Assembly (NCBI GenBank): GCA_025201805.1
Contig: MU619275.1
Coordinates: 36,700-100,699 of the forward strand
Direction of reading: 5' to 3'
From: Parasitella parasitica NRRL 2501
Taxonomy: Eukaryota > Fungi > Mucoromycota
DNA: 64,000 bases
A model generated the notes under the pieces. That model searched no databases. It worked only from the letters and a program-made list of their open reading frames with translations, and was not told the origin of the DNA. Positions 1-64,000 of the stretch are shown here, piece by piece; positions within the stretch are counted from its first letter, which is position 1; every line of letters starts with the position of its first letter. A program made the translations under genes and the position numbers.

Positions 1-924
1 CCAAGACATGCAACTGGGATCGGTTCAATCAAGCATTGCGATATATATTTCGGAATTTTCAGACGATTAAAGACTACTACACAACTGGATTAAAAAAACT
101 CAAATACCACAGCTATAGGAATAAGCAAAAGGCATTGACCGAAATGTGCAAGCGTTTGTTTACAGGTAGCAGAAAATATCAAGAAGACAATCCTGATATA
201 CAGCAAGCAAATCAACAAAAGTGGAAACCGCTAGCCCCTAGAGACAATGCTGGTGAGGCTGAAAGACCTACAGTGGTGGCGTTTGGCTCTGCTCTGTTCG
301 GTGGACTTCGTGGGAATGTACCCTCTCCAACAAAAGTGTTCAGAAAAGCCTTGCTAAATTACGTCAAGTCGATCAGACGGAACCGACCAAATTCAAGAAA
401 GTACGTGGTTATGATTGACGAGTACCTGACAAGTCAAATATGCCCCAGATGCCACCTACGAAGTACTACTAACGAACGAGACTATGCCAATTTTAAGATC
501 CATCCAGTCTCAGCTGCAACACCTGTCACACTCGATGGAACAGAGATCATATGGCAAGTCTCAATATGCGCTCAATCTTCTTGCATATGGCTGCCAACAA
601 CAACAACCGGCCGGGAGAGTTTCAGCGAGGTATGCTATCATGATATTAATATGGATTTGATTATTTCATAGACTAATATCACTATTATCGTTTGCACACA
701 AATAGCTTAAGCAATACTATGTCTTGCATAACAGCAAGACACCCCTTATTTATGGGTAAGTTAGCCTATTGAAAAAAAAAAGTTTGATTGGTCCAAAAAC
801 TAATATGTCCCCTTCTACTTATTGCTGTCCCATTACTGGTGTCTCACTTTCATTGCGACGTCCAAATTCAATTTTAAAATGACCCAAATTTTTTCTTACT
901 GGCCCAACCTAGTTTCGTCGACTG
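1..924 (+). mobile_element. Right arm of a Fanzor-carrying Tc1/mariner-type DNA transposon
   Basis: Ends ...AGTTTCGTCGACTG|TA (reverse complement CAGTCGACGAAACT, a CAGT start flanked by TA at 925-926). The left end is outside the window, so the TIR pair cannot be confirmed. Confidence 0.65.
3..710 (+). pseudogene. Fanzor (TnpB-like RNA-guided endonuclease), C-terminal half; begins upstream of the window; frameshifted
   Basis: Frame is open from base 3: KTCNWDRF...RNKQKALTEMCKRL...VVAFGSALF...VVMIDEYLTSQICPRC (RuvC-II Glu plus first CxxC). After a -1 shift at ~509 it reads LSCNTCHTRWNRDHMASLNMRSIFLHMAANNNNRPGEFQR (second CxxC, RuvC-III Asp at 545-547). Probable last intron 630-705 and TAA at 708-710. 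Confidence 0.9.
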
Positions 925-945
925 TATACTCAGTGTACTAAAATA
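711..945 (+). ncRNA. Candidate Fanzor omegaRNA region (scaffold plus possible guide)
   Basis: Lies directly 3' of the Fanzor ORF. Perfect 8-bp stem TGTCTTGC-ataaca-GCAAGACA (720-741) and a small ACCC/GGGT stem (741-757). Boundaries are inferred from where Fanzor omegaRNAs normally lie. Confidence 0.4.
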
Positions 946-989
946 AATAAAAAATTCATCTTTATTATTTAAAAAGACTGATGCTTTGC

Positions 990-1945
990 CTTATTCTACC
1001 CTCGCAATCTTCTCTGGTCATTTCTATACTGCAATCTCCAATATGCTGCAAAAACTCATTGCTGCCCAAGCCTGACGTTTTTCTTGTCAAAGTTTTGAGC
1101 TTTTTGAGAAGCTTTCTTCGATTGGGTTCAAAAAAGGCGAATATGGAGGCAAGAAGTGTATTTTATGCCTTTTAATCTAGATAACTTCACGGGAAGTATG
1201 GATTCCAGCATTATCCATAATGAAACAATGCGGCGCAGCGTTACTATCATCGAGTCTTTTGATCGATGGTTTCAGAAAGTCGATAAAATTGCTAAACTCG
1301 TGCCTCTCCTTTTACATATTTAGTGGAAACGTCTTCAACATTTTTGTTCGATATTGCCGAGATGATGGTAACGTTCAGCGCTCTCTTCATCTTGGTAGTT
1401 GTCGTACCGTTTTCGTCTTTAAGGGGCCATTTTTGCTGTCGGGTCAGGTTTACGCTAAAGCCTGATTCATCTACAAAGGCACAATTAGTTTTGTACGATA
1501 CCCCAGGGTCTTGCAAGGATTCGACAAAAGTCTTTCTTGAGGCAATGGTAGCCGTTATTTTTTCTTTTTTTTTTTTTCAATGGGCTTTAATCTTTTTAAC
1601 GTAAATCCGATGTGTTTTATGATACGGAGAAAAAAGTCTGATAAAGAGATGCCTTTCTCACGGATATCATCAAACTTCTCATACAACTTGTCCCGCACCA
1701 TTCCAAGAGTTAGAGCACAGTTTTTATTCAAAAGTATAATCTGATATTCTAAATGAACTTCGTTAAGTTTGCTGGCTTCAGTCTTTCTGCCGCCTCTTGC
1801 CTTTGGCGCAACCTCATACGTGTTCACCCAGTAATCCCTGATGCTATCAATTGTTGAACTTCAAGCCAAATAGTCTAGCAGCTGTGGTGACGCTTATATC
1901 TCCTTCCCTGATTGTCAAATCAATTATTTTCTCGTAAATCTCTAA
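990..1945 (-). pseudogene. Tc1/mariner (IS630-like) DDE transposase, degraded
   Basis: Fragments across several frames: HTH region (IIDLTIREGDISVTTAARLFG; APKARGGRK), IGFTLKRLK, FVDESGF (D1), IMDNAGIH (D2), FLPPYSPFLNPIEESFSK (E). Multiple stops and frameshifts. Confidence 0.9.
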
Positions 1946-2100
1946 ATATTTTTTTTGTTTTTTTTGTTCATTATTCTCCAGTAGTCTTGTTGTTGGCAGC
2001 AGTGCTGTTTTGTCTATTTGACTTCATGTTAAGTTTGTTAGAAATGTTTTAGAAGGTTGGTAGTTTGATAATTATTATAACTTAATAAACTTAAAGAAAA

Positions 2101-3505
2101 CTAGCTGACCTGCTCGCTTCGCTCACGACGGCCATCGTCGCCCTACTGGGAGCTCAGTCATTTGATAAGTGCTAATCAGATATTCAATGCTCTTTTATTG
2201 TTGTTTATCTATAACTTAAAATATACTGTTAGACAGAAATAAAAATAGAGATGTAGTAAGGCACAATAGGAAAAAAAACATAAAAAGCAGTAGAGTTATT
2301 TAAATACCTCATGGAATACAATATTATCGGTGTATGATCCAGTATAGTTTTTGGTAGTTGAGGTATTTCTATGCAGAAGAATTTTGATCGAAGATAGCTG
2401 CTTAATGCGCGAGAAAGCAACATATAACTGGCCGTGTGAGAAAAAGACCAAGAAAGTCGAGTGACCTTGGGCCTTGATGGTCAAGGTGAATACAGGTCTA
2501 ACAGAAAATTAGCAATCAACTCAGGACAGCACAAAGAGAAAATCGGGGTTTGCACTGGTGCCTCCATTTTTCTCTATGCCCACATGCGTGCTTGACAATG
2601 GCGACAGATGCTGTTCCTTCCACCAAGATCATGGCGTTTGGTGAAAGAGGGTGTAATTCTTCTAGCCATGTTATGAGTATTGTTGTGTATTAATTTGGCA
2701 CCCAATCTACTGGTAGATCGCAAATGACTTTCTTGTCCACAGCTTGAACAAACACGTCTGCTGGTTGCTGCATCATTAACGCTGATTGTTTCTGTTTGCT
2801 GATCTACTTTCAAAGTTTCAGATTGAGATCCCAGTTTATACGAAGAGTTCGATTATGATTGTAAAGTGAAAACAAATTTGAGTCATACGATTAGCAATGT
2901 TGTTAGCGCAATAACGATAAGAAGATCGATGATGGCCTATGACACCACAGCTTCCGCAATTGTTAGTATTAGCACGGGTGTTATTGTGGCAAAGCCTGCT
3001 TGCAGAACGCGAATGGCCTTCTTGACCACAGCTTGAGCAGATTTTAATAGCTGGCACTCTGTGTTTGTAGTAATTAAAAGTGTCAACATATTTTTATTAA
3101 ATAATAAAACAGAGTGTGCAGCTTAAAAAGTCGCTTTTGCTGGTTAGACCATGTCCAATTTCGAAAGATTCAAGCTTTTTCGCCCGAATTTCGACACTAT
3201 TCACTTTGTCTAGAGGGTTTAATTTTAAATTAATGTACATGATCATCTATTTCATGTTTTGTTTCATACGCACATTTTGCTTATAATTTTCTGAAGTTTT
3301 AAAGTATTTTTAATCAGTTTCTGAAATTGAGGATGTGCTTGGCTCAATGCCAACTTCTCGAAATTTAACAAACTGGAATGGAGGTGAAAAAACCAACTAA
3401 AGCATTTGTTAACTCCATTTCTTCTTGGTTTAGAGCTTCAAGCGACTGTTTTTTTACGAAGCGTGTAAAAAAAGTTAGCAGACTCCATTTTTTTAATTAT
3501 ATAGA
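2101..3505 (-). mobile_element. Non-autonomous, internally deleted Helitron
   Basis: Minus strand starts TCTATATAATTAAAA (3505) and ends CGACG-atggc-CGTCG hairpin...GTCAGCTAG (2101). Inserted in an A|T site (2100/3506) with no TSD. Retains zinc knuckles, a Rep N-terminal HDLGGRNSICRHCQARMW remnant and a Pif1-helicase C-terminal FSHGQLYVAFSR remnant. Confidence 0.9.
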
Positions 3506-3599
3506 TATTTTTATTTGTTTTGGATAAGCATTTATATCAAATCTCTAAAATATAGCTGTGGTCATAGAAACGTAATCTACATTTGTTAGTATTAAATAT

Positions 3600-3878
3600 T
3601 GTTGTGAGGGCTCGGTTGCGGGATGTGATTTACCTGTACTTCCAAATACAATACGCTTATTCAGCTATCCGATTACTCCGATATGCAAGTAGCTATTACT
3701 AAAATACTACTTCTAGATGTATAGAAAATATATAATAGAAAAATTAACTTCAAGGGGATAAAGAACTGATATTTATTAATAATGAATAATTGGAATATTT
3801 ATATGTGATAACTGCTTGTTTGTTGGCGCTATACGCCTTGCTCGCATGACCCTATTATGGACATGCCCACTCACAGCA
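3600..3878. mobile_element. Probable solo LTR
   Basis: 279 bp with TG...CA ends, imperfect terminal inverted repeat TGTTGTGAG / CTCACAGCA (8 of 9), flanked by ATAT on both sides (3596-3599, 3879-3882). Confidence 0.55.
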
Positions 3879-4162
3879 ATATAAATGTCACTATTTTGAT
3901 ATCAAAATCCGGCGCAAACATTACAAATACCCAAATGTGACCAATAAAACATCATAATTTCAAGAATGGATACACATACTATGATTATTCAGCTCTGCTG
4001 CGAAATTGTTAGGGTTTAGCAATATCAACACAGATGAACTTCATCCAATGATTCACGTTATTAGTAATAATCCTCCCATGTAAAAAAATTTCTTGCTATA
4101 AATATCGCTAGGATCGAGCGCGCAAACTTCATTTCATTTCTTCTCTGTACTAAACTTGCATC

Positions 4163-4551
4163 ATGTCTTCTGCTGAAACTTACGAATTCCAAACACCCAA
4201 GAATCTCGAAGAATTCAATAAACTTATAGAGAAAAACGCTCTTGTAGTCGTTGATTTCCATGCTACCTGGTGTGGCCCTTGTAAAGTACTTGAACCCAAA
4301 TTGAAGAAATTAGCCGTGAAGTATACGAATATCGTCTTTGCTAAAGTTGATGTTGATGCCGTTGCTGTAAGTATTAGATAAGTCTACGGAGAGAGTTAAT
4401 ATTAATTTTTCAATAGGATGTTGCTGAGAAGTATCAAATTCGTGCTATGCCTACCATATTGTTCTTCGAAGATGGTGAAAAGTTTGGCGAAACAATCGGT
4501 GCCAATGATAACGTAATTGAGAGCAAGATCAAGGAACTTGTAAAGGAATAA
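4163..4551 (+). CDS. Thioredoxin (2 exons; intron 4367-4416)
   Basis: [14 protein letters not shown] active site; exon 2 [17 protein letters not shown]... Confidence 0.95.
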
Positions 4552-5066
4552 ACTATTCGTGTCTGTTGTGAATGGGTCATATATTCGTATAAATATTGGG
4601 TCCTTTTGTTTCACGTAGATGGACTTTTCCATCCTGTCTATATATTCAAACGATGTCGGCAAACGCCTCACATTGGTGTTTATTGTGTTTGTAAACAAAT
4701 GATGGCCTGAACGATGTGACACTGGAGTTTCTCCGATCTTCTTGCTTTAATGCTATCGAGATCGATCAGTGCAAGTTTTCATAAACTTCAGAGGATCATT
4801 GTTAATACCTGACAAGCTGGAGCTATAATATATAATAGCGGTCCTCATTACCTTGCATATTTTAATGTTGGGTTCTCACACAACGAACTCTTAAAAGTTG
4901 CTAGGTAACATCTACATACACGCTCTCCATATGATGATTGCTGTCATGGACAAGTAATCCAGCTATCTAGCACCAGATTAACTTTGTTTAAATGGGCCTG
5001 TCGGATATCACTCAATCTGGTGCAGAGCCATATGTGACTAATTGAAAAACTATCTTCATTTACAGT

Positions 5067-5628
5067 GCTACTATACAAGACACGGCAAAGTACTCTAACA
5101 TCAGGATTCTTCAGATAACAGAAACAGATCAACTGGAATTTTTATATTGTGTTTGCCACGAGGTTTATGTTATTGAGAAAGGCTATTTATCAAACTTTGT
5201 AACTGATGAGTATGGTGTGTGCTTCTAACCCCCACCGAGCATTATTTAATAACCTCTATCTATACATTCCATAGAGACGACGTCCAGGCAAAGCATTGGG
5301 CTGCTGTGCCAAACAAGCTTAATAAAGATGGGCCCACTTTGGCTAATCATTCAATTGGAACTGTTCGTTTAGTCCGCATTTCAGATATTGTGGCTAGGTC
5401 GGGTCGAGTGCAGCTCTATCAAATGCTCGTGGGGTTGGCATAGGCCCAAAATTGAACAAGGCGTTTCTTGAATACTGTAAATCGAAAGGGTTTCACACAA
5501 TTTACTTGAGGAGAGGCTTTTATGAGAAATTGGGCTTTGCCATAGAAATGGGAGACGATCAAGAGTTTGAAGAAGACGGTTCACTTTATATTCGCCTCTG
5601 GATGCCTAATATAAAGCAACATATTTAA
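5067..5628 (+). pseudogene. GNAT-family acetyltransferase (ElaA/YjcF-like), frameshifted
   Basis: Reconstructed IRILQITETDQLE...HEVYVIEKGY..TDE|DDVQAKHW...IGTVRLV...GRV / shift ~5410 / AALSNARGVGIGPKLNKAFLEYCKSKG..IYLRRGFYEKLGF...FEEDG. Contains the acetyl-CoA binding RGxGIG motif and FYEKLGF. Confidence 0.75.
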
Positions 5629-5744
5629 ATCTTAGACTGACTCAATACTATTATTTTCTACTTCATGAATTTATATACCTGGCTTAAAGAATTTATAGCT
5701 GTACATTAAAAAGCCATGTTGTTATAGTGTAATTTTCTCCATCA

Positions 5745-5813
5745 AAAAAGGCATTATCATGGCTGCCTGAGCATAGCTTGGCGTCCACTGAGCGATGTGT
5801 CTATCAAAATTTA
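5745..5813 (+). repeat. Dispersed repeat relic, copy A (matches 38027-38095)
   Basis: Ungapped manual alignment about 49/69 identical, including ATGTGTCTATCAAAA. Confidence 0.55.
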
Positions 5814-7133
5814 AGTGCAAAAACAATTTTTTTTTTAAAAAAAAAAATTATTACTTCTGCTAAAAGAACCGTAAATTATAGCGTCTATTTCCATCAAAGC
5901 TAAATCATTATCTTGTTGTGTTGCTAATAGCCGAGTTGACAAACAAGAAGCACTTGAAATCATATCGCAATATCGCACAACTTTAAGAAGTAACAGTCGA
6001 ATTACTAACGTTGGATAAATGAAGTCTTTGCTTTGTTCATTTTACAACATAATGACATTTACTCAGTAAACTTTACGATGTAAATTAAAACACGATTTAT
6101 GCTAGGAGTTATTGCCCATATAACAACCATACTTTTGTAATTTGTAAGTACGATGTCTTGGATCATAATTCATATGCCTTGCTAGTGCCACTGCTCGGTG
6201 TTGATAAAAGGCGAGCACTTTCTACTTGGAGTTTTGACCGTGAATGCACACTTGTCAGTAAATCCGCCATGAAATTTCATTTGTACGTGTTGAACGTTAA
6301 TACTTGCCACGGTGTACTTGCCGATGCACTGTGAATGGCGATATCTGTATGTTGAATGCATAGTACCGAAGTTTCGTGTAAAAGGGCAATCGTTATCAAT
6401 GGCCAAAATTATTTAACTGTGTTTTTTGTTCAAAGCGCTTTTCCCTGCAACTGTAATTCTCCAAAGTCCACTAAACGACAGAGGCCTAGCCAATACAGTT
6501 TGCCGACAGGGTATGGCAGCAGCTCTAACACAATACATTTCATTGGCAACATAGACTTGCGTACTTGCTAATGTATGATCGACATTTTCAGACAAGCTTT
6601 TCCAGAATCAGCTACCCAAAGAGCATGGTTTAGTTGAATAGCCTCTGCAAATATTGCTCGAATACAAGTATTCAAACAAATCCGCAGAACGATATAAATG
6701 CATTCAGAAAGTGTCAGGGCGCAAAAGACCAAGAGACCTTCAAATCCTACCAAACAAAATGCATACGTTGTTTAATAGATGGGCTTTATGAAATACAGGG
6801 AAAACTAGACCCCACCCTCCAAATACCCAGCCAATGTCAGTCTGAAATCTATTGCAACAAGAACCCTGCATGTAACGTGACAAAAAGTACCCAAAACCCC
6901 CCCCCCCTTACTAGTCATAGAATTATACTAGGAGCGAAAATGCCAAAGAGAAAGGGCACAGTAAGAACTTGCTAAAATAGGCGAGGAAACAATCTAAGGT
7001 GTTAAACAGCCAGACAGCGGCCTTTCACACTCCAAATCACCCCAAAATGAAGATTATTGATGTTGAAACTGGATAATTGGTATCGTATATACATGAATGC
7101 ATTGAAACTTTTAAGAGTCATGATCGATACATT

Positions 7134-7554
7134 CTATTTATTATTGTATTTGATCTTATTATCCAGAATTCGACGTTGATTGACATTAATGGGCAAATTT
7201 GTATTAGGGGCTGGAAGACGGTTCTCTGACCGTACAACAGAACCTATGGCTATGTTGGCATTTTAGCATTAGAGTCTACATCACAAGCAGCGAGCAATAT
7301 CTTACCCATAAAGAATCCAAACGAAGCAGCAGATCCAATCATATACTGGCTCAACATGCTAATAGGACTTTTATTGCCTGCGCCAAATCTATAGAACAAG
7401 GAATCAGGTCAACAGTGTGAAGCATGATGGAAGCAAAACTTCCATTTATGTACCTCATGAGACTGATACCGCCGAATACAAAGCCAATACATAGACCAAC
7501 CGTGCCGCCCATTGCAGCTCCCATTTTCATTTTTTCAAAACTTGAAGGCTCCAT
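7134..7554 (-). CDS. MGR2: Mgr2/Romo1 family TIM23-complex subunit (3 exons)
   Basis: MEPSSFEKMKMGAAMGGTVGLCIGFVFGG...SAASFGFFMAIGSVVRS; introns about 7389-7453 and 7250-7305. Confidence 0.9.
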
Positions 7555-8705
7555 ATTTGTATACGTTTAATTGCCAGCAGGGGGTGGTTCAAAGGATAAA
7601 AAGAAATGCGACAAGCGCATGAGAACACAAACGGGAAATGTGGTTGTCAAAAGTCACGCGTTGAGCTGCATCATGTTGCAGGCAAGTTCTCCATTAAAAA
7701 GCACATTTGACAAGGCCATTGAAAATCGCAGAATTAGCAATTAGCCCTTTGAAATGAGCATTCAAACGAGAGGCATGAGTGTATTATGATCAACATATGC
7801 GACCCCAGTTTAGTATATTTATGCGTGTGATACCATGTTGGTATAGCATACACTTCACCTTGATATGATAATTACACAAAGAGAATTGCATTCGTAGAGG
7901 TAAGAGCTGCAGTGTCTACACCTACAATGGCTATCCGCAATATAAATGACTTGGTCCGGTCGTCACCATGTGATTTTATATCGAGGCAATTACACCACCA
8001 GTTCAAATCATGATAGGTACTATGAACGCACATCGGTTGCCCGAGACAACTGTAGTAGCTACCCTAAAGCTGTTGTTTCTCTCTACTTTGAAATCCAGAA
8101 AAAGTCTTGAATTTTTGGCTGTTTTTGTATACCCTGGTCCAAAAGTGATGGATACTGTATTGAGGATTGCGTTTTCATCTCAAAAATGATGATAAATCAC
8201 ATAGTGATACATACTAGATCAACCAGATAAAAGGCAAAAATTTAAAAGGGTGCTATGGGAGCATTGGCCTTGGGTCGAGAACCGTTCAGTAGTGCAAATC
8301 TTTTTGCATTTTGAGATTTTTTTAATGAGATTTTATGGAGAAGCTATGCGACACATATACGGATCAGACGATGCAAATTACCACGTTGGGAGGTGCGCAT
8401 AATAGTGCTTAGTGTTTGAATGCTGCGATTTATTCTTCAATCAGCATAAAGTACCCAGATATGGCTCGAAAATCATGTTTTGTTGAGCATGCAGTAGTGG
8501 TACAGTCAGCTTCCAACCAAGACAGATACATAATAGCCAAGGTAGATATATTTTTTGATAGACTTTGTTGGTCTCACAAATGCAAATTCGTTTCAAGTCC
8601 GTAGACCCATATTGCCTTAAAGACATACGTGTACAAACCGAGTTTTTTTTTTTTTTTTTTTCTGCATTTTTCTTTTAAATACAGTTCGGCATTTACTCGA
8701 TTACC

Positions 8706-11700
8706 ATGTCGACAGAATTACCAGCATTGCCGCCTCGTAAAGTGGCCACAGCTATACAGCTAGAGAATGAAGACAAAAGCTTGGATGATTGTCCGTGCTA
8801 CTCACCCATGGCTTTACTGTTTCGCTTGGAAGCCCTTTCCAGTGATCATAGACACGTATTCAAAAGTGTAACTGTCGAGGATAGCAATAATGAGCAAGAA
8901 AATGGCCCTGTCATCGCAGACCCCATCAAAGACGGTCTAGTAGCGGCCATGGATTTGGATGTCGATTTAGCACCCATTAGAATCGAGAACAATAAAATAT
9001 CTCGATATATTTGCTCAGAATGCCACGTTTGGCTGCAAGTTCAGCATAATCGTGACCATGCCGAGAAATGCTCAGCAACAGATTATTTGTGCCATCACTA
9101 CCACTCGCATAGTTTGGGAGGATATGAATGCTGTGGATGCCATTATGCATTAACTACCGAGATGATTGACCCTGTAGTGTCAATGACTGTGTTGAAGCGC
9201 CTGGAAGCGACCAGATTGAAGGCGAGATCGTTTGCTGACCTGATGCAAAAAAAGGGAGAGCAAGACCCTACTCTTGTTACCACATATACGACAGTGTTGA
9301 TTTATATCACAAATCTACTAGACGGTGTTAAGCGAAACATCAACATACTGAACCCAAACTTTTTGTCTCGTATTGGATTAAGCGACGGCAGGTAACGCAT
9401 TTGATTTGGCTCAAAATCGCCAATTGTATTGACCATATTGGTAACTAGTCAAGCATTACTAGAAGACATTGGATTTCATTCAGAAGACAATTTTTTTGTT
9501 GCACCTGAAATCGAGGCTGGCTCGCCTGCTGCCGAACGCTTACAGCAGATACAACAAGAGATTATTGTATCACTGGATACATTACGACTAGAACTAGGTT
9601 CCGCAGCTGTACCAATAATGCCTGCAGAAGCCAAGCTCAAAGTAAAGACTGCTGATATGCAGCAGTTGTTTGGCATTGAAGAGTCGCTCGAAAGTCGACA
9701 CACCTCCAACTACGGTTACCTCAACAAAGCATATGCCTCGTTCGGCCTTACATCAGGAGCTTCTGACACCTTGGTTTCGTGGACATACAAAAAACTGATC
9801 AGCGACCCGTCAATCCTAATTGACGAGTACGATGCGATGGATAGCTTGGCGACTATTGCCAACCATACAAATTCAGTTGTGCTGCAGACACTGGTTGCAT
9901 GTGAGCGCAGTGAGGGCAAGATCGGTAGAAATGACATTGGAGATGCATACGCTTATTTTGGAGTGACAGCAGATGCTGCAGACGATGGGTTACTGACTGG
10001 ATTGTACAAAGTGAAATTATCAGACGAGCCTCTGGAAAAGAACACGATACAGGAAAAACTCAAGATCATTGCGATTGCAAGAAACAGCACAGAGCTGATT
10101 GAATTCTTGAAAAGAGAAAAGGGCATCTCTTCATCCACACAGGTTCAGTCAGTCAAAGATCTGATGGGAGGTAAGGCCCTTTCTGATATGTATGGTGTGA
10201 TATAGTGGTTTAACTCTTGGTACAGTTCCCGCACACATGATAAATGGCCAGCACTCGATGTAAGTACAATTTCATAACAAACTACCTCTTCCTCTCTTTA
10301 TTTTCTTCTTCTTCATCACATTATGTGGCAGAAAGAGGAGAGACTAGTGTTCTTGAAGTACCAGTACTCACCCAACGTTACATTTCAACCATGGTCTGCT
10401 ACTCCATCACCAAACAGACCTGTTGGACTGAATAACATAGGAAATACATGCTACTTTAACAGCCTTTTGCAGTATTATTATACCTTATTACCTTTTCGCA
10501 ATACAGTGATCGATATCGAAGCTTATGCTGAAGACGAGCATGGCGAACCCAAGAAAATTGGTGGCATCAAAGTCGATCAACCAGAAGTCCGTCGTGCCAG
10601 GAAATGTAAATTGCTTACAAAAAGGAGTTTGCAAATACTAACCTCTATCCTGCAGTTGTTGGACTGTTGAAAGAGCTTTTCCTCAACCTCCAGCAGACGA
10701 ATGAAAAGGCCATCTCGCCTCAAACTGACCTGGCTTACATGGCTTTGCTGAATGAGAAAGACGACCAAGATCATCCCTCACAAAACGATCAACAGGCTCC
10801 CAGCAATGACATTGACGTTCAAATGGAGGCAGTTGCTGAGCCGAATCCAACAGAGTCCAATACAACTGTTACAGAACTAGCAGAAATAAACATGATTGCA
10901 GATGGGCCCAACAATGCCCAAGACAGCCCATCCGACAAAGAAAACGCAGTGCCTGTATGGGGTGATGTTCGTTCTGATTCGCCTCCGCCTGCGTATCAAG
11001 ACATTGCTTCTGCAGAGGAGATAAAGCAGGCGCGGAACGATAAAAAGGCGGAAACAGCAAGCGCTTCTACTGAAAAAGCGCCCAACAAGCCCAAACAAAG
11101 GCCCAGTGTCGACACAATGATGTTTGGCAAGCAGCAAGATGTTACTGAATGCATGGGAAATGTCATGTATTTGGTAGAAGCAGCTCTTAAGCCTATCCAC
11201 AAGACGGAAGACGGGGAACAAGTAGACGACATGATCCGACAAACATTCTACGGCAAAGCTCGCCAAATTTTATCTTACTGTGATAATAAGACTCTTCAAG
11301 TCGTGAAGAAGGAAATGGAGGAAGACTTTTCGCATGTTATCGTAGATGCATCTGAGGGCAAAGATCTTTACGATGGCCTTGACGAGTACTTTTTTGCAGA
11401 TCAAGTTGAGAACTTCCAGGGGGGCCACGAAGCAACCCGAGAAGTGACAGTAAAGACGTTTCCTCCTATCCTCCAAATTCTGGTCCAGCGGGTCCAATTT
11501 GACAGAGCAACGGCAAACGTTTATAAATCAAACGCCTACATTCAACTGGAAAAAACCATATACCTTGACAGATATGCAGATGACAATTTCGAGGAACTGA
11601 GGGAAAGAAGGTCGCAAGTAGCTGAATGGAGAAACGAGCTCGAAAACTATAAGGGGCAGGTTGCCAAATACACAAAATCAGATAGATGTAGAATGCCAAT

Positions 11701-12154
11701 TCCCGACTTGCTGGAGGCCACACGACAGGTGCTATCTGACCTGAGCGTAGAGTACTCACCAGAAGAGCAAGAAAAGTTTAGGCTAGCTATGGACCTAATA
11801 CAACGGGAAGCAGAAGAGAAGAAGCAACTGATCCAAGAGGGCAATGCCAAAACCCGAGCGCTCAAAGAAAAGATCCAGCATCAGTACGACGATTACACGC
11901 AGTTGGCCTATAAGCTGCACGCTGTCTTTATCCATCAAGGGCAGGCAAACTACGGCCATTACTGGATCTACATTTACGACCACAAAGGCAGCCAATGGTG
12001 GAAATACAACGACTCTCTAGTTACCAAAGTGCATGAAGATGAAATATTCCACGACACAACTGGATCCACTGCCAACCCGTATTTCTTGGTTTATGTGGAT
12101 GCCACCAAGATGGACGCTTGCGTGGAAACAATTAAGCCTGTTACTGTCAACTGA
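8706..12154 (+). CDS. UBP2: Ubiquitin carboxyl-terminal hydrolase (USP/C19), Ubp2-like, multi-exon
   Basis: Cys box GLNNIGNTCYFNSLLQ, QQDVTE, His box LHAVFIHQGQANYGHYWIYI...WWKYND; Ubp2-like internal repeats. Confidence 0.9.
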
Positions 12155-12255
12155 GCCTTAAATAAAGTTGCTGCCTATTGCAGTATAAAATGCATTTTTA
12201 CAACCTTTGCTTTTACCTCTTTTTTCTTTTCTTCTTTCAAGTTAAAAATATACAA

Positions 12256-13210
12256 ATGAATCAAGGTCCTCCTCCTCCTCAACTCCCTCCTGGATGGTAG
12301 ATATATATATGTCAATGTTTTTTTTTTAACGCACCAGATTTCTCACAATTGATTAGGATTGCTCTCTGGGATGAAACTACACAACGCTATTATTATGTCG
12401 ATCAAGCAACCGGCACAACACAATGGGAAATCCCCAGCGGTGCATCAAAAGCAACCGAAGCAGGTATGCCAAGTGTAGGGGAAGCTTCCAGCTATGGTGG
12501 TGGTGGTGGTGCTGGTGCTGGCGGATATCCTCAACAACAGCCATCGCCCTACTCTTCATCATCACAATCTTTTCCACAGGCTGGGGCATCCCCCAATACG
12601 GCAGTTGCGACCGCTTATCCAACACAAGAAGACGAGCTGAATCGTGATGGAACTGATAGAGGCATTGGCAAAGTATTCTCAGGTATGTGATTTCTTGGCA
12701 AAAAAAAAAAAAAAATAGGATTAAATAGGAGAAACCAAGTGTCAACTGACATAAATTACTACTATACATACTATAGGCTTTTCGGGCGGTGCTATCACCG
12801 GTGGCCTGCTTGGGTAGGTTGCATGCGCAGATCAATCAAATCAAGGACCAACAATCTAAATATTTTGTGTTAGTTATGCTGCAGGCAAATATTTCAACAA
12901 ACCCAAGGTAAATCATTGCTGTTTCTCTTTTTTTTTTTTTTTTTTTCATGTTTCTAAGCAAGAGGTTTCATTGATATAGCCAAATCAATATTACCCTCCT
13001 CCTCCTCCTTCGTCTGGTGGATTTGGATTTGGTAATTTCGGTGGCGGGCATCATGGGGGTCGTCATGATTATTACGGCGGCCACAATAACCACGGTAAAC
13101 ATCATGGCGGACGTGGACCAGGTGGACCTGATGGTTTTGGTGGGCCTGGAGGGCCTGGAGGGCCTGGAGGTTTCAACCCTCCTATCCGCGGCGGAAAGCA
13201 CGGATGGTAA
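12256..13210 (+). CDS. WW-domain, Gly/Pro/His-rich protein (Wwm1-like), multi-exon
   Basis: PQLPPGW|IALWDETTQRYYYVDQATGTTQWEIP WW domain; later exons GGAITGGLLG and GPGG repeats ending KHGW-stop. Confidence 0.8.
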
Positions 13211-13529
13211 TCTACAAAACATGCCTTGTCAATCAATCAGTTATAATCTCTACATTCTGTGCTATACAATAAAGGGGACTCGAAATGTAAATAGACATTT
13301 TGCCATCCGACGACAAGTGAGCACCACCACCGTTTTGTTGGGTTATCCATGTTTCTCAGGTTTTTGTTTTGCAACAGTAAAAAAAAGGCTCGAGTGAACC
13401 CTGCTTATAACCACGAGTGTCCAATTTGTCTTTGTTTTTGAGCTTTGTATTTACTAAACTTTATTCTTTAAATTTGAGAAACAAATATGTACGATATATA
13501 TGCATGAACATGTGTTATTGGAGTGATTA

Positions 13530-16361
13530 TTATATTCGTTTGAATGGCTTGAATGAGCCAACTACATTGCCGTCTAATTTACCAAGATTCAGCAAAAAGT
13601 CTCCCATCAGTTCTTCCGACTCTTCCCCTCCATCTTCAATGCTATGGAGCGACCTTGTATCCAAATATAAGGATGCAGGCCGTTGGATGCTGTCAAACGA
13701 AATTCGATCTCGAACTGTAATAACTTTAGGGGGCTGCTGAGACCTTTTCTTTCGGAATGTCGACGCACTTAATGATCTGCCTAATTTAGGTATATCTGCC
13801 ACTGAAGAAACAGAAGGTACGGAGGGTAAGTGGTGATGGTATTGAGGATGCTGTTGCTGTTGCTGTTGCTGTTGCTCTGGCTCTTGTTGCTGCTGGTATT
13901 GTTGGGGTCTAAGTGGTGATGATGCAGGCTGTAGAGGTGGAGACGATGGTTGCAAACGATGGTGATAGTGTGAGGGAGGTAGAGCATCTAATCGTAAAGG
14001 CGTAGAGTTGGAGAGAGATGGAAACGTGGTGGATACCATTGGCCTTGAGGAGCTTAAATTCCTAGAGGGCTTGTATCCGTTTGTGTGGTAGTAATTCCTG
14101 CCGTTGCCTGTCATGCGGGGTGAGCTATTGTTTGGCAGCAGCCAGTCATTTGGTATATCTAGGCTTTTTCGGTTTTCAGCATGGCGAGGGTTAGGTAGCA
14201 CAATATGAGGCCGAAGAAGAGCTACATTGCGACAGCTACTACTGCTTGATGTTGTGCTGCAGCGATCATCATCGTCGTCATCGCCTTCATCAACACTGAT
14301 TCGCAGTTCTGTCGCCATGTCTTTGTCCAAGGATGAGTGATGGTGGTGGTGGTGGTTGTGCTGCTGTTTGATATTTATTTCGCCTAAATCTGCACTTTGC
14401 GATTTTCTGTGGTGTAAGGAATATCGGGTGGAATTTATATGTTGATGCTGAGGGGGAGCGCTGTTTGGTTTACTCAATGAGCTGAATGAAGTTGATCTTG
14501 AGCGAAGGCTTTGAGGCGAGGCGATCGAAGAATGCGATGAGGTGGCCGAGCAAATGTCATTCAATGAAAGAGGGTCGTCTTTCAAAAACTCGCAAGCACT
14601 CTTTGTTGTAGTGACAACGAAACTATAGACTGAGCCTTCAGCCATCCTTGCTAATCTGTAGTATTGCATATAATAAACTAAACTGGCCAATCTAGGTACA
14701 TTGCTCTGAACAATTACAAATGCAAGCAGTGGAATCATTTCATCAGAGGTAACGGATGTGTCTGCATCAAACTGTTGGTACTCAACTATAGGTTAAAATC
14801 CATGTTGACTTACCACTATTGCCGTTGCCGAAATCCTGTACATAATCATGCACCGCTGAAGAGATCAAATCCAATGTGGATTTAACTACAGCCAATTTTT
14901 CAAGTGGCGTAAATGCAAGATGTTTTGATGTTGATTTATGTGGTTCAACATTGCAACTATCAGTATCTAACCTTCTGAAAGTGGAGATCGCCTCATCGAA
15001 GCAAGACAAGCGCATTTCAGAAATTGGATAACGCAGTGAATATTGTGACAAGGTGACATTTGAGTAGCTGTAACAGATCGTATCTATATAGTTATCCTGC
15101 GACGCCAACAGCGACTGCAAAGACTGTATCCATATTTTCTTGTGTAAAAAGCTCATCACAACGCTGTAAGTAGACGTATGTTAACTGGATCTTGTTTCGT
15201 ATGTGACCCCCCCCCCCACCCCACCCCACCCCAAAAAAAATAAAGACTTACTTTTCAACTAGTTCTAAAAATTGGTCATGCTCTGAAGGTGTACGACATG
15301 ACTCTTGCAGTAATTTATTTCGCTGTAATATTGTCTACAAGCAATAAACAATAAGCATAGTTGCTAGAAATACACACAAAACTTACTCTATAGGCCTTCA
15401 TATACATGTGCTGTATTCTTTCTACCGTATTTTTGTTGTAGCCTTTAATGTAGACATAGGAATCTGTGAATTCCTGCACTGCAATCTGTAATTCGTAGAG
15501 TGCTTCCAGGTTTTCGGAAAACATGTTTAAAAATTCTAAATCCCTAATCAAATCAAGGAGTGACACACATTTAAGGATACTGATTAGAGTTTCATAGGAT
15601 GTATGACTTACGTTCTAGAGTTACGAACAGGTGGAATAGTAATAGCATGCTTATGATGATGATATGCCTAGATGTTGTGTTGGTCAGCATCGATTTGGCG
15701 AAGAAAGAAAAAAAAAAAAAAAAAAAAAAAAGGAAAGCAGACTTACGGGCGGATCTCCTTCTAGTAATCGGTCTATTGATAGTACCTTGATCTTTTTGTT
15801 TTTCAGATAGACTGATTCCTCGTCCATGATATGTACAGTGCGTTCCTCTTTAAAACCTAAGAAACGCATTAGTTGCCAAATCCAACAAGAGCCGCTGATT
15901 CAGTTCACCTATGATCGTCGTTATAATTGGGTGATCCAATGCTATGATTTTTTGCTTTTGTTTGGTTGCCATGTATTGTCCGCAAAAGTAAGGGGACGGC
16001 TGGAAACAATGCGTTTCTTGAAGGGATCAAGGAGAAGGAAGGGAGTTAGTCTCCAAAGACGGTTTCATGCAAAAACAAACGAATTTTTACCAATGATATC
16101 TTTTGTTATAACGAGGCCTTCGATAGACTTTGAATGTGGTATGCAAACAATTGCAGACTCGCAAAACAATGAATGAAAATGAGTCTTCATGTGCTTGTAG
16201 AAAAAATTCTCGTCAATGTCCTCAGGTTCCAATGGGTCCATGGTGTTGATTGTTTCGTTTTTTTGTATCAAGGACGAAAGTGTTGGATAGGCGGAAGATG
16301 ACTCATTTGTAGCCGGCTGTTTTTTCTTGACTCCTGTTTTTTGGAAGAAGGGAAGACTCAT
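13530..16361 (-). CDS. VPS9-domain (Rab5 GEF) protein with disordered C-terminus, multi-exon
   Basis: TPLEKLAVVKSTLDLI...SDEMIPLLAFVIVQSNVPRLASLVYYMQYY...YSFVVTT matches the VPS9 core. Confidence 0.85.
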
Positions 16362-17203
16362 CGTTTGTGAGTGATTTTGTTGATTTAGAGAAATAAAGGG
16401 AGGGGCTATCTTTTTTCAGTTGCTGATAATAAGGGTATAATATAGCAAAGAAGCAAAAGAAAGAGATAAGTAGAAAAGGAAGAAAAGGAAAGAAAGAAAA
16501 AAAAAAAAGATGTTTATATAGTAGAAATCAGATTTCACACACATATACTCACTCATTCACGCAGGCAGCAGAGCATTTTATCACCCAAACAGCCTCGCCT
16601 AGTATTGCAGGCCTAAAAAAGTCACATATACAGCAAGTTGCTATGCATGCTAATACTAATAACTCATTCAAATTGGCAAACAATGAATTGCTAGGCGAAT
16701 TAAATCAACATTTTGATACAACAACGATGCTTTGGAATTACTCTTTAGAGAATAGTGGATCAATTCTAAACTACAAACATGGTTCAGCATGTGCTCATCA
16801 CAATGGCATTTTTCACCAATATCCACTGCACATTCTGGTTTTTTTTATTCGACATGTTGCTATAAAAACAGTGTTCTGTAATAATTTTTGAGAGAAAAAA
16901 ACATCTGCATATTTATCAGATGTCAGGAAACGTACTCCACAACAAAATGTACTCAAAATTGCTAAAAATAAACCTTCAAAATCCTTGAACGCACGTCTAC
17001 ACGCAATTCTTTGTTTCCTCTGTTCAGCAAGCTCAAAATTGAGTTTGCCAATCAGCTGGAAGTGAGGCGCTTAGCAAAAGGGTGATTTCTTTACTTGTCT
17101 CTTTTTTCTTTTTTCTTCGCCAACTTTTCTGTGATATGAGCAGTTGTATTTCTTCTCCTCTTTAGATTCCTTTTTTTTTTTTTTTTTAATATATATATTT
17201 TTT

Positions 17204-19305
17204 ATGCTGACACGACATTTGACAAACAAATTACTTGACATTCGCCTTCAAGAAGAAAAGTTCTATTTTCCTGGCGAAACGATCAAAGGTGAGATAAAGG
17301 CTTTTCCCGAGACGAGGCAAGCTTAGGATTAAATCTGCTACAAATAGGTCTTGTCATTGTTCATCCCAAAAACGCCATCAAAGTCAATTCGATACAGCTA
17401 AAGTTTGCTGGCCATGTTTTCATACACCTAAAGGAAAAAGAAACCAATACACTTTTCGAAAACAACCTCACTCTCTCCGTATACCCTAACAGCACAAGCC
17501 CTAAACAAACAACGCTCGATGCTTCTGAACACCGTTTCCCTTTTGAATTTATTGTGCCTAAAAACCTGAATTTGCCTAGTTCGATGGAGGTGAGGTTTTT
17601 GTGTATAGCCGGTTATGCCATAGATGGTAACATGCGACTGAACATTTAATACGTAGTTTGGTAAAAAAGCCCATATTCGGTACACAATCAATGCATTGTT
17701 AGACAGACCCATGATTCCAGAATCACTATGTCCAAAAGTCGAATATGCCGTATCCCTGTTGGAATACATTGATATAGAAAAGGACCAGTTTAAAATACCT
17801 CAAGAAAAGAGTCAAGACATGATGCTACCCAAAGCAAAGTACAACCAAAAATGCATGGTGAGAGCATCCATGCCACGTCTGGGGTTCACAAGAGGTAACC
17901 AAAAGGCGCCCTCTCCTCCCTGGCAGACAGACTCTGACTAACCTATCTTTGATAATCGATAGGCGACATCGTTCCTCTTAAAGTTAACATTGATCACTTT
18001 ACATCATATGCACGTAAAAATGGTGTCACAGTAGACCTTGTACGCACCGTGGAAATCAGAACAAGTAAACACACTATATTCAAGGAAGCAGTTCTACGGT
18101 CCACGCAGTACGACATGGACATTAAACCACAATCATATCACCAATCCATACTCTGTCAGTTATTGATTCCAACTTCAACACCTCCTTCCATAAGATACAA
18201 GGACAAGGTGCTGCGTTTTCATTATAAGGTTCGTATTGCGGTATCGTTTGGCGATAAAAGTACTTGTACTTTGGATATGCCCATAGTTATAGGCACTTGG
18301 CCTCGTGCCGCTGTGCCTATCGACGATGATGACGACTCCTTTGCTCACGAAACGGAGGACGCTGGACAAGCAAACAATGGGGCAGATGGCGACGATGACG
18401 ATGACGACGACGATATCGAGTCCTTGAAAACTTGTTCTGTAGACGATCAGTCTTCGGTGAGAAATTCCTCAAACATCTTACCTTCGTGGTACACAAACAA
18501 TAGCTCAACAACCACCTTGACTACGGTACAAAGGAGCTCTGTCGTGTCGAATAAGGAGGATCAAGTAGGCCGCTCGGATTCGATTGCCTCGAAAGTCTCG
18601 AACAACTCGGTTTCATCGTGTACATCCAGTAAATCTTGGGAATATCAGCAATACCAGCAACAATTGCAACAGCAATCACAGCAGCCATACTACCATCACC
18701 ATCACTATAGTCACTCTTCCAACAATCTATCTAGAAATGTATCGCAGTCGACTACATTGTCCTCTCCAGATAGACTGCCCTCGTATTACAATAACGGCAC
18801 TTCGATGAGTCACAATCGACCTTCGTCGGTTTATTCGACAGATTATCCTTATAGCAATAACAACATCAGCCGAAATAGTAGTCATGGCAGCAATGGCTAT
18901 CAATTCTATAGCAGCTCGAGACAATCTATGGTTTCCTTACCTCCATTGGCTGGTCCGATGGCCCAGCAACCATACAACAACAATAGACTCTCTAGATATA
19001 GCAGATACGAAGATGATCCCTCCATCATACTAGAACACGACGACGTACCTACTCATATATTAGAGCCGTTGCCTTCCAGCGTGCCTTCCCCCATTGAAGA
19101 ATCACAGCAGCAAGAGCAAGAGCAGCAGCCCGTTGCGACAGCCCCAGCATATCTACCGGAATCATCAGATTCATCATCCTTTGAGGACTCTGACGAGGAT
19201 GAAGATGATCTCTTGGCAATCATTGAACGGAAAAAGAAAAAGGAACTGAAAGAATTGAGAAGAAAGCAAAAGACTAAAGCAGCGGCAAACTTATCAACAT
19301 CTTGA
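17204..19305 (+). CDS. Alpha-arrestin domain protein, multi-exon
   Basis: FYFPGETIKG, EHRFPFEFIVPKNLNLPSSME, HIRYTINA, LLIPTSTPPSI, MPIVIGT; Ser-rich tail. Confidence 0.85.
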
Positions 19306-19534
19306 AGCATTCATTTTGTAACATCAGCCATACATAAGCATCATCATTACTACAACATATATATATAATATATACTATATAATACATTAATTCTTTAATC
19401 ATACCTCTTTAGTTACTACTGGTCTTTCTTTCTTTTTTTTCTTTCTTTTGTGAAACCAAATGTAATAATAAAATTTACATGTTTATACATGTGTGTATGT
19501 GTATGAGTGTATAGCAGTAGCAGTAAAAAGACAT

Positions 19535-21540
19535 CTACAATTTGGCTTCTTTTGTGTTATTGATTTCTTCGCACACACGTTGCAAATCTTTTAGCACTTG
19601 ATCAATGACCTGCATAAATTCCTCTGTGTTGACAGTTTCAGGCACACGTTTCGATTCGATACCAAACTTCACCAAGGTGGGAGCAGCCATGTAATTAATG
19701 CCATAGCCATCATGGTACACAGTGCCAAAGCCAGTTCCCATTAAACGAATGCCTGCATGAAGACCAGATGTACTAAGACGCCACGTTTGTGATTCAGAAT
19801 GGATAGGATCTGTAAAGACAGGGTGCATAGCAACCGGTTCAAGTTCTCCCTGTGCATTTAGCGTTTGGTGGTCTGCATTCAGAAGGCGCAGCACTAACAG
19901 ATGGCGATCGCAGCCATGCCCTTCGCTTGCAATTTGGGTATATATACGGTGGGCTGATGTTGCCTTCACCAACAAGTCATACTTTTGCTTTACTGTAAGC
20001 TTGTCATTTTCGAAACCTTCCACAAATGCTTTGCTGTCGACACTCAGTGTGCGAATAGTCTCTGTACGACCGTGAAGATATTTGCGGGTGGCTGCTGTTT
20101 CGTACGTTGCTGTCACCTTGTTGTGCACACGATAATATGCCAATTGAAGAGCCATCTGATAAAAAGCATCAGGAGGAACACGGCCGAAGTTCTTTACCCA
20201 GCTAGTGCCGTAGTCCTTGAATACCAATACATTAGAATCTGATAAAGCAGCAGTGGCATCAGCACATTTTTGAGCCTCAATCAAGTAGGTGTTCAATGTA
20301 GCATCGGTTGTGAACGTGAGATGTTCAAATGAGGCTGTAGTAGATGGCTTGCCTCTGACTTTCTTAGGGTAAACGAATTCATGGGTATGACTTCCGGGGG
20401 TGGGCTCTTGCAGCATGTAATCAAAAATATAGCTCACAGTTAAAGCATCTACCGGTGAGTGTTCTCCAGAAAATCCGCACATGCCATTGTTTTCAACGAC
20501 CAGCGTAAAAGACTTGTCAAACCAACGATTATGGCCGTTACCCAAGCCTTGGTGCCCACAAAACATGGTCTTGGTCCATGAAGCGTTATCTGTGCCCTGA
20601 GAATGATCGTCCAGAGCAACCGCGAATAATGCCTGCTCAATAGTATTGAGGTTTTGTCGATGACCTTTAGGATCAATAGCTAGGAGGTGATTACGAGCCA
20701 CAGTCCATTTGTCACGCTGCCATGATGACAATAACGAGACTGGAGGGCAAAGTTGAGACAAGTTTTCGACATGAGTCACCAGTTCCAGGAGTGCACTAAA
20801 CGCGTATTTGCATATCAACTAAAAGCCCTTTGTATATAAAGCTTATTTACTTACTCTTCGATTTCCTCGGTCGTAAGCAGCACCCAAATGTCATTTTTGA
20901 GCTCCTTGTAGACATCCAACTTGTAAATCTGATCACGCAAAAGAACAATGATGTGGCGCACAAACTTTTGATCTGCTTGGACTAAAGTATCGCAGTGGTA
21001 TGTGGGCACACGGGTGACTGAAAAGATGCGACTGTATTGCCACATGCATTGGGCGTTCGCCCCTTTGATCATGTCCACAGGTAATTCTTGTCTATCGATC
21101 ATTTCCTTGTAGTCCAGGCCACGGCGGACCATATGTGCAGCTCTACGGATTTGAAATTTAGAGAATAACTGACGAGGTTGGACACCGTTATTGGCCAAGA
21201 GCTGTTTTGGATGACCGGCATCGACCTGGCCAAGAATGTACCAGTTGCTGTTGATCATCAGAGGCTCACGCCATTCCAAATAAGCTTTTTTCAACCAAAA
21301 TTTATCTTCTAGCCAATTAGTAGGTGAGACACGATCAATATCAATCAGTCTCTGCTGCAACGACCTGGATAAATCACTCGCCAAGAAATCGGATACTATA
21401 GACTTGGTCTTTTCATGCTCCTGTGGTGTTTGGAGTGGTACAACGGACTTCAAATAGAGGGAGAATGTTTCCTCCAGTGAAGGCACTGGCAGTCTTGGAA
21501 GTGTATACTGTAGACTAAACGTGGGCGGGGATGAAGGCAT
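19535..21540 (-). CDS. Choline/carnitine O-acyltransferase, peroxisomal (2 exons)
   Basis: LPRLPVPSLEET, NRWFDKS, catalytic GEHSPVDA, YETAATRKYLHGRTE, GHGCDRHL, LSTS; C-terminal AKL (PTS1). Confidence 0.93.
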
Positions 21541-22174
21541 ATATTTTTTGATATTAGTAAAGGGAAAAAACAAAAAGAAGGAGGGAAAAGAGGAAGAGGG
21601 GCTCAGGAATAATATATATAAACAATGATGTTAACACGAAGAGAAAATTATCAATTGTGTATTAGCAAGCTTTTTTAATTACTGCCATGTGATTTTCAGG
21701 CACGTCAATTTTACATGAATTTCTCAAGCATTTCATTCACGATTCTGGAATGCCCTTTAGAATTCGGCTTTTCACTCCCTGGGAAGATTGTACTTTTTTT
21801 CCCCCAAGTTGCATGATAAATATTCCAAGCAATAGTTTATTGGCAACATTTTACTGTAAGACGTTGGCTTCTTTATTTAATCCAAAAATATAACAAGGCT
21901 GTATGATGTCTTATCAATATCAAAACGTTAACAAAGAGTTTCCGTAGGACTAGATATACACACATACTTTAACATTAATAAGCGCAGCGAATACATATCT
22001 CAAACATAGACATGCACATACAGCTAGAAACACATGTACTCAAATAATGTTTTTATTTTACAATAATACCGTATTCTTCCATAACACGCAACATGCGGCA
22101 TAATTCAAAGCTGTATCCCCGGAGATTTAATTATCGGTATCTAAATATTAATACCGTAATGCGTCTTACAAGAG

Positions 22175-22970
22175 TTACTTTTCAATTTATGAGCAAGGCA
22201 TGACCCTGATAGATGACTTAAACGCATACAAATATGAATCAGTAGCTCAGATGTAGTAGAATGTGGTTTCAAAAACTATTTTTATGTAGCTTCATTTTTT
22301 TGTTCAAATAAATGCCACCTAATCATGACCACCACTTTTTGCCCCGCTTAAAAGCACAATCTACAATCTCTAATATCTTTGCTGACTACTAAGCGATGGA
22401 GATACAACCTTCAGCTAACATCTTTTTCTTTTGTATTATTCTACAACATATTCAATTTTCGTGCTCCTCTGACTATCTTTCAGGTTTTGCTCTGTTTGTG
22501 CCTCAAACCTCATATTAGATTTTCAGTTTTCAACTTTGGGTCAACCTCCAGGGTCATTTTGAGGTACAAATTTCAGGTCCAAACCAGGTATACATCCTAG
22601 TACTAGTACAATAACTGTATCTCATTACGTCTTTGGATTCTCTATATCTATCTTTGCTGTCGAGATATTGCCAAAACCAGATTTTGAAGATTTTTGCAGA
22701 TTTTACAGCATATGTTCCTATAACAAGTACCAAATTATGCAATTAAACCGAGCTTAATTTTTTAAGTAAAGTAATAAGGCACGTTTTGGTACAGCTACTG
22801 ATATCAAATATGTCGTAGTCAAGCTCGAATTGGGCGAGCTTCTGCCAATTTTGTCTTTTTACGTTAACTTTGGTCAGCCTGTTTCTCAACAAACCACTAA
22901 AACAGTTTGGCTTGTGTTATTATTAAAATCTTTTTGAAATTTGATTCTCTACTAGATTTGCAAGTTTCTA
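22175..22970 (+). repeat. Diverged direct repeat, copy 1 (non-coding; probable DNA transposon interior)
   Basis: Collinear with 23655-24330 via blocks CAGGTTTTGCT, CAAACCTCATATT, GAGATATTGCCAAAAC, AAGCTCGAATT, GCCAATTTTGTCTTTTTAC, TTTCTCAACAAACCA; has an extra ~95 bp at ~22370-22465. Confidence 0.85.
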
Positions 22971-23654
22971 GATAGATGTGTCGAAAAAAATATTTTTTCA
23001 TTTATTTTTAGCAGAGGCTTAATTTATTTTCATAACTTTCAGAGCAATAAATGGTTTATGAAGATACATGATATAGCAATACAAAAATAGAGCTACAACA
23101 TAGCTACCGAAAGATTTTTGGTTGGTCAAAAAATACCAATTTCTGAGCGAGAAAATCTCGAAAAACGGAATTGGTTTCTACCCTTTTGAATAGCTTCATT
23201 TTGGCCCTCTAGACACAGGGCCGGAAAATCGTAGATTCATTTGGTCGAGACAAGATTTTGATTTTTGGCAGAAAAAATAAAGCCACAGTAGAAAACAAGA
23301 TATCGGTTTGTAGGTATTGATATGGTGATTCTTTTGGTCAAGTTTATAGACCTGAAAATGCTCAAAATATGTTTGCTTTTACTCAAAAACTATCAAAAAT
23401 GGCGTTTTTTGAATATTTGAAAATTGGCTATAAGAAAAAGTATTTGTATAGTCTTGTAATTCATATTTTTAGATGCAAAATTTATTCTTTGTTAGAAAAC
23501 ACTTAGTACGCATATCCGATATACCTATCACGTTTATGAGATATCTAGCGATGAGCTATGCGAAAAAACCTCGAAACTGGTTTGGGTCAAATGGAAACAT
23601 AGTGCTGAGATTCAATCTACAGCCTTTCTTTTTCGCTGTAAATGAGGGCACCAC

Positions 23655-24330
23655 CTATTTTCAATTCAAGAGCAAAGCATGATTTTACTAGGTAATTTGG
23701 GTATGTCTTAATATGAATCGATAGTTCAGATAGTGCATAATACGGGCGCAAAAATTATATTTGTATACCTTCATTTTGGGATGAAATAATCACCGCCAAA
23801 TCTGAAATATTATCTTTTTTCGCGCTTAAAGGCCTATAATGCAATCTCTGACCATTTTTCAGGTTTTGCTTTGTTTGGACCCCAAACCTCATATTCGATT
23901 TTCAATTTTCAACTTTAGCACAATCTTCAGGGTCATTTTTAAGTACGGATTTGGGATACAAGCCAAGAGCACATCCCAATACTAGTACCTTGGGTGTACC
24001 TCGGTACGTTTTCCAATTCTCAATATCTATCTTTTTTGTAGAGATATTGCCAAAACAAGATTTTGCAGATATTGACGCATATGGGCCAATAACAAATACC
24101 AAATTTTGCAAGTAAATCATATCTTATCTTCCAAGTAAAGTAGCAAAGCACATATTGATACACCTATTGGTATCAAACACATTTTTGTGAAGCTCGAATT
24201 CAACGAACTTTAGCCAATTTTGTCTTTTTACATAGAGCTTTTATGGTCGATTTCTCAACAAACCATTAAAATTCTTTGACTAAAGGAATTATTAAAACAT
24301 GTTTATGGTATATAGCTTTCTAATAGATGT
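23655..24330 (+). repeat. Diverged direct repeat, copy 2
   Basis: Same ordered blocks as copy 1. Confidence 0.85.
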
Positions 24331-24540
24331 GATGGATCGTTTGGTTTGCTTTATAACGTTTTCTCTGCTCAAAATGTTTGTAATTTTGCTGAAAAAGGTT
24401 CTACATCAATCTTGAGGAAATTTTTAATAGAAAAAGTACTTCTCTAGCCATGCAACTTATACCATTTGATTTAAAATTTAAATTTCAACAAAGAATACTT
24501 AAAACACATAGGTGATATGCATATCAATTTCTTAGGGAAC

Positions 24541-26749
24541 TAGTAAACGAAATTCGAGAATTAAAATTAATTATTAGACCTTTTGTTTACCTTTTTTGGA
24601 CGAAATAAAAATGGAAGTGAGACAGAAAGAATTAGTTTTTTGAAGAATAAGGATTTATGTTTAGACATTTACCTGTAAAAATCTAAATCCCTTTCGGGAA
24701 GACCATGTTTATTACGGCGATTAAAATCTGAAGGTCTTCCTCTCCCTGCCCAGATGGACAAAGAGATGCTCATCATATTTAGGCTTGCATTAATGTCTCT
24801 CTGCCACACAGTTTTGCAATTAGAACAGGACAAAACGGAAAACCCTTTGAACCCTTTGGTCTTGATTATTTTTGTCTCGGAAAGGCAGAGGCAGCATTTC
24901 TTGGAGGTGTTAAATTCATTGATTGTACAAACAATCACTTCACCTTCTGCTTCACGTCTTTTTAAGGCTCTAAAAAATAAATCAACTACACCGTGCCGCA
25001 ACCCTTTGAATGTAACATGGTTTTTGTTAAAAACGCCATCGCCAAAGATTACCAAGGGAATTTTGTCTTTGAATTGGTCGAACTTGGGTTGTTTCTATTT
25101 AAAGGCTCTACAAAAAAGGTTAACTCTTTACAGTTGATTCATATTCTAATACAAAAATAGTAGTTTACTTTGGTTGAGGTTCTACTTTTCCACAATAGCG
25201 TTGTTATAACTAGTGGTAATTTCTATGCAAGCCTCACTAATACATTGGGAAGCCCCAGGAATACGTGTTACTGTATGTGCGAAAGTTGGATTGTCCGTCT
25301 TGAAGCTATTCAATAATTCCATAAATTCATCAGGGAGTTCTTTTTTGCTCGTAGGTGCTTGCCCGTTGACCATTTGGATTACAGTGTACCAGAAATTTTG
25401 AGTAAAAATACACTTGGGAGCAGCAATACACTCGGGAGCAGCATCATTATGTCTTTTTAAAATATAGTAATTGACAAGCAGCTTCGCCTTAAAGACCAGG
25501 TTGCGGACGGTGGAGCAGGCATTGACAACTTTTTCGTTCAATTTGCTTTTGTAGTCATCATGTACAGCTTTATTGAACGATATTCTCCTTGAAAACGCTC
25601 GATAATTAGTACCCAAATTATCCTTCAAAACATCAGACCTTCGTTCAGCACGTTCAGTACACAGAGCAGAGCGTCCATTAACGTGGCCTGGCTGTTTACA
25701 CCTCGCGCAAACTACATCATCACTTTGGTTTGAGCTACTACTTTCTCCCAGTTTTGCTTTCTTTTTATCATTTTTGGTTTCTTGAGTTTGTTTTCGTTTT
25801 CTCCTTGTACTGGAACCAACTACAAACATAAAAAAAGAAAACTATATTTATAAAGATATCTTTTTGGCACTTTGCGTTTTAGTTGTTTACCATCACTAGC
25901 TGTACTAGCTACATATAGCTCACACTTAAAGTAATTCTTTGTAAGATGACCACTTTTTCCGCAGTCAACACAGGTTCCATCTAAAAGCCAACAGTGTGAA
26001 TGAAAGTGCAAACGGTAATTATCTTATATTTACCTTCATAAGGATCTGCTTTATACTTTTCAAACATCTCACGTTTCTTGTCATCAATAATTGTTTTAAA
26101 CTCTTTATTACACATTAAGATAGAGAAACAGATAAAGAGAAGGAAAGAAAAATGTTGTAAAAAGATTCTGATATCATTGTTCTTATCATATAAGGGGTAA
26201 CAGTGGTTTGTAAACAAAATTCATCAGTACTGATATATTAGTGTGAATGAGAAAATCAATTATAAGGAAGAAAGGACGAAAAGCAATTAGCGCTTTTAAG
26301 CAATACGACAAAAACACATTTGAAGATGAGTCGTATTTGTATCATTCTCTTTATATTTTTTTGTGCCTTAATATCTTACTAAAGAGCATCTTTGCAGTGT
26401 TGATTTTTTGGCCGCTAAACATGCTTAACTTTGACTAAAAAAAATACCGCTGCTCATGCTCTAATTCTTAATGACACTTTTCGTGCTCACAATATTTTGC
26501 CACGCAGATATTTATATATAATATACACATTCAGGGTCATTATAGGTAAATGTCTGGGAGATTCTCTTGATGTAAAATTCGGCCCAAATAGACCTTCACT
26601 GGTACTGAACGAATATTACAGAAACGCCTCCCCTTGTTCCTCTTAAAAAAAAACTCTCATTTCTAATTTCATCTCATCCAAAAAAAGGTAAGCAAAAGGT
26701 CTAAAAATTAATTTCAATTAGCCCAAAAAAAAATTAACATCGTCTGCTT
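24541..26749 (-). mobile_element. Non-autonomous Fanzor-carrying TIR element (outer boundaries approximate)
   Basis: Inverted repeat 24559-24623 versus ~26655-26719 (core TTAGACCTTTTG[T/C]TTACCTTTTTT...GGA). The degenerate start TAGTAAACGAAATT at 24541 resembles element 1's CAGTCGACGAAACT. No intact TSD and no transposase. Confidence 0.7.
24669..26115 (-). pseudogene. Fanzor nuclease with two N-terminal CCHC knuckles, internally deleted
   Basis: N-terminal exons: CVDCGKSGHLTKNYFKC, CARCKQPGHVNGRSALC, LLVNYYIL...IFTQNFWYTVIQMV...TSYNNAIVE. Abrupt junction at ~25185, then AFK*KQPKF...PLVIFGDG...INEFNTSKKCCLC...LSCSNCKTVWQRDINASLNM...GRP. RuvC-I region is absent. Confidence 0.88.
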
Positions 26750-27340
26750 TTAGAGTAAAATCCTGTCGCATTAGGTAAGAATTAATTTCACGATGAGAGT
26801 ATGCCACCCAATCTAACGACAGATAAAATCTAGTATTAGTTGATTTCTTCAAGTTCAGAACTGCAAAAGGGTTGTGGGAGTTGTGATGTACAACCATATG
26901 GTGAAAGTTTTATATTTTCTAAAGTAAAACTGGATCACTGTTATACATTTCTGACTATGATGATGCGACTAATTCGAATTGAGAACAGCCGCGGCCTGTC
27001 TCCTGTTAGCTTGGCATTAAAATCTCAAAATGGTTAACCAAAGATATCAAGATGCAAAAAACTATGATTTGCAGTTAAAAAGTCCAATCAACATATTTGA
27101 ATTTTCGAACGCATATATGAACTTGAAACTTAATTCAGCTATACATGTATTCTCTTTTGTAATCTCTTTCGAATCAACTTATTATTGAATAGGTTGGATT
27201 GAATGTTTTCATATATATATCCGATAAAATACGTTGTAAATAGTTTATTTCCGCTTTGATATATGTATGTATTAGAGCTTGTTAATCATTATATTTTTGT
27301 GAGTGCTTGTTTATGTGGTATAAAAGTAATATTGTTGCAC

Positions 27341-28968
27341 TTAGAAAATTGGTTGTCTGGCACTGTTTCTCTCATTTGACTCGATAACAGTTGGATTGAA
27401 CTTGGGCCAATCTCTGCTGTTAGCTGGTGATGAGGGTTGGCTATTATTACGAGATGATAAAGTTTTTCTTTTGTTGGCGATGATAACTTCCTGAGGTATA
27501 ACAATGGTTGGATTTTCCTCCTCTCTCGTCTTCCAGCTTTGCAATGTTTTGACGTATTTAGTGGCTGAACTGCTACTCATTAATAAAGGCTGCGATTGCT
27601 GGCGATCTTTGTCATTTGCAACACGATGGTGGTCCAGTTTAAGATCAAAGTGTTCAAATGTTTTAATCAAGTCGTACGATTCGGTGAATTCCAAAGTACT
27701 AAAATCGATCAGCATTTTCTTTTCTTGTTGAGTGAAAGGCGATGTCCAAAGCGATAACGGGTCTATTTTGTGCTGCTTGGAATGAGACGCCACGGCAGGT
27801 GCCTGATTGAAAAGAAAAGAAAAGAAAAAAAAAACAAACCATTAATATGTAATCAGGTATATCATGAAAAACCAACCTTTTTGATATCATTAATGTTAGT
27901 TGGTGCTGTGTTGGCGCTGGTGTTTTTTGCCAATACAGGACGAACATACTTTTGTGATTTAAGAGGATTAGTTAAAGTAGTGAATACTTCAGGATAAGAC
28001 ATCATGAACTCAAATATCCTAATCCAAGTATTGCTCTCCTTGACCAGTTCCAATTGAAGCAATTCGTTTGGTTTATAAAGCAATTTGGTTGTTGATAAAC
28101 TACCGTAGACTAGTTTGTTGCGCTTTCCTTGCTGTCGCTGCTTCTTGCGTACAACGGTGCTCAGCAGCAGCTCGCGTGCTTTACGAAAGAATTGTTGCTT
28201 GTTCAACATGAGTGGAAGTGACGTGTAAGACGATGAGCAAGGTCGATTGCTGCTGTTGAGAGAGTAGGATGCTGATCTATTTTGCTTTGGATCAGGTAAA
28301 AGTTGCGACACAGCGTCAATTCGAACACATGTGGGAGCAAATATGATGGCCAATGATTCAACTGACATCTGATTTTTATCTTGGTGTTGCTGAATCGAGT
28401 GCGCAACTTCGAGCAAGAACTGCAATAAATGCAGATGTTCATGAGGTAATGTTTTACAAATTTCTTTCAGCTTTCTTTTTAGTGTTTCTTGTGTACATTT
28501 TTGCTCATCTAAGTAGATCGTTAATTTTTTTTTTGCGTCATGCTGCTGTGTAGGATTTTACCAAAGATACTAATAAATAGTGGCTGGTAGCTTCTGGGTA
28601 TCACTGGCTCAGGTAGCTGCTGTAAATAGCGCTTGAACAATGCAGCAAGTGAATGTGTCGATAAGGTTGATGGAAGCTTAATTAAAAACGGATTGTGGTT
28701 TTCTTCGAATTGTGCTTGCAATTGATTTACGGCAGCCGCTGAACCAGATTTGCGAAATATGCCTTCAATATCTAGACCTACAGAAAGAAAGAAAAAATCA
28801 ACATTGACACAATGCTACTAGATGAGGAAGATTTATGCTACCTTTTTCTTCGATTTCATGGAAACACCTGCCCAAGATGCCGGGGATCGACAAGCCAGAA
28901 GGAGTCGTAAAACTAGAACGTGCCAATGCAGTAACAAGAGTTGAGCCGAATAGCGGTGGAGATTGCAT
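27341..28968 (-). CDS. RhoGAP domain protein, multi-exon
   Basis: GLDIEGIFRKSGS arginine finger, HSLAALFKRYLQQLPEPVIP, NQMSVESLAIIFAPT. Confidence 0.9.
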
Positions 28969-29279
28969 GATTAGAGTATAAAAAAAAAACGGAAGGGAGA
29001 GAGAGAGAGAGAGAAAGAAGGAGAAAAATAAGCCTCCAAGTTCCTCAAGCAAATGTCTGATAACCATCACTTTTAACCTTTAATTCTACTGTCAATTCGC
29101 AGTGTGGGCTCGATGCTCGGAAAATTATCCTTCAAAGATGTGTCCCTTAATAGTATTTTCGCCTATTTATAGCCACTTTACACCAGACCACATTATTTTT
29201 GGGACCTCCAGCCGGTCACATAAGAAGCAGCAGTTGGACATGACCAGCTCAGAACGTTTCTCCTTTAAAACCAGTTGAT

Positions 29280-29853
29280 ATGGAGTTTCGAGAATACAGA
29301 ATTATACAAGCATCCACAAAAGCTTTACTATTTAGAAAATGCGAATGCGGTGGTTACACGACTCCTGTCATCATAAATGATCTTGTATTTGACCAAGAAA
29401 TATTTTACTGCCATAGCAAATGCAAGAAAATCATTACAGAGTTCAAGATTGCGTACAAGCTTCCACTAATAGTGTTAAATACCATGACCAGCAAGCTGGA
29501 ATCAATTGTTGCGTACGACGATACCGTTGCTGATTTCATCGGGTGTCTACCCAAGCAATATTTAAAGGTAATTTCTTGCAGAAAGACATTTTTGATCATG
29601 CGGATACTTATAGTCGACGCTTCAGTATTTGAAAGAAGATAATTTGCTAAGTAGAAAGCTAGAAGAGGCTCTTGTAGGCATAAGCTGTGCAGCTAAATTA
29701 GACAGAAAAAGAGGAAATGACCAATCCACAAAGGCGAAAAAGCTTCTAATACTTACTGATGGAGAGAAGATCAACTTGATTGACATAATCAGAAATGGTT
29801 CAGACGACATCCACTTTGGTGACGACGATGAAGATGACGATGATATTTCATAA
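29280..29853 (+). CDS. Small zinc-ribbon OB-fold protein (RPA1 C-terminal / DDIAS-like), 2 exons
   Basis: KCEC...FYCHSKC...AYKLPLIV...IVAYDDTVADFIGC; intron about 29568-29624. Confidence 0.55.
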
Positions 29854-30113
29854 ATACAAGATTCCTCTCACTGCTATTGTTATTGTTTTTGTTGATCATA
29901 ATGTTAGTTTTGCGGTTGATAAATAAGCTACACTTCAAACCTTCTACAATAGTAATAGACATTGATAAGTAGATCAAGAGCGACTAGATAAATTTTATTT
30001 GTCCATCCGATATCTATTGATTGGCTTATTCTGTTGCCTTCTCTCGAAAATTTTTTTATTTTGTCAAGGAAAAAAATGCGGAAATGAATTAATCCCTCTC
30101 TTTCTCTATCATC

Positions 30114-31114
30114 ATGGCTGGTATCACTGTTAAGGACGTCAACGCCCACTGTAAGTAGATCTGTTTCATTTATTATGCTTGTGTTTGGTATAAAAAAAAA
30201 AGGAATGTCGTAATTACGAAAAGAAGAGCATTGTAGCCAGGAGGGGACCACGGTACAAAAAAAAGAAAAAAAAGCCTTTTTCTGATTTTTCCTCGGTCAA
30301 GTGGATAAAAGCATGCGCTATACCGTTGAGGATATTATGCTCTTATCGTTTTTGCTAGTAGCATCAATATAGCATTTTGTCATGGTAGAAGGATGCGAAA
30401 TGTTGGACAAAGTTACAAAGTGTATTTGGGTGGCTTGTCTCTTTTGAACATGTACACACATTTTTACTACCTATCAACATGATCCCCTCTTTCTCTATGT
30501 CTTGCTTCCTGTTACCAAGCACACGCATTATTGAATACAACACCATATCTTAACTCGGTTCTTTTTTTTTTTTTTTTTTTTTNNNNNNNNNNTTATAGCT
30601 TTCATCAAAGCCTATGCTGCTTACCTCAAGCGTACCGGTAAGCTCGAGGTGCCCAAGTGGGTCGATCTCGTCAAGACCGGTACCTTCAAGGAATTGGCTC
30701 CCTATGATCCCGATTGGTACTTTATCCGTGCTGGTAAGTTCATCATCAATTGAGCGCTTAACATGAAATTAACACGGTAAACAGCCTCCGTCGCTCGTCA
30801 CATCTATATCCGCAAATCTGTTGGTGTTGGCGCTTTAAACAAGGTTCATGGTGGTTCCATTAACCGTGGTTCTCGTCCTTCTCATCACGTCGATGCTTCT
30901 GGTTCCGTCAACCGTAAGGTTCTCCAATCTTTGGAGAAGATTGGTGTCCTCGAAAAAGACAAAAAGGGGTAAGTTTTGCCTTTTCTGGGTTACTGTTATA
31001 TATATATGCTTATTGTTTTATTTGCAAACCAGTGGCCGTAAGATCACTCAAGATGGCCAGCGTGATTTGGATCGTATTGCCATGACCCTCGCCGAGGAAT
31101 CCGATGAAGAGTAA
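30114..31114 (+). CDS. RPS19: 40S ribosomal protein S19 (eS19), 4 exons
   Basis: [12 protein letters not shown]|[41 protein letters not shown]...[16 protein letters not shown]; intron 1 30151-30598. Confidence 0.97.
30583..30592. other. Assembly gap (10 N) after a poly-T tract
   Basis: Run of n characters in the sequence. Confidence 1.
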
Positions 31115-32070
31115 ACCTTTTCATTTGCTGCAATTTTTCTTAATAATAAAACTTGAAAAAGACACTATTTAAAAAAGCACACGGTGCTGTTATGATTGAG
31201 GAATCATCTCAACTAAAGAATATAAAGTACTTAATAAACTGGGTATCGGGATACAATCAGTTTAATACTTACCTGAATACTACACTCTAAGAATATGATG
31301 TAGGGGAAAGAAAACTCTCTGGATTCGTATCCAAATATGTTGAAAGATGAATAAAGACGACATTACTCAGCGCAAATGCTTAATGGATAGTGTAAAATCT
31401 AATGCATCAAGACAGTGAATGGCTTGGCAGAGGGGACAGAATCACTTCAAACTGCTATTTTTGTTGAAAGTTAGTATTTTCGTATATAATTGTCTCTCAA
31501 GGAGTATGTTTTGTTGAAAAACTTCAAATTTATAAAAATGGTTGTTATTTTAGTTATAGAGTAAAAACTATTTTACAGACCTCTTTTGGAAGTCTGTCAA
31601 AGCTGCAAGGCCAAACTATAAATTATCGTGAGCCATGTAAACGCCATATGACTTTATCCTCACTACAACTGTAGTAATAATAATAAACAAGAGGTATCAT
31701 TTTATATAAATGTGTATATGTGTGGGCGGGAATGATTTGATGGTATTATATACTTTCTGATTCTGCTGATGATTGTGATAAATTATAGTAAAAGGTAGAA
31801 ATAAATATAGAGTAATAGTAATAGAAAGAGAAAATAATTTACACAATGAAGGAGGAAATTTTTAGCTTGATCTATCTTTCTAAGAGAAAGTGGAGGAGGA
31901 GTATAAGAGAAAAAGATGTCATCTTGATCATTGTTGGTATTATGCAAGTGCTGTTTGTTGTTTGTGTGGGTGTGTGGGTGTGGGTGTGGGTGTGTAGGTT
32001 GTGGATGTTTGTGTTGATTGTGCTGGTGTTGTATGTGTGGGTGTGGGTGGTAATATGCTTTTGGAAAACT

Positions 32071-33737
32071 TTAAGCGACGGCGTCAGGGAACACTTCACG
32101 AACGAGAGAAGAGAGTTCTTTTTGCTTTGTGCACTCAAGAGCGCCCTTTTTGATGTCAGCATGGATTTTCTGTTGAGTGAGCTATTGTTAGTATAATGGA
32201 CGAGCAATCAAACAAAAACCATTCACTTGCCTTCAATACTGCTTTGGCTCCAGGACGAGTAAGACCGTTATGTGTCAACATCCAGCGTACCAATTCAGTC
32301 ATTCCCTTGGATGGGACGGAAAAGTGGAACTTAGGAGGATCACCGTACAAGATGTCAGCGTAGATATCTTGGCTGTTTTCCAGGTAGTAGAGAGGTGGAA
32401 CACGGTCCATCATTTCGATAATGGTAATGGCAAGTGACCAAACATCAACATTTTCTTTATAGGGACTTTCGGAAACAACCTCAGGTGCCATCCACTAATG
32501 ATTGCGCGTTAATAAACATGTGAAAAAGGACACGATTTCAAACATATACCTTGGCTGTTCCTAAGCGTGATTTGTTGACCTTGTTGATGGGAGTAGCCAG
32601 GCCAAAGTCGGCTGAAATACAACATTCGGTGAGTGTTTGCTTGTTTATACAATACAAAATGCCTTACCCAATTTGACTTGACCGTTGCGACTCAAGAGGA
32701 TATTCTCACACTTTATGTCACGATGCATGTAGTTCTTGGAATGGAGGTAGACGAGACCCTCCAGGCACTCTTTGGCAATACGCACGGCATTGCCTTCGTT
32801 CAAGCCGACGGTGGTGTTGTACAGCAAGTTGAATACGGAGCAGGACATGAGCTCCATGCACATCCAAAGATGGTCTTCCCAGAGACAGGCTTCTCTGATC
32901 TGGATCAAGTTTGGGTGGCTCAAGCAGCCCATGATACGTAATTCTCTCAGAATATAGGCATGATGGGGGGTATCTTGGTCTTCTATGTAGCATCTTTTGA
33001 TGGCTACATAAGTCTTTGTGTGCTTTCTTAATGCCCGTACTACGGCTCCATTGGCGCTGTAGATGTTGCGTTAGTTCTTGTGAGGATATTAAAATTTTTG
33101 ACAAGTGTAACCTTACCCGCTGCCCACTTGACGAAGTCCTTCAAACTGCTCTTTGGGGTTTAACTCCATTATTTTTGATCCGGGAAGCACTTTCCGAAGC
33201 TTGGCATCAAACTCAGCATGCAGTTTGCGCTTGACTTTGACTATTGGCGGTGGTAAGGGAATGATGCTGAGAGATTTGCCAACGGGTATCCAACGCTGCT
33301 TTTTTCAGACGTAAGCAAAATAAAATCTAGGTTACAGCCTCATGTAATTTTATACCTTTGTTTGGGCTTTGGGTTTGCTCTCTGTAGGCTTTTTTTTGGG
33401 CTGCTGTTGCATGCTATGATGGATTTTATTTTTATTTTTTTCCCATGCTTCTTTGATAATGTCTGGAATCTCAAAATTTCCAGGAACACGCCAAGGTGCC
33501 TGAGATTTCATTTTAACGTTACTATACACCAGCGTGTAAAATATATATATATATGTATAAAAAAGGTACCTTTCTACCGCTAATGTTGTTGACATTGCTG
33601 GACTTTTCTTGGGGCTGTTGGTTGCTGATGGTTAGCAATTTACGTGGTTTTGTATCCATGATCTTCTGCTGTGGTGAAGCAAGCCGGGTTGCAGCAGAGG
33701 AACTTGATGTATCAAATAATGTGGGGGATGTACTCAT
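32071..33737 (-). CDS. Ste20/PAK-related Ser/Thr protein kinase, multi-exon
   Basis: GANGAV, VAIKR, HRDIKCEN, DFG, GTAKWMAPE, DVWSLAIT. Confidence 0.9.
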
Positions 33738-34443
33738 TGTAGAGTAAGCCACTTTTTGATATATTGAATTATTTGATATGGTGGATATTTTAGAAGTAAG
33801 CCGAAAAGGAAAAGAGCACAATTGCCACCCTCTTGTCGTATAAAAAAGAAGGAAAAGAGAAAGAGAAAAAAAATATATGTACAAGGAAAAAAAGGGGGGA
33901 AAAAGATTTATTTATTTTGCCTCGACTAGCAGGTTATTACACTCTCTCTACACTGCGATAATATATGTAGTATTATTGATGTGTGTGTGAAGAAAAACAG
34001 CTAAGGGGCCGAAGGGTTACAGAAATAAAATGATAATAAAACGGGCTTTTCTTTTTCTGTATCATTTGAACTCTATTCCGTCTTGATTCTCCATTGCTAC
34101 TGCGTAGGGCTGATACATTTCCTCCAGTCATTAAGAATGCCAATGCTAGTGTTTCATCTTTCACTGTAAACTATAAAAGGCATGCGCAAGCCAGTGGTCG
34201 TCATTTTATAAAGCCACAGAGCTCATTTGCAATGAGATGATCGCTAATATATGTATACAATATCAATATGTGTTCATATCGTTGCTTTAAAATGTATTGT
34301 AACACCATCCAAGTAGTACTCATCGCCTCGCTCGGGTATCATCTCCAATCGTAAACTATATATAATCTTCGTGTACAAAGTGTGCCTCAATAACAGCAAC
34401 AAAAAAAAAAAGTGCTGCAAATATACATTATCAAGCCGTTGCT

Positions 34444-36050
34444 TTATTCATAGTCAAAATATCTATTGCTCATATTACTTTTATTACCAACAAGGGATGG
34501 TAGTTGTTGTGATGATGGTGGTACAATAGTAGAAGAAGCAGAAGTTGATGCTGGCGGTCCTGCAGTGGAAATACTAGATGGTGATCTATTGGTGCTATTA
34601 TCTTTTTTGAACAAGAAATCTGTTAATGGACGTATGATGATGGATTCGTTTGTTATGGGTGGTGCCATTGGAGGCGATGTGGATTGCAATAGCGGTTGTG
34701 TAGATTGGCGAGGGGACGCAGGCAATCGGTATGATTGTTGTTGTTGTTGTTGTTGTTGATACCAATCAAGCTGCTGCTGCTGCTGCTGCTGTTGTTGTTG
34801 TTGTTGATGCATTGCTAATCCCCCATATTCGGTGGTAGCCATGTCTTCATTATGGTATCTCAAAGATGTTTGTTGCTGCTGAGTGGGATATACATTCTTT
34901 GTGGTAGTATGATTGCTATCAGGTCTCTAGTTTTTTACACAATGTGTTACCTCCAACCAAAAACGAAAATAAAGCTATCTTACCTCTCTTTGCTGTTCAT
35001 GAGCCATGTCGGTATATATCATGTATGTAATGTATGCATGCATCGCATTCCTTTTAATACGAGGATTTTGTTTCTACGCCAAAAATAAGTCCCTGCTACT
35101 TTCGAAGCTTCCATCGTTCACATCATATCTTACCATCGACAGGTATTGCCACGAAAAAGCATGTGTACCCTCAGATTGTGACTCATGCTATTTAAGAATG
35201 ACAAAGATGAATACATGATACAAAGTTTGTTGTCAATGCATCCTAAATGTATGCATAGCCTAGTTTGTTAACGTACCGCCCCTCTCATCTCCTCATCTTC
35301 CTTGATGTGATTGTTTGGCAAGCCGTTCCACGTGTCCGACGAAAATACTCCATGTCCTGATACCGAGGGTCTTGAGTACCTATGACGTCTTTCACTGTAA
35401 CGACGATGCAGCATGGAAGCTGAGGATCGGCCATCGCTATCATCATTTGAGCCATATGTAAATGACTTTCTTTTCGTTGTACCTTTCAAAAAATTACACA
35501 TTAATTTTTTTTTCCTCCTTGACACTCTTTCTTCCTTACCGTGTCTTCCGTATAATCTAATCTCTCTTCTTTCGTAGGATCTACCTTTATATTCACCTTC
35601 ATCATCTATTACAGCTGCAGCTGCAGCCAATAACATAATGGGATCAGGCTGACTTCGTTCTTGATGTAAGTGTAGATTGGTATCAGTTTTGATTGGTAAA
35701 GAAACCTTAATGTCTCCTATTGTATGATATAACGTAAATGTCAGTTTTTTTTTTCCCATGGAAAAAACTGTAATCACCTTTGCTAGATGCTCTTCTTTTA
35801 GTAATGTTGACAGGAGCTACATCGTTTGCTAATGAAATAATGAATAAAAATGCTCAGGTCTTTATTGCCTACTATTACCGTTTGGAGATGTAACTTGATT
35901 GGCCAAGTCTATCAATATACGGCTTACGTCTGCGTCCACCTCTCTGTGATTGTTTGAGGTGGAATTCAAATCCTGATGCAAATTATCATGGGTGTCTCCT
36001 CTTGTTGAGGATGATCGTGGCTGTATTTGTGTTGGATATTCTTGCAACAT
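34444..36050 (-). CDS. Hypothetical low-complexity poly-Q protein, multi-exon
   Basis: Spliceable exons with ILIDLAN, DPIMLLAAAAAVID, KQNPRIKRNAMHTYITYMIYTDM and poly-Q; no domain recognised. Confidence 0.6.
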
Positions 36051-38026
36051 TTTTTTAGCCAAGGAAGAAATAAAAGAAAAAAAGAAAGAAAAAAAATAGA
36101 GAGAGAAAGAAAAAGGGATATGTGTAATACAGCACATAATTTTTATTTTAAATTTGGTTTGCTGATTGTTGTTGGTGTAATTGCTTCTTCTAAACGATTT
36201 GGAGGCCGCAGATGGGCCATCATATGTACCAACTTTCAACTTTCTCCAGTACCCATTTTTCGTCCAGAGTCAGTAGAATCTACAATGATAGCTTACAATA
36301 TACTTCTTTTTTCGTTTATTAAACATCTCATGTTTCTTTTCTTCAGTACCATAAACCGAAAAGAAAATGTGCTAGCATTTCGCTTTGCTTTTATTTGAAA
36401 CTCTTGAAAATTTATCCTTGATTGAATATAAAAATAACACCAATGTGTGCCAACATGTATCTTTTGTAGCCTTTTTCTGCGTTTGTCCCAGTCAGTATTT
36501 CGACAAATTTTAATTATATAGCAACCCAGAAAACTGTCCCTTCCACTCTTTTTGGGATACACAAATTTAATGAACATGTGAAATGTAAAAAATCATCTGC
36601 GATCACATCTATTATGGCATAATGCAATACAATCTCAAGGAAATAAAGCTGTAAAAAGATACATTATGATGGACGTGACGGATTTGTTTACTACCTGGCT
36701 TGTAGTATATGTAAACATTATTGATGTTATGGATGATGTCCTAACGTTTGTTAATGAAGCCAAGATCAGATTGAAATCAAATCGTGGTCAGATAAAAATC
36801 AGTTGTGATTATTAAATCAGATAGCATATTTTCACAGAGGTTTTAATATTTGTTCAGCCGCACTAATATGTACATATAGTCAAGATCATGCAACGTAAAG
36901 TACATTATACCCTTATTTGTTGTTCATAGAGTCTGGTTTTGTAAATTAGGTCCTTCGACTAATTATAGTCTCTTTATTTTTTCCGGATAGACCATGTCTT
37001 TGTTTCGAAATAAAGCTAAGCTATTTCACTCAACTTTAAACATTTTGATATAACAAAAATACATGAGAATGGTGTTTATCACACCTTAATGAGCAGCAGA
37101 CGTATTCTTATTCTCAATCAATTTTGAAAACAAGAGGTACTTGACATAATAATGCTGGCTTCTCAAATTAGAGAAAAAAAAATGTATATATATTATTTAT
37201 TTGTGTTGTATGGATAAAAAGAAAAGAAACAATAAAGACACAGGATTATACACGATATTTGCAAAGACTATTTATTTTATTGAATGTGGCTATCGGGTAC
37301 ATGAGTCTATAAGAAAGAATACGTTTAGTATACAGAAGTATTAGTATAGCCTAGGTAGAGATAATGTCCATATCAGTGTAATCTCGGTAGAATCATTTGC
37401 ATAATTGAGAGAATACCCGAAAAGTTGGATCTCAGGCACGGCATCATATTGACAGAACTAATATAATACATTCGCAACAATACATCATCTTTTCTTCAAG
37501 ATAATTTCCAAGCCTGTCCTCCCCAATATGATGCATACTCCAACAACTACATCGTCTAACTATCACATCCTCATTACTCAAAACTACCCAACTGAAATAA
37601 TAATTGAGACAGAATTAAAAAATCAAACAGTATTACTATGTGAGTAATACTTGGTGTTGCATGTCAAGTTCAATAATGTTTAATTATAATCACAGATAGT
37701 ATAAAATAGGAGGTCTATTTTATATATTCATTGTAAATTATATTCTTATTTCCTCTATTACAAGCTTATAGAACCAATTGATTTAGTCCTCACGTCAATA
37801 TCTACACGCCAATATCTTATTAAGCATGATGGCTCGGCTATATTACATCGGTAATAGTCTATTCCTTGTCATTTGTACACAAAGAATTACCAATCAAGTA
37901 ATTACGCTACTGTATCTAGACCAACAATCATCCATTGATTAGCATCTGAACATTTTTTTTTTAAAGAAAAAGTATTTCAATGGCGATGCAACCGAAAGTA
38001 GGGCCTATTTTGGAGCTTTTTGATTG

Positions 38027-38095
38027 AAAAGGGCACAATCAGGCCTATACGAGTACAACTTGATTTCTACTAGGCAATGTGTCTATCAAAAGTTA
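38027..38095 (+). repeat. Dispersed repeat relic, copy B (matches 5745-5813)
   Basis: See copy A. Confidence 0.55.
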
Positions 38096-38596
38096 TACAG
38101 TGTGATTCAACATCTAAGTTTCAACAGAATATCCTTGGTTGCATATCTGATATGTAGTAGTAGGTTTCTCGAAATATTGAACGGCGAAAATCAAGGTTCT
38201 AAAACAACCCAAGGTTAAATGTACTGTATTTACACTACAGGGATGCGGTGTTTCCGAATAGTTTCGAAACACAAACATTGTTTTCTTCAATTCGCATTGA
38301 AATGAGACTGGGCGGTGTATATTATCTGGATGTATGAAATCAAAATCGATTATACCTAACCAACAAGGGTCCCCTTTTATTCAAAATCTGATCCTACTCT
38401 AAGATTCAAGTTTGTGCTGAAAAACAGGAATAAAAGTTTAAGCTTGGGACGCAACTGTATGGAATTCGTTCCTATTAAAAAAAGACAATCTAATGCAATA
38501 TTATTGTTTGTTCTTTGTTGATGCATTCTATTTTTTCTTATTGGTAACTAAGCGGGTAAAAAAAAAATTAGTGTTACAAATTTCCAACATTTAAAT

Positions 38597-40182
38597 CTAT
38601 TCAAAATCACCATTAAACTATCAAAAAGGGATAAAGTTAATAAAACCAATTGCGTTCTGATGAATGATGAAAATACCTTGAAATGTGCAATGTCTCCATC
38701 TTCCATGACGTACTCTTTGCCCTTTTGAAGGAATTTTCCTGCTGCTTTCACTGCACTTTCGGTCCCCAGTTGCTTCAAATCCTGAAACTTCATGATTTCT
38801 GCAGAAATAAACCCTCTTTCAAAATCAGTGCTATTTTCAATAAAAAAATAATAATTAATACATTGCGAATTAAATTAGCAAAAACCCAAATTTTACTGAA
38901 TAATCCCTGCTGCCTGCGGTGCTTTTGCAATATTCTACAGAGAAACATAAATGAGTATTCCATGGATAACTTCTGATATATAAGCCTAAATAACTCACTC
39001 TGACTGTCCAAGCTCTCACCTCTTGCTTTCCGCAGGTGAAATAATGGATTAAATCAAGAGCTTTATAACCTGCCAAAATAACCCGAGGCATTTGAGATTC
39101 AACATGATGATCATTCAAATAAACAGCGGCTTCTTCCTTTGACATGTCAGCCAACTTGGATTCGAGTGATACAGAAAGTGGAATGATTAGATCTCCTTTA
39201 TTATTCTCATCAACCCATTTCTGAATGTCTGGTAGATGTTTGCTTTGATTTCCGCTGACGAAATCTTCCTCGCTGCAGTTACAGAGGTAAATTATTGGCT
39301 TTGCTGTCAATAAATGTAGACTGTTGATAGTGTTGACTTCGTTGTTGTTCCAATCTCCCTTTCTGACATCTCTGCCCTGAGCCATAAATTCAGCTAGTCT
39401 TTCAACAATACCTAGCTCTTCTTTTTTAGATAATGCTCCTGGTAATCGTTTAGAATCAGGAAATTTAGCTAGTTTAGCTAATTCAATCAACTGACGCTCC
39501 AGCATTTCTTCATCCTTGATGCGAAGTTCGTTTTGGATAATCTCTAGATCTCGAACAGGGTCTATTGTGTTCTCCACATGTGTGATATCATCATTTTCGA
39601 ATGTTCGGACAAGGTGATAGATGGCATCGACTGAGGACACATTGGATAAAAACGCATTACCGAGGCCTGCACCTTGGGATGCTCCTCGCACAAGGCCAGC
39701 AATATCTACAACTGTCAGCTATGTTCAAACGTTAGTAATATACCTTTTTGCATCAATTTTTTTTATCGAGTCTACGTACATGAGCAGGTGTGATCTTGTT
39801 TGGTTTGTAAGTATCCACAAGCCATTTGAATCTTTCATCAGGAACTTGGACTCGAGCTTCAGATGGATCAATGGTACAGAATGGATAATTCTCTGCAGGG
39901 ACGCTGCTATTTGTCAAAGCATTAAATAGAGAAGACTTGCTATTTTATGACAATAAAACTATTATTAGGATGATGCAGATCAAATTAACCAAGAACTGTA
40001 CAGTACCCAATGTTGGGCAAACCAACGACTCCTATTGATAGATTGTTGGAAGGTCTACCCAACAGAACTGTTTCGCTAGGTTCATCCTTTTTGTTGGCCT
40101 TTTTCTTTGCAAAGGCAATGCTGCTAGAATTGAATAGTCTACGGTTAAGCAAACAAGGTACCTTTCTTGTGATTTTCAGCAT
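38597..40182 (-). CDS. Obg-like ATPase Ola1/YchF family, probable mitochondrial paralog
   Basis: GVVGLPNIG(K)[48 protein letters not shown]; basic N-terminal extension resembling a presequence. Confidence 0.92.
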
Positions 40183-40478
40183 TTTTTCTGGCAAGCCCAT
40201 CCTCTTGAGCAAAGGGGGGCATGAATTTAACGACTATGGTACCTATGAGAAAGTGACTCGAAAAGTGACCTTTTTGTTCAACTATACGGTACTCTGGCAT
40301 GATAAGTGGAGCTATCTTTGGCATCTCAATATGTACTGTAACGGTAAATAAATTAAAAGAAAGAGCAATGACTGATGGTAATTTTATTTCAACGTATAAT
40401 CGAAAATTGCATGCTTAACACTGAAATATTTTTATTTTTTTTAAATTGCTACACATCACTTTTGGTAAGAGGAGCATT

Positions 40479-43104
40479 TCATTCTTCATCGTGGTAGTAA
40501 TCTTCATCCTCATCGTCGTCATCAGCGTAATTGTCTTGACTGAAATGGCCACGGAGAGTCCTCTCAGCATTCAGAAGTAGCTTTCCAATTCGCTCTTCTA
40601 CCCATTTAATATTGGCTGTATTGTCTGCTTCAATTGCTTCCACTAATCCAGGAAACTCTTTAGGCACACCTGTGTTAAGATCAGGACCATATACACCATG
40701 TTTAAACCAGCTGCGATCGACGCTGACTCCTTGAGGATCCAAGAAGGCCCTTTCAAATTGCAGAATGCGCTCATTGCTCTTGGCAACATGGCGCTTAAGT
40801 TTTTTCGAAATGTGTTTCTTGACTGATAATTGTCGATTCCAATGCGCTACTTTCTTGTCAAAATGCAAGCTTGTTGCTGCCAAAGAATGCAAGGCTGAGG
40901 AAATAAAAGGAAACGATAGACAACCCTGCTTGGAGCTAAGGTGCCCAACGTATCGCATGATTTCTGTTGTATAATCTTGAGGATACATCGGTAAAATAGC
41001 GTCAGATGTGAGTCTTAACACCAAGAGCCCCCAAATCTTGGTCAATGTTTGATGGTATTCAAAAGTAGGATCGCCAAATGTTTCCATATAGTCAATATTA
41101 TCAAATATGCTGTGATGCACACCGTACTGCTCGCTTCTGAATCCCATGGAAAGGCTAGAAATGCCCAAATAATTGAAAAAGGCAACACAATCTGAATCTG
41201 CACCAAGAGGATCTGTCAATGGCAAAGGCGTTGTGTTGTCGAGGGGAGAGGATTCTAAATGGAAGTCTTGCTCCTGCAGAGAGCGACTACGGCCCTGTTT
41301 CCACACTTGATATACAGATTGACTAGTGAGTGGATCAATAACCTCGTCAGTAACTTCATATAACAGTCTGTTCAATAACGGAGAAGCTTGGGCACTAAAG
41401 TGTTTGCCAGAAACAGCATAGTCTACATTCAAATAAGCGATAGCCTCTTCTTGGAGCCATGCTTGGTGGTCTTCCACCCATTCAGTAGATCCAACTGCAC
41501 CGTATTCTTCTGCGTCCCATGATGCAATAACTATTGTGCGTTTGGGTCTCCATCCTCTTTCCAAAAGGACGCCTAATGTTCGCACGACTTCCATCTACAA
41601 CGAACAGTTAGCGGTTGATTAAAATGGTGTGCTTGTACTTTACCAAAACAGCAGAGCCCGACGAAGGATCGACTGCACCGTATCCCCAAGCATCGCGATG
41701 GTTGCCAATGATAATAGAGCGTTGTGGTTCTTTTGTGCCTTTGATTTTGCTGATTACATTCCAAACTGGCTTCACTTGATACGTGTTGATATTGACTAGA
41801 TTGATTTGCGCTTCACTCGGACCACTAAAATAGTTTACATTGCAAAGGCCACCAAGCCATGTAATATCAGCCCGAATACCAAATCCCTCAGTCGATTTCA
41901 ATAAAGGCAATGCATCTCTCCAGGAGATGGGTAAAGATGGAATCTTTGGTATGCCCTTTGCGTCTTCATTTGAGATCCTCGTTGCGTTTTCCGTAGCTGC
42001 GTAGCCGGGCGTAGAAGGATCCCCTACGGCATAAGAAAGATATTGAACAGAGCCTTGTTCCACTGATGTAGCAGAGCGCCTTTTTGGTATTTCAGCAACC
42101 AAGCAAATAAACAAACAAATGCACTTACCAGGGGCCGTCAGGATACGATTTATTACTGCTAAAACTGTTACTATCGCCAGCAGTAGGTCCAGCATCGTCT
42201 GGATCAGAATATAAAAGAGCGCCTACACAACCCATATCTTCGGCCATTTTGACCTTGAGCCCCCTAGCAATGATTCCGTTACGGATTAATGCAATGGTGC
42301 CGTTCAACTGTACACCTCGAGCGATCAAAAACTGAAAATCGGTCAGACGACCGTAGTTGGCATAAACAAGCGGTGCTGTCACATTACCGTTGCCAGAATA
42401 AGCATGAAACGAGGGCTGGCTTGTTTCATTGGATTCTTGCAGTGAAGCTTCAAACAGCAACTCTTGAGGGCCTTCTACTATGGCAACTCTTCTCTGCCGA
42501 GGGTAGTTGAGGAGTGGATAGTATGTCTCAATGTATGTGTCGTAGAGACCGTAATTGATCCATTGCTGACGAGTCCATTCGGCCAAGGTCTCATCTTGTT
42601 CAGATCCTGCAATATGAACTCGAGATGCGTAGGTGGTGAAATGATGCTTGATGTGGTCGCTAGACGGGATGGATTTCATGAGATCTGCTGCTGTTTCCGG
42701 AGATAGAGCTGTGTGTATGGAAGCTAATCAGATTTCTGAACCTGGGCAATTGCTAAAAGGCGAATATACTTACCAAAGTCGACGTAGTTGCGTACAAATC
42801 TATGGATAAAATATATGGAGACTGTGCAGAATACAAAGGTAGCCAGTAGTTTCAATCCCCTTGTTTTCGAACGAAGCACTAGGTTTCGTCGAGTACTCTT
42901 TTCTTTTTGTCTCGACGAAAGAAACAACATGCAATGGCACATCCTGAGCCAGAGCTGCGAATGCCATGAGCCGGTGTTGATTTTTCTTCTCTTGCGGCAT
43001 GCTTCTTCATCGATCAAAGGTGTTGTATAATGTGGATGCTTTTCATCATTATTCTGAGACTTTTCTGTAGTGTAGGGTGGAACTGATAAATACCCCTTTT
43101 TCAT
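40479..43104 (-). CDS. Glutamate carboxypeptidase II-like M28 peptidase (TM anchor, PA, TfR dimerisation domains)
   Basis: GNHRDAWGYGAVDPSSG, GWRPKRTIVIASWDAEEYG, YLNVD, GDPSTPGY, WFKHGVYGP. Confidence 0.93.
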
Positions 43105-45899
43105 TTTTTGCTAGTTGTAAAAAGAAAAACCAAGAGGAAAGGTACCTTTTTTTTTTTTTATAATTCAATATTTGTTTATTTATTTATATGTACCATGTAA
43201 TGTCATGTTAAATCTAACATGCTAGCAAAATAGAAATTGAACTGATCATGGTTTATCATGGAAAGTGTGGAAACAGGACGAGTGTTTGTTACACGGCAGC
43301 GAATCTTATTCAAAGAGTAAAATCATGGCTGTTGGTGTATCAAGAGTTGTTGCAGAAAACTTTGCTCGTTACAAACATTATTTTTCTGTGTCTGTTATCA
43401 TCAGTGGTTCGGGACACCCTGACCTATTGTACAAAGACTTAGCATAAATTACAGTGCATTCGACACAAACAGGAGTCTACATGGTTCAAATGGATTAGTA
43501 TACAAATTAGTCGCCTCTTCATTATCAATCTTGAGAACAGTTCATGTCATTTAAGTGAATTTATAAGGCATAGGTAACGTTGTCTCTGCTCTTAATCAAT
43601 ACAGCTTGGAATATAATAATACTAGCGTTTGAATCATGGATAACACAAATCCTATTGTCAGCAAGTTACACGCATGTAAAAGAAACCACTAAAGATTTTC
43701 TGGTCGTTGCTTACAAGGCTATGCGTTTGCTTCAGCGGTTAATTGAGTAATTAGCTGCATATCAAGGGAATATATATCACACTACTGCTCTACAGAGCTA
43801 TACCGTATAATATTATTGTTGATATAGTAGATACTGCCATTTTGACCAAGACAAAAACAAAAGCGGTTCGTCATACTGCCATATCCTTTGCATATATTTA
43901 CGCTGTGTACATTACTCTGTAGCATATATCACAAAGTATACCAGATTTCGGCTTTGAAGGCATGTTGGAACTATTCAGATAAGTATACTTTCTAAAAGAC
44001 AAATCACTTTTTAGTGTTTCATCTATGATATGTACGTATTACCTAACTCGTAGGCCCAGATAGTCCAATAAGCAATAAATAATAAATTATAGCCTGTTAT
44101 GAAGCATCGATTCAAAAGTATATTGTCCAATCGTTCGATTCATTTAGGGGCTATTCTTTATATACACAATAGACTTTTAATAACAATAAAAAATATCTTT
44201 GGAATAGGCAACATGAGAAAGACTCTCATACCACCTGAAAAGATGTCGTTGGAAACTTTTGTTTTTGGATTTCTCTTTTAAAACAAGGGGCTCTACAATA
44301 GTTGCATATTACAATTTACCTGTTTTTGTAAAAACGCGATGCATTGTTGATACACGACATCCGTTATCAGTAAATCCTCAAATGGCTCCTTTATATACCA
44401 AGTTGCTGTCTACATCTGTTACACCGCCACTTAACAGGTTTTTTTTTTAGAATCGAGGTGTCTTTTAGAGGAATCGTGGGTTTGCTTTCTTACATACAGT
44501 TAAATCAACGCTATTTCAAGTAGCCTGATGTACACTTTAAGATCGATTATCCATCGAATAGCTAAACTTAGATTATACAAGACATAGTTTGCCTTTCATG
44601 ATTTAAAAAGGGATAGTATACGCCGTGTATTTACGCGTATGCATATTCAGAATCCTCTTTATAAGAGTTTGCCTTAAATATGCACATGAGGAATCACTAT
44701 TATTCACTTGACAACAAACAGTTTGTATTAAATTAAAAGGAGTGTGAAGAAGAAGGGTGATAAGTTGATGAGGCTTTTTGACCGAGCCCATGTATAAATA
44801 TAAATTCCATAGTTGTCTTTTGAATTATACATAGGCTGCTGACTGACAATACATGGCTAAGAAGAAGAAGGGGCAGTGGCTATTAGTATAGGACGTTGCA
44901 AGTAGTTATGAGTGTGTGGCGTAATTTGCATGTGTTTGGAGTGAGCATACAGCTTTGCAAAAAGTGTATAGGGATAAATCCGAGAATATCTGCCAATATA
45001 GAGTATATGTATAAATAAGACCGCCGCATAGGCTCAAACTGATGGTGCGATGGTAATAATCGGTGGAAACATTATTTTAGGCAATTTGCTGCAAGTACAC
45101 CCATCTCTGTGATATAGCAATGATACATAATGTACAACATGTAGTCATTTTACATTTGGAGGTTTATTTCGCAACAAAACATGATCCAGCATACCCATTC
45201 TAGATTTAACTAAAGATAGAATAATTCTGTCGCTTGTGTGATTTACATGCACATGTGTATACTAATCGTTCCAAATCAAGCCTATACTGTCGGATCTATC
45301 GATGCGTATACGTACACCACAATCGTACAGTATACAACATGTCAATGTTGAAATTCCTTTCTTGTAACGGTCTCTTGTGGCAATTTCACCTTTTGGAAAC
45401 ATGTAGGAGTGGGCATACAATTGAATCATTTGCAAAACAGGGAGAGTCAACTCGGAAGGGGAGTAAATCCACAACGAAAAGAAAGAAAAAAAAAAAGGGG
45501 GGGGGAGCAATTATATAAATATATTACCATACAATCAAAATAGCAGAACGAAATAAATGGCACCTTCCTTGAGTATGATACGTACACAGGTGTCCACACT
45601 AAAAAGAGAAAAGAGAGATTTTCTTGCATTATGTATTCCTAATGTACATGAACTGATTACTACTGCGACAATCTGCCTCAGGGCTCTAGGCCAGTGATCA
45701 AATTACCTGATTTGGGGAATCCTTTCATTGTACATATGCGATAAGTTATATTATACAGTTAAGGAGATTCTGTTATCCTTAATTTCTTCACCATGATTCA
45801 TTGTATGTTACATGTATTTATAACCTTCTCTTTTTTGAATTGTTCTCCCTTTCTCTTTTTCATATCTCTTCAGTTTTTGCATATTGACATATCCACAGA

Positions 45900-46348
45900 T
45901 GATGGGCTTGCTTAATTTCAAAAAGAAAACCCATAAACAGCCTGCTGCTGCCAAGACATTTGCGCCAGCACTTGACCTCCCGTCTTCCACTTTTGACGAT
46001 GTTCCCAGTCCCTTTTCCGCAACAAACAACTTCAGAATTGATACCTTCAGTGCCAGAGAGACGGAAACGAGCCTGATGGACGACATTATGAACGAACTGG
46101 ATTCGTCACAGTCGATTACCAACTACGGCAATGTTTCACCCATCACCAAGCAAACCAAAGGTAAATATGTAAACCTGTGATAAACACACTTGTACTAACA
46201 GCTCCTAAAGCCGCTAGACCATCTCCACTGTTGATCTTCGATTTGCCCCCATCACAGCAACAACAGAAGCAACAAAAGCCGTTATCACCGTTATCAAACA
46301 ATGCGTCACCAGTAGCAGTATCAGCACCGGTACCGGCAGCAGAAGCAG

Positions 46349-46382
<34 letters not shown>

Positions 46383-48888
46383 TAGAAACCCTGCATTCAT
46401 GACTTCTCAGCAGCATTCGTCTGCATCAGCATTTAGCATACCGGCATTAGATAACAACAGGGCTTCCCCTCCAGCGATGCAAAAACAGCATTACCATCGC
46501 CAAAAGCCCCTCTTGTCCTTTTCCAACAGTAATACGAATTTTCAAAACGCGGTAGACATGGACAGCGAAACCGACAGCGACGAAGATGACGAAGATGACG
46601 ATGAAGACGATGAAGACGAAGAAGATGATTTATCACCAACTTCAATCAACAAGCCAATGTCCTCTTTCCTGGCACCCGCATCCCAAGCACAAGTGCAAAC
46701 ACAAACACAAACACAAGCAGCCCCTGCGTACAATATTGCCACAAATACTAATATGAATACATCAAAAAACCTAATGGACAGGATGAAAGAAAGACATCGA
46801 TTGGAAGCACGCAGATCATTACAACCATCTCCTTTTTTGGATATCACGCAGACTCGTACAAGCAATCTTAGCTCGCCATCTATGCCTCTTATATTCTCGG
46901 CCGCTTCGGCTGCTGCTAATGCACCTACTATAACGACCACTCCACCCTTTGACAATAGATCTCCTCCAAGAACTATTGTTCAATCACACTCATTTACAAC
47001 ATACGGCAAACCGACAATCCCATCCCTGCTCGGTTCCCCGCAGCGACACTCTACCTATTTGGTTAGAAGTGCCTCCGACATGAATGACCTTTACAAAAAT
47101 GCGTCTAAACCCGTTCAGGTAAGATGCCCTGTATGCATGTATCAATTTATCAGATTTTTTTTAATTCATCTCTCGCTACAGACACAATCAGAGATAAGCG
47201 TGCCTAAAAGAGCAGCTCCATTACGTATTTCCCACTCGCCATCTGCTACCAATATCAGAAACTCATACTTGCAAACTGGGCCTGTGGTCAATTTCGCGTA
47301 TGAAGAAGAAAAAGAAATGCTTCGTGCCCCTAGCAATCCCCCCAGTATCAGTCCTATGCGATACCAGTTGAACAGATCGGTCTCTGCCTATCCTAGTTTC
47401 CCCCAGCAATCTTTCCAGCAACAACACCAAATGGAGCTACAGCAGCAGCAACAGCAGATACTGCAACAGCAAAAGCAGCAGCAACTTCAGCAGCAACAGA
47501 TCCAGCAGCAGATCGAGTTGCAACAGCAACAGCTTCAAGAACAGCAACGCATCCAACAGCAAAAGTTGCAGCAGTTGCAAATCCAGCAACATCAACAACA
47601 AATGATCAATCAAAGTATTTTGGAGTCCACTGCTGCCGTTGCTGCTGCTGCTGCCGCTGCCGCCGCCGCCACTGCCAACCCTGCTATGCCAAAAACAAGC
47701 CATCGTCGGGAAACTCCCAAATCAGCAATCGTTCGATCTGAAAGCAGCCTGAGCACAAAACACTCGTCCAAGTCCAAACGATGCTCCAAATCAACCAGAC
47801 CTCTTTACGAAAGAGCGTCCTCATCCCCCTCTGTTCCCGATTTGGCAGGCGATTGCCATCATAGCAATCATAAATGTCGTCAGCTTGAGACGCAGCAACA
47901 CCACTTTTGCCATTGTCGTCCCTCTGCCATGAGCAACAAAAGCGTGTTACACAGTTCGAGTCATGTTCCAGATACGCCACCTCCTGAATTTCACTACGAT
48001 AGCAGTGAAAATATGTTCCAAAAAGAAACAACAGAACAACAGACGGCTTCTTCATTATCATCGCCCGCCACTGAAGACCAAATGGAGCATATAAAGAACA
48101 TTGAGGATACATTAATTGCAAACTCATCTACCAGCACATTGACCGAAGGAGGAGATAATGTGGATGACACAGTTACGGAACAAGTAGCACCTAAGCTCAT
48201 GTCTAGATTGATTCGATTGCCCAACAAACTGAAACAAGAATTACAATCTATGCAGATAAGACGATCCAACTACTCTGTTCCTGATCTGTCTGCGCTTTCT
48301 TCTTCAGACGAAGACGAGGAGGACATGCAACAAAAACAACTCAAGGATTGGAGCACAATTGAAATGTTCTCCGCCAGCGATTCAGGTACAATAAATGTCG
48401 CTCATGAAGATGAGCCAATCAAACAAAGCATAACTGCTTCGGATGCCAAGCCTACTGTATCTTCTGTAGCTCCTGAACCGCCAGCATACGACTCCAGCAT
48501 TGTAAAGCAATCCCAAAGCTCTCTTCATTTAGGGGATAATAATTGCAGCCACCATCAGCATCAGCGTCACCACAATAGACACCGATGTTCTAAAAGACAA
48601 TCTACATGCTGCAATTCATCAACATCATCGAGAAAACATCACTGCTCATCATCTAAACGTGCCAGTTTAACAAAATCATTCTCTAATTATACAATGGACG
48701 TACCATCCTCCATTCTGACAACATGCAACCATAACCATCATCATCAGCAAGAAAAAAGACATAATCACCAGCACCATCATCATCACCATGGGAACAAACA
48801 TCGAAGTCGTCATCACCATGGATATCAATGTTGTGGTAGCAACAGTAGATACACTCTTTTACTTGGAGACGACGATGAAGAGGATTAA
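45900..48888 (+). CDS. Hypothetical intrinsically disordered protein (poly-A, poly-D/E, poly-Q, His/Cys-rich tail)
   Basis: Long ORF (903 aa) plus an upstream exon MMGLLNFKKK; probable introns near 46161-46201 and 47119-47181; no recognised domain. Confidence 0.7.
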
Positions 48889-49190
48889 GACAATCGGAGA
48901 CCTAATGCTTTTATAATTGACATGTTCCCCCATTCCCCCATTCCAATCTTTTATACTTTTACAAAGGGATATATCCCCTATACATTTAATAACCTTTTCT
49001 TTACTTAGCTTATATATATATATTAAACTATACATTATGTAATATCTATTATGTTTACCCATATATAACCACAAATCTTGTCTTTTTTATTGTATAAAAA
49101 CGGCTTATTGATACTATTTTTATCTTTTATATATATATTATGCTCTGTGTTACGGATACACCAGAAGAGGAGAGGTGCAAAAAAAAACGT

Positions 49191-49191
<1 letters not shown>

Positions 49192-49224
<33 letters not shown>

Positions 49225-49286
49225 TTTTTTTTTTTTTTTTTTTTTTACTGTTTTTTTTTAGTCCTTTTTTTTTTTTTTTTATTTTT
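49192..49286 (+). repeat. Interrupted poly-T tract upstream of the chitin synthase start
   Basis: About 95 nt, nearly all T. Confidence 0.9.
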
Positions 49287-49291
49287 GCTTG

Positions 49292-52200
49292 ATGACCATG
49301 AAAAAATCCAGGAAATCTCATCAACAGCTACCGATAGCATCCACTACAGATGTCAGCAATTTATCGAATGCGAATACTGAAACAATATCTGCATGTCTTA
49401 ATTCTCGGTACGAGACATTCAAGATGTATACGAATGTCGGATCTCGGTATTTAATTGCTGTAAACCCTTTCAAAGACCTTGCCATCAATGATGATCAAAC
49501 CAGCTTAGAATATGTTGCAGCCTACAAAGATGCTTCTGGCGCAAATCTGTTATTAGATCCACATTTATTCGACCTTGTCAACAAGGTCTATTACCACATG
49601 AGAAGAACTGGTAGTGATCAGAACATTGTTTTAAGGTGAGAAAAGCACATGTACATTATAATGCTTGCTAAAGCAACATCCCTCTTTTCACTTTCTATAT
49701 ATACATACATACACCAACATCAGAGGTGATTCCGGTAGTGGAAAATCCGAAATCCGCAACTTGTCTATCCAACATTTGGTACGACTCAGTAGCCATCGCA
49801 AAGAATCCAAGGTACAAACACAAATTATAGAATCGCAAAATGTATTTGAAGCGTTTGGCGAATGCCAAGCAGACCTCAATGTCTCTGGATCTCGCTTTGG
49901 TTATTATGGAGAAATTCAATTCAATGAAAGAGGACGGATGATCGGTTCAAAGATGCTACATTACTTTCTCGAAAAATCCCGTGTTACAGGCCACTCTGCC
50001 CCGTCAGCAACAGACGGCAATTTCAATGTATTCTACTATTTACTCGCTGGCGTATCCCCGGATGAAAAAACGGCATTGCAACTTAATTTGACAGAACCAT
50101 CTGGTTATGCGTATTTATCAAAATTCAAGAAGCGTACTCTACAATCTGCTCAAGACGCATCGAAATTTGAACAACTGAAATCTGCCCTCAAGGTGTGTGG
50201 GCTGCGTAGAGAGCACGTTGGTAGGATCATTCAGCTGGTAGCCACTATCTTGCATCTCGGTAACCTGGTTTTTATGGATCCTGCTGGCACTGGTACACAG
50301 GAAGCTGCTTTCGTTAAAAACACTGAATTGCTCGAGATTGTCGCTGATTTCTTGGGACTGGACCCGCATGCGCTTGAAAATGTATTGACGTTCAAAACCA
50401 CCATGATTCGCAAAGACTTTACTACCTTGATCCTGAATGCAGAGCAAGCGGCTCGGCAAAGAGACGCTCTCTGCGAGACTCTCTATTCATTGTTGTTTTC
50501 TTGGATTGTTGAGCGGGTTAATAGCAAGACATGTGTAGAAGAATTCAACAGTTTTATTGGTATTTTGGACTTTCCTGGGCTTCAGACTTCTCACAATGTC
50601 GTAGCCGGTTTCGATCAACTCTGTGTCAACTTGGGAAATGAGCGTATCCAACATTACCTTGATCAAACCTTGTTTGAAACAGAAGCAGACTTGTTCCGCG
50701 CAGAAGGCATTCTTGTCCCAGCATCAGCAGTAGCCGTGGACGACTATCAATGTCTCGATCTCTTGAGTCGCCCCAAGGGGGTATGCGATACTATCAACAC
50801 CATGACAGATGTCTCGAAGCGAAACTACACTGACGATAACATTATGGACTCGCTTATCAAATTCAACTCTACCCACGCTGCTTTTTCCGTCAAGAATTCA
50901 GATACCAATGCTAAGCGATTCGTCATCAACCATTACAGTGGCACTGTGCCAGTTCAGTATTCTACACAAGGATTCATTGCTGAAAACAATAGCCAGATCT
51001 CTGTCGACTTTTTGTCCTTGTTCAAGGGTGGTTCAGACGTACAGCCGTCGTGGAACTCTTTTGTTGTTGATCTGTTTGCGAATGTCGAGGTAGAGAATCA
51101 TCCCAAGCACAAGTCGGCTATCATCGCTGCTAGCCAATCTGCTAAACCTACTCGCGCCCCTTCTCAACGCCGATCTACACGCAGAAAGGGCGGCAACACA
51201 GAAAAGACTGGCGATTTATCGAAATCAGCCTCTTTGACAGTGCTGCAGCAGATTTCTTCTGCTATGGATGAGCTTGTTCAGTCGTTTGAGGAAGTTAAGC
51301 TCTGGTCTGTATTCTGTATCCGTCCGAAACAGCCCTCTGACAGTTCTTCATTTTCCAACAAACCTACGTTTGACAGCAAATACGTGGAATTGCAGCTGGA
51401 GCAGTTCAAAATGCCATCCATCCTCCGCCTCCCCACTGTGCAGTACATTGAATCGTTCAAGCACCAAGAGTTTTTGGACCGCTATGCTCATCTGTTTACT
51501 GGCCTCGATGCGTCCCATCTGCTCCGCTCACAGTGTGAGGCTGCTGCAGACATCATGAACTGGGATGCAAGCGACATATCTGTAACACAGAATAAGGTAC
51601 AAATACATATTGCGAACAAAAGTATTATAAAAAAGGAAAATAGGGTTAATTATAGTTTTTGCTGCAGGTATTTTTGACTGCAACTACATGGCGTGAGTTG
51701 GAAGATCAGCTGCGTTCGTACGAAAAGGTGGAGCAGCGTCAAGCCAAGGATGATCAACTGATGATGGATGACAGCAAAGCAAATACAGCAACAAGGGACT
51801 CGGAGAGCCATGTGGCCTCATTGCAGCAAGAACACCCTTTTGCTGCTACTGCTGCTGCCGCTGGGTTGCCCTTACCGTCGCAGCAGTATGCACACCACGA
51901 CGACCAGGCATCTTACTACTCGGAGGACGAATCAGGCCACTATGTCGAAAACGATGGCTCCTATTATGGCTCGGGTTCCCATGGATACTCCTCCTCCACC
52001 AAAGGCAGCGATCAAAAAAATGGGCTGGGTATCCCTCAAGAGCCTATTGTCGAGAATCTCGATGAATCAGAAGAAGATGAAACAAAGATGACTGCAAGTC
52101 GCAAACGCTGGCTGTTTTTCGTCTATTTTGCCACATGGTGGATCCCGTCCAAGTTTATGGTATGGTGTGGCCGCATGAAACGTAAGGACGTCCGTGTCGC

Positions 52201-55200
52201 TTGGCGTGAAAAATTGACACTCTGCATGCTCATCTTCTTGATGTGTGCCTTTGTTATCTGGTTCCTGGTCTTTTTTGGCGAAATTGTGTGCCCCAAGCAA
52301 CATGTATTCTCTACCTCTGAATTACAAAGCCATGGTATTGACGATGAAACTGCCTACGTAGCAATCCGCGGCGAAGTGTTTGACTTGACCAACTTTGCTC
52401 CCCATCATTACCCTGCCAACCTGGTACCTACCTCGTCTGTCATGCAGTATGCTGGTACGGATGCCACCAACCTCTTCCCTGTGCAGGTCTCTGCCTTGTG
52501 CGAAGGTGTAGATGGCACCCCCATCTCTCCTTACGTCTCTTTTGACTACAACATCAACCTCACCGATACAAACGGCCAATACCACGACTTTAGATATTCC
52601 TCTGACAACTACAACCCAAACTGGTACTACGACCAAATGACTTTGCTGAGGAAGAACTACAAAGTGGGCCATATGGGGTTCGAGTATAAGGCTATTTCGG
52701 ACCAAGCAAAGAGCCCTACCATGCTGAATGGCATCAATACTCTGCGCACTTGGGCCGTCATTGATCAGCACATCTATGATTTGACAACCTACATGATGGG
52801 CGGCCGCTATTCCCGTGGTCCTCCTGGTGAAGCAGCTCCTGCGGTGGATACCAACTTTATGTCTCAAGCAGTCGTTGACCTGTTCCAACAAAAAGCTGGC
52901 TCAGACATTACAAACGACTTTCACAGCTTGCCTCTAGATGCGGCATCCCGTCAGCGCCAGTTGGTCTGTCTGCGTAATTTGTTCTTTGTGGGCTACGTGG
53001 ATACTAGAAACTCGCCCAAATGTCAATTCTCCACCTATCTCTTGCTGATTGTTACCTGCCTTATGGCTGCTGTCATCGTGTTCAAGTTTGTTGCTGCTAT
53101 TCGATTCGGTGGTAAACGCGCCCCTGAGGAACACGACAAGTTTGTGATCTGCCAAGTTACGTGTTACACTGAAGATGAAGAATCGCTCAGAAAGACCATC
53201 GATTCCTTGTCTACGCTGCATTACGACGATAAACGCAAACTGTTGTTTATCATCTGCGATGGTATGATTGTCGGTAGTGGTAACGACCTGCCCACTCCAC
53301 GTATTGTGTTGAACATCTTGGGTGTTGATCCTCAAGTGGATCCCGAGGCTTTGTCGTTTGTCTCTGTTGGCGATGGCAGCAAGCAGCACAACATGGGCAA
53401 GATTTATTCTGGCCTGTACGAGTGCAAGGGACATGTCGTGCCGTACATTGTAGTTGCCAAAGTAGGGAACCCTCGCGAGCGTCAAAAGCCTGGCAACCGT
53501 GGCAAGCGCGACTCCCAGCTAGTGCTTATGCAATTCTTGAATCGCGTTCATTACGATGCTCCCATGAATCCCTTTCAGCTTGAAATATACCACCAAATGA
53601 AAAACGTCATTGGTGTAAGCCCTCATTTCTACGAATTTGTCTTGATGGTGGATGCTGACACTGAGGTCATGCGAGACGGCCTAAACTATCTAGTGTCCAG
53701 CGTGGTGCTCGACTCCAAGATTATAGGCATCTGTGGCGAAACAACCCTGTCAAATGAAAAGGATACTTGGGTCACTATGATTCAGGTCTACGAGTACTTT
53801 ATCTCCCACCATCTCATCAAATCGTTCGAATCCTTGTTCTCAACTGTGAGCTGTCTGCCTGGCTGCTTTACCATGTACCGTGTCCGTACTGTAGACGGCA
53901 AACGTGCTCTTTTCTGCAGTAATGAGATCATCGCTGATTACTCTATCAACGTTGTCGACACATTGCACAAGAAGAATCTGCTGCATCTAGGCGAAGATCG
54001 TTACCTGACGACCTTGCTGCTCAAGCATTTTGCAAACTTCAAGACCAAATTCAACCCTGACGCTCATTGCAAGACAAACGCGCCTGATATGTGGAGCGTT
54101 CTGGTTTCTCAGCGTCGTCGATGGATCAATTCTACCGTTCATAACTTGGGTGAGCTAGTGTTCTTGCCGCGTCTCTGCGGTTTCTGCTGCTTCTCCATGC
54201 GTTTTATTGTCATGCTGGATTTGATCAGTACTCTTGTCATGCCTGCTATTATGGGCTACCTTGGCTATTTGATTTACACCTTGGCTACCTCAGATGGCAC
54301 TATCCCCATCATTACTATAGCAACCATTGCGGGCACCTACGGTCTTCAAGCGCTGCTCTTTATTGTCAAAGGTCGCTGGGAATTTATCATATGGATGATT
54401 GTATCGATCTTTGCTATCCCTGTATTCTCGTTTTATATTCCAATCTACGCTTACTGGCATTTTGACGATTTCTCGTGGGGCAATACCCGTGTCGTTGTTG
54501 GTGAAAAGGGCAAAAAGTTTGCTGTTGCCGCTGACGAAGGCACTTTTGATCCCACGTCTATTCCTACCATGAAATGGTCTGAATATGAACAGGCGTTGCT
54601 TTCTGAGGATCGTTACAGCGACAATCTGTCTCAAGGCAGCAGTAGCGCATATACTCACAATAGCCGTCGTAGCGCAGGTCGTGTCATGATGAACAATGCC
54701 GCCACTTCCATGTACAATCAAGGCTTCATGATGAATAGTTCTGATAATATGAGCACGCATTCTCCTAGTATGATGCAGCACCCTCAACAACGCATGAGCA
54801 CTAATTTCGACCATCAAAGCGTAGGCATGCCCTCATCCGCCTCTATGCCGCTGATGCCATACTCCAACAGCGTCACCATGCTCCCTATGCCCTCGAGCAG
54901 ATCCATGGCTTCCTTTGCACCTGCGCAATCACCCTACCACAACCAACCAGGCCAATACATTCCATTGCAACAATCGCCGCCGTTCGACAGCAATCAAAGC
55001 AGTAGTCAATCATTGATGATGGACGGATTGACGATGGGCGATAATCCTGGCCCCAAGAATGAGGAAATTCTCTCCCAAGTACAGCGCATTCTAAATGCAG
55101 CAGATCTAAACAAAATAACAAAGAAGCAAGTCCGCGAAGAGCTTCAAATCATCTTTGGTGTTTCGATGGCATCCAGAAAAGATTATATTAATGCTTGTAT

Positions 55201-55228
55201 TGAAGAAACCCTTCAAGCACGTGCCTAA
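49292..55228 (+). CDS. Class V chitin synthase with myosin motor, cytochrome b5-like and DEK-C domains (3 exons)
   Basis: P-loop GDSGSGKS, YFLEKSRV, ILDFPG; CDGMIVGSG, NRGKRDSQ, VDADT, CLPGCF, LGEDRYL, SQRRRW, DDFSWG; C-terminal ADLNKITKKQVREEL. Introns 49636-49723 and 51597-51667. Confidence 0.96.
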
Positions 55229-55540
55229 AGAACAAAAAAAAAATATTAATGTAAAATAGTGTATACTTAATAATACCCCATTAAAGGAATGAACTTTTCT
55301 ACTTTGTCAAAATCATTGATTGAAAATCGTTGTCATCTGCTTTGCAGGCTGTGGTTGTACACTGCGCTTAAAGCCATCTCAAGTCCTTTTCTTTTACGCG
55401 ATGCTTTGATGTGTGTCGTTTGATAACAGCAAGACACCTATTGACCCTACATTCTTAAAAAAAACTCTAACAGTAAATACACGTTACCATGCCTCTATGC
55501 TGAGGGAAGCTCTATCGAGGGGATATAGCCTGGTCTATTT

Positions 55541-56055
55541 ATGGAGTCATATGAAGCTTTTGTGCGCTTTTTATTTGAGATTATCCTAGGATGTACTATA
55601 AACTTCTTGCAAATCGATATATGCTCATTTTACCTTGATCTACTTGATAATATTTGGATAGACTTTTTGTGTAAAGTAGAATTCTCTATCAATATTCAAG
55701 AATTTCACACGGAACTCTTAGATAAGTATGTTAACCAAGATATAGAGATGGAGAAGAATCTATTCCAACATCTTTACAGTGAGTATTTAATAATGAAATC
55801 TGACTTACTTTGACAGTTTACATCCATTTTTTTTAGAGCATAAATGAAAATCTGATCGTAAAGCACTTGACGTAAAATTACACAAGTTACACGAAGCTGC
55901 CGACCCATTGGATTCCGAGATAATCGATGTATTGATAAACCTGTAAGTACAACATACATAGCCCAATGAAATATTTCTGTATGGAGGTCTAACATGTAAT
56001 ATGTAGTATTAACAAGTTATCTGGTAATATTCTCATAGATGAAGAGATCAAATGA
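55541..56055 (+). pseudogene. Possible decayed intron-containing gene fragment of unknown family
   Basis: GTGAGT..ACAG and GTAAGT..GTAG intron-like segments join frames such as ALDVKLHKLHEAADPLDSEIIDVLINL|INKLSGN, with in-frame stops. Confidence 0.3.
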
Positions 56056-56367
56056 TCCCCAAAAGAAACTGGTGTATAGATAGTAGGTGCAAACGCTGTC
56101 ATCGTGCCAAAAAATAAATACGCCAACTGAGTCTTCGGGCAACAGATATCCTCAATAGCCAAGATGTTGTTAATAAAATATGATCTTGAAAGCTATTCTT
56201 TTTTTTTTTATATGTAACTTTGGTTGATATGATTGTGCACAATTTTAATCAATATTACTTTTTCCCGCTACACTCAAGTTCATAAATGCATTCATTACCA
56301 TGCGAAATATTTTCTGCCTCTCTCTCTCTCTCTCATTTAGTAACTTTTATACACACGCTAATAATTT

Positions 56368-57866
56368 TCATGCCAACGCATTAAAATTTGATACAGCATA
56401 TTCCGGATGTTTTGACTGGATTTTGCTTATAACCTGATCCAAATCCTGGCAAAGCGATTGAATGGCAGTGTCCCATTTCATAATCTCGAGCATGCTTTGC
56501 TCTACACGCAGATTGGTTTGAAATGTACCATTTGCAGCCGCAGCCGCAGCACTGATGGCATTGTAATCTGGCAACTGTTCTTCACGGGCAGCGCCGCCTG
56601 ATTCAAATGAAATCAATTGATCCAGCTGATCAATACTGCCCACCATTCTGTTCTCGCTAATCATGCGTGACGCTACCTGTTCAGCTTGCTCGGCAGAGAC
56701 GTTAAGTAACACTGCCAGCTCGTTCACTGCAATGTTGTTGTAAATTTTGGATGCTGATAATAAGTTGTGCTCGATCATGGCACGATCAAAGACGGTGGTA
56801 TTGTCTGCCAAGCGTGCTAAATGATGCGGCTTAAGCGATGCTGCAAATTCAGACACTTCGTTGGGTCGGATGACACGCTCTAAATAGGTCTTTTCCAATA
56901 TCGAAAATGATGGCAGGTGGTGTGTTCGTTCGTCCTTGTACAAAGTTGCTAAACTGCGAGAACGCTGAGGCCCTGCTCCAGCTAAAACTGCACATTGGAC
57001 AGCTGCAGTCCTATGGGTACATTGCATAAGAATATTGTTTCAGCCATAAGGTGCTTTGTGTGTATACTTTACAGACATAGAATTCTTTCGTCTTTGTCGA
57101 CCTGACTTTCGTAGCTCAGCTCGTGGTATTTGGAGCATGCTTCCAAAAATCTGCGTTTGGCGTCCAAAATACGAGCTTGGGATAGTTTGAATGTCAAGTT
57201 CAACAACAGGTCGGTGGAATTGGGGATCAACAGGGCAGCACGATTGAGGTAAAATTCAGCTTGCACGGCCTCATCCTCCTCGAGCAGAAGTCTAACAATG
57301 CGAATGTAAACTTGAAGTTTGTAGTCGTCTGAAATAGCACTGCGGGCTGTTTAATACGTTTGTGTCCAGTCTATCGTAAAGCAGCGTAACTTACCGGTGG
57401 CCAGAATCCAGCGGAATGCCTTGCAATGTTTTGGCGGCTTCCAAGAAATCGTCCTCATCTTCATACACACTGGCAAGCTTCTCTCTCAATTGAGACAGCT
57501 GTGTTTGTGTGTGATTGTGTGTGGTTTAGACAAATGCGTATATTTTACCGCCTTATATGCAACACTTACAGATTCTTCAAAGCTAACAGCACGGGGTTGA
57601 GCACGTCCGATAGCAAACAGCAATAGCTGCTTTTGTGTCGCACGGCTAGTGATTTTGTCTTCAAATAAACCGATGAATTCAGCCAAAAGCTGTCTGGCGA
57701 TGACCAGGCCCACTTGCTCGTCCAACACTGCCTCGATGTAACTCTGAAGCTGCTCCATTTGGTTGTTGTGCGAGAGAATGTCGTTCAGGATGCCTCTAAA
57801 AGCGTCCAGCTTCTCTTTTTGCTGAGGGAGGGTGATGCAATCCTGAAGCTTTGTCTGGATATTCAT
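56368..57866 (-). CDS. CSN4: COP9 signalosome subunit 4, multi-exon
   Basis: QPRAVSFEE, IPLDSGHR, LSQARILDAKRRFLEA, CAVLAGAGPQRSRSLATLYKDER, PCI domain DRAMIEHNLLSASKIYNNI. Confidence 0.95.
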
Positions 57867-58591
57867 AATACTTGGTTTTGCTTGAAAGAAAAAAGGCCAA
57901 ATAGTGGAGTTTCATTGTCACCCACCCGCTACTACTGCTAGTTTGAATGTAGAACGCGGCGCGAGTTTTGTACTGCATAGTCTATCGTAATGTTTTTTTT
58001 TTTCGCATAGGGAGACTACCGTATACCAAGCTGTCCAGTCATCATGGCTGTAGCCAAGCAATCGCCGGTCGGTAGTCGTTATTTTCCGGCCAACCTGCAT
58101 TTTGCTCTGCTAATCATCTCATCCTCTGTTTCAGAGTTAGAGAGAGAGAGAGAGAGAGCGTGTGTGGCAAAAATGTGCTTGTTGAAAACCTTGAGATTGA
58201 TCTTGTGTCTACGCAGACTCCCCCCCCCTCTCTCCCCCAAATTTCATATAGTTGTTTGATAGTTGCTCGATAATAGAAGGAGCATTGGAGTCAACCAAGT
58301 GGCGGCAGAGTATGCACCTTTTCATTTGTAGATTTGCGAATATCCCTGTTGACTGTGATTCTAAAGAAAACGACATCTTTCGTAGCCGCTTTTTGACAAC
58401 TGGCTTCTTTGGGGCAAAGCACAAGTCAGATATGCCGGATGCTCAAAGCAATCTTCCTGGTAATTAGGATGTAAGTGCTACCTGTGCTCGACATTTGTAT
58501 TGCCTATTCTGGATTCCAGCTGAATTAAAAGCAGCCATCCGCATTTTTTTTTTTGTTTTTTTTGTCTCTCTTTTTATTTACACTACACAAT

Positions 58592-61500
58592 ATGTCTGGC
58601 AACACAGCAAGGCAACCAACAAACCACTGGCTGAGCAACATACTGCGTTCACGCGCATCCTCAGTCTCTGTAGAATCATGTCTCAACTTGTCTGCCAAAG
58701 ACCCTTCGCAACCATTGGATGCTCGACCTGTTTTACCGCTGCTCGAGCCATCGCAGCCGCTAACATCCCGTTGCAAACACCTTGCCGTCTTTTCCGACAT
58801 TTGCAAAAGCTACCGCTTCACCCATCTGGAGAACGTTTTCTTCACAGTCCAGGATATCCTAGATGCAAGCATGCCTCGTGAAGCACGTCATGGCGTATTC
58901 GAGTTCATGCTGGCATGTATAGAAGGTCAGTACACAGACTTGGGTATGGCCCGTGTGACCTTTTACGCTTCTCTGCGCAACTACATCTACTGGGAAGACT
59001 TTAGCGACATGTACAGAGTTCTTTTCAAACTATGCAAAGAGGGGAGAGACATTTCTGGCTTCGAAAAGAACGTCGCAAAGCTGCTGATTTACTGGATTGA
59101 TACGGCTCTACAACAATCGAACACATCGAAAGCGGCTGTGCCTCATTTGAACGATCTGTTGCATCTGCTTACTTCCATCGCCAAGTTCAACTTTGCTCTG
59201 TTTGAAGAGGATGAAGTGACGCAGATGATTTCGGCCACGCATAAAGCCTTCTTCGCGACACTCGATTTAGGCGACTTGGTAGCATGTCTTGATTTCGCTG
59301 ATATTGTAGTGCGGTACAGATTTGTTCCGTTTGAAGCACTGCCGCTGTTTTTAGAGATGCTGTCTGCGTCTGTCATGCTACTGCCTGAGGAGCAACAGAA
59401 CACCAAATCTTGGCCTATATTCTACAACTTGCTTCGATCACATTGCGCTCATTCAGCTATTTTGACACTGTGCCGATTCTTGGATAAAGAGCCCAGCAAA
59501 GTGGATGCCGAGAACATCCTTATCAAGGGGGCCATTACACTGCTGAGCGAGACGGCATGGGGGAAGAGCGAAACAGGGTCAGAGGTGTACATGGTTCCTG
59601 ACTCTGTGATATTGATGTACATGAAAAGAGCCGCCAACAGAGAGAACGATGGCATCAACGGCACAATTCTGCAGTGCCTGACTGGATTGGTTAATTCGAC
59701 AGAAATCACACCGAGTTTGATGGAATGGGAAGCACTTTGGGATATTGTCGACGTTATCACTGCGCACATACTCAGGATTACGGACAACAACAGTAACAGC
59801 GACATCAAATTGTTCAGTGTTGCAGATTCAGCTGCATCCTCCATCATTAGTGTTCGTCACTTTGCTGAATTCAGTCATGTTATTGTTCAGCTGTACCAAG
59901 ATAAGCGGTACAAGGGGCCCATCATTCGTTTCATGCAAGTGCTTTATCAGCTGCGTGCCTACTGTTGCGACAATACGGGATCCATCTTGCTGGATTACTA
60001 CGTGACGGAGCACTCATTCTTGCCATCCACTGAAAATTGGCTGCAGCTTTTGCAGCAACTGACCAACACATTTTTCATCCACGCCAATCCAGCAACAACG
60101 ACATCCGCGCTCCGAGTGACTATGCTGGACATTGTAGCAGACGTGTGTACATCTGTCAAAGACTTTTATTCGGAAGTCTTGTACGAAACCATCGTGATTC
60201 CCATGATGCAGAAATTGCCTTTAGAAACAGACACAAGCATCCGACAACATGCTATCGATTTACTGGTGTCGTCTTTATCTGATTGCCAGAATGATACTAT
60301 ATTTGACAAATTGATGCCCATACTGAAGGACTGTGCGCAATGCCATTGTGTCAGTCCAGAGGATCAGCAGCAACAACAACATCATCATCACCACCAACAC
60401 CACCACCTCAACCTCAACCACAACCATCATACTGCCAACAGCAAGCTCTCATCTGTGCGCAGAGCTCATTCACCGCATTCACCACAAACTTACCGCCAAT
60501 CTTCAACCTCTACAGTCACAGCCACAGCCACGGTGACATCGTCTTCATCGTCTTCAATTGCAACTATTACAGCTGCTTCGGTTGCACAAAAGCAGCCTTC
60601 AACAACTAGCAGCTCGTTCATTTCCAATACAACCATAGATGAATTCTTTAGCGGCGGATCATGTATGGGCGTCCCTGCCATGTGCGGTATTTCAGAGTTA
60701 TTTGAGAACCTACTATTTGTTTCCAATGCTAAACTCTGCTCTAAAACATTCAATATTATAACCGAGATTGTGAACGACCATTCTGATTTATCCTGTCCCT
60801 ATGGCGGCCCCAAGATTGTAGCACTGGATCTCTTGCTAAGGTTCAGATGCCCAACAAACCACCACGTATACCTTATCGAAGATAGTAAGTTGATTTTGGT
60901 CGATTCGCATGTATTCACGTCTAAATATACTCGTAGATGTCGAGGAAGAAAATAGCGTCATTGCTGCTATTCGTGTACAACAGCAGCGGAAGAGACAGGA
61001 AAGTGAAAAGAGGAAATCCAGCCAAACGTTCCTGCCAGCACCTATTGGTAGAAAATCACAGCAACAGCAGCAGCAGCAGCAGCAGCAGCAACCTCACAAA
61101 AAGGTGGTATTCTATCCAAGCCCTAACGTCTTTTCATACAATGAAAATCCTCAATCTGACACAGAAGCAGTATTGGATATCAATGAAATGCTTAAATCCT
61201 ACGTTCGCGTGCTGTCGAATTCGCCAAACTGGGTGGTAGCTCTTTTTGTCCTTAAGCGTCTACCTCAGCAGCTCAGCAACAAGCATCTTTTCTGTGGGGC
61301 AGCACCCTATCTCAACAAACTGCGTCGGCGACTTGTGAAATGGACCAGCACCCGCAAGTTTTTAGAACAAGTAACCAACCTACCGCCGCACATCAAGCGC
61401 AACGAGCTGAATGTGCACGCCTATAGTCTACTGACCATCCTAATATCCTATCGTCGCATTTTCACCGAGCCCAAACAGGACCAGGATGAGATTGTCTATG

Positions 61501-63932
61501 CATTTTATGTGGGCATCATGCAGGTAACAAGCGCTACAAGGCTGTGCATCAACTCGCTAGCCGTCTGCTGTCATGAAATGCCGCTGTCTGTGGCCAAAAT
61601 GCTGAACGAAATCCTGCAGCGCATGTCTCAGATCATTTCTGTCAGCAGCGTCTCTGTACACATCTTGGAGTTCTTGTCTGCGTTGGCTCGTCTACCCAAC
61701 CTGTATGCTAATTTCACAGGCGATATGTACAAACCAGTTTTCGCAATAGCATTGAACTACTTGCAGCATTCCCACTCTCAGCAGCAGCAGCAGCAGCAGG
61801 TTTCTCCTATCAGCACACCTTCTGCTTCACCTATGATTTCTGGCCAGGGATCGGCCCAGAAGGAAGTGAGCCAAGGCGCTCTAAAGCAGTACGTCTTGAT
61901 TATGGCTTATCTAGTCATTACCGTGTGGTTCACTGCCATCCCACTACGAGAAAGACGCAAACACGTACCTTTTATCATACAGCGTTTGCTAAGCGGTATC
62001 TCCAAGGGCAAATCTATCGATGAACAAACGTACACCTGCATAGATATGCTCTCAAGATTCACCTTTGCCAATATCAGTCTTGCGCCTCAAAAATCAATTG
62101 TTGCAAAGATACTGATGGGCGATGATGAAGCTGTGTCTGCAACTTCCGTCAAGCAGAGCCAACGCACATGGGTCTATGGTCATACACTCCTCACTCTGAA
62201 GACTGCCAAATCCCTAGGCTGGGTAGAGGTAACTATCCGCAGACCCTCAGGCACCGTGTCCATGATGTGCTATCTCGAAAACAAGCTCAGATCAGAGGAT
62301 ATTGATTATCGTACTCTGCCAGCTCTATTAATGATGCAATATCAGCCGGATTTGATGGCATCCAAGATCCTTAAGGATCGCAAAGAAGAGGAAGAAACGG
62401 AGCAAGCATCTGTCAAAGCGGAAGTGCACGAGGACACTGAATATTTGCACCAGGAAGAAGGGTTAGGTATCACATTTGATAATGACACTGGTAGGCAATT
62501 TCCTATGGGTACACCTACTCGCAGACTCTCGGACCAAGCGGTTGTGAACACCACAGTAGCGACAAGATCTGAGGGATTGGTGATGACGCCCTCGGGTCCG
62601 TCAGAGCAGACTTCTACTTCTCCGCCGCCTCCAGCGACGGCAGTAGGGCCGGATGCTGTATCACCTGTGCCTCTGGCTCGCAGGCCCTCGTTATCTCAGA
62701 AGGGACTCATTGACCTTTTGAATAAGGACTCAGAGTCAACTATTGAGACCGTCAACATAAAGAGCCCGTCCATCGGCACAGAGCCTGCTTTTAGAGAAGA
62801 AAAGGAAGCAGCCGACAGAAGAGCTATTGATTCGGCAGTTCGTGAAGTATTGTCGGACCCTAAACCCAGTGGTGAATCTATAGCTACCAATCCAGTAACA
62901 CAGTTACGCAAGACGGAGCCCTCGATTGACCCCGGATTTCTGTACTTGCAGTTCAATAATTATCCAGATATCAGCCGAACTCTTGAGGTATCACCGCCTC
63001 TGCCAGATGACGAGGCGACGGCACGAACTCTGGCTACTTTTGATCGCATACCTGTGGTTGACTTTCATAAAATTGGCGTTTTGTATGTGGGCAAAGGACA
63101 GACACACGAACTGGAGATTTTGGCAAACACATACGGCTCTCCTGATTATGTTCGTTTCCTGAACGCACTAGGCACGATTCAGCGCTTGAATGGACTGGCA
63201 GGCAACACGGGCGGCCTTGATCGTGAAATGGACATCGATGGTCGTTTCGCTTACTTTTGGAAAGACGATGTGACAGAAGCTGTATTCCATGCAGCAACAT
63301 TGATGCCTACCGACCTGGAAAGAGATCCTCAGTGCAGCGCCAAAAAGCGGCATATTGGCAATGACTATGTCTCGATTGTATACAACGACTCTGGCATGGA
63401 CTACGCATTCGACACTCTCCCCTCACAGTTCAACTTTATCAATATTGTGGTCTCGCCACACTCTATTTCGACAGAAGCTGTGTCGCCCACACATGCTTTG
63501 ATCGGTGCAGAGAATTCGTTCTTCAAAGTGGAAATGCAGAGACGTCCTGATATGCCAGACATTGGGCCTTTTAGTGAGCCCAAACTAGTCAGCAGCCAGT
63601 CTCTTCCTGGATTTGTCCGTCAATCTGCCATTCACGCTAATATTTTCGCCCAAGTCTTTTGGCAGAGTGCAAGTGCTGGTGGAAAACAAGAGTATGTGTC
63701 TCATTGGAGAGAAAGATTAAAGCAAATTCAGCGTGTCAAGGAGAGACTAGCAGGTAAAACAGCCGCCGCCGCTGCTGCTGCTGCTGCTACTAGTGCTACT
63801 AGTGCTACTTCCTCCAATACTCCTGTCACCGCATCATCATCAGCTACCCCCAATTTAGATCATAACACAGGTAAAACAAACAAAGACGGCTCCTCTTATG
63901 AAGCATTACTCGATTTCACAAAATACACATAA
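58592..63932 (+). CDS. TSC2: Tuberin (Rheb GAP), 2 exons
   Basis: LPQQLSNKHLF, CCHEMPLSV, VHILEFLSALARLP, IRRPSGT, Rap/Ran-GAP domain DFHKIGVLYVGKGQ...KKRHIGNDYVSIVYN. Confidence 0.95.
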
Positions 63933-64000
63933 TCAATCAACAAAATACACTATTTACCCTTGCATATTCCTCAATCTAAAGAAAATATCTTTTAATAAAT

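Follow-up and report, generated by a model that had tools for sequence, protein, structure and literature searches.

Can a nuclease of the TnpB/Fanzor type obtain its guide RNA when it is carried by a transposon with long inverted repeats? The scaffold of a TnpB/Fanzor guide RNA must adjoin the flank that serves as the guide, and this requirement seems incompatible with an element that ends in ~100 nt of transposase-binding repeats. The question is raised by the first 0.9 kb of the window, the whole 64,000-nt stretch of Parasitella parasitica NRRL 2501 DNA analyzed in the present study. A preliminary description of this region proposed a Fanzor element that was one base from an intact C-terminus and carried a mariner-type end and a candidate omegaRNA.

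Window positions 1-926 are the right-hand 0.9 kb of a 4.4-kb element (C39:33221-37623), the extent of which is given by its paired left and right inverted repeats. The right end is as follows:

834-924, plus strand: right terminal inverted repeat (TIR), 91 nt, located by the repeat search, the copy alignment, and reading of the left end.

The left TIR (L031, 522-612) pairs with it over 91 nt (97% complementary) and lies on the same contig, 4.4 kb upstream of the right TIR and 3.4 kb before the window start. TA is present outside both TIRs. In the alignment, eight copies have a common sequence up to ...CGACTG TA, followed by unrelated flanks. Since the similarity of the copies stops there, we placed the end of the element at 924 and the TA at 925-926, exactly where the preliminary description read ACTG|TA. 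The genome contains at least eight copies at different TA sites; the TA duplication is found on both sides of the five complete copies, and TA at all right ends.

No transposase was seen in the Fanzor element as far as the C64, C9, and C12 copies are visible; C39:33576-36699 and the corresponding interiors of the nearly identical copies read N. A separate element, L021 (C185), encodes a transposase with the HTH_Tnp_Tc3_2 domain (43.9 bits; protein ending ...GGNTRY; identified from the part outside the DDE core), and its terminus, 270 nt past the transposase, is 87% identical to the Fanzor element over the terminal 67 nt. Based on the visible parts without a transposase and on the termini common with L021, we regard the element as a probable non-autonomous Tc1/mariner-type carrier of Fanzor1. 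The mariner-type assignment and the left TIR expected upstream were both borne out, the former by the TA duplication, the CAGT...ACTG termini, and the terminal 67 nt common with the HTH_Tnp_Tc3 element.

The window copy is the only copy that adjoins a Tc1-like remnant. Homing of the family into one Tc1 sequence was considered and dropped; a BLAST comparison of flank against flank gave no common target. The genome also contains at least 24 further, more distant Fanzor loci, one of which is located within the window itself (24669-25055, minus strand; PF07282, 38.4 bits).

The coding part of the element comprises the following features:

1-629, plus strand: 3' part of the Fanzor1 coding sequence (translations, PF07282, protein identity with the C12 copy, and PDB profile matches).
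420-452, plus strand: RuvC-II catalytic Glu codon (420-422, in IDEY) and the first CxxC of the zinc finger (441-452), by direct reading and alignment with SpuFz1.
515-547, plus strand: second CxxC (515-526) and RuvC-III WNRD (Asp codon 545-547), read in frame 2 and aligned with the WNRD of SpuFz1.

Positions 1-629 encode the C-terminal third of a Fanzor1 nuclease, the gene of which begins before the window start. The translation follows frame 3 to ~508/509 and then frame 2 from 509 to 629. Frame 3 reads ...VVMIDEYLTSQICPRCH...KIHPVS, ending at ~509, and also contains ...VVAFGSALFGGLRGN...KYVVMIDEYLTSQICPRCH... before KIHPVS. Past the break, frame 2 reads LSCNTCHTRWNRDHMASLNM...NNNRPGEFQR and includes CNTC and WNRD. 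The RuvC-II Glu is located six residues ahead of the C4 zinc finger (IDEYLTSQICPRCH; Glu 420-422, Cys 441), which is the Fanzor/TnpB2 arrangement (PMC13565253), and this region aligns with DEYKTSSVCPRC of SpuFz1. The C-terminal Fanzor1 motif of Bao and Jurka, D ... [TS][TS]xx-C4 zinc finger ... RD, is also present. The layout of RuvC-II, zinc finger, and RuvC-III claimed in the preliminary description was thus found, spanning the frame break. The RuvC-I Asp is not seen in the window because the window begins downstream of RuvC-I; the Asp of GLDPG was read in the sibling copies C12 and C9 only.

The assignment to Fanzor1 was examined with a protein assembled from pieces of the C64, C9, and C12 copies. 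The intact sibling C-terminus scores 40.6 bits for PF07282 (Cas12f1-like TNB; OrfB zinc-ribbon; cut-off 26.3). The piece that the window encodes ahead of the break is truncated and therefore reaches only 19.5 bits, which is under the cut-off; the window protein is 83% identical to the C12 protein piece. A 253-position profile, which covers the RuvC-I/WED piece of the C12 copy only, was used in an exhaustive HMM search and identified 254 relatives at E<=1e-3. In the PDB, the profile of the relatives and copy pieces matched only SpuFz1 (E 1.4e-13) and GtFz1 (E 9.3e-8), with GxDPG, DEY-x5-CPxC (DEY...CPRC), and WNRD aligned. The Foldseek query was an AlphaFold model of the closest relative, P0001, rather than of the window copy (pLDDT 69, TM ~0.3); SpuFz, GtFz, and PpFz occupied ranks 1-7 (E 3.6e-12 to 3.4e-8), and Cas12f, Fanzor2, and TnpB ranked lower. 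The Fanzor identity proposed earlier is therefore supported by the domain score, the PDB profile, and a model closest to the solved Fanzor1 structures. The upstream ORF of C64 contains two acidic DDDFQ-P-I-x-R motifs, and its best PDB match, a weak one, is the N-terminus of PpFz1 (E 0.02). This N-terminal motif may weakly link the window family to the Parasitella Fanzor1. phmmer searches of the PDB with the N-terminal/REC piece and the RuvC-I piece gave no match, and the ESM Atlas look-up returned generic TNB clusters only.

The region downstream of the coding sequence is organized as follows:

630-705, plus strand: intron A, 76 nt, GTATGC...AATAG, phase 1 (X2 joint 627->704).
706-755, plus strand: exon 2, 50 nt, with the last codon, the stop, a stem-loop (SL1, 720-741), and a 14-nt linker; candidate omegaRNA scaffold (contigs and folding).
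756-912, plus strand: intron B, 157 nt, GTAAGT...CCTAG (X2 contig, loose end at 755).
913-926, plus strand: exon 3, consisting of the terminal 12 nt of the element (913-924) and the TA duplication (925-926) (contigs, flank comparison, and folding).
927-946, plus strand: flank, the would-be guide of the window copy, with a length assumed by analogy with TnpB/Fanzor.

Contigs from four public runs (X1, X2, X4, and X5) were aligned to window 1-1400. X1, X4, and X5 are DNA runs, and X2 was taken as RNA by guess only. Sibling copies are transcribed, and both introns (630-705 and 756-912) are removed. For intron A, the X2 joint 627->704 skips 76 nt with GT..AG ends (cut +2), which corresponds to the removal of 630-705. 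The removal joins G629 with CT into a codon that is followed by TAA at 708-710; TAA is a stop only after splicing because intron 630-705 has been removed. The diverged C12 copy is also spliced at this position (X2 contig, loose end at 622), and the relative L071 has GT at the same codon position. For intron B, an X2 contig is aligned to 755 and continues with the final 12 nt of the element and TA, followed by 16 nt identical to the flank of C61. The 755->913 junction was observed in one contig of the one run guessed to be RNA, and it derives from the C61 copy; since this copy is 5'-truncated, the contig may belong to a read-through host transcript. Of the four runs, only X2 showed the 627->704 joint and the loose ends at positions 622 and 755; none of these was detected in the DNA runs X1, X4, and X5. 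X2 contig record 14 matches 927-1171 exactly.

The A-run and the subterminal repeats lie within intron B, as does the right TIR except for its last 12 nt. AG is absent from the stretch that runs from ACTAAT to the 3' splice site; this AG-free zone is weakly significant (P ~0.04), and the repeat motif may account for it. The preliminary description expected RNA over 711-945 as one unit. The family is indeed transcribed; however, the unit is not contiguous because intron 756-912 is spliced out. Taken together, it is highly likely that the window contains a Fanzor1 pseudogene copy in a non-autonomous Tc1/mariner element that belongs to an expressed, spliced family.

A second family in the genome (L023, L025, L026, L027, L029, and L030) has a C-terminus that reads ...IWCGNGRPQVFKR and TIRs of the same type. 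Its ORF is followed by a 12-bp hairpin, a 15-nt linker, CAG|GTAAGA, and a TACTAAC box, past which an AG-free TIR leads to CCTAG| exactly 12 nt from the end. When the joined tails (706-755 + 913-926 in family 1) were folded locally from window coordinates, the spliced tails of both families gave SL1, a 9-10-nt linker, and a 7-bp SL2. The predicted SL2 has the end of exon 2 as its 5' arm and the last bases of the element plus the duplication TA as its 3' arm; it is weak in family 1, with three G.U pairs. The exon 2 ends are UAUGG, UACGG (C56, C72, and C12), and UGCAG (family 2), all of which pair with CUGUA; as a background, 6 of the 191 pentamers ahead of splice-like sites in the window do so. 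Among metagenomic relatives (26-39% protein identity), most have GTAAGT or GTAGGT 23-60 nt past the stop. L079 has the same TIR type, and its exon end, UACAGU, is a perfect complement of ACUGUA. The distant relative P0014 / L072 has no comparable TIR or 3' structure.

We speculate that the spliceosome assembles the guide RNA in this family. A Tc1/mariner transposase encoded elsewhere would mobilize the Fanzor element in trans, and the Fanzor protein from intact siblings would bind an omegaRNA released from the 3' tail of the transcript that encodes it. Two GT..AG introns bracket the 50-nt scaffold exon, and splicing would strip the ~160 nt of transposase-binding repeats that separate the scaffold from the guide. 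The omegaRNA would then consist of SL1, a 9-nt linker, SL2 across the exon 2/3 junction with the last bases and TA, and the guide. The flank past TA would be the guide, with which Fanzor would cut the donor site once the element has left it; repair with the filled copy as the template would then restore the element, as in the restorative homing of TnpB. The TAM is inferred to be T-rich and to end in TA; T-TA is predicted for its end because the base before the left TA is T in 5/5 left flanks. The identification of the spliced tail as the omegaRNA of the window Fanzor family is tentative, and we rate its chance at slightly below even.

Solved Fanzor1 omegaRNAs provide a basis for comparison. 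Their first structure is a 7-bp SL1, and the 3' duplication belongs to the scaffold; in the TnpB/Fanzor architecture, the guide is placed after the right end (PMC13565253, PMC10432273). The omegaRNA of PpFz1 is the shortest at 71-75 nt, with a 7-bp SL1, a 4-bp SL2, and the guide (Xu et al. 2024, PMC11423790; PDB 9cf0-9cf3). The window family appears to share the fold class of PpFz1 according to the modeled structure, and the weak N-terminal acidic motifs (DDDFQ-P-I/V-x-R), whereas the sequences themselves show very little similarity (C-terminus, E 0.4). The predicted fold of the spliced tail also follows the omegaRNA plan of PpFz1: a 7-8-bp SL1 that closes a 6-nt loop is followed by a short linker, a similarly short SL2, and the guide. 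In addition, a G|GUAAG motif is located 12-14 nt past SL1 in the window family and PpFz1. The PpFz1 sequence, GCAG|GUAAGC 12 nt past SL1, may be a common scaffold motif or a relic of a splice site. However, the PpFz1 RNA is contiguous and lies ~50 nt from the element end, whereas the window family reaches such spacing only after the removal of a 157-nt intron.

SpuFz1 (PMC10432273; PDB 8gkh) is the best sequence-profile and structure match. Its DEY...CPRC, WNRD, and RPE-F-R C-terminal motifs align with those of the window family, both are located between inverted repeats, and its TAM (CATA) has TA at its end, which is what a transposon that duplicates TA would be expected to show. The SpuFz1 locus is 2.1 kb in length; it has one ORF, which lacks introns, and its 90-nt omegaRNA is contiguous (Saito et al. 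2023, PMC10432273). In contrast, the window element is 4.4 kb, its long TIRs have subterminal repeats, and its 3' tail contains introns.

The literature on Fanzor guide RNAs yielded no report of a spliceosomal intron in one. The nearest known case to a spliced Fanzor guide RNA is the bacterial IStron, an IS605/IS607 element with a group I intron that overlaps the omegaRNA of TnpB (PMC10690162). Both are transposon-borne nucleases of the TnpB family with a guide-RNA region, a candidate one in the window family, that overlaps an intron, and in both a single RNA would be the substrate of splicing and of guide formation. However, the IStron intron is self-splicing, spans the whole element, and competes with the formation of the omegaRNA, whereas the introns of the window family are spliceosomal GT..AG introns that are proposed to build a guide RNA, not to destroy one.

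This precedent of conflict between splicing and the omegaRNA is one of the grounds for a different reading, in which intron B is simply a 3'-UTR intron of the ordinary kind, or even competes with guide formation, and the omegaRNA is the unspliced hairpin-TIR-flank RNA or some other RNA. An unspliced contig covering 726-834 was also present in X2, and known Fanzor1 omegaRNAs are contiguous over up to 150 nt. Moreover, the GUAAG motif could be a scaffold element instead of a splice site because GCAG|GUAAGC is retained, unspliced, within the contiguous PpFz1 omegaRNA. However, the unspliced form (706-946) folds no better than its shuffles (z -1.31), and it places 183 nt with the transposase-binding repeats between SL1 and the flank, compared with 26-28 nt after splicing. 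The splice geometry is common to two families, and the exon junction forms a helix that ends exactly at TA. We regard this reading as quite possible.

The frame break of the window copy corresponds to the following feature:

507-508, plus strand: private 1-nt loss, T versus TT in the siblings (copy alignment and contigs with the extra T).

The window has CCAG-TCTCAG where the C56, C64, C72, C61, and C12 copies (C12 with 80% identity in the copy alignment) read CCAGTTCTCAG. The loss is private to the window copy because these five other copies read CCAGTTCTCAG, and the C64 sibling has a single open frame across this region. The earlier claim that one shift at ~509 restores the C-terminus, by passing from frame 3 to frame 2, thus traces to a 1-nt loss at 507/508, and "one base from intact" is correct relative to the five siblings. 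The copy alignment also revealed three private amino-acid changes within 130 nt (T483, G568, and G615) and a private 5-nt deletion in the right TIR near 833/834. As assembled, the window copy is a pseudogene.

The frameshift may instead be an error of assembly or consensus, in which case the C39 copy has the open C-terminus of its siblings. The extra T at 507 is found in every spanning contig of all four runs, including X1, which contains the window copy's own insertion junction (contig record 6, 900-1061), and the private letters at 483 and 568 are absent from all contigs. However, Logan contigs collapse repeats and lose minor branches, so the absence of the 507/508 deletion from them proves nothing; their depths were likewise not taken as expression levels. 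One private letter, G615, does occur in X1, with a depth close to that of a single copy, and the cluster of private changes, three amino acids within 130 nt together with the TIR deletion, resembles decay and not a single slip. We consider an error somewhat unlikely and a real frameshift in the organism likely. The window copy is probably dead as a nuclease source. Nevertheless, SL1, exon 3, and the two splice sites are retained, so that a sibling-encoded protein could still obtain a guide from this copy.

The hairpin that forms SL1, TGTCTTGC / GCAAGACA (720-741; 8 bp, 6-nt loop), begins 10 nt past TAA 708-710, as the preliminary description stated for a perfect 8-bp hairpin after the predicted stop. 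In the C12 copy, both sides of one stem pair are changed (C-G to U-A) and another C-G becomes U.G, with pairing kept, and in the relative L076 the ATAACA loop is preserved although its stem differs. It is very improbable that the hairpin acts as a protein-binding palindrome in DNA or arose by chance: a simple scan for terminator-like structures picks it up on both strands and an Rfam scan of 500-1100 gave no match, but it lies outside the TIR without a counterpart at the left end, is transcribed in the X2 contigs, retains pairing in C12 and its loop in L076, is replaced by a different hairpin at the same place in family 2, and resembles the SL1 with which Fanzor1 omegaRNAs start.

The window copy is an ordinary member of a kind known since 2013. 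Elements with Fanzor1 only, Mariner TIRs, and TA duplications were described at that time by Bao and Jurka (PMC3627910), and Fanzor1 genes in Mariner-ended elements, many of them decayed, have since been catalogued in early-diverging fungi. Their examples include non-autonomous Mariner elements such as PUl-4 and Fanzor1 families of Mucor, Rhizopus, and Phycomyces. Judged by their description, these elements are similar to the window element in carrying Fanzor1 only, in their Tc1/Mariner TIRs and TA duplications, and in being multi-copy. However, no introns, hairpin, or 3' guide RNA were described in that paper; the window family has introns and a hairpin at its 3' end, and a candidate guide RNA.

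The new finding of the present study is the spliced architecture of the 3' tail, which was observed in RNA-like contigs; its function in guide formation is a proposal. Intron B takes out exactly the end repeats that would separate the scaffold from the guide, and a second family in the same genome has a similar geometry. If the proposal is correct, this would be the first RNA-guided nuclease with a guide that depends on pre-mRNA splicing, and it would explain how a TnpB-type system persists inside long-TIR transposons. Guides predicted from contiguous genomic sequences would be wrong for such families, which bears on the search for compact Fanzor editors. The coupling of guide production to mRNA processing would become testable, and the spliced tail would represent a eukaryote-specific means by which an RNA-guided nuclease of prokaryotic origin adapts to a new transposon host.

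The right end of the Fanzor element in contig C39 is directly adjoined by a Tc1/mariner-type remnant. This remnant and the other elements considered here are as follows.

Window 965-1830, - strand: degraded remnant of a transposase of the Tc1/mariner type, with recognizable motifs and a weak DDE_3 match.
Window 24669-25055, - strand, 3' region to ~24530: divergent second Fanzor C-terminus (PF07282, 38.4 bits).
C185:31211-34277 (L021): Tc1-like transposase element with HTH_Tnp_Tc3_2; C-terminus ...AVIEANGGNTRY.
L025, L027, L029, L030 and L075 (contigs C5, C58, C75 and C37): second, multi-copy Fanzor family.
L032 1182-1844: acidic, Ser/Thr-rich N-terminal exon upstream of the main ORF in the C64 copy.

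In the transposase remnant, the motifs FVDESGF, FIMDNAGIH and LPPYSPFLNPIE are readable; several stops interrupt it, and its DDE_3 score is 22 bits. Since the Fanzor element abuts this remnant, the candidate guide of the C39 copy (927 onward) falls within the 3' tail of a different transposon. The junction flank of the insertion (window 941-987) is nearly missing from the contigs of two DNA runs, X4 and X5, one of which is labelled as the same species and the other differently. The C39 insertion may be strain-specific.

The L021 element is a candidate autonomous partner of the Fanzor element, with which it has its terminal 67 nt in common. GTAAGT is absent between its transposase stop and TIR. 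A distant Fanzor match is present 2 kb upstream, on the same contig (C185:30228-30626). The left end of the C39 element (L031 600-700) carries approximately five tandem subterminal repeats of ~19 nt each (ATGAAAnTGGGACAnCAGT), and the right end carries two or three, all within intron B. These repeats are presumed to be transposase-binding sites.

The N-terminal exon of the C64 copy contains two [DE]n-DFQ-x-P-I/V-x-x-R motifs, which PpFz1 and the relative P0014 likewise carry. The C61 copy (L038 4509; sibling alignment A1) is 5'-truncated at window-equivalent 467, yet a contig with the 755|913 spliced junction was found for it; therefore, its transcription must start outside the element.

The second Fanzor piece in the window looks degenerate. 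A splice-like GTAAAT lies exactly at its ORF end, and the TIR-like motifs TGTCTCACTTCCATTTT... and TTTCGTTTACTAG are located downstream. The TIRs of the multi-copy family, the C75 member of which is 3.3 kb long, are related to those of the C39 element and end ...TTTCGTCAACTG|TA. This family shows the same order as the C39 element, namely hairpin, 5' splice site, AG-free TIR and 3' splice site, with its splice acceptor 12 nt from the element end. Furthermore, nearly all of seven metagenome contigs with Fanzor1 relatives of 26-39% identity (L078, L079, L081, L082, L088, L089 and L091) carry a match to the 5' splice site consensus, either GTAAGT or GTAGGT, 23-60 nt past the stop. This sequence pattern suggests that the 3'-tail intron is old and conserved in the fungal Fanzor clade of these relatives.
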